This document shows positions 1-32,540 of a DNA stretch of 32,540 nucleotides, one piece after another. A program made the position numbers and the translations under genes. The notes under the pieces were generated by a model, which saw nothing but the letters and a program-made list of their open reading frames with translations, searched no databases and was not told the DNA's origin. Each line of letters begins with the position of its first letter. Within the stretch, counting starts at the first letter, position 1. Source of the stretch: Candidatus Nanohaloarchaea archaeon. GTDB taxonomy: Archaea; Nanohalarchaeota; Nanosalinia; Nanosalinales; Nanosalinaceae. The DNA lies in assembly GCA_047617745.1 (NCBI GenBank), contig JBLGBN010000009.1:1-32540 (forward strand). Reading direction: 5' to 3'.

Positions 1-353
1 ATCTACTGGTCTTTACAGTTATACTAATAGTATCGGCGCTTGTGAGCTCGTCGGGAGCGTTTATTTTGACATGGAATGCTTCGGTCCTCGGCGTTTTCAT
101 GGGTATTCTTGCCAGAAATCTGGAAGGCATGCAGGTTCTGACAGGTAATGGGTCTGTTCCAACCCCTCTTGCATATATCCCACATGCAACTCTGGAAATG
201 GCCGGGTTCATTGTTGCAGGTATTACAGGCTCTTTGATCTCAGCGGCGATCTATAGAGAGCATTTCACTAGAGAGACCTGGATCGATTACATGAAGATGG
301 TAGGTATCGGTGTAGGTCTGGTTGTCATCGCCGCTTTCATGGAGACCGCGTAA
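1..353 (+). CDS. SpoIIM/DUF95-family integral membrane protein, 5'-truncated by window edge
   Basis: The frame is open from position 3 (LLVFTVILIVSALVSS...). Hydrophobic helices and the PHATLEMAGFIVAG segment match the family PHxxxE motif. Confidence 0.75.
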   Translation, partial: LLVFTVILIVSALVSSSGAFILTWNASVLGVFMGILARNLEGMQVLTGNGSVPTPLAYIPHATLEMAGFIVAGITGSLISAAIYREHFTRETWIDYMKMVGIGVGLVVIAAFMETA

Positions 354-385
354 ATATTAAAGCTTAAAGTCTAAAGCCGTTCAAT

Positions 386-1777
386 GTGAAACTATCTCCG
401 CAGGCAAAAGAGATTCTAGGACAGCTTAAACAGCATTCAGAGCTAACTGTTGATGATCTGGAAGATGAAGGATTCGACCAGAGCATGGTCAATAGAGCAG
501 CCCTAGAACTTGAGGAGAACGGATTAATCGAGATCGAGGAAGATGAAATCCTTGGATATTCTATAACAGATAATGGACAGGAGGTAATTGAGAAAGGGTC
601 GCCAGAATACCAGCTTGTGGAGAGAGTGAGAGAAGGCGACAACCAGCTCTCTGAACTTCAGGACCTCAACCTTGATGTGGCACTTGGAAAGGCAAGAGAA
701 AAGAACCTCATCGAAATAGACCAAGGAGAAGTTGAACTCACTGAGAAAGGAGAGGAATACGAAGACAAAGTCAGGCACAGGTTAGAGGAGGAAGACTTCA
801 CAGAAGAGGAGGAAGAAAGAGGACTGGTAGAGGTTGAGACTACAACAAGAAGAGAACTACTAATAACAGATAAAGGTTCTGAGACCGATCTAGAAGACAT
901 AGAGGAAGAGTTCAACATTGAGGCGAGAACCAAGACCCCGAGAACAGGTAAAAAACATTACTACAGAGAGATTATCTCCTACGCAAGACAGACCTGGCTG
1001 GAGATGGGGTTCCAGGAGATGAAAGGAAACTACATTGTTCCAGGGCTATTGAACTTTGATGCTCTTTACACCCCACAGGACCATCCGGCAAGAGAGCTAC
1101 ATGACACTTTCTTTGTGGAGAGACCGGAGAAATCAGATCTAACGGAGTACGGAGACAAGGTTGACCACATAAGACAGACTCACGAAGATGGATGGGAGAC
1201 AGGTAGCAAAGGTTTCGGTTACGACTGGGATCAAGAAGAAGCGAGGAAGAACGTTCTAAGAACACATACAACAGCGATCTCCGCCCAGAGACTTCACCAG
1301 ATAGATATTAACGAGGAAGAACTGCCGAAGAAATTCTTCATAGTAGGCAGAAACTTCAGGAACGAGACAGTAGATAGAACACACCTCGCAGAGTTCTACC
1401 AGACCGATGGAATCGTGGTAGGAAAGGATCTCAACTTCGCCAACCTGAAAGGGTATATATCCAAGTTTTTCGAGAAGATGGGGTACAGCGAGTTCAGGTT
1501 GATCCCTGCCTACTACCCTTACACGGAGATGAGTGTTGAGGTACAGGTCTGGGATGAAGAAGATGAGGAATGGCTTGGAATGGGGGGAGCAGGGATGTTC
1601 CGCCCCGAAGTAGTTAAACCTATGCTTGGATTCGAGGCAAAGGTACTTGCTTGGGGGCTAGGGATTCCACGTATTGCATTCAAGGCTGCCGGGCTTTCAG
1701 ATATCAGAGAGCTTTACAGGAACGATATTGATATAATTAATGAAACACCGGTCTGGAGACCGGAGGTCGAAAAATAA
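386..1777 (+). CDS. pheS: Phenylalanine--tRNA ligase alpha subunit (archaeal type)
   Basis: Motifs NFDALYTPQDHPARELHDTFF, LRTHTTA, FRNETVDRTHLAEFYQ, YYPYTEMS, GAGMFRPEV and AWGLG; N-terminal winged-helix extension; GTG start. Confidence 0.97.
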   Translation: MKLSPQAKEILGQLKQHSELTVDDLEDEGFDQSMVNRAALELEENGLIEIEEDEILGYSITDNGQEVIEKGSPEYQLVERVREGDNQLSELQDLNLDVALGKAREKNLIEIDQGEVELTEKGEEYEDKVRHRLEEEDFTEEEEERGLVEVETTTRRELLITDKGSETDLEDIEEEFNIEARTKTPRTGKKHYYREIISYARQTWLEMGFQEMKGNYIVPGLLNFDALYTPQDHPARELHDTFFVERPEKSDLTEYGDKVDHIRQTHEDGWETGSKGFGYDWDQEEARKNVLRTHTTAISAQRLHQIDINEEELPKKFFIVGRNFRNETVDRTHLAEFYQTDGIVVGKDLNFANLKGYISKFFEKMGYSEFRLIPAYYPYTEMSVEVQVWDEEDEEWLGMGGAGMFRPEVVKPMLGFEAKVLAWGLGIPRIAFKAAGLSDIRELYRNDIDIINETPVWRPEVEK

Positions 1778-3420
1778 TGTCAAACATCAAGATAAACAAG
1801 AACGAGTTTTTCGAACTAGTAGGAGAGGAATTCTCGGATGAAAAACTGGATGAAGAGGCATCTTTCCTCGGCGCACACTGGAACCATGTCGAGGGCGACA
1901 AATGGGATGTAGAAGTCTACCCGAACAGACCAGATCTTCTCTCTGTAGAAGGCTTGGCGAGAGCTTACAGAGGGTTCTTCGACATAGATACAGGGCTGGA
2001 GGGCTACAATGTTAACAAAGGCGACATAGAGATTAAAGTGGATGAATCTGTTGAAGAAGTCAGACCACATATTGGATGCGCTGTTGTCAGAGACATTGAT
2101 CTGAACCAGAGAATGATTAACGGTTTGATCCAGCTACAGGAGAAAATGCACGAAACCATGGGCCGGAGGAGGGACAAACTGGCGATCGGTCTCCATGATT
2201 TATCTACTATAGAACCTCCGTTCGAGTACAAGGCGGTCGAGCCGGAAAAAGTGTCATTAACACCTCTCCAGTATGATAGAGAGATGCAACTGGGTGAAAT
2301 ACTCGAAGAGCACGAGAAAGGACAGGAATACGCCTGGATACTGGAGGATGAGGACAGGTACCCTGTGATTGCAGACTCAAAAGATCAAATTCTCAGTTTC
2401 CCTCCAATTATCAACAATCAGTTGACAGAAGTCCATACCGGGACAACGGACGTGTTCATTGACGTTACCGGGAAGGATAAGGAAACTGTCCGGAAAGCTC
2501 TGAATATAATGGTGACTGCTCTAGCGGAGAGAAGTTCAAGGATTGAATCAGTTAAAGTTGATGGAGAAAGAATGCCGGACCTGTCACCTAGCGAGTTTAA
2601 ACTTGACCCCGACTACGTCAGAGAAGTTTCTGGTCTGGATCTCTCAAAAACCGAGATAATTGATCGGCTAAAACAGATGAAGTTCGGTGCTAAAGCAGGC
2701 AAGAAGATCAAGGTGGAAGTACCATGCTATAGAACCGATATAATGCATCAATACGACCTGATAGAGGATATAGTGATAGCACATCGGTACACCAACATAG
2801 AGCCCGAACTTCCGAATCTTGATACCATTGGAAGAAAGAAGCCGATCGAGGATCTATCCGATATAGTTAGAGATTCGATGGTCGGCACAGGGGCGCTTGA
2901 AGCCTTGACCTATGTTCACGAGAACGAGGAGAACTTGACCTCGATGATAGGAAAAAGCGATGATGGAGAATATGTCAAGGTGAAAAACCCGCTTTCCGAG
3001 GAATATTCTGCAGTACGCCATCTGATGTTTCCATCACTTCTCGAAGTACTGAAGCAGAACCGGCACAACAGCTACCCGCAGAAATTCTTCGAAACTGGAG
3101 ATGTAGTTGAGATAGATGATTCGCATGTAGGCGCCTCTGAAAAGAGGAAAATGGGGTACATTGAATCAGGCTCGGATGTAGATTTCACAGATATCAGAGA
3201 GGTATTGCAGATTCTGGAAAGAGACCTCGGTATAGAGCTTGAGGTCAGGGAAGAGGAAAAACCTTTCTTCAGACAAGGTAGATCCGGTAAAATACTGCTT
3301 GAAGGAGAAGAAATCGGGTTTATAGGAGAGTTCTCGGAAGAGGTTAGAGAGAACTGGGAGCTTGAAATGAAGACAGCATGCTTCGAACTAGATCTGGAGA
3401 AAGTAATAGAGAGAAGGTAG
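1777..3420 (+). CDS. pheT: Phenylalanine--tRNA ligase beta subunit (archaeal type)
   Basis: Motifs PNRPDLLSVEGLARA, LQEKMH, SFPPIIN, YRTDIMHQYDLIEDI and NPLSEEY; TAATG stop/start overlap with pheS. Confidence 0.97.
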   Translation: MSNIKINKNEFFELVGEEFSDEKLDEEASFLGAHWNHVEGDKWDVEVYPNRPDLLSVEGLARAYRGFFDIDTGLEGYNVNKGDIEIKVDESVEEVRPHIGCAVVRDIDLNQRMINGLIQLQEKMHETMGRRRDKLAIGLHDLSTIEPPFEYKAVEPEKVSLTPLQYDREMQLGEILEEHEKGQEYAWILEDEDRYPVIADSKDQILSFPPIINNQLTEVHTGTTDVFIDVTGKDKETVRKALNIMVTALAERSSRIESVKVDGERMPDLSPSEFKLDPDYVREVSGLDLSKTEIIDRLKQMKFGAKAGKKIKVEVPCYRTDIMHQYDLIEDIVIAHRYTNIEPELPNLDTIGRKKPIEDLSDIVRDSMVGTGALEALTYVHENEENLTSMIGKSDDGEYVKVKNPLSEEYSAVRHLMFPSLLEVLKQNRHNSYPQKFFETGDVVEIDDSHVGASEKRKMGYIESGSDVDFTDIREVLQILERDLGIELEVREEEKPFFRQGRSGKILLEGEEIGFIGEFSEEVRENWELEMKTACFELDLEKVIERR

Positions 3421-3509
3421 CGTCGGCACTCAAAGTTCGGAAATCAAAGATTTTCTCAATCGAGCAAATCTTCGATCTCGAGCCCCGCAGGGTTCGTCAT
3501 CCGCTACCT
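3415..3509. repeat. 95-bp multi-hairpin element bounded by 8-bp inverted repeats, between convergent pheT and pspC-like genes
   Basis: AGGTAGCG (3415-3422) pairs with CGCTACCT (3502-3509). Internal hairpins: GGAAATC-AAA-GATTTTC (3439-3455), TCGAG..ATC-TTC-GAT-CTCGA (3460-3481) and GAGCCC-CGCA-GGGTTC (3480-3495). Confidence 0.6.
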
Positions 3510-3516
3510 GTAAATT

Positions 3517-3717
3517 TTATCTTTTGACTTCGCTCTCTGTGGGCATTATGAGCCATGCCAGTAGGTAGATCAGAAGACCTGATCCTCCCCAGAGAACGAT
3601 GAAGAGTGCAGCGAGTCTGACAAGTGTAGGGTCTAGGTCGTAGACTTCTGCGATTCCTCCGCAAACTCCGCCGAGGATTCTATCGGTTTCCGATCTGTAC
3701 AGTTTTTTGTTGCTCAC
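3517..3717 (-). CDS. pspC: PspC domain-containing membrane protein
   Basis: KKLYRSETDRILGGVCGGIAEVYDLDPTLVRL...YLLAWLIMP is the typical PspC signature; overlaps the ndk stop. Confidence 0.9.
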   Translation of the reverse strand: MSNKKLYRSETDRILGGVCGGIAEVYDLDPTLVRLAALFIVLWGGSGLLIYLLAWLIMPTESEVKR

Positions 3718-4205
3718 TTGACTTCACCTTCATGCGCTACCTCGTAGTCGTGGAGTTCTTCTTCTTTAAACCAGATCTCGATCTCTCTTTCCGCTTCTCC
3801 AGGCTCTGAGGCATGGATTATATTCTTGTAATGTGTTCCTTCCTCGTCGGCGTGCTCCATCGACATATGTCCGTACTTTCCTCTGATTGTGGAGGGGTGT
3901 GCCTCTCTATTTGAGGTGTCGCCGACGATCTTTCTGACGTTCTCGGCTGCGTGGACTCCTTCGAGTACCATTGCGATTACCGGTCCGTCCTGCATGTACT
4001 CTGCCAGTCCGTCGTAAAACGGTTTGTCGACATGTTCTTCGTAGTGTTTTTCAAGTAGCTGGTCTGTCGCCTGGACCATTTTCATTCCTGAAATCTTGAA
4101 TCCGGCTGTTTCAAAGTGGTCGATTATATCTCCGACAATACCTCTCTTTACAGCGTCAGGTTTCAGCGCGACAAATGTTCGTTCAACATATTCTCCGTCT
4201 GTCAT
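3714..4205 (-). CDS. ndk: Nucleoside diphosphate kinase
   Basis: Motifs ERTFVALKPDAVKRG, HYEEHVDKPFY, GPVIAMVLEG, TIRG and NIIHAS (catalytic His). Confidence 0.95.
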   Translation of the reverse strand: MTDGEYVERTFVALKPDAVKRGIVGDIIDHFETAGFKISGMKMVQATDQLLEKHYEEHVDKPFYDGLAEYMQDGPVIAMVLEGVHAAENVRKIVGDTSNREAHPSTIRGKYGHMSMEHADEEGTHYKNIIHASEPGEAEREIEIWFKEEELHDYEVAHEGEVK

Positions 4206-4255
4206 TTTAATTACCTCTTATAAAAGAAAGTCTTCTGCAAGTTTTTTAAACTAAA

Positions 4256-4696
4256 TCAGCTTGTGGCGTTGATACTGCGGTAGAATGTTTTCTCACACGG
4301 CAGTAGCTGGATGTTCTCGTTTTCAAGCCATTCTGAAGCCGTCTGGTTCTGGTACTCTACCTCGTCCGTCCATTCCATACCGGACATCGAAGAATCACAG
4401 GTGTTGTATGCTCTGATCATGAGTTCCGACTCGATTCTTCTGTAGTAGTTCTCGGTCCCCGGTTCCGGATCTTCGTAGTTATCGTAATTATAAGTAGTAT
4501 GTTCTCTTCTCTCAAGACCAAGACAGATTCCTGCGTCAATCCCGTAGCAGTCCGTAGTGACCTCTGTATAACCTACTCTAACAGGCTCCTCGGGAACGGA
4601 AACATTTTTTGCTCCGACAACCGTCAGTACAATCAGAAGGCTTACGCCGAGAAAGAAAAGGTTTTTTCTAAGGCTGTCGGAAATATCCATCTCCAT
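4256..4696 (-). CDS. Single-pass membrane protein with Cys-rich extracellular domain (paralog of 14477..14875)
   Basis: N-terminal hydrophobic helix, 4 Cys, acidic composition. Confidence 0.75.
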   Translation of the reverse strand: MEMDISDSLRKNLFFLGVSLLIVLTVVGAKNVSVPEEPVRVGYTEVTTDCYGIDAGICLGLERREHTTYNYDNYEDPEPGTENYYRRIESELMIRAYNTCDSSMSGMEWTDEVEYQNQTASEWLENENIQLLPCEKTFYRSINATS

Positions 4697-4787
4697 ACCT
4701 TAACTTGCGTCATATATCTTTTAAATTCTGGCAGGAAAAGGGTCGGGTGTCAATTTATCAATCTTCGAGTAGAACTTCAAACCAGAG

Positions 4788-6647
4788 ATGCAGCTAGGCA
4801 CAATAGAAGGAAAGGTCAACACTTCTTCGTTCAAATTCCGGGCAACAGAAGAGGTAAAGAAATTCGACTTCGTATCGGTGAAAAGCGATGAAAAATGGAT
4901 ACTGGCCCAGGTCGAAGAAGTTGAAAAGAAACCTGGAGGAGAAACTCTGGCGAAAGCAAGTATAATCGGATACCGGGACAAAGGCCTAACTAAAGCACCG
5001 AGAAGGGTTATAGAACCCGACTCAATTGTCTACGCTGCAGACCAGGAACTGATTTCAGATACTCTTGGATTGGAGGAAGCCGGACTAAGGATCGGCCATC
5101 TTGAAACAAACCCTGATATAGATATCCATGTCAACAAGGAAGACTTCTACAAACACTTTGCAGTCCTTGCTCAAACCGGGGCAGGAAAATCGTATCTCAC
5201 AGGAGTTTTAATTGAGGAAATGCTTGAGCAGGATCTTCCAGTAATGATAATCGATCCGCACGGAGAATTTAACTCGCTTTCCCAGCCAAACCCGGATAAC
5301 GAAGACGCAAGCGAGAGGAAGGGATACAAGGTAAACGAGTACTCGCCGAACACAGATATTAATGATCATGCGATGCCGCTGTCTTTCTCCTCTGTAAACA
5401 TGGAGAAAAAAGAGCTGCTCGATGTCATACCGGATTCTCTGACCAACTCCCAGATGGGGGTGCTCTACAACGCACTGAAGAGGTTGAGAGACAAAAATGA
5501 GGACTACACTCTAAACGATATAATGGATGAGGTGTCAAATGAAGACTCCACTGCTAAATGGAACCTGCTGAACTCTCTGGAACAGCTGGAAAGATCCGGC
5601 TTGTTCTCCGAGGATGCAATAGAACTTGAAGATCTTCTGGAGCCTGGAGAGGCTACTATAATTAATCTAAAGGCGGTAGAGCCGGAGACTGCGGAGATGA
5701 CTATGTTCATGCTCGCGAAAAGGATGTTCAATCTGAGGAAGGAGAACCGTATCCCGCCTTTTATCATGGTTATTGAGGAGGCACATAACTTTGCACCTGA
5801 GAAAGGCTTCGAACAGGCGTTGAGCAACAAGATTTTGAGAAAGATCGCTTCAGAGGGCCGAAAGTTTGGACTCGGGATAGGAGTAATTTCACAGAGACCG
5901 GCAAGGATCGATAAAAACGTGCTATCTCAGGCAAATACACAGTTTATTCTTAGGGTCACCAACCCAAATGACCTGAAGGCGATCTCGAAATCATTTGAAG
6001 GAATCACCAGCGAAGTGGAATCAATGATCAAATCACTTCCGCCTGGAGTCACTTTCGCGCTTGGGAATGAATACCCGGTTATGACTGATGTGAGAACCAG
6101 AAAATCGAAACATGGTGGAACAACCCAAACTTCTGAAGGCTACAAAGAGAAGGAAAAAATCAGGATGTTCGAACCTCAGAAAACAGTTCAGGAAATCGAG
6201 ACCGAGAAAGGAGAGAAACATGACGTAACGTACTACCCGCTTTACCTGCATGAAACAGGTGAGAAGAAAACTCTTTACGATGCAGTTAGCGGCGAGAAGA
6301 AAGCCGAAGTCAATAAAGTATCAGGAAGAGAGAAAAAGGTACTTGAACACATCGAGGAGGACAGGAACAAAAGCGAGATCATGGAAGAACTAGATATAAC
6401 GCTCTCGAAAGTTACATCCGTAGTTGAATCACTTAGGAACAAGAACCGTGTAAAGGACGAAGGGCTCGAAACTGAGGAAACCATTTTCGGTAAAAATCGT
6501 ATCGAGGAAAGAGTCGAAGAGGAAAAGTTGATCGAGATCGGTAAATCGCCGGAGGAGCTAGGAATTGAAGGTTCTGAACTTTTATACTACCCTTACTACT
6601 CAAGCGGAGAGGACGTTTATGACCCTGTCTTGGAGCAGGATGTATAG
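4788..6647 (+). CDS. HerA/FtsK-superfamily (DUF87) ATPase with N-terminal HAS barrel and C-terminal wHTH-containing extension
   Basis: HFAVLAQTGAGKS (Walker A), IIDPHGEF, IMVIEEAHNF (Walker B), SEGRKFGLG and SQRPA motifs. Confidence 0.88.
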   Translation: MQLGTIEGKVNTSSFKFRATEEVKKFDFVSVKSDEKWILAQVEEVEKKPGGETLAKASIIGYRDKGLTKAPRRVIEPDSIVYAADQELISDTLGLEEAGLRIGHLETNPDIDIHVNKEDFYKHFAVLAQTGAGKSYLTGVLIEEMLEQDLPVMIIDPHGEFNSLSQPNPDNEDASERKGYKVNEYSPNTDINDHAMPLSFSSVNMEKKELLDVIPDSLTNSQMGVLYNALKRLRDKNEDYTLNDIMDEVSNEDSTAKWNLLNSLEQLERSGLFSEDAIELEDLLEPGEATIINLKAVEPETAEMTMFMLAKRMFNLRKENRIPPFIMVIEEAHNFAPEKGFEQALSNKILRKIASEGRKFGLGIGVISQRPARIDKNVLSQANTQFILRVTNPNDLKAISKSFEGITSEVESMIKSLPPGVTFALGNEYPVMTDVRTRKSKHGGTTQTSEGYKEKEKIRMFEPQKTVQEIETEKGEKHDVTYYPLYLHETGEKKTLYDAVSGEKKAEVNKVSGREKKVLEHIEEDRNKSEIMEELDITLSKVTSVVESLRNKNRVKDEGLETEETIFGKNRIEERVEEEKLIEIGKSPEELGIEGSELLYYPYYSSGEDVYDPVLEQDV

Positions 6648-6713
6648 AGTTTTCAGAACCAGATAGATCTAATAAGTTTGCTTTTCCAGGTTTAGTATGT
6701 GGACTAGTTTCTT

Positions 6714-7688
6714 ATGAATAGAACATCGGATGGAAGGTTTAAGCAGAGAAGATGCGTGATAACTTCGGGAAATCTTGAAGAAGTAATTGATAATATAAAA
6801 TCAAATAAGTCCTGGACTTGGACTGAATTTGCAGAAGAATTTGGTGTTTCTGCATACACTCTCCGTCAAGATTGGCGAAAAAATGCTGATTCAATACCTT
6901 TCTCGGTAGCATCTAGGTTAAATGAAATGTCTGGCTTACAGTTAGAGTTTGAAAATAAGGCTTTGTGGCATGGGCAGAAGAAGGGAGGCCAAAAATCAAG
7001 TATGCGCGGTAATACGCCTAGTGAATGGGATAAGAGATTTGCAGAGCTTTATGGCGCTTTACTGGGTGATGGTTGTGTTTATTCCAATATGAACGGCTTC
7101 TGTATAACAGGGAATGCTAGCCTTGATGAGGACTATATCCGGTCTCTTGCAGAGCATTGTAGAACTGTTTTTGATATAGATCCTAAAATACATTTTCAGG
7201 AGGAAGAAAACGTAGTAAGGCTTATACTCAATAGCCGAAAAATTGCTAGATTTTTAGAGGATGAAGGCTTTCCCTGTGGCGCCAAAAAGGATAGCGAGTT
7301 CTGCCCTCCCGAAGTTTTAGTAAGTGATAAAGAACTCCTATCTGCTTGTATACGCGGGCTTTTTGACACGGATGGAGGTATATACGCCCATCCAAATTCG
7401 GGTATAATGTTAGATATAACTGCTAAAAATGATGATATTTTCAGATTTCTAGCTGAGTCTTCGGAAACTTTAGATCTACCTCTCAATCCAACTGAAGGAA
7501 AGTTGCAGCTTTATGGTGAGTCAAAAGTTGATGAGTTCTTGAGAAAGGTTGGGAGTAGCAATTCTCGAAATATTAAAAGGTACCTGTACTACAAAGAGAA
7601 TGAAAGTTTGCCGAGCGCAGATTCAACAACCCTTTTAAGATCAAGGAGTCAGGACTTTAATGTGCCTTATTTTGGGTTCGTGGTCTAG
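6714..7688 (+). CDS. Free-standing LAGLIDADG (intein/DOD-type) homing endonuclease-like protein with N-terminal HTH
   Basis: Two LAGLIDADG motifs (AELYGALLGDG, ACIRGLFDTDG), a block D-like FPCGAK and a block H-like LYGESKVDEFLRKVG. HTH-like WTWTEFAEEFGVSAYTLRQDW. No intein splicing termini. AT-richer than flanks; stop TAG lies inside the tRNA. Confidence 0.88.
   Translation: MNRTSDGRFKQRRCVITSGNLEEVIDNIKSNKSWTWTEFAEEFGVSAYTLRQDWRKNADSIPFSVASRLNEMSGLQLEFENKALWHGQKKGGQKSSMRGNTPSEWDKRFAELYGALLGDGCVYSNMNGFCITGNASLDEDYIRSLAEHCRTVFDIDPKIHFQEEENVVRLILNSRKIARFLEDEGFPCGAKKDSEFCPPEVLVSDKELLSACIRGLFDTDGGIYAHPNSGIMLDITAKNDDIFRFLAESSETLDLPLNPTEGKLQLYGESKVDEFLRKVGSSNSRNIKRYLYYKENESLPSADSTTLLRSRSQDFNVPYFGFVV
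7631..7640 (+). promoter_or_regulatory. Putative TATA box of the tRNA-Val gene, embedded in the endonuclease CDS
   Basis: CCTTTTAAGA lies about 35-40 nt upstream of tRNA position 1. Confidence 0.5.
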
Positions 7689-7778
7689 TTGGTTATCCAA
7701 TGCTCAGCTCTGCTGGCTTTGGACTAAGACGTCGCCCTTACAAGGCGAAGATCCCCAGTTCGAATCTGGGCGAACCCA
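7674..7778 (+). tRNA. tRNA-Val(TAC) with D-arm intron; CCA not encoded
   Basis: Acceptor GGGTTCG/CGAACCC plus discriminator A. Anticodon arm TCGCC-CTTACAA-GGCGA (TAC at 7739-7741). T arm CCCAG-TTCGAAT-CTGGG. The D arm is restored by removing 31 nt. Confidence 0.95.
7697..7727 (+). other. 31-nt tRNA intron at non-canonical position 22/23 (alternative register 21/22, 7696-7726)
   Basis: Relaxed BHB: GGTT(7691-94) pairs with GACT(7722-25), 3-nt bulges ATC and AAG, inner stems CAA/TTG and CAGC/GCTG. Splicing gives the typical archaeal Val D arm GTCTAGTTGGTTATGAC. Confidence 0.8.
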
Positions 7779-7865
7779 TGCTAACTCGGCTTTCATGTCG
7801 ATCATAAAAAACCCTGTACTGTTGTCACCGCCAAGTACTTAAAATCTCATGAGTATATTAATAAT

Positions 7866-8216
7866 ATGTCTGGTAAAGTGAAACAGGTCATTGTACTCAG
7901 AGAAGACCTGAACATCAGTAAAGGCAAGGAAATATCTCAGGCATGTCACGCCTCGCTTGGAGCATACAAAAAGGCCGATCCAGAGACTATCTCCAAGTGG
8001 GAAGCTCAAGGCGCCAAAAAGGTAGTGCTTTCCTCCGGCGACCGAAAGCTGGAAGATTTATATGCTGAGATTAAAAGTAAAGATATACCGGCCTATCTTG
8101 TAAAAGATGCTGGTAAAACTGAGATTGAGCCTGGCACGATCACCGCTCTCGGGATCGGTCCGGCTAAGGAATCGAAAATCGATAGTATAACGGGAGAACT
8201 CAAGCTTATAGGTTGA
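7866..8216 (+). CDS. pth2: Peptidyl-tRNA hydrolase Pth2
   Basis: Motifs KQVIVLREDL, GKEISQACHA, KKVVL, DAGKTEIEPGTITALGIGP and ITGELKL. Confidence 0.95.
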   Translation: MSGKVKQVIVLREDLNISKGKEISQACHASLGAYKKADPETISKWEAQGAKKVVLSSGDRKLEDLYAEIKSKDIPAYLVKDAGKTEIEPGTITALGIGPAKESKIDSITGELKLIG

Positions 8217-8223
8217 TACAAAA

Positions 8224-9381
8224 ATGATGGAAGACTTAATGGAATGGGAGTATTACACGGAAACGCCTGGAATAAAGGGCGAGATAAAGGAACAGGTAAA
8301 CGACTTTATAGTGGAAGAACTTGCGTCGCACGAGACAGATGAAGATGGCGACCATCTGATAGTCAAACTGAGAAAGCAGAATATGACCACGATGGAGGCA
8401 ATTTCAAAGCTCTCCAATATGCTCCACATTTCCAAAAACCGGATAGGTTATGCGGGAAACAAGGATAAGAGGGCAGTTACTGAACAGCATATTTCTATTC
8501 AGGGCGTAACTCAGGAAGACGTTAACCAGGTTTTTACAGATGAGTTCGAACTTGAAGTGGTCGGCAGAAACGGCCACATTGGACTTGGAAATCTAGATGC
8601 TAACAGATTTGAAATAACTATAAGACAGCTTAACCTTCCGGTAGATGATCTTAATGACAGAACTTTGAAGATTGTCGATGAAATGGACAGCAAGTTTCCG
8701 AACTACTTTGGAAAGCAGAGATTTGGTTCATCAAGACCAATAACGCATCAGGTAGGTAGACTTATTTTACAGGAGGAATACGAGGAAGCTGTCTGGACCT
8801 ATATCGCTAAACCTTATGACCAGGAGTACAAGAGTATCAGGAAGATAAGGCAGGAACTCTGGGATACGAGAGAGGTAGAAGATGCGGCGGAGAAATTCCC
8901 GGAGCAGTACAGGTACGAGAAAGCACTTCTATACCATCTGACCAAGAACCCTGGAGATTACAAGGGCGCGATCAAAAGATTGCCTGACGGACTTCAGCAG
9001 TTATTTATCCACGCGTATCAGTCTTGGATCTTCAACAGAGTGCTGTCAAGGCTTATTGAGGACGGCTGGTATGAGCCGGAGTACGAGATACCGCTAGTAG
9101 GTTACAAGACAGATCTGAAAGACGGAAAACCGGAGAATATGATTGAGGAAATTATGGAAGAAGAGAATGTCTCACAGGAAGATTTCAGACTTCAGAACTT
9201 CCCAGATCTCAGAAGTGAGGGGACTTACAGGAGAGCATTTGCCGACTTCAGAAACTTTGAGGTCCTCGATCTAGACGAGGACGATCTCAACATGAATATG
9301 AACAAAATGACTGTCAAGTTTGACCTCCCGAAAGGCGCTTATGCAACGGTCTTCCTTAGAGAGATAATGAAGAACAGGTAA
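8224..9381 (+). CDS. truD: tRNA pseudouridine(13) synthase TruD
   Basis: Motifs DFIVEE, GYAGNKDKRAVTEQ, NRFEITIR, PNYFGKQRFG, HAYQSWIFN and FDLPKGAYATVFLREI. Confidence 0.95.
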   Translation: MMEDLMEWEYYTETPGIKGEIKEQVNDFIVEELASHETDEDGDHLIVKLRKQNMTTMEAISKLSNMLHISKNRIGYAGNKDKRAVTEQHISIQGVTQEDVNQVFTDEFELEVVGRNGHIGLGNLDANRFEITIRQLNLPVDDLNDRTLKIVDEMDSKFPNYFGKQRFGSSRPITHQVGRLILQEEYEEAVWTYIAKPYDQEYKSIRKIRQELWDTREVEDAAEKFPEQYRYEKALLYHLTKNPGDYKGAIKRLPDGLQQLFIHAYQSWIFNRVLSRLIEDGWYEPEYEIPLVGYKTDLKDGKPENMIEEIMEEENVSQEDFRLQNFPDLRSEGTYRRAFADFRNFEVLDLDEDDLNMNMNKMTVKFDLPKGAYATVFLREIMKNR

Positions 9382-9389
9382 AAAAGAGG

Positions 9390-10829
9390 CTAGCTGGATT
9401 CTCTGTACTGGAAGATCATCACTTCGCCTCCAAACTCTTTCAGTAGTGTTATGTTCTCATTTTTCTCTAGATAGTTTAGATCCGGGTGAACCAGAGGGGA
9501 GGCCTGGGAATAGTATATCAGGTCGCCATCTTCGAATTCTATGGAGGAATAATTTTTACCGGTACTTACTTTCCTGACATCCAGCTTGCTGTAATAAGCT
9601 ATAGCAGGGTACTGGAATGAGGTATATATTTTATCCTCAGGGCTGTAGTTCTGTTTAAGCCATTCTGCTGCTGTTTCTACAGGGGGTTCCCAGGAATCCT
9701 GTATAAGTGAATTCCTGTCCGGCATATCTCCAGGCGATGTTATGCTAAGGATCGATATACTGGCTATTAAGACGGCGATTATATAACCTGCTCTTCTTAT
9801 TGAACTGCTTTTGGGCTCAATTTTACTTGAATAGTAGCCAAGTATCAAGCATATGAAGGGAATAGAGGGAAGCAGGTAACGAGGCTCTTTGTGGGCAAAT
9901 ATGAACTGCAAAGGTATCAATAGAGCTAAAGCGAAATATGCAGGGATTTTAAGCTCCTTTATATCTTCCAGTTCTGAACTAAATACGCCGGCTATCGACA
10001 GCATTACGAAGCCTAAAGGAAGCAGGAGATGGTAATTCTGGATATAAAGCCAGAATGAGGAAACCGCCCCTGTAGCGTTTAAGCCACCTATAAAGACGTG
10101 TACCGGATTACCAAATACGATCTGGTTCCAGACCAGGTAAGGAGTCATCACACCGAGAAAACTGCCCAGGATTATCCAGTTACGTTTTCTGGTCAACATA
10201 TCTTGAACGGCATTCCTTACTCCAACCGAGTTATAGCTTCTGTTGATCTCTAGAAGGAGCAACAGAGGACACAGTATGAGAGAGGTAAATTTAGCAAGAA
10301 CTGCTAACCCGACACTAACCCCCGTTAGAACCGTATATTTCATCGCCCTGGTCTTCCTCTCCTTAACATAGAAAAAAGCTGTTAAAATCCAGAAGAGCGG
10401 CAGTATGCTGTCAATTAGTAAGTCATTAGACATTGTAACTGCGACAGGAGTAACTGCATAAGCAGAAGCAGAAAGTAAACCTACGGAAACGCTGTAGATC
10501 TCCTTACCAAGGTAATAGAGCATGAAGACGCTGAAAGTTGAGAGAAATGCTACTATTGCATGGAAAACTATGAAAGAGTCGGTGAATACTTGAGCGGACC
10601 CAAGAATTAGAGACATCAACGGCGGTCTTATGTCGAATTCATTGTAGTTATTAGGAGACTCGCCTGTAATTATTTCGGAGTGCTGGAGATAAACTGTTTC
10701 ATCCCAGTAATGGAAACCGGTTCTTATAGGGAATATTCTCAAAGTTAGCGCTACGAAGAGGATCAGAAAAAGCACTAACCTTAGATGTCGGGATGAAAGA
10801 TTTTCTTTCATTTGAAAGTTATTTCCCAA
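9390..10829 (-). CDS. GT-C fold glycosyltransferase (ArnT/PMT_2, GT39/GT83-like); start may be ATG at 10811
   Basis: WDETVY after TM1, RPPL, GLAVLAKFT, PYLVWN and KEPRYLLP motifs; many TM helices. Confidence 0.85.
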   Translation of the reverse strand: MGNNFQMKENLSSRHLRLVLFLILFVALTLRIFPIRTGFHYWDETVYLQHSEIITGESPNNYNEFDIRPPLMSLILGSAQVFTDSFIVFHAIVAFLSTFSVFMLYYLGKEIYSVSVGLLSASAYAVTPVAVTMSNDLLIDSILPLFWILTAFFYVKERKTRAMKYTVLTGVSVGLAVLAKFTSLILCPLLLLLEINRSYNSVGVRNAVQDMLTRKRNWIILGSFLGVMTPYLVWNQIVFGNPVHVFIGGLNATGAVSSFWLYIQNYHLLLPLGFVMLSIAGVFSSELEDIKELKIPAYFALALLIPLQFIFAHKEPRYLLPSIPFICLILGYYSSKIEPKSSSIRRAGYIIAVLIASISILSITSPGDMPDRNSLIQDSWEPPVETAAEWLKQNYSPEDKIYTSFQYPAIAYYSKLDVRKVSTGKNYSSIEFEDGDLIYYSQASPLVHPDLNYLEKNENITLLKEFGGEVMIFQYRESS

Positions 10830-10900
10830 ACGGCTTTGTTATAGTTGGTTGTTCTGATATTTATTAATTCACAGCATTAAGAATTGAAATACTGGTTACC

Positions 10901-12115
10901 ATGGAAACTGTTGACATTGTCTATTTTGGTATTTTTGGGATAATGATATTTTCGGCAGCTTTGTGGCTGACCGTCTACTATCTTAACAGGGACAAGATCC
11001 AGGATGATCCAGAACCTTCCCGTTTTCCGTCAGTCACATATCTGGTACCGGCTTACAATGAAGAGGAGCATATAGAAAGATGCCTTAAATCACTTCTGGA
11101 GATGGATTACCCGGAAGATAAGCTGGAGATAATAGCGATAAATGACGGTTCCGAAGATAACACGCTGGAAAAAATGCGGAAATTCAGCGACCAGATAGAG
11201 ATAATCGACAAGGAGAACACGGGTAAAGCGAACTCCCTTAATCTGGCTCTGCAGAAAGTTGAAACCGAGTTAGTCGCATGTATGGATGCGGACTCTTTTG
11301 CTGAAGAAGATATGCTGAAATCAATGGTAGGTTACTTTGATGAAGAGGATGTCAAAGGAGTTACACCCGCCATGAAAGTCAGGAACCCGCGAACGTGGGC
11401 TCAGAAGGTTATGTGGGCTGAGTACATATACAATTTGTTCCTCAGGAAACTTTTCTCAATTTTCGACTCTCAGTGGGTTATGCCCGGTCCGGGAAGCGTC
11501 TACGAGACTGAATGCCTGAGAGAACTGGGGGGCTGGGACGAATCCACCCTGACCGAGGACATGGAGATAGCCTTCAGAATGTTCAAGAACGGCGCCATCA
11601 TAAAGAACAGCACCAATGCGTACGTGGACACAGAGTCACCTCCAACTCTTAGAGGCTTAATCAAACAGAGAACTCGATGGTATGGAGGCTATATTTCGAA
11701 CGCGCTGAAGTACAGAGAGTTCTGGCTGAACAGAGATTACGGCAACATGGGAGTTATAGTTATTCCTTTCAACGTTCTATGGGTTCTGGTTGTGGTATTT
11801 CTGCTTGCACATATGTTTTACAGAGTTGCGGATGGTATCTACCAGCTGGTAAACACCTACCTATTGATAGGGTCTGTTCCGCTCCAGTTCAACCTAACTG
11901 TACAGAGTATTTCGCCGTTCCACATCTTCTACGCGGTTCTGGGAGTCAGTGGTCTTATTATGCTGCTTATCAGTTTGAGAACTGCGGAAGAGGATTTAAA
12001 CTTTTGGGAGAGAAAGGTTCATTATCTGCTGTTCTTATCTATCTATGGAACACTGTTCGCTGTGTTCTGGGTTGCAGCAGTTATAGCGAAGCTTAGAGGT
12101 AATCAAACATGGTAG
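10901..12115 (+). CDS. Processive GT2 glycosyltransferase (PgaC/hyaluronan/cellulose synthase-like)
   Basis: VPAYNEE, NDGSED, GKANSLN, DAD, TED and QRTRW (QxxRW) motifs; N- and C-terminal TM helices. Confidence 0.9.
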   Translation: METVDIVYFGIFGIMIFSAALWLTVYYLNRDKIQDDPEPSRFPSVTYLVPAYNEEEHIERCLKSLLEMDYPEDKLEIIAINDGSEDNTLEKMRKFSDQIEIIDKENTGKANSLNLALQKVETELVACMDADSFAEEDMLKSMVGYFDEEDVKGVTPAMKVRNPRTWAQKVMWAEYIYNLFLRKLFSIFDSQWVMPGPGSVYETECLRELGGWDESTLTEDMEIAFRMFKNGAIIKNSTNAYVDTESPPTLRGLIKQRTRWYGGYISNALKYREFWLNRDYGNMGVIVIPFNVLWVLVVVFLLAHMFYRVADGIYQLVNTYLLIGSVPLQFNLTVQSISPFHIFYAVLGVSGLIMLLISLRTAEEDLNFWERKVHYLLFLSIYGTLFAVFWVAAVIAKLRGNQTW

Positions 12116-12810
12116 AAAGACAAATTGACTGGCAGTATCCTGTAATCGCAGTAGCAATAACCGGTATAATATTCTCGGGAATACTTTACGGAGGTTTTGC
12201 ACTGAATGACTACAAGGTCGATTCGCTTCGAGCACAGATTGAAGATGTTGAAACCGAGCAAAGGTCACGGATTATCGGGCTAGAGCTCTCTGAAAGCCTT
12301 CAGAAACAGGACTGCAGAGCAGTTGAGGGCTGGATGAATACCACAGTCGACGATCTTAGAAACCTCAGACTGGAGGTTGCTGCATACGAAAGCTCGAACA
12401 AAATTAACAATCAGGATTACACAACGGTCAAGAAAAGATACATGAACCTCCTGCTGCAGAATCTGATTCAGGTTAGAAATTATGATGAATCCTGTGACAG
12501 AGAGGTGGTCGATATCATATACTTCTACAGTGACGGGTGTAACGGATGTACCGATCAGGCAACAATCCTTACTGAGGTAAGACAGCAGTACGGCAAGGAT
12601 GTTGTTGTATACCCTCTTGACACCGAACTGGATATGCAGCCGATCAACTTCCTGTTAAACTATTACGGGATAGAGAGGTACCCGTCACTGGTTATTGACG
12701 GAGAAGTGAAATCCGGCTTCCAGCCTAAAGACAATTTGACCAGGGAGATCGAAAACCGTCTTAATACTACAGATTCCTCACTTGAGAGGAACCAGACAGA
12801 TGCTCAGTAA
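12109..12810 (+). CDS. Membrane-anchored coiled-coil protein with C-terminal thioredoxin-like domain
   Basis: N-terminal TM; YFYSDGCNGC (CxxC); YGIERYPSLVIDG cis-Pro-loop-like segment; overlaps the GT2 stop. Confidence 0.75.
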   Translation: MVERQIDWQYPVIAVAITGIIFSGILYGGFALNDYKVDSLRAQIEDVETEQRSRIIGLELSESLQKQDCRAVEGWMNTTVDDLRNLRLEVAAYESSNKINNQDYTTVKKRYMNLLLQNLIQVRNYDESCDREVVDIIYFYSDGCNGCTDQATILTEVRQQYGKDVVVYPLDTELDMQPINFLLNYYGIERYPSLVIDGEVKSGFQPKDNLTREIENRLNTTDSSLERNQTDAQ

Positions 12811-13090
12811 GAAAGCAGCGCTTACTGGTCTGGCTGTGCTGGGGTTGATTGTAGGCTTAGGAGTTTCGATGGTTACCTGGGGTTCGCCGGGAGAGGATAC
12901 CTACTGTAACTCTATACAGAACCAGATAAAGGCCAACCAGAGTTTTTCAGGTTCGGTGGCCTGTTATCCGCCGGGAGAGATGGATGTTAATGTGTCGGAT
13001 AAAGTGGGTGAAAACACCGAGATTAGATGTGTCTGCAGAATAATAGATGAATCCGGTGTCAGTATATTTCCTGTGGCAGTCTCAAATTAG
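12800..13090 (+). CDS. Small membrane-anchored protein with 4 Cys
   Basis: ATG at 12800 (MLSKKAALTGLAVLGLIV) overlaps the upstream stop and is preferred over TTG 12782. Confidence 0.65.
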   Translation: MLSKKAALTGLAVLGLIVGLGVSMVTWGSPGEDTYCNSIQNQIKANQSFSGSVACYPPGEMDVNVSDKVGENTEIRCVCRIIDESGVSIFPVAVSN

Positions 13091-13094
13091 TCAT

Positions 13095-13994
13095 TCAGTA
13101 AAGGTATTTATCTGATATCTTGAGTTTGTTGCTCCTGCCTTCTTTTTCTTTCTCGATCACATCTTTGTCGACAAGCTCGGATACGAGACCAGAGATCTTC
13201 GCCTTTGAATATTCTGAGGAGTTGACGACATCCTTCTGTAACATTTCGCCATCATTTTCTCTTAACAGCTCCACTATGTCTCTTTGATCATCTGATAGAT
13301 CGCTGTAAACTGTCTCAAGATCCTCAAGGTTTCTTCTTTTCCTGTAGAAGTAAGCGCCATAAGCTGCTACTGTAAGGGCCAGTAAAGCTGCTGCTGCGCC
13401 GATTATGTAACTGTAGTCTTCCCCAGAGTTTAGAGTCTCATATTTAATCTGGAAGTTTAAGGTATCTCCAATCTGAGGGTTTTTATTCCATTCCACGAAT
13501 ATTGTCCGGCCATCGCTTCCTACAGTTCCATCTGGAGGTGTTATAGGGCTATCGGCTGAGCTCTGCGCTGTACCTGCGCCTTCCGGAAGTTCAACTCTCA
13601 TATGGAAGTTCCGTGTAGGCCTGTAGATCGGATGCGAATATCTGAATGTTTTGATTTCTCCTCCATTGGTTACAAGACCTGAGAAACGGTAGTCAAGGTT
13701 TACCGTGAAATTCTCCCGCAGATCTGTTTCACATACTATTTCATCGCCGAGCGCTAGAGTTTCCACGCTGCAGCTCAGCTCCTCGCCTCCTGAGGTGGCT
13801 GATACTGATTCAACGTCGGCCGAGGTTATGTAGGTGAAGCTAGAAGATGTTAATTCAGCAACTTTGATCTCTGCAACAGCCTCAGAACTCTCAAGATCAA
13901 GAGTAAGACTCTCTGAATCCACTGTTGTAGCTGAAGCTCCAGATATAAGAAAAATTGCAAGGATTGCTGCTGAAAGCTTTTTCATGGAAATCAA
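13095..13994 (-). CDS. Membrane-tethered transcriptional regulator (COG2512-like: signal peptide, extracellular beta domain, TM, cytoplasmic wHTH)
   Basis: C-terminal LSDDQRDIVELLRENDGEMLQKDVVNSSEYSKAKISGLVSELVDKDVIEKEKEGRSNKL. Confidence 0.85.
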   Translation of the reverse strand: MISMKKLSAAILAIFLISGASATTVDSESLTLDLESSEAVAEIKVAELTSSSFTYITSADVESVSATSGGEELSCSVETLALGDEIVCETDLRENFTVNLDYRFSGLVTNGGEIKTFRYSHPIYRPTRNFHMRVELPEGAGTAQSSADSPITPPDGTVGSDGRTIFVEWNKNPQIGDTLNFQIKYETLNSGEDYSYIIGAAAALLALTVAAYGAYFYRKRRNLEDLETVYSDLSDDQRDIVELLRENDGEMLQKDVVNSSEYSKAKISGLVSELVDKDVIEKEKEGRSNKLKISDKYLY

Positions 13995-14018
13995 TTTTTG
14001 GCTATTTGAATAAATAGC

Positions 14019-14426
14019 TTAGGCGGTTTCGTCCGTTTCCTTTGATACAACTACGCCCCCTGCGCCCATCTGCGCGTACTGGTGCATTGTGTCCGCAACT
14101 GTTTGAAGGCTTTCCTGGGCTTCTTTCATTCCCATCTGGAAGTTTTCAGGCTCTAGGAACTGTACATAGGTTGGTCCGTAGTTAACGACTGTTTCAAGGG
14201 CGGTTGAGAAGCTGTCAAACTCTACCTCAAGCTCCACTACTTTCGAGTATCCTTTCTCGAGACTAGGGTGAGGATTATCCATTTCAGCTGTTTCATCTTC
14301 TTCCTTCTCTACTACTTCAACGCCGTCATTGGATCCGAGGTTCTCTATATGGTTAATCATTGATTCCTGTACACTTTCCTTGTTAGGTCCTACGGCTTCG
14401 AAAACCATCCAAAGCTTGATCGTCAT
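14019..14426 (-). CDS. Hypothetical acidic cytoplasmic protein
   Basis: 135-aa ORF with host-like acidic composition, ATG start and upstream TATA-like box. Confidence 0.75.
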   Translation of the reverse strand: MTIKLWMVFEAVGPNKESVQESMINHIENLGSNDGVEVVEKEEDETAEMDNPHPSLEKGYSKVVELEVEFDSFSTALETVVNYGPTYVQFLEPENFQMGMKEAQESLQTVADTMHQYAQMGAGGVVVSKETDETA

Positions 14427-14439
14427 AACAGGTACTTGA

Positions 14440-14455
14440 AATATATTTTTAAATT
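14440..14455. promoter_or_regulatory. AT-rich TATA-like tract shared by divergent genes
   Basis: AATATATTTTTAAATT sits in a 50-bp gap between ATGs at 14426 (-) and 14477 (+). Confidence 0.5.
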
Positions 14456-14476
14456 ACTTAGATTGCAACCGTTCTT

Positions 14477-14875
14477 ATGTTCTCGTTCACAGTCCCTGAT
14501 TCTGTGGGTAGGAAACAGTTTGTTGCTGTTCTAACAGGTTTCGGGGTTTTAACTGCAGTTTTCATGTTGTTCGCGTTTAGAGGTTTTGTGATGTTTGAAG
14601 CGACCTCTACGTGTCAGGAAACCACGAGGTTGTGCCATGGAATACCTTATGGTGATTCATGCGCCGGGTTTGAATCAGAAAAGTCCGAAATAGTGGAAAA
14701 ATCACAGTGTAACAGTGTAGAACAGATAGAACAGCGGTGTGGAGAACTTGCAGATGAAATATGTGCGATCAATAATAGATCTATAGGCACTAACTGGAGC
14801 GATCAAACGCTGGTTTTCGGCCGCACCTGTAAGGAGTGGAACGCTGAGTACAACATTTCGTTGAGATCATGCTGA
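14477..14875 (+). CDS. Single-pass membrane protein with 8-Cys extracellular domain (paralog of 4256..4696)
   Basis: N-terminal TM, 8 Cys and N-glycosylation sequons. Confidence 0.75.
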   Translation: MFSFTVPDSVGRKQFVAVLTGFGVLTAVFMLFAFRGFVMFEATSTCQETTRLCHGIPYGDSCAGFESEKSEIVEKSQCNSVEQIEQRCGELADEICAINNRSIGTNWSDQTLVFGRTCKEWNAEYNISLRSC

Positions 14876-14911
14876 AAGTGATTTTTAAACAGCGTCTCAG
14901 AATAAGATGTT

Positions 14912-15319
14912 ATGGAGATTGACCTGGATTACAGTGACTATACAGTCAACCAAGAGGAGCTAGGAAAGGTACTTCTGATTGCATCAGCAGCATTGCTTGT
15001 AACCTCTGTACACGCTGCTTTACAGTTCGGGGATTCGCACAATAAAATACAGGACCTGAACCAGGATCTTGACAGAACTCAGGCCGTGATGAATGGAGAG
15101 GATTTCAACGAGAGTATGGAGGCGCTGGAAAGTGTTCAGGGGACACAGATAGGTCCCAGGTTCTCAAGCGCTGTAGAAGCGTTTAATAGTGCAGAGAACT
15201 CGATACAGACAGCAGAAGAGGTGGAATCGGATCTTGATACTGCATCGGTTATCTACCAGTGGCTTGTACTAATTTCCATAATGGGTGTAATTGCCGGTCT
15301 ATCACTTCTCTACATCTAG
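14912..15319 (+). CDS. Hypothetical two-TM protein with helical extracytoplasmic loop
   Basis: Two hydrophobic helices flank an acidic helical segment; TTTTTAAA about 25 nt upstream. Confidence 0.75.
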   Translation: MEIDLDYSDYTVNQEELGKVLLIASAALLVTSVHAALQFGDSHNKIQDLNQDLDRTQAVMNGEDFNESMEALESVQGTQIGPRFSSAVEAFNSAENSIQTAEEVESDLDTASVIYQWLVLISIMGVIAGLSLLYI

Positions 15320-15448
15320 AAAAACCCGTATAATTGGCAAGATTATTAAACAACCAGAACCAACTTTTTAACGCAGCACAGGCCTTCTCAGCCGGCAAAA
15401 CGGATTTGATTCTGGAAGGCTTAAAACTGTTTCCAGGGTGCCCTGAAA

Positions 15449-18400
15449 TTGAACAGTAAATTAAAAGACAGAAAGATAGCTCTAGGTGTAATTTTAACGG
15501 TATTTCTACTGTCTTCAGCTTCTGCGGCCACCCAGATCAACAAGCCCATAGATTACACTGATTTCGAGGAAAAAACTTCAAACCCTTCCGACGCCTACGA
15601 TAACTCCAATTACGACCAAGGCACTTCATCGGTGACGTTGGAACCTGTTTCCGATCCTGCAATAACCTTCTTTGACTGGCAGCCGACTGTAAATGAGTAC
15701 ACCGCCTTACAGCTTGAGGTAACTGTCTCAAGCTCAGGGTTCTCAGATGATACCTGGAGTCTCTACTATGACAGCTCAAATGACGATACCTGTGATAGTA
15801 GTGACACCGAGCTAAAGCCTTCAGACAGCCAGAACATAGGTATAACAAATTTTACAGCTTCACTTCCTGCGGATCAGGACTTGACCGATCTACAGGTGTG
15901 TCTCACAGGGTCGGAGAACTCTGGATCGGATACGGATAGACAGGTGAGAATATACGATATAAGAACAGTGGGAGAGTATGACTTACAGCAGCAAAAAGTT
16001 GAAGATGTTGAGAGCTTTGATTTCAGTGGAGGCCAGATTGATGGAAGCGTTCAAGATCTTCGTTCAGCCGACAGCCAGTTTGTCAGCTGGAATGATTTGA
16101 ACTACTCGACCAGTCCAAACGAAAATCTATTCACTTTCAATACCTCGACGGATATTCCCCCGGAGTCGATAGATCAAGTTAGTTTTCAGTGGAACTTGGG
16201 AAGGACTGTAACGAACTTCGTTAACTCTCTTACATCAAACGGTGCAGGAACAATGTCGTTCTCGAACGGCGAGCCCAGCGCCACATGGTTTGTAGAGGAT
16301 GGACAGACCGCTAACATGCTTGAGGGAGATACAGCAGCTTTATTCGGTCCCACTTATGAGCTTGGTGAGAAAGGTTTGAACTTTGCACTACCGGAATCTG
16401 TCTCTGATGTTACCTATAATCGGCTAGATTATAAGATAAGGATAAGATCTCAGGGAGGGGACACGGAGCAGCTGGGTATTAACTTCAGGGATTTCACAAA
16501 TGGCGGAGATGTCCAGTGTGGAACGATCGCAAGCTCAACATATCAAAACATTACATGCTCTTTTACAGATCCGACCACGGTTTCGAACTTGATCTCTGGT
16601 AACAGGGTTTACAATGTCTTCACAGAGAGTAACGGTGATGGAACCCAGACAACATGGAACGTCGATTATGCAGCTCTGGAGGTGTCCTATACGACGCCTT
16701 CAACGAATAGGAATTACACATATACTCTCGGTTTGAATAACCGCACCTCGAACAGTCTTGACCAGGTTGGAACCTTTAATCCTTCGAGCCAGCAAAACTT
16801 TTTCTCAGCTAATGTATCGGGTTACGAGGCTGCGTTGACTGAGAATAGGGAAATGGAGGGATATCTTTCGTTCTATGAATCGGGCCATGTTCAGCCGGAA
16901 TACTCTCTACATAGTTTCAGTATAGATAGAGCGCAGACCAGTATTAGTTTTATACAGGATAAAGTTGCGGGATACAACGCTCAGGTAAAGGATGAGACCG
17001 GACAGGAGATTTCAGGTGTAGAGTTTACAGTTTTTGACAATGGTAGAGTATTAGAAAGGTTTACATCAACAGGACAGGGATTCAACGACACCTTGGCGAG
17101 AAACAGGAATTATACTGTAAGACAGTCAATCCCTTCTGGAAGCTCCGACTATAACGTCACATTCTACAATCTTAATATGACTGGCTCTCTGGCTCCGGCG
17201 ACAAGACTGGCGGAGATTCAGGAACCGCAGTATATCGAGAATATCTCAAAAGTATACGCGGTACAGGACAAGGAAATGGAGTTTGAGAAGGCGCAGATTA
17301 AAGTCCCAAGACAGGATACCCCGGAAGTTATTCTCCACTGTACGGACTGGGATTTCCGGAATTCAGATTGTGGCAACTGGGAGTCAGGTGAGATAGATGA
17401 ATATTCAAGCTTCAAAACCTCTGATCATTTCGTCTACAATGTGACAGGCTTCGATGCATTCGCGGTCGCAAACGCAACACCTGTGCCGAACGTGACCTCT
17501 CTGGAAGTTTACGACGTTACTGGGCTCTCGTCCGGGGAGAAAGAGACAGAAGGAGAGTTTTTGGACGGAGGTCTGAACGAAACTCTCAATTTTAACCAGT
17601 CCGAAACGAGGCAGTACAGGTTCGAGTTCAGGATAGAAAACGATGGTAGAAAAGACTGGAATATACAGGATGAAGATACTCTTTATCATGAAGGGCTGAA
17701 CTCATCCTGGCCTGTAGATAAAATATGGTACAACCTCTCGACTGGAGATTTTGATGGCGGCCAGGTTATGGATAGAAGGGTTTCATGGGATACTTCTCAG
17801 GGAGGAATGCTGGAAAACGATAATGATAACGACACTATGTATGCCAAGTACCTGGTGAATATAAACGATCAGGAGTCTAAATCTTATAGTCAGGAGTTCA
17901 GGGTTAATGACACCTCTGAAAATGCAGGGAGCTTTGACTATCACAGGATTGACCTCAAGAAGTTTGGAGATATCAACCTCAGTATTTTGCAACCAGTCAA
18001 TGGAACCACTCTTCCACAGAATGTAACATTTCTGATGAATGCCTCTGTTAACTGCATCAATGGCTACTGCGGAGAAGTGAATGTCACGCCGCGTTACAAC
18101 GCCAGTGGCGGCCCTGATACCCTGATTCCCGAGAATTCAGGACAGCCTTTCCATATAGACGGAACAAGAACCAGAAACTGTGAGGCTCTGGACAACAATG
18201 CTCAGTGCTATATCAACTGGAATATAAACTCAACTGGAGAGCTTAAGACCTCGAGGCTTCTGGATGTCAACGGAACCTCGAACCTAACCGAGGTAGGGAG
18301 AAACGACTCGGCAAATGTCGAGGTCACCATAAATGATGTGCTACTACTGAGTTTGGAGTGGGAAACGCTCGATTTCGGTGTTCTCGATCCTGGTGAGGAG

Positions 18401-18739
18401 GATAAACCTGCTCTTGGAAATGATGACAGGGATTACAATTTATCTGTGGAAGGTTTGGATGCAGATAATCTCTGGATAAGAGGGAGCGATATGCTGGCAG
18501 ATGGCTGGAGGAACCCCAGCACTAACGAGCAGTACAGGATAGATGCGAACAATCTCAGCTTTGGACTGGAAAATGATATATCCAGGGCAGAGGAATTAAC
18601 AAATACTTACAGACTGATGGAACAGGGAATCTCAGCAGGAACTGTACTGAGCACGTTTTACTGGATAGATGTACCACAGGGGATAAAATCAACGGAATAC
18701 GCTGGAAAACTTTACTTCAAGGCAAATGCAACGACATAG
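15449..18739 (+). CDS. Large secreted multi-domain surface glycoprotein (1096 aa), no C-terminal TM
   Basis: TTG start; signal peptide ending SASA; many NxS/T sequons; beta-rich domains; a PGF-pre-PGF-like segment ending VTGFDAFAV; C-terminal ~255 aa homologous to the next gene. Confidence 0.85.
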   Translation: MNSKLKDRKIALGVILTVFLLSSASAATQINKPIDYTDFEEKTSNPSDAYDNSNYDQGTSSVTLEPVSDPAITFFDWQPTVNEYTALQLEVTVSSSGFSDDTWSLYYDSSNDDTCDSSDTELKPSDSQNIGITNFTASLPADQDLTDLQVCLTGSENSGSDTDRQVRIYDIRTVGEYDLQQQKVEDVESFDFSGGQIDGSVQDLRSADSQFVSWNDLNYSTSPNENLFTFNTSTDIPPESIDQVSFQWNLGRTVTNFVNSLTSNGAGTMSFSNGEPSATWFVEDGQTANMLEGDTAALFGPTYELGEKGLNFALPESVSDVTYNRLDYKIRIRSQGGDTEQLGINFRDFTNGGDVQCGTIASSTYQNITCSFTDPTTVSNLISGNRVYNVFTESNGDGTQTTWNVDYAALEVSYTTPSTNRNYTYTLGLNNRTSNSLDQVGTFNPSSQQNFFSANVSGYEAALTENREMEGYLSFYESGHVQPEYSLHSFSIDRAQTSISFIQDKVAGYNAQVKDETGQEISGVEFTVFDNGRVLERFTSTGQGFNDTLARNRNYTVRQSIPSGSSDYNVTFYNLNMTGSLAPATRLAEIQEPQYIENISKVYAVQDKEMEFEKAQIKVPRQDTPEVILHCTDWDFRNSDCGNWESGEIDEYSSFKTSDHFVYNVTGFDAFAVANATPVPNVTSLEVYDVTGLSSGEKETEGEFLDGGLNETLNFNQSETRQYRFEFRIENDGRKDWNIQDEDTLYHEGLNSSWPVDKIWYNLSTGDFDGGQVMDRRVSWDTSQGGMLENDNDNDTMYAKYLVNINDQESKSYSQEFRVNDTSENAGSFDYHRIDLKKFGDINLSILQPVNGTTLPQNVTFLMNASVNCINGYCGEVNVTPRYNASGGPDTLIPENSGQPFHIDGTRTRNCEALDNNAQCYINWNINSTGELKTSRLLDVNGTSNLTEVGRNDSANVEVTINDVLLLSLEWETLDFGVLDPGEEDKPALGNDDRDYNLSVEGLDADNLWIRGSDMLADGWRNPSTNEQYRIDANNLSFGLENDISRAEELTNTYRLMEQGISAGTVLSTFYWIDVPQGIKSTEYAGKLYFKANATT

Positions 18740-21700
18740 CGACCTTTTAACCAGTAACCGGAACACGGTTATAGCGACAGGAGCTCTAGTCTTCTTAGCT
18801 CTAGCAGTCCTATCTTCTTCGGCTATGGCCTCTGAAGTTTCAGGGAACAGTATACATTTCCACAATATTTCAGCTACACCCGACCTCGCGGGATACGGTA
18901 AACCTGTACTGATTAACGCAACGGTTGCAAGCCAGGAAAGCCCGTCAAATGTCGAGGTCCAGATCACGAAACCTGATGGGTCAACGACTACCGAGTCAAT
19001 GACGATGACCGGTACAGAGTTCCAGAACCACAGAAACTACGAGTACAGCTTTGAAAACACCTGGCAGAAAGGAGAGTACAGCTATCAAATCACTGCGCAG
19101 ACCTCCGATAACCAGGAGACAAGTTCAACAGGAACATTCCGGATCGAAGCTAACGCCTCAATGAACGTAGTAACGGATCAGGACAGATACGGCGCCTTGC
19201 AGGAGATACGCCTTGATAGAACTAAGAATCTGACTCTCAATACTTCAGACAACTTCAATACGAACACCAGAAAACGTTTCAGAAGATTCCTGTTCTCGGA
19301 GAACTACCAGACTGTAAGTGGTACTACTTCAGGTATTCACACTTTCACCCACGAGATAAATGAGGGTGATGTACATAGCCTTACAGAGTCGGATGGAGGG
19401 CTTTTCGGAACAGATGTGTTTGATGGTCAGTACACCTACTCTACAGAATACAACACAATAAACAATCTAACAGTTCAGCTCAACGGTGTAGCCTCGGGAG
19501 GGGCGCTGGATATACAGGTTAGAAACTTTGATACCTCATCATGGGAGACAGCTTTCACCCTTGATTCAACCACGGAAGTAGATCTCAGTTCTACGGTTTG
19601 TACAACAGAAGCAGGCTGCTCCAGCTATCTCAACTCAAATAATGAAATACAGTTGAGAGCGTTTGCATCCAACGGCGGTGTATCAGCCGATGAAACCTAT
19701 GATATTGATTACCTGACAGCTGCGGTTGAAACAGACGAGGGAGAGATTGACGAGCGGGAATCACTTGAAAATCCTGGTGTGGGAGAGGACGGTAACTTCA
19801 AGAAGAGATGGTACTCAAGTTACAGCCTTGAAGAACTACCAATCAGTCGCTCAGCCGATATAAAAGAAGCTTACATGGTTTTCGGAGTCGAAAGTGGTTC
19901 CGGAACGGGAGAACTTTACCATACACAGAACTTCGGTTCATCATCTCCGCCCACAACAGTACACCAAGGCAATCTCCCGCCGGAATCCACTCAGACGAAT
20001 CCTGTAGCGACTTTCCAGACCACCAACGGTAGGAAGGCCCTGGAGGTTACACAGGCGGTTACTGAAACATTCCAGGCTGGCAAGGAAGCGGTCGGCTTCC
20101 AGTTCAGAGAACAGGGGCAGGATCAGTCCTACACGCTCAGCTCAAACAGATACCTGTACGTTAACTACACCGCAGAATCCGAACTAGTGAACACCGGAGA
20201 TACAGACACTGAAGGATACCTCCTGATGAGAACCCAGGAGCTTGAAGACGGCTCCTGGCAGAACGTCGGTTTCCCAACAGTAGACCAGACCTCTGGGATA
20301 TATGAAGTTGATTCGGACGAAGAACTGAACTTGGCGGATATATGGGACAGTAACGGAGGTTTCAATACTGAGGACTACAGGGAAGGGGTTTACCGGGTTC
20401 TTTCCGGGTATGTAGCGGAAGATGGTGCAACGCTCGAAAGCTGGGATGGAACCCCTATAAGGGATAGCTTCCGGTTCGAGATATTTGAACCGTTCCTCAA
20501 TCTTACAACAGTAGAAACCGAGAACGAAGTCAACAACGCGGTTAACGAGTACGGTACCGGCGATACCATTGAATTCGTCAACACCACGATAGGTGTAAGC
20601 CGGACTACAGCTGTCAACGCGAGTACTGGAATAAAGTTACTGGATGAGAACGGGCAGCTGGTTCCTTGGGGGCCTGATGCTACAGCGCCTTGTGGCGATA
20701 TTTCTGCCGGCGGGAATTGTGAAAGGAATTTCTCGAACAGCTCCAGCGGCTACCATATACCTAGAAACGCGATCGCAGAGATCTCGAAACCTATGACCTG
20801 GAGCGTATCAATGGATGCGAACAACTTTGGAGGAAGACTGAATGAAACCCTTGGATTCACTCTCCACCACACACCTGCTGGATTCGAGTCACAGATAGAG
20901 GACGAGGACAATAAAATACTCAGGAACAACTCGGCTGTCTATAACTTTACAGTTGGAAACCCGTGGAGTCAGCCGCTTGAAGACGTAAATGTAACTGTCA
21001 GCTGCAACGAGGATAATCTGAACTGCACAGAGATAGGTGGCTCCAATCAGAAAATACAGGTAGGGTCGGTAGCTTCGGCCTCAACTGAAACCGTAAGGTT
21101 TAACGTAACAACAAATAGCTCCACCCCGACCGGTTTCTATGATCTCAACGCAACAGTAGAGTATGTAAATCCTGGAGGGGAGAGAAAGGTCTGGGAGCAG
21201 AGAGAAAACGAAATCCTGGCTGTCAGGATAGCTGGCGCATTAACACAGATAATAGAAGCGCCCGACAACGTTACAAGAGGACAGCAGGGATACGAGTTTA
21301 ACGCCAGTACAGAAAACACATTCAATGACCCTCTAACAGGTGTAAACTCTACCTGGACTGTTCCACAGGAATGGGCCAACACTACAGGGAATCTGATAAA
21401 GCTGGAAGACAGTCTTCCTCCAGGAGAAACATTTTACCATGGCTTCAGCTCCTCGGTCGGCTCCAGTGCCGAGGTAGGTCCTAGAGATATTGTAGTAGAT
21501 GTTACCAACGACCAGCTGAGAGAGGATTCAGCCATTACAACTGTAGATGTCTACGCCAACACCAGTTTAACAGTGACCGTGAACCAGACAGATCCCGCGG
21601 TAAACGAAACTATCCAGGTAACAGGAACACTTGAATGGGACAACGGCACAGCTATCTCTGGAGAACCTGTAAACTTCACCGACTCAACATCCGGAGACAT

Positions 21701-24700
21701 ACTGGGAGAGGCGATTACCGGCAGTAACGGAGAAGCTACAGTTACATACGCTCCCGACCAACCTCTGGGAGATCACAGCCTGAACGGTATCTACAGAGGC
21801 TCCGATCAAATTTACACGAACCCGTCTGCTGGGAATCAGATAATTACAGTTCACAAGATACCTGATGTACAGAATCTTCAGGCAGATCCCGGTGTAGTTG
21901 GATATGGTTACCCGGCCACACTGAGCGCCGATGTTACAGACTCAGATGACGGGGTTGCTAGTGTCGAGGTTAACGTCAGCTATCCAAATGGAACGGTGAC
22001 AAACCACCAGATGCAGGATGTGGGGGGTAACAGTTACGAATACGACTTTTCAAACACGTGGACCGCCGGTCTCCACAACTTCACAGTTATAGCAACGGAT
22101 AACGCAGGGAAAGTCAACACTTCTACAGCAAGTTTCACAGTCGATATCGAGCAGAGCTCCAGTATAGGAACCAGAGGATTCGAGTTCTTCCCGGGTGAGA
22201 ACGTTACACTTACAAATTCAAGCTATGCATGGACTCTCAGAGATCATGACTACAGGCGGCCGATAGAAGTAACGGAGGTATCCGGCAACCAGCTGAAAAG
22301 ATTTACCTCGAGGTTTGAGATACCGAACCTAGGTAACGACGTCCAGAGCGACTGCAGCGACTTGAGAGTTGTAGAAAACGGTACACCACGTGATCTCTAT
22401 GTTGAGAGCTGCAATCCTTCTGGAAATACGGTTGCATGGGCTCCAACCAGTGTTGAGGCCTCTTCAACCGAAGGCGACCTCTTCGCCTACTACGGCGACC
22501 CTGATATCTCGGAGCCTGCAAATGATACTTACGCGTTCCCGATCTCTGATTCAGGGACATACGACCCCGGATCGCCTTCAGTATTCAATACACACCAGTA
22601 CAATAACGGTAACTCGGTTTTCAGAAAAGTAGAGATCTCCGTTGCTGAAGGAAACGGCAATACACTGTCCGTAACGGTGCAGGCAAGAAATATTACGTCA
22701 GGAGAACTGGTCACACTCTACGACCAGACAGGAGTAGCTGACGGAACAACCGTGCTTGACGAGGTATACTATCAGAGGCCATGGTACAACGAGATCCAGA
22801 TATCTGCCTCCAGTGAAGCCAGTGGAGGAGGTTTCGACCCTCAGGGAGATGTTTCCTACACCTACAACTTCACAACACCAGACCTGACTGATACACAGGC
22901 TGGCGACGAACAGGACAGGTTCTCTTCAGTGCTCCAGAACATAGGGGAGAGACCTTTCCGAGGTAAAGTAATGCTGGAGGTTTTCAGCAACACTACTGGT
23001 GTATGGAACCAGGTTGAAACCGTCTACAACGACGCAACCGCCAGGAATGTGGCATCAAACGGTATAATTCAGCTATATCAGCTCTGGAATCCGGATCCAT
23101 TCTATACAAATAGAAGAACCCCTGGTTTCTACAGAGCAGTATTCAAGTTTGTAAGCCCGACCGGTACAATACTTACAGACGACGGTGAGATAAGGAGGAG
23201 AAGCGATTTCCGGCTCAACCCTTCACAGTCCAACATCTCGGTCCAGAACGTGGAAATATACAATGTCACAGCCGCAGGAAACCAGAGAACTGACACATCC
23301 GACCTTGAGGATAGCGGTACAAATACTACTTTCAGGGTTACAGGTGGCGAAAGTTACAGAGTAGAGGTGGAGCTTGAGAATGATGAATCAGCTTCCGCGC
23401 CATGGCAAATCGATGGCAGCACAGATATAAGATACATCAATATCCATCCTGACTGGACAATCGACACTGCAAACGACATCTTCTACTCGAACGGAACCGA
23501 CACATTCACAGGAGGGCAGAGAGAAACAGCGCCTGGCACCACAAACGTCACATGGAACAGCCAGGGAGGAGAAATCAAGCCTGGAAACTCAGGTAGTTTC
23601 TCATTCATCGCACAGGTGCCGGATGAAACCGAGGCGGAAAGAGAGATTACATTCAGCGTGACAGATATAACCTTCCAGGAGACAGACCGGTCTGATATCA
23701 ATGTCTACGAGAACAACAATGTAAGACCTCAGATCGACTTCTTCGATCTTAATGTAACAGATATCACCCGAGGGGAGACGGTTAAGGCATTCGCCAACTG
23801 GACAAAGGACATTGGCTCGGCGCTGGCAGAATATAATACGACCACGAGTTCGCTCTCCAACTTCACGGTGCAGCCGGAGGAAACTTTCACAAACTACAGC
23901 TTCTCAACAGCCCAGAACTGGGCTAGAGGCCGTCACACCTTCCAGTTCTTCGCCACCGACTATGTAGGAAACCAGGGAGCCAGCAGAACAGAGACTTTTG
24001 ACGTGAACGGAATCGCCAGTATTAACGCTACAGATCTGAATGAAACAGAGGCAACAGGGGGCGATCCTGTCGAGTTCGCATGTAGAGTCGCCTCTGATAG
24101 AAACAGTCCGATAAACAATTACGATGTACAGTTCTACAACGAAACATCTCAGATAACCACTGAACCTACTGACAGTAACGGCTGGGCGAACATCAGTTAC
24201 ACCTCCAACAAATTAGGAGACCAGCTACTGACCTGTAATATAACAGAAGATAACTCCCGGTTCTACAATGTGGGAGTAGCTGAGGGAACCGAACAGTTGA
24301 AGGTAATCGAACTGGTACCGCCGGAATACGTCGACTTCGGGCAGAGCGCTGACAGAGTTTTCAAAACTGCGAGAAACGATACTGTAAAACTATTCGCAAA
24401 ATGGAATGACAACTTCCAGCTGGATACAGCACTACTCGAGTCAAACGAAACAGGCAGCTCGTTAAACAGCTCCTTAGCGGAGCCTCAGGGCTTAGGAGGT
24501 GCTTCCGACTGGAGCAACTTCTCTGTAAACGTTCCTGATGATATCGAACCTGTGGATGCAGGATGGAGAGTATGGGCGAACGATACGTCTTCGAACTACA
24601 ATGTTACGCCAGAACAGGGACTGGAGATATGGGCTTTCACAACTATTCTTGATCCCGAGACAGGTCCATACCAGAACCCTGTGACGGTCGAGGAGGAGTC

Positions 24701-26372
24701 AACATTCAGGTGTACCGTGCTCCAGGGCAACGGATCCGCTGCAGAAGGACTTCCTGCCAGGTTCTACGATAATTCCTCTGGAAGTATGCAGCAGGTCGAT
24801 GAGAAGAAGATTAATTCGGAAGGTTTTGCCTCATTTGTCCGTGATTACTCTTCAGAACAGTTTGTAAGGCAGACCTGCAGCATACAGAGAAACGACACAC
24901 TTAACATGCAACCGTTCGAACCAGATAGAAGTAACTACACTGAGGTACTGGAAGTTATACGGGAGGAGACCATACCGCCACATATCGAGAACAACAACTA
25001 CTTCCTGAACACGACTGATGAGTTTAAACCAGCCGCAATTAAGTCTTCTGCGCAGTGGAATGAATCTATAGCTTCTGCCCGGGTAGAGTTCAACTACACC
25101 GGAAACGAGTTTGTAGACAGGGAAATACAGGGTCCTTACACCAATAACTGGACCAACACCACTTTACAGGTGAACGAGTCATGGGATGTGGGAACGCATT
25201 ACGTGAAAACTTCAGCCAATGACACCACAGGCAACCTGAACGATACCCTAAGATATCTCAAGTTTGACATCTGGGGATACAGCAAGGTCGAATGGGTTTC
25301 ACCAACCGGCAAGGTCGGCCAGGGTGAGACAGAGTTGAAATGTCTTGTATCTGACAGTCAGACAGACCAGCCGATTGAGAACCACCAGGTAGGGTTCTAC
25401 GACAATAATAACAACCTGATAGGAACCAACGACACCCGCGAAGACGGTACAGCAATCTACAACTACGATACGTCAGGACAGGAGGCTGGAAACAAGACCT
25501 GGTCATGCAGAATAAACGATGAACCGGAGATATTCTACAACGCCAGCAACCAGAACAGCGACTCCGAGGAAGTTGAACTGCTGGCGCAGGAGGCCGGACT
25601 GGTTATAGGCAACCTGACAAGACCGGTGAATGACACGGTTCTTGCGCAGAACAAGACTTTCACAGCCAATTTAACAGTGGAGTGCCGGAGAAGCGACTGT
25701 GGAGAGGTAACCACGGCTCTTAGATACAATCAGTCGGGAGATGCTGCAGGCACTGTAATAAGTGAGACATCGGATCAGCCTTTCCACACGGTGGGTTCAA
25801 ACCCGAAAACATGTAGTTCATCGCTTGCACGAGGGGGTAACTGCTCGGTTTCATGGGACGTTAATGCTACGGGAGAGAAGGATAGCTTCCACGCGCTCGA
25901 CGCACAGATGGATGGAACCGCAACCCCGGTAAACGAAACGGAGGATAAGATCGTAGGCATAGATCAGATACTGATACTTGATGTCGATTACAACGAGGTT
26001 AACTTCCCTCAGGGCAACCCGGGACAGGTAGTCCCAGCCCCAGGAAACTCTGAAGACGAATACTCCGCAAAGCTGGATGAAAGATCTAATGACGCTACCG
26101 GTGGCGCATGGATAAAAATGACAAACCTTACAAGCACTGAAGGTCCGGATACTCCGAACAGGAGAATACGGCCAGAAAACACGACCTGGGCGTTTGAATC
26201 AACTTGCAGCTACTCGGGAAGCACCCCGCTCCACAACCGTTACACAGAGATTATGGACTCGGTTGATGCCGGAGAGTCATTTACGCAGTGCTACTGGCAG
26301 GAAAACCCTTACGGAAAATACGCCGGAATCTATACCGGCACTTTAACAATAAAGGTGAACGCCACCAATTAA
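18726..26372 (+). CDS. Giant secreted Ig-repeat adhesin-like glycoprotein (2548 aa) with DUF2341-like domain, no C-terminal TM
   Basis: Signal peptide ending SAMA; repeated Ig-like units; YRRPIEV..DCSDLRV..AYYGDP resembles DUF2341 (~22230-22502); abundant sequons. Confidence 0.88.
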   Translation: MQRHSDLLTSNRNTVIATGALVFLALAVLSSSAMASEVSGNSIHFHNISATPDLAGYGKPVLINATVASQESPSNVEVQITKPDGSTTTESMTMTGTEFQNHRNYEYSFENTWQKGEYSYQITAQTSDNQETSSTGTFRIEANASMNVVTDQDRYGALQEIRLDRTKNLTLNTSDNFNTNTRKRFRRFLFSENYQTVSGTTSGIHTFTHEINEGDVHSLTESDGGLFGTDVFDGQYTYSTEYNTINNLTVQLNGVASGGALDIQVRNFDTSSWETAFTLDSTTEVDLSSTVCTTEAGCSSYLNSNNEIQLRAFASNGGVSADETYDIDYLTAAVETDEGEIDERESLENPGVGEDGNFKKRWYSSYSLEELPISRSADIKEAYMVFGVESGSGTGELYHTQNFGSSSPPTTVHQGNLPPESTQTNPVATFQTTNGRKALEVTQAVTETFQAGKEAVGFQFREQGQDQSYTLSSNRYLYVNYTAESELVNTGDTDTEGYLLMRTQELEDGSWQNVGFPTVDQTSGIYEVDSDEELNLADIWDSNGGFNTEDYREGVYRVLSGYVAEDGATLESWDGTPIRDSFRFEIFEPFLNLTTVETENEVNNAVNEYGTGDTIEFVNTTIGVSRTTAVNASTGIKLLDENGQLVPWGPDATAPCGDISAGGNCERNFSNSSSGYHIPRNAIAEISKPMTWSVSMDANNFGGRLNETLGFTLHHTPAGFESQIEDEDNKILRNNSAVYNFTVGNPWSQPLEDVNVTVSCNEDNLNCTEIGGSNQKIQVGSVASASTETVRFNVTTNSSTPTGFYDLNATVEYVNPGGERKVWEQRENEILAVRIAGALTQIIEAPDNVTRGQQGYEFNASTENTFNDPLTGVNSTWTVPQEWANTTGNLIKLEDSLPPGETFYHGFSSSVGSSAEVGPRDIVVDVTNDQLREDSAITTVDVYANTSLTVTVNQTDPAVNETIQVTGTLEWDNGTAISGEPVNFTDSTSGDILGEAITGSNGEATVTYAPDQPLGDHSLNGIYRGSDQIYTNPSAGNQIITVHKIPDVQNLQADPGVVGYGYPATLSADVTDSDDGVASVEVNVSYPNGTVTNHQMQDVGGNSYEYDFSNTWTAGLHNFTVIATDNAGKVNTSTASFTVDIEQSSSIGTRGFEFFPGENVTLTNSSYAWTLRDHDYRRPIEVTEVSGNQLKRFTSRFEIPNLGNDVQSDCSDLRVVENGTPRDLYVESCNPSGNTVAWAPTSVEASSTEGDLFAYYGDPDISEPANDTYAFPISDSGTYDPGSPSVFNTHQYNNGNSVFRKVEISVAEGNGNTLSVTVQARNITSGELVTLYDQTGVADGTTVLDEVYYQRPWYNEIQISASSEASGGGFDPQGDVSYTYNFTTPDLTDTQAGDEQDRFSSVLQNIGERPFRGKVMLEVFSNTTGVWNQVETVYNDATARNVASNGIIQLYQLWNPDPFYTNRRTPGFYRAVFKFVSPTGTILTDDGEIRRRSDFRLNPSQSNISVQNVEIYNVTAAGNQRTDTSDLEDSGTNTTFRVTGGESYRVEVELENDESASAPWQIDGSTDIRYINIHPDWTIDTANDIFYSNGTDTFTGGQRETAPGTTNVTWNSQGGEIKPGNSGSFSFIAQVPDETEAEREITFSVTDITFQETDRSDINVYENNNVRPQIDFFDLNVTDITRGETVKAFANWTKDIGSALAEYNTTTSSLSNFTVQPEETFTNYSFSTAQNWARGRHTFQFFATDYVGNQGASRTETFDVNGIASINATDLNETEATGGDPVEFACRVASDRNSPINNYDVQFYNETSQITTEPTDSNGWANISYTSNKLGDQLLTCNITEDNSRFYNVGVAEGTEQLKVIELVPPEYVDFGQSADRVFKTARNDTVKLFAKWNDNFQLDTALLESNETGSSLNSSLAEPQGLGGASDWSNFSVNVPDDIEPVDAGWRVWANDTSSNYNVTPEQGLEIWAFTTILDPETGPYQNPVTVEEESTFRCTVLQGNGSAAEGLPARFYDNSSGSMQQVDEKKINSEGFASFVRDYSSEQFVRQTCSIQRNDTLNMQPFEPDRSNYTEVLEVIREETIPPHIENNNYFLNTTDEFKPAAIKSSAQWNESIASARVEFNYTGNEFVDREIQGPYTNNWTNTTLQVNESWDVGTHYVKTSANDTTGNLNDTLRYLKFDIWGYSKVEWVSPTGKVGQGETELKCLVSDSQTDQPIENHQVGFYDNNNNLIGTNDTREDGTAIYNYDTSGQEAGNKTWSCRINDEPEIFYNASNQNSDSEEVELLAQEAGLVIGNLTRPVNDTVLAQNKTFTANLTVECRRSDCGEVTTALRYNQSGDAAGTVISETSDQPFHTVGSNPKTCSSSLARGGNCSVSWDVNATGEKDSFHALDAQMDGTATPVNETEDKIVGIDQILILDVDYNEVNFPQGNPGQVVPAPGNSEDEYSAKLDERSNDATGGAWIKMTNLTSTEGPDTPNRRIRPENTTWAFESTCSYSGSTPLHNRYTEIMDSVDAGESFTQCYWQENPYGKYAGIYTGTLTIKVNATN
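23724..25580 (+). repeat. Three degenerate ~200-aa tandem two-domain repeats in the 2548-aa protein
   Basis: Units start RPQID, VPPEY and IPPHI. Each has AxW, (A)ND/TD..N, CxV, FY(N/D), DxxG and a closing TC/SCxI. Confidence 0.75.
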
Positions 26373-26382
26373 ACACCGGGAG

Positions 26383-27234
26383 ATGAAACTCAGGAAGCTT
26401 GCAGCGTTAGCATTGGTATCTGTCTTCTTTGTAGCCACAGTTTCAGCTTCGTCATTCGGCAGCTTCTCATCGGAGGCGGAGAAGGAAATTGATTCGCTTG
26501 AAACAGGTTTCAAGATATCCGTATTCAACCTTGGAAACGAAACTTTAAGCCTGAATGTTACCTCTTCTGACCCCGAAGGAGCTTCCATAGTACATGAAAA
26601 CGAGTTCGAACTTGAACCCTCAGAAGTCACCAGAAACCCTTCAGGTGACAAAAGCTGGTTCCTCACATCAAATAACAGATACGTTGAAACAACAGAGATA
26701 CCTATCAGGTTTTTCAGAGACTCGGATACATCAAGAAACAACTTTGATTTCACAGTAGATATCCGGGCTTCAACAGCTGTGGAAGAAGGCGGTAGCGGAG
26801 TTGTGCAGAATATTGTTCAGGTCAGAAGCTACAGTTATCAGGTTGAAACCGACTTCTCTGGTTCGGGATCCTCGCCGGATGAACCGGATAGTCCTGACGC
26901 GCCGGAACAGTCGCCTGAACCTGCTGATCCTGGAAGTATAGTTGATGATGTAGGGGATGCAATAGGAGGTATAGGAGGCGATCAGGACCAGGGTGATCAG
27001 GAAACTGAAACAGGAACCGGAGATACAGGGTCAGACGACAGCACAGATAATACCGATAACCCGGATTCAGAAGACTCCAGCAATGAGGATTCCGAGACAG
27101 GGACAGAGAACACCAGTGAGGATGGAAACAGTTTGACAGGTCAGTTCCTTCAGTCGGCAAGCGTTAACGGTACAACCATTGTGATGTTTGTATTCATGAC
27201 TGGTTCACTGATCTACTTCATGAGGGTGATCTAG
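26383..27234 (+). CDS. Secreted single Ig-like domain, acidic low-complexity linker and C-terminal TM anchor
   Basis: Signal peptide; ISVFNLGNETLSLNV strand motif; D/S/G/T/P linker; LTGQFL then TM helix; GGGAG before ATG. Confidence 0.82.
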   Translation: MKLRKLAALALVSVFFVATVSASSFGSFSSEAEKEIDSLETGFKISVFNLGNETLSLNVTSSDPEGASIVHENEFELEPSEVTRNPSGDKSWFLTSNNRYVETTEIPIRFFRDSDTSRNNFDFTVDIRASTAVEEGGSGVVQNIVQVRSYSYQVETDFSGSGSSPDEPDSPDAPEQSPEPADPGSIVDDVGDAIGGIGGDQDQGDQETETGTGDTGSDDSTDNTDNPDSEDSSNEDSETGTENTSEDGNSLTGQFLQSASVNGTTIVMFVFMTGSLIYFMRVI

Positions 27235-29852
27235 TGAAACTCAAGACAGTGTTACTGGCTTTAACTCTGTTATTTTTTACAGGTTTTTCGTCAGCGGCAC
27301 AGATTAACAGTTTGCAGACCTTCAATCAGGGTAATGGAACTCAGGTATTCCAGATGAATCAGACTGTGGAATTCAGGTTAAACGCCACAGGCGCCGACAA
27401 CGCGACCCTGGATGTTTACGATTCGACGGATGAACTGATTGTGGATTCTGCGGCTTTCGAGCTGGTGAGTTCGGATAACTATCAGATATTTTCCTACAGT
27501 TATTCAACGGGCAATGAGAGCTTTTCAGGCGGTAACTGGAATGCAAGGGCCGAGGCCGTATCATACGACGGTTCACCTAACGCTACAGATTCGGAGAGCT
27601 TTCATGTTGCGACCGGAAAACCTAACTTCATCTCGTTAACCGCGGACCCGTTTCAGATAGGTACGGGTGAAAACCTCTCTGTTACCGCTGCTTTAACGGA
27701 TACAGGGACTGACCTGGAAGAAGTAAATATCACATTTCCGGGTATAGGCAATTTCAGTATGGAGCAGGAGGCCCAGGAAGATTACATATACGAGTACAGT
27801 TCAGAGATCGAAACACATGAGGATATGCAGGACGAATACACTGTCACCGCATTAGATTCAGGAGGGAGAACTGCTGTTGAATCAGGTGATTTCAGGTTAA
27901 GAGAGGAACAGGAAGGAACCGATGTGACTGTAGAAGTGGCGCCTTCATGTTCAAGCACGCTTGATTACTTCCTCGTCCCTGGTGATGGGGAAATAGTGCA
28001 GAACAAGACCGGTGTATTTGTCGAGATAATCGGTAACTCGGGAAATGTACAGTCAAATATATCTATAAATTACCTTGAGGTAACCAAGCAAGGCCAGGAT
28101 CCGTACAGCAGAGGAGATCAGAAAGGAAACATTGTCCAGTCCTACTCTGGAGAAGATTTTGAGAACGTTGCCGTCGGCTCATCTGTGACATACTTCAAAC
28201 TTTTCAACGCACAGTACCCGAAAGGCAACTACACAGGTTTCTCGGAGGTTACGACAGAGTGTCAGGCAGAAGGACCTGAAAACGAGCAGAGAAATGTTCA
28301 GCAACTTGAAAACGAGTTTAACTGCGATAATATAACTGTTAGGAGCTTCAACTGCTCCCGTGTAGAAGTTATAAGTGAGAATCTGGTTGACAGCGAGATA
28401 GAGCAGGCCAACTTTACCAATACTACCGGTGAAACGGTTGAGCCACAGGAACCCGGGACTGAGGGATACGAAACAGAGATCAGCCTGAACGACACCGCCT
28501 ATCAGGCGTTTGTATTCAACAGCGAAGACACGGACAGCTACGACTATTCATGTCTCTCTGATAATGATTCCATATACAGCGAAGACTCCCAGTGCGCCTA
28601 CGAATCAAATCTGCTCGGCTTCAAAGATATAGAGGTGAAGTCCATTGGGGCTGATGGTTCAAACGCAACATACTCTCTGAAGGACTCAAACGAGGAGAAA
28701 CTTAACACCTCTCTAAGCTGTGAGGATGAAGATAAAAACGACTCCGAAGCAACGTGTGACACCGACTTCCGATTTTTTGAACAGTTCTCCTTCTTCGGGA
28801 ACTTCGAGATTGTCGATGCGATAGGAGACGAGTCAGGAGGGGTTAACAATACCGGAAATCAGAGCACGAACCAGTCAATACCAGGGAACGATACCAATCC
28901 CGGAAGGACGAATGTAACTGTTCCGGAACCTGAGCCAGAACCCGAACCTGTACCTGAACCTGAGCCGACACCAGAGCCTGACCCGGTTGTAAGGATTGAT
29001 ATAGAGTCGATGAACGAATCTTACTCAACCAGACAGGGGAGCTTTGTGGCAACTGATTTCGAGGTAACCAACCTGGGGAACGTCCCACTGAATGATTTAC
29101 AGTTAAACTCTCTGGTACAGCGGATAAGAGGCGACTGGGATGTCCGAAATGCACAGGTAGAGAATCTATCGGTAAATGAGACTATTGAAAGACAGGTGTT
29201 TATACGGCCATCTGAGGATACCGAGCCCGGAAGCTATGTGGTTCCGGTAGCCGGACAGGATGATCAGAACAACACTCTCGATCTAGACTACTTCACGCTC
29301 AACGTTAAAGAGGCTGACTTCGTACCTAGAATAACCATCGCTGAGTCGCCTCAGACCTTGAATCTTGAAGCCGGTACATCGCAGCAGATCCCGGTACTGC
29401 TTCAGAACAATGGAAGAGTAGATCTGGAGAATATCAGTGCCCGTGTTCAGAACATCGATGAATGCGGATCGGTAAACTCCGGAGAGATAGATGAACTAAC
29501 GGTGAATAACTCACAGTCACTTGAGCTCGACTTTTCAGCCTCTGGTTCAACAGGGGAATGCGAAACCACACTTGTAGTATCTTCAGGTGGAGGGGCGTAC
29601 GCTTTCTCCGAGATTGACGTCGAGATAACCCCTGAAGCTGGTCTTATACCGGAGGAGCAGCGAGTACCTGTTATTGCGCTGGTCTGGACCTCGGTACTCA
29701 TGCTTTACGCATTCTTCACTAGAGAGTATGACCTTGAAAGCTGGACGGTTAAAGGACCCTTTATCGCCCTAGTTATGGGAGAGACTCTGATAATACTTTA
29801 TCTTATGGCTAACTACTACGGTTTCGCGGCTTCAGGTTTCCTCCCCTTCTGA
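27234..29852 (+). CDS. Membrane-anchored surface glycoprotein with Ig/CARDB-NEW3 (COG1470-like) domains, Cys-rich insert and PE linker
   Basis: GTG start overlaps the upstream TAG; signal peptide; VTNLGNVPL, LQNNGRVDL and EPGSYVV motifs; two C-terminal TM helices. Confidence 0.85.
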   Translation: MKLKTVLLALTLLFFTGFSSAAQINSLQTFNQGNGTQVFQMNQTVEFRLNATGADNATLDVYDSTDELIVDSAAFELVSSDNYQIFSYSYSTGNESFSGGNWNARAEAVSYDGSPNATDSESFHVATGKPNFISLTADPFQIGTGENLSVTAALTDTGTDLEEVNITFPGIGNFSMEQEAQEDYIYEYSSEIETHEDMQDEYTVTALDSGGRTAVESGDFRLREEQEGTDVTVEVAPSCSSTLDYFLVPGDGEIVQNKTGVFVEIIGNSGNVQSNISINYLEVTKQGQDPYSRGDQKGNIVQSYSGEDFENVAVGSSVTYFKLFNAQYPKGNYTGFSEVTTECQAEGPENEQRNVQQLENEFNCDNITVRSFNCSRVEVISENLVDSEIEQANFTNTTGETVEPQEPGTEGYETEISLNDTAYQAFVFNSEDTDSYDYSCLSDNDSIYSEDSQCAYESNLLGFKDIEVKSIGADGSNATYSLKDSNEEKLNTSLSCEDEDKNDSEATCDTDFRFFEQFSFFGNFEIVDAIGDESGGVNNTGNQSTNQSIPGNDTNPGRTNVTVPEPEPEPEPVPEPEPTPEPDPVVRIDIESMNESYSTRQGSFVATDFEVTNLGNVPLNDLQLNSLVQRIRGDWDVRNAQVENLSVNETIERQVFIRPSEDTEPGSYVVPVAGQDDQNNTLDLDYFTLNVKEADFVPRITIAESPQTLNLEAGTSQQIPVLLQNNGRVDLENISARVQNIDECGSVNSGEIDELTVNNSQSLELDFSASGSTGECETTLVVSSGGGAYAFSEIDVEITPEAGLIPEEQRVPVIALVWTSVLMLYAFFTREYDLESWTVKGPFIALVMGETLIILYLMANYYGFAASGFLPF
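28920..28985 (+). repeat. Pro-Glu dipeptide linker repeat
   Basis: Encodes VPEPEPEPEPVPEPEPTPEPDP with varied codons. Confidence 0.85.
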
Positions 29853-30389
29853 CTGTTGACTCCAGGATATCTGTAAAGTTCTGACAACTGTAGCAGAGAT
29901 AGCCAGAAACAGCCCTGTAGTAAAGAACTGTATATTTACCGTGCTTATTTCGAGGATTTCACCAAGATTGGTTATATCTCCAGTCGTGCTTAAGTTTATC
30001 GCCGTTGAGACAAGCAGACCGGTTCCAAGAGCAGTATAACCGGTCATTTTCAGACTGGAAACATTATGGTTCCTTAGGGTTACAAAGCTGAGATAGCCTC
30101 CTGACATAATAGTACTGAGGTAGCCTATGCTGTAGAAAGTCGCGAGCTGGGACGTGGTGGGCACACATACCGGTCTTACACTCCCGTGGATGCCGTTAAT
30201 ATTCAACCCCCATTCAAGCACATACTTGCAGTCTATGGCCTCCAGTACCACCATGTGGGAAAGTTCGTGGATAACAGGACCGATGACGAAAACTGAACCT
30301 AGAAAAACTGCTGAAGCGAAGATCTTTCTCCTGAAACTTTTTCGGGACTCCAGTCTCTCCATCTCTTTTACATGTTTCTCCGGGAACAT
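29832..30389 (-). CDS. HExxH membrane protein, M50/site-2-like zinc metalloprotease candidate
   Basis: GPVIHELSH at the end of TM1, further TM helices and a downstream GD; overlaps the convergent gene by 21 nt. Confidence 0.6.
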   Translation of the reverse strand: MFPEKHVKEMERLESRKSFRRKIFASAVFLGSVFVIGPVIHELSHMVVLEAIDCKYVLEWGLNINGIHGSVRPVCVPTTSQLATFYSIGYLSTIMSGGYLSFVTLRNHNVSSLKMTGYTALGTGLLVSTAINLSTTGDITNLGEILEISTVNIQFFTTGLFLAISATVVRTLQISWSQQSEGEET

Positions 30390-30393
30390 AGAA

Positions 30394-32418
30394 TCATCTT
30401 AAGTCATTAATTACCTTCTCTGCTGTATCTATAACGTCGTCAACGTTATTTACACGGACCTCCCCTCTGTAAGATTCGTCCATCGCGTTGAAGAACTCGA
30501 TAAGAGTCTCAATATTCTCATCTCTATTATCCAGGCTTTCCAGGCTCTCTGCCAGTTCGGCGTAGGTCAGTTCTCTGTCTATCTCCAGCAGGTACTCGAG
30601 ATAGCCCTTGAGAACCTGTGCTGTTTTGATTGCGCTTTCCCGTCTTTCCATTTCTCTGTAGCTCTCCAGAAGACCGATAACTTTCTCGTACTTGCTTTCC
30701 TTGTCTCCGTCTTCTTCGTCATCGTTACCTCTCAGTTTCTCCCATTTCTCACTGAACTCGCTCTTGAGATCGAAGTACTCCATAAAGTTGCCGTCGTCTT
30801 CCTCTTCCTCATCTCTCTCCTCGACGGCTCCCATAAGCATGTGGAGGTCTTCTTCGGCTTCCTTTTTGATCTCCTCTTCGGTTCTTTCCTCATCCTCTCC
30901 AGTGTTATCTTCCTTGTTTTCCTGCTGCTGTTCTTTCTGTGACTCTATCTCGGATTTCAGTTTCCTGAGATCAGAGTTACTCGACTTACGCAGCATCTCC
31001 TCGTTCACTCCATGTTCTTTCAGCTCGGATATAAGCTCCTGCCTCTCGGTTTTCTCCTGCTTTAGATCCTTCAGCTGTTCTAACGTTATCTCGTTTAACT
31101 TGGTATCATCCATTTCGACGCCAAGCTCATCCATCAGCTCTTTCTTCTCCTTTATCTCATCTATCATGTCGTGGAGTTGGTCCAGATCTTTACCCTCTAA
31201 GTCTCCGGAGCTGTAGCCGTAGGTAGCAAGTTCGGCTGCCAGTTTCTGCCTGTTATCAAGCCTTTCCTCAAAATCCTCCAGTTCATCGATATCTTTGCCC
31301 TGAAGCTCTTCAGGATCTACATCGTACTTGTCTTTCAGTTTCTTTCTCTTCTGCTCTCGTTCCTTCAGATTTTCCTCAAGCTCCCGCAGTTCCTCAAGGT
31401 TTTTGTCCTCCACTTCGGCCTCTGATATATCGTATTTTCCAAGTACTTCCTGTCTCTTGTTCTCCACATCCTCAAGTTCTTTCTCCAGTTTATGGAGCTC
31501 CTCGAGGCTTTTCCCTTCAAGTCGTTCCTCGTCAACGCCAAACCGGTCTTTCAGATCCTGTTTCTTGTCTCTTTTCTGCTCAAGCTTGGATTTTAGCTCC
31601 TTCAGTTCGGATGCAGTTTTCCCTTCTAAGTCCTCTTCTTCTAGTCCGTATTCGTTTTTCAGCTCCTCTTTAAGCTTCTGCTGCTCGCCTTCAATTATGT
31701 CGTTTATAGCCTGGTCTATCTCTTCGTCGCTTGAATCTGTTTCTCTATTACCTTTGTTTTGAGATTGAGTTCTGTTCGCTGTTTCTGGTTTTGGCTGCCT
31801 GTTAGGCTCCCGGGGCAAGGTTTGTGGAGTGGTCTGTGTTCTCTGGTTTGTGGCCTGTGGCGGTTGTTGCCGCTGGTTCCCTATGGGTGCGCCGGTTCTC
31901 TGAGGTTGCTGCCGTGCAGTGTTTTGGACCGTGGCTGTTCTCTGGGCTGGCTGAGGTTGCCCGCCCCTTAGATGATTTGCAGCTTCTGCTACCGGCGACT
32001 GACTGACTGGAGCCCTACCTACATGAGAAACACCCTCCACATGCTCTCCCTGTTCTGGAGCCAGTTCAAACTGGTGGCCGGCAAGGTTCAGCATCGGCAT
32101 TCTCTCCAGGTCGAACTTTATGCCCTGTATATCAGCTACAAATCGGGTTTCACCGTCTTCGTCCTCTACAACTTTTAGATCTCCGAGTTTTCTTTCCTCC
32201 ACTATCTGAGGATGGTTGTGATCCTCTAGCTGTCTTTTGAGATAGTCTGTGGCTGTTTTCCGGTTCTTTGCAGACTGTTCTGCCTTCAGTAGCCGCTTGA
32301 TTTCATCGTCGCTGAGATTGTTCTCTCTTACAAATTCTTTCAGGTCGGGGACAGGGCTTTCCACAAGGGAGATAAGTTCCTCGAGCTGAAGTTCTGATTC
32401 CGGTTTTTGTTCGGTCAT
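30394..32418 (-). CDS. Acidic helical-repeat protein (674 aa) with Q/P-rich linker and DUF4129-like C-terminal domain
   Basis: Start re-assigned to ATG 32418 (MTEQKPES) because a TATA-like CTTATTTAAGC lies 20-30 nt upstream and the upstream gene ends at 32451. Seven ~35-aa repeats; C-terminal LKGYLEY..ELTYAEL..ESY. Confidence 0.8.
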   Translation of the reverse strand: MTEQKPESELQLEELISLVESPVPDLKEFVRENNLSDDEIKRLLKAEQSAKNRKTATDYLKRQLEDHNHPQIVEERKLGDLKVVEDEDGETRFVADIQGIKFDLERMPMLNLAGHQFELAPEQGEHVEGVSHVGRAPVSQSPVAEAANHLRGGQPQPAQRTATVQNTARQQPQRTGAPIGNQRQQPPQATNQRTQTTPQTLPREPNRQPKPETANRTQSQNKGNRETDSSDEEIDQAINDIIEGEQQKLKEELKNEYGLEEEDLEGKTASELKELKSKLEQKRDKKQDLKDRFGVDEERLEGKSLEELHKLEKELEDVENKRQEVLGKYDISEAEVEDKNLEELRELEENLKEREQKRKKLKDKYDVDPEELQGKDIDELEDFEERLDNRQKLAAELATYGYSSGDLEGKDLDQLHDMIDEIKEKKELMDELGVEMDDTKLNEITLEQLKDLKQEKTERQELISELKEHGVNEEMLRKSSNSDLRKLKSEIESQKEQQQENKEDNTGEDEERTEEEIKKEAEEDLHMLMGAVEERDEEEEDDGNFMEYFDLKSEFSEKWEKLRGNDDEEDGDKESKYEKVIGLLESYREMERRESAIKTAQVLKGYLEYLLEIDRELTYAELAESLESLDNRDENIETLIEFFNAMDESYRGEVRVNNVDDVIDTAEKVINDLR
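30950..31680 (-). repeat. Seven degenerate ~33-36-aa helical repeats
   Basis: Consensus about L-x2-3-(Y/F/H)(G/D)(V/L/I/Y)-x3-4-LEGK-x-L-x-EL-x2-L, e.g. LKNEYGLEEEDLEGKTASELKEL, LKDRFGVDEERLEGKSLEELHKL, LKDKYDVDPEELQGKDIDELEDF. Confidence 0.8.
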
Positions 32419-32450
32419 TATACTGGAATGCGATGTGCTTAAATAAGATT

Positions 32451-32540
32451 TTATGGTATGATACTGAATCTGGTGCTTCCCAGTACCCATTCAAGAAGCA
32501 TAATTCCGACAGCCAGGAATATGAAGTACTGTGAGATATC
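32451..32540 (-). CDS. 3' end of a membrane protein, probably vWA/BatA-like (truncated; not in the ORF track)
   Basis: The minus strand reads DISQYFIFLAVGIMLLEWVLGSTRFSIIP*. The TM-LLEWxL..T....P* ending is typical of BatA-type vWA proteins. Confidence 0.6.
   Translation of the reverse strand, partial: DISQYFIFLAVGIMLLEWVLGSTRFSIIP

Follow-up and report, generated by a model that had tools for sequence, protein, structure and literature searches.

A LAGLIDADG endonuclease gene fused to an intron-bearing tRNA-Val gene in a nanohaloarchaeon: a candidate homing cassette

Organization of the tRNA-Val(UAC) locus

We analyzed a 32,540-nucleotide stretch of DNA (referred to here as the window) from a Candidatus Nanohaloarchaea archaeon of the family Nanosalinaceae (GenBank assembly GCA_047617745.1, contig JBLGBN010000009.1, positions 1 to 32,540 of the forward strand). 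Within 1.1 kb, the window carries the gene of a likely active homing endonuclease (HEG), its insertion scar, and a 31-nt intron in the D-loop of a tRNA-Val(UAC) gene; the same samples also contain natural empty alleles. Read 5' to 3', the contig presents a stump of tRNA-derived sequence, the HEG with an internal tRNA promoter, a new 5' exon, the intron, and the 3' exon (Table 1). The gene order herA-(HEG)-tRNA-Val-pth2-truD is identical in three other genomes of the class (G004, G066, and G067; the genome of the window is G000, and G001 to G004, G019, G023, G066, and G067 are compared genomes), and pth2 is preceded by tRNA-Val across the Nanosalinaceae genomes compared.

Table 1. Features of the herA-pth2 interval (positions of the window)
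Feature	Position	Strand	Evidence
herA, left flank, conserved synteny	4788..6647	+	Pfam DUF87/HerA, E 7.8e-33
Left promoter/leader copy with TATA-like TCTAATAAGTTT at 6668-6679	6650..6698	+	Aligns with 7633-7696
Stump (pseudo-5'-exon), decayed copy of tRNA-Val nt 7-24, ending in the D-loop	6699..6716	+	Pattern match and alignments
Free-standing double-motif LAGLIDADG homing endonuclease gene, 324 aa plus stop	6714..7688	+	ORF, PF14528, AlphaFold, Foldseek
N-terminal four-helix domain, aa 1-100, possible helix-turn-helix	6714..7013	+	Helices of AlphaFold model
LAGLIDADG motif 1, FAELYGALLGDGC, catalytic-position D119	7032..7079	+	G118, D119, and G120 invariant in 17 sequences
LAGLIDADG motif 2, ACIRGLFDTDGGIY, catalytic-position D220	7338..7385	+	D218, T219, D220, and G221 invariant in 17 sequences
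C-terminal tail, aa 301-324, equal to internal tRNA promoter, leader, and tRNA nt 1-15	7614..7688	+	pLDDT, conserved tails
TATA-like box of tRNA-Val, inside the HEG ORF	7633-7641	+	Same distance in four HEG-bearing alleles
tRNA-Val(UAC) exon 1, tRNA nt 1-22	7674..7696	+	Acceptor pairing and fold, intronless orthologs, contig joint
D-loop intron, 31 nt, relaxed bulge-helix-bulge (HBh') type	7697..7727	+	Fold, intronless alleles, contig joint
tRNA-Val(UAC) exon 2; anticodon TAC at 7739-7741; discriminator A at 7778	7728..7778	+	ARAGORN, Rfam, fold
pth2, right flank, conserved synteny	7866..8216	+	PF01981, E 3.2e-37

The HEG begins and ends in tRNA sequence. The 3' end of its ORF reads ...NVPYFGFVV*, and the last 15 nt (GGGTTCGTGGTCTAG; 7674 to 7688) are nucleotides 1 to 15 of the tRNA, as an initial annotation of this DNA had proposed for the last five codons, stop included. 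The 5' acceptor strand of the tRNA (GGGTTCG) pairs perfectly with CGAACCC at 7771 to 7777. The ORF stops 8 nt ahead of the intron, which starts at the ninth base after the stop (insert at 7697 to 7727), the same spacing that the initial annotation had given. That annotation also had the ORF running through the tRNA promoter; this holds for position (the TATA-like box at 7633 to 7641 lies 41 nt before the tRNA) and not beyond position. The box stands at -41 in G000, G004, G066, and G067, in the place of the box of HEG-less alleles. Two features are new here: the start codon of the HEG also lies inside tRNA-derived sequence, being the last three bases of the stump, and the stump ends at the D-loop nucleotide of the intron.

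A gene segment is duplicated on both sides of the ORF, one copy being a nonfunctional stump. A pattern for the intronless tRNA matched 6699 to 6717 with three mismatches (0.01 matches expected by chance in the window). In local alignments, the score of the stump was reached by 8 of 500 shuffles in the genome of the window, 1 of 500 in G066, and 3 of 500 in G067; a stump was not detectable in G004 (498 of 500 shuffles reached its score) or at locus L003, which speaks against the cassette reading given below. Aligned column by column with the true 5' exons, the stump diverges exactly where the intron of the true exon begins, as would be expected of cleavage by the enzyme at that point of an uninterrupted D-arm. 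It agrees with the replacement exon in the window at 13 of 16 aligned positions, the differences of which may be decay, and it has no acceptor strand. The same stump-ATG junction is found in a Woesearchaeota homolog (L061; 36% identity). Upstream of the stump the duplication continues (6650 to 6715 against 7633 to 7696; score 14, reached by 19 of 1,000 shuffles). The leaders of alleles without the HEG can likewise be aligned with the left promoter/leader copy, and they resemble the left and right copies alike. Judging from these alignments, 6650 to 6698 is probably the promoter of the HEG.

The bounds of the intron were established in three ways: intronless orthologs read GGTTAT/GACG across the junction, metagenome contigs join 7696 directly to 7728, and both cuts of a relaxed bulge-helix-bulge fold fall exactly at the 7697 and 7727 edges. 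In helix H of this fold, GGTT (7691 to 7694) pairs with GACT (7722 to 7725), each cut lying inside a 3-nt bulge, and the G004 allele has a compensating GATC in the same helix. Predicted excision of the intron gives the exact sequence of the intronless alleles and yields GTCTAGTTGGTTATGACGTCG in all seven nanohaloarchaeal alleles tested. HBh' folding was obtained for 17 of 19 D-loop inserts versus 70 of 900 shuffled inserts; under the criteria used, there was no solution for the L095 insert or for the tRNA-Gln of the host genome itself. The strict hBHBh' motif, sought by hand and by folding, is absent: the outer helix h has one pair only, the minimum-free-energy fold places both bulges on one strand, and only the HBh' register works. 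The 31-nt "BHB-type" intron of the initial annotation thus stands in its relaxed form and not as the strict helix-bulge-helix-bulge-helix motif. Given its size and HBh' fold, the insert does not qualify as a self-splicing group I intron, and an Rfam search over 7400 to 8000 found no family besides tRNA. The host encodes the splicing endonuclease EndA (PF01974 at G000:C19:9783-10064, 94.3 bits), which would remove the insert from the RNA. A giant-intron layout, with the stump as the real 5' exon and the HEG inside the intron, was rejected for the present gene because the stump has neither an acceptor strand nor the GG for helix H; that layout may describe the origin of the cassette.

In a profile search of the window proteins, the product of the HEG matched PF14528 (26.7 bits; cutoff, 22.5). 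The AlphaFold model of the 324-aa protein (pLDDT, 87; below 50 for C-terminal residues 311 to 324) is predicted to adopt the double-motif, pseudo-dimeric alpha-beta-beta-alpha-beta-beta-alpha fold, and Foldseek matched it to the TliVMA intein endonuclease (7qsu; E 2.2e-10), I-Tsp061I (2dch; TM 0.71), and I-DmoI (TM 0.6 to 0.64). The pair of catalytic-position Asp residues and the Lys that had been called intact are indeed so: all 17 family members that were aligned have D119 (GDG), D220 (TDG), and K191, and nine full-length homologs (53 to 86% identity) share 109 invariant columns, both motifs included. The protein is probably active as an endonuclease. Its N-terminal domain has predicted helices at residues 21 to 32, 36 to 41, 47 to 57, and 63 to 73, with Pfam helix-turn-helix (HTH) matches below threshold only (AraC, E 0.023; MerR; DeoR; HTH_11). 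The ORF is AT-richer than its surroundings, in line with the initial hand counts (GC, 39.7% versus 45.9% for the genome, as low in only 1.2% of 4,021 same-length genome windows; GC3, 33% versus 45 to 52% in neighboring genes). The protein (D+E, 15.1%) is less acidic than those of herA (18.9%) and truD (19.2%), as had been noted for its neighbors in general, and is not so relative to that of pth2 (14.7%).

Distribution of the gene and the intron

The HEG is present in one copy in its own genome and has orthologs in a patchy set of hosts. Among 70 genomes of the class, 4 carry it: it is intact in G000 and G004, frameshifted in G066, and interrupted by 4 stops in G067. No ortholog was found in G001 to G003, which are the closest relatives (TruD-N 91 to 96% identical). 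The similarity of the HEG is discordant with host relatedness, identity to G066 (another genus; TruD-N, 73%) being 60% and identity to G004 (same genus; TruD-N, 85%) being 53%. The introns parallel this pattern: that of G066 is identical to that of the window at 27 of 31 positions, and G004 has an unrelated 40-nt intron. The 53% identity to the G004 HEG is close to that of Pth2 (54%), which also fits old vertical inheritance with losses.

Among 23 genomes of the family, the D-loop intron is present in all four HEG alleles and in 4 of 19 HEG-less alleles (G001, G002, G003, and G019, the last from another genus) and is missing from the other 15 (Fisher p ~0.008 by our own arithmetic, the 23 genomes being phylogenetically nonindependent). 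The expected co-occurrence of HEG and intron is accordingly seen in one direction, every HEG allele having an intron, and not in the other. Within genus g20, both are present in G066 and G067, and neither is present in G023.

Empty sites, which the initial annotation had proposed to look for, were recovered from the same metagenomes: in three runs, contigs have a tRNA-Val that lacks the intron and is identical in its exons, the distance from the herA-like piece to the tRNA being 760 nt versus 1,705 nt in the window. No contig from four metagenome runs joins across the HEG within this species, a gap that is uninformative. A metagenome scan with the single protein gave no match, and a scan with an alignment as the query retrieved distant relatives only.

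The host genome also contains an uninterrupted tRNA-Val(GAC) gene whose sequence matches that of the proposed target without a difference up to and across the junction, with two differences 4 to 5 nt downstream. Given this near identity, the enzyme would have to discriminate two positions or risk cutting its own genome, and the uncut gene counts against a reading in which the intronless D-arm is the target. A screen of the host tRNAs (38 ARAGORN calls; custom finder and D-arm spacing check, read by eye) left only three real tRNAs without a normal D-arm, Val, Gln, and Leu, which are the three species targeted by the HEG family in relatives.

Docking on tRNA genes extends throughout this family, whose hosts are DPANN archaea and CPR bacteria. 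At 62 of 80 genome loci and 66 of 80 metagenome loci, the ORF stop coincides with the 5' end of a tRNA on the same strand, versus 15 of 373 control frames. All eight full-length close homologs end in ..PY.GF[VM]V*; the anticipated abutment on tRNAs was found in relatives, together with tails of the G[FPS][VM]V* type. Clades of the HEG track tRNA identity, with 5 changes on the tree, whereas none of 200 shuffles gave fewer than 20. At 9 of 60 loci tested, no more than 1 of 300 shuffles equaled or exceeded the score of the stump, and the stump of locus L066 is identical at 20 of 20 positions and therefore young. At 22 hand-picked loci with a stump, the D-stem of the stump differs from that of the working tRNA in 13 of 13 intronless and 5 of 9 intron-bearing cases. 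D-loop inserts occur in 14 of 26 parsed tRNAs adjoining archaeal members. Many members are hosted by intronless tRNAs, including all 22 tRNA-Ser-linked (mainly CPR) loci in the tree; the intron is therefore not required for the life style of the family, contrary to the view of it as a universal partner of the enzyme. Our literature search found no paper describing a tRNA-docking LAGLIDADG family, which is apparently undescribed.

Proposed homing mechanism and alternatives

These results support the central claim of the initial annotation, a mobile, free-standing, probably active LAGLIDADG gene fused in the DNA to a tRNA-Val gene that has an intron. The layout is not that of a neighboring gene plus a separate intron, as first described, but that of a cassette duplicating promoter, leader, and 5' exon. 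We consider it reasonably probable that the locus is a selfish homing cassette in the D-arm of tRNA-Val(UAC), which would cut the intact D-arm, rebuild the gene, and be protected by the intron. The analysis establishes the anatomy of the locus, the fold, a patchy distribution with decayed copies, and tRNA docking across the family, along with the association of HEG and intron in the genomes compared; we infer where the enzyme would cut, the protection by the intron, its splicing, and the order of events.

The cassette would comprise the LAGLIDADG gene, a promoter/leader copy in its last ~25 codons, tRNA nucleotides 1 to 22, and the 31-nt intron. Its enzyme would recognize and cut the uninterrupted D-arm (around ...GGTTAT/GACG...) of a cassette-free, intron-free tRNA-Val, and repair of the break would be templated by the cassette-bearing copy. 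The promoter and 5' part of the recipient would thereby be displaced upstream, leaving a decaying stump from which the HEG would now take its promoter and 5' leader, and the tRNA would be restored via the 5' exon of the cassette. Lying exactly at the rebuilt junction, the mini-intron would block recutting and would be cleared from the RNA by the host splicing endonuclease. Intron-only alleles, as in the closest relatives, could result from direct-repeat recombination or from intron-only repair copying.

Alternatively, the HEG could be mobile with its target elsewhere (the tRNA 5' end plus leader, or the herA-tRNA spacer), insertion destroying the site, and the intron could be older and unrelated. 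We regard this as unlikely. The stump breaks at the intron-insertion nucleotide in three alleles and in the distant Woesearchaeota homolog, the similarities of HEG and intron are concordant across genera, and the two are jointly present or absent within genus g20, all of which speaks against it. The D-loop inserts in 14 of 26 parsed tRNAs beside archaeal members, and the match between the host tRNAs lacking a normal D-arm (Val, Gln, and Leu) and the targets of the family in relatives, point the same way. What speaks for a target elsewhere is the intron without a HEG in G001, G002, G003, and G019, which could simply predate the HEG, together with the many relatives (22 tRNA-Ser-linked loci among them) beside intronless tRNAs and the near-identical Val(GAC) site left uncut in the same genome.

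Less probable still is that the gene entered an ancestor of these genera long ago and has since been passed on vertically as a decaying relic, with repeated loss and no present movement, the copy in the window being intact by chance or only recently inactive. Synteny is alike in all four carriers and identity to G004 is near that of the neighboring Pth2 (53% and 54%), but the HEG of G066 is closer than that of G004, against host relatedness, and the composition is strongly atypical. Two of the four copies are pseudogenes, although the 109 columns invariant in nine full-length homologs include both motifs. Similarly, the decay of the stump and the loss of its acceptor strand suggest age, while the young, 20/20 identical stump at the related locus L066 and the empty target alleles in the same samples argue against a relic.

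Finally, a domesticated WhiA-like regulator that binds the promoter or D-arm DNA overlapped by its own gene, as the initial annotation had offered, is very improbable and fits poorly. In its favor, the fold matches include WhiA chains (8dy7_I, TM 0.64), the N-terminal domain has weak HTH matches, and the position over the tRNA promoter is conserved. Against it, PF14527 scores 19.6 bits (cutoff, 23.2), both Asp residues at catalytic positions are invariant, and the possible HTH lies at the N terminus and not at the C terminus. Moreover, of the 70 genomes of the class, 66 yielded no copy of the gene, the three closest relatives included, and two others have it as a pseudogene, a pattern unlike that of a needed regulator.

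Relation to known elements and implications

The homing cassette that we propose shares traits with several known systems. F-CphI, with the psbA intron of cyanophage S-PM2, is reportedly an example of collaborative homing. In the portions of the literature consulted, this term denotes a free-standing endonuclease acting with an ORF-less intron, as for T4 mobE and the defunct I-TevIII intron (PMC6083498, PMC2790892). As there, the endonuclease gene lies beside, and outside, an intron-bearing conserved gene, and the intron sits where the enzyme is thought to cut, so that intron and nuclease gene would spread together. To the extent that these sources describe them, the phage systems differ in having a phage gene as the host gene and a self-splicing group I intron; here, a tRNA gene in a cellular archaeon is the host gene, the 31-nt intron is of the archaeal BHB type and would be spliced by a protein, and the nuclease, whose cleavage is predicted, is of the LAGLIDADG type with flanking duplicated promoter, leader, and 5' exon.

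An anatomical parallel is offered by the mobile endonuclease ORFs (mORFs) in fungal mitochondria (Allomyces macrogynus atp6; Glomus atp6, atp9, cox2, and nad3), which, according to the sections consulted, insert into a conserved gene with a replacement gene end, leave the native end as an unexpressed stump, and may run in phase with the host gene without a stop of their own (PMC3630166). Both arrangements combine an endonuclease ORF, a replacement gene segment, and a leftover stump. As far as that account goes, the present one is a mirror image, with the 5' end replaced and the stump upstream; it concerns a tRNA gene in archaea and CPR bacteria in contrast to protein-coding genes in organelles, and it has a spliceable mini-intron at the junction.

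The archaeal endonucleases I-DmoI and I-Tsp061I share with the protein of the window the double-motif fold (TM ~0.64 and, for 2dch, 0.71), archaeal hosts, and introns spliced by the BHB endonuclease. Their ORFs lie within long rRNA introns, whereas the present ORF is outside a 31-nt tRNA intron, and the present protein has an extra 100-aa N-terminal domain. T4 SegB is likewise a free-standing nuclease gene next to tRNA genes and is said to be inherited preferentially together with them (intronless homing). It is phage-borne, of the GIY-YIG type, and has no gene overlap, stump, or intron, in contrast to the LAGLIDADG type, overlap, stump, and intron seen here. WhiA, which reportedly lacks the catalytic residues, resembles the protein in its LAGLIDADG double domain, and perhaps in its HTH, and appears among the fold matches; the present protein differs in falling below the WhiA Pfam cutoff, in keeping the Asp residues, in domain order, and in its patchy distribution.

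The locus is the archaeal, intron-bearing face of a large tRNA-docking family spanning DPANN and CPR. It bears on the gain of introns at noncanonical positions and on the disruption of archaeal tRNA genes, subjects of reviews (PMC4090602, PMC4390854, PMC3293823). The tRNA-Val locus allows a direct test of the idea that an intron can be both the shield and the footprint left by a homing cassette. As a tentative generalization, about which we are more doubtful than about the locus itself, the D-loop tRNA introns of ultra-small archaea might be by-products of one domain-spanning LAGLIDADG cassette family that homes into specific tRNA D-arms, rebuilds the genes with its own 5' exon, and is shielded by a mini-intron or a variant D-stem, loss of the HEG between direct repeats leaving a solo intron. 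If true, this would explain in concrete terms, at the level of DNA, how noncanonical tRNA introns are gained and spread and, by extension, would suggest a route towards disrupted or split tRNA genes.

The locus is also relevant to annotation, since tRNA finders miscall such disrupted genes. A strict T-arm/acceptor finder, which misses some real tRNAs (e.g., at L061, L063, and L080), was written because ARAGORN and Rfam misbounded or misnamed the gene. With default settings, ARAGORN placed the tRNA at 7707 to 7777, and Rfam placed it at 7715 to 7778, both wrongly because of the 31-nt insert; ARAGORN with the -i option reported a false "tRNA-Gln" at 7673 to 7779.

Anatomy of the tRNA-Val(UAC) locus and its D-loop intron

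In the window, herA, a 324-aa open reading frame (ORF) for a candidate double-motif LAGLIDADG homing endonuclease (HEG), a tRNA-Val(UAC) gene, pth2, and truD all lie on the + strand. The final 15 nt of the ORF (GGGTTCGTGGTCTAG) are nucleotides 1 to 15 of the tRNA, given that GGGTTCG (7674 to 7680) pairs perfectly with CGAACCC (7771 to 7777). Because insert-free orthologous tRNA-Val(UAC) genes read GGTTAT immediately followed by GACGTCGCC, a D-loop insert could be delimited; its start, the 9th base 3' of the ORF stop, agrees with the initial annotation. The insert confuses standard tRNA finders, which therefore mis-call the gene (ARAGORN default, 7707 to 7777; Rfam, 7715 to 7778, 35.3 bits). 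A tRNA-Gln reported by ARAGORN in intron mode (7673 to 7779) was rejected as a false call with the same cause.

Features of the tRNA-Val(UAC) locus
Feature	Position	Strand	Remark
herA	4788-6647	+	Left of the 324-aa ORF
Stump	6699-6716		Decayed copy of the tRNA-Val 5' part
324-aa ORF (HEG)	6714-7688	+	C terminus ...NVPYFGFVV*
D-loop insert	7697-7727		31 nt
pth2	7866-8216	+	3' of the tRNA
truD	8224-9381	+	3' of pth2

The insert adopts a relaxed bulge-helix-bulge (HBh') register, in which the D-loop GGTT (7691 to 7694) pairs with GACT (7722 to 7725) and the two splice sites each lie in a 3-nt bulge (ATC and AAG), followed by the inner helix; the strict bulge-helix-bulge (BHB) form is not reached because the outer helix is nearly absent. 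Predicted excision yields the exact sequence of the intronless alleles. The insert of G004, a genome of the same genus, is a different 40-nt sequence with a compensating GATC in place of GACT. HBh' solutions were found for 17 of 19 D-loop inserts tested versus 70 of 900 shuffled inserts. The host genome encodes a tRNA splicing endonuclease, and HBh' D-loop introns are reported as known substrates of the broad-specificity types (PMC5829648).

Within window positions 7614 to 7673, the TATA-like box belonging to the tRNA doubles as the codons for ORF residues LLRS (about 306 to 309), and the motif (V/L)PY directly before the tRNA is retained even in homologues of 28 to 35% identity, which may reflect constraint on the protein or on the DNA. 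If the tRNA is excised from an HEG-tRNA cotranscript, the mRNA would be left without a stop codon.

Duplicated tRNA 5' part and a putative homing cassette

The intronless-tRNA pattern (nucleotides 7 to 25) matched positions 6699 to 6717 with 3 mismatches (chance expectation, 0.01), and the match to this stump ends within the ORF start codon (6714 to 6716). This stump recurs upstream of the orthologues in G066 and G067, two genomes of genus g20. Out of 500 shuffles each, the alignment score was reached by 8 for the window's genome (G000), 1 for G066, and 3 for G067, and no stump was detectable by this procedure in the G004 allele. The stump aligned column by column with the true 5' exons of HEG-less alleles as far as ...TTAT, 3' of which the stump continues into the ORF and the true exon into the intron. 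A Woesearchaeota homologue (L061; 36% identity) has the identical stump-ATG-AAT-AGA-ACC junction. The ORF start, like its end, thus lies in tRNA-derived sequence, a feature absent from the initial annotation. The repeat may extend across the promoter and leader too, with 6650 to 6715 aligning with 7633 to 7696 (score reached by 19 of 1,000 shuffles). The layout therefore reads promoter, stump, HEG body, second promoter and leader, 5' exon, intron, and 3' exon, the second promoter and leader encoding the C-terminal tail of the HEG.

We consider it reasonably probable that the locus is a homing cassette that cuts the intact tRNA D-arm, rebuilds the gene, and is protected by the intron, because its anatomy mirrors that of mORF cassettes and fits the logic of collaborative homing. 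In the fungal mitochondrial mORF cassette, a gene core is followed by an inserted C terminus, the endonuclease ORF, and the native C-terminal stump (PMC3630166); the anatomy in the window is the mirror image, here combined with collaborative-homing logic. The enzyme would cut the intact D-arm of tRNA-Val(UAC), the cassette would be copied into the break, its own promoter, leader, and 5' exon would rebuild the tRNA gene, and the mini-intron at the rebuilt junction would shield the cassette-bearing gene. Intron-only alleles would arise where the HEG was lost between the repeats or where conversion tracts were short. Two observations argue against this reading: the same genome has an uninterrupted tRNA-Val(GAC) gene whose sequence departs from the putative site at just two positions, and the D-loop intron also occurs without an HEG.

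Our literature search, with subscription journals outside its coverage, turned up no description of LAGLIDADG genes that abut tRNA genes or are associated with BHB tRNA introns. Archaeal group I introns are reported in rRNA genes only (PMC6125680), and rRNA-intron LAGLIDADG genes are the only ones mentioned for CPR bacteria (PMC8172020).

The endonuclease, its association with the intron, and empty alleles

The HEG scored above the Pfam cutoff for LAGLIDADG_3 (26.7 versus 22.5 bits) and below that for the WhiA variant (19.6 versus 23.2 bits). The catalytic-position Asp residues of motifs 1 and 2 (D119 and D220) did not vary across the 17 family members aligned, nor did K191. The AlphaFold model (pLDDT 87) comprises an N-terminal four-helix domain (100 aa), a double alpha-beta-beta-alpha-beta-beta-alpha core, and a disordered tail (311 to 324); a profile search of the N-terminal domain for a helix-turn-helix gave only subthreshold matches. 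Foldseek matched the model to intein endonucleases (7qsu, E 2.2e-10), the archaeal intron enzyme I-Tsp061I (TM 0.71), and I-DmoI, with WhiA ranking lower. The GC content of the HEG (39.7%; genome, 45.9%) was equaled or undercut in just 1.2% of 4,021 equal-sized genome windows.

The host genome (834 kb; 88.6% complete) has a single HEG copy. A survey of 70 genomes of the class gave orthologue-level matches in G000, G004 (329 aa; 53% identity; same synteny; tail NFGFVV*), G066 (60%; frameshifted), and G067 (49%; four in-frame stops). In the closest relatives G001, G003, and G002 (TruD-N identity to G000, 96, 92, and 91%), the tRNA directly follows herA with no HEG between. HEG identity is discordant with the hosts, being higher to G066 from another genus (TruD-N, 73%) than to G004 (85%). 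In the protein database, the tail GF[VM]V occurs in all 8 full-length close homologues (53 to 86% identical) and G[PS]VV in four more distant ones; such tails are present in 12 of 22 sequences fetched overall.

The tRNA-Val(UAC) adjoining pth2 was examined in 23 family genomes, a count that excludes 4 further genomes without the locus and about 26 other family genomes. Eight carry the D-loop insert, with the HEG intact in G000 and G004, broken in G066 and G067, and absent from G001, G002, G003, and G019. The other 15 (6 intronless, 9 with an anticodon-loop intron only) all lack the HEG. Thus, the insert is present in 4/4 HEG alleles versus 4/19 HEG-less alleles (Fisher P of ~0.008, with genomes non-independent). 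Within g20, HEG and insert occur together in G066 and G067 and are both missing from G023. The insert of G066 is identical to the window's at 27 of 31 positions and that of G001 at all. Very long anticodon-loop introns occur in the tRNA-Val(UAC) of L029 and L036 (G013 and G014; gene lengths, 273 and 167 nt).

Contigs from three metagenome runs join 7696 directly to 7728. One (1,886 nt) has a herA-like piece, 760 other letters, and an intronless tRNA with identical exons; by its sequence, it is an empty, intron-free allele from a related organism of the same habitat. The contig of an intronless, HEG-less allele (matching window 5895 to 5968 and 7674 to 7845) exceeded the window's organism in word depth in two of the runs (352 versus 118 in X4; 31 versus about 6 in X12), so a potential recipient is abundant in the same samples.

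The endonuclease family on tRNA genes

An alignment-based scan of species genomes yielded 80 family loci in Nanohaloarchaeota, Woese-, Pace-, Nano-, Aenigm-, and Iainarchaeota, Hadarchaeum, and many CPR bacteria. In 62 of the 80 (strict finder) and in 66 of a second set of 80 loci, from metagenomes (either method), the 5' end of a tRNA on the same strand lay -160 to +80 nt from the ORF stop; the corresponding count among 373 other frames (at least 150 aa) at the same loci was 15. Archaeal members adjoin Val, Gln, Ala, Arg, Leu, and other tRNAs; CPR members nearly always adjoin intronless tRNA-Ser. On a FastTree tree of 50 proteins (omitting 3 broken copies, 7 sequences interrupted by in-frame stops, and 21 loci whose label was not clear), the tRNA label changed 5 times versus no fewer than 20 times in any of 200 shuffles, a signal overstated because kin share tRNA labels.

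Of 60 loci tested, 9 had a stump 5' of the ORF whose score was matched by no more than 1 of 300 shuffles; the stump at L066 has 20/20 identical bases. At L063 (1920 to 2010), a nested pair of tRNA-Val stumps lies ahead of the endonuclease gene. The outer stump is a 21-nt 5' part without mismatches, after which comes the relic of an ORF start, as if a single tRNA gene had been invaded twice in succession.

D-loop inserts (24 to 49 nt) occurred in 14 of 26 parsed class I tRNAs adjoining family members and in 9 of 11 Val-UAC. Among 22 hand-picked loci with a stump, the D-stem differed between stump and working tRNA in 13/13 intronless and 5/9 intron-bearing loci, which weakly suggests two escapes from self-cleavage, i.e., an intron or a variant D-stem. 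Elsewhere in the host genome, tRNA-Gln(CUG) (G000:C6:7966-8102; misnamed tRNA-Arg by ARAGORN) and tRNA-Leu(CAA) (G000:C30:5635-5817) have D-loop inserts, about 64 nt or longer, and neither adjoins an HEG; in relatives, distant homologues lie directly upstream of the same tRNAs (Gln, L003, L005, and L009; Leu, L053).

In a second docking geometry, homologues at L006:2127-2231 (G040) and L019:2124-2270 (G023) converge on an opposite-strand tRNA, the ORF end overlapping or abutting its 3' end; the tRNA-Val(GAC) at L006 carries an insert close to its variable region. At L013:1392-1905 (G002), a homologue split by frameshift into frames of 149 and 123 aa runs 10 nt into the 5' end of a tRNA-Cys that lacks an intron. 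Weaker LAGLIDADG-core matches in relatives (G001 to G058) lie mostly within open frames of 900 to 2,300 aa and probably represent endonucleases carried by inteins within large host proteins.
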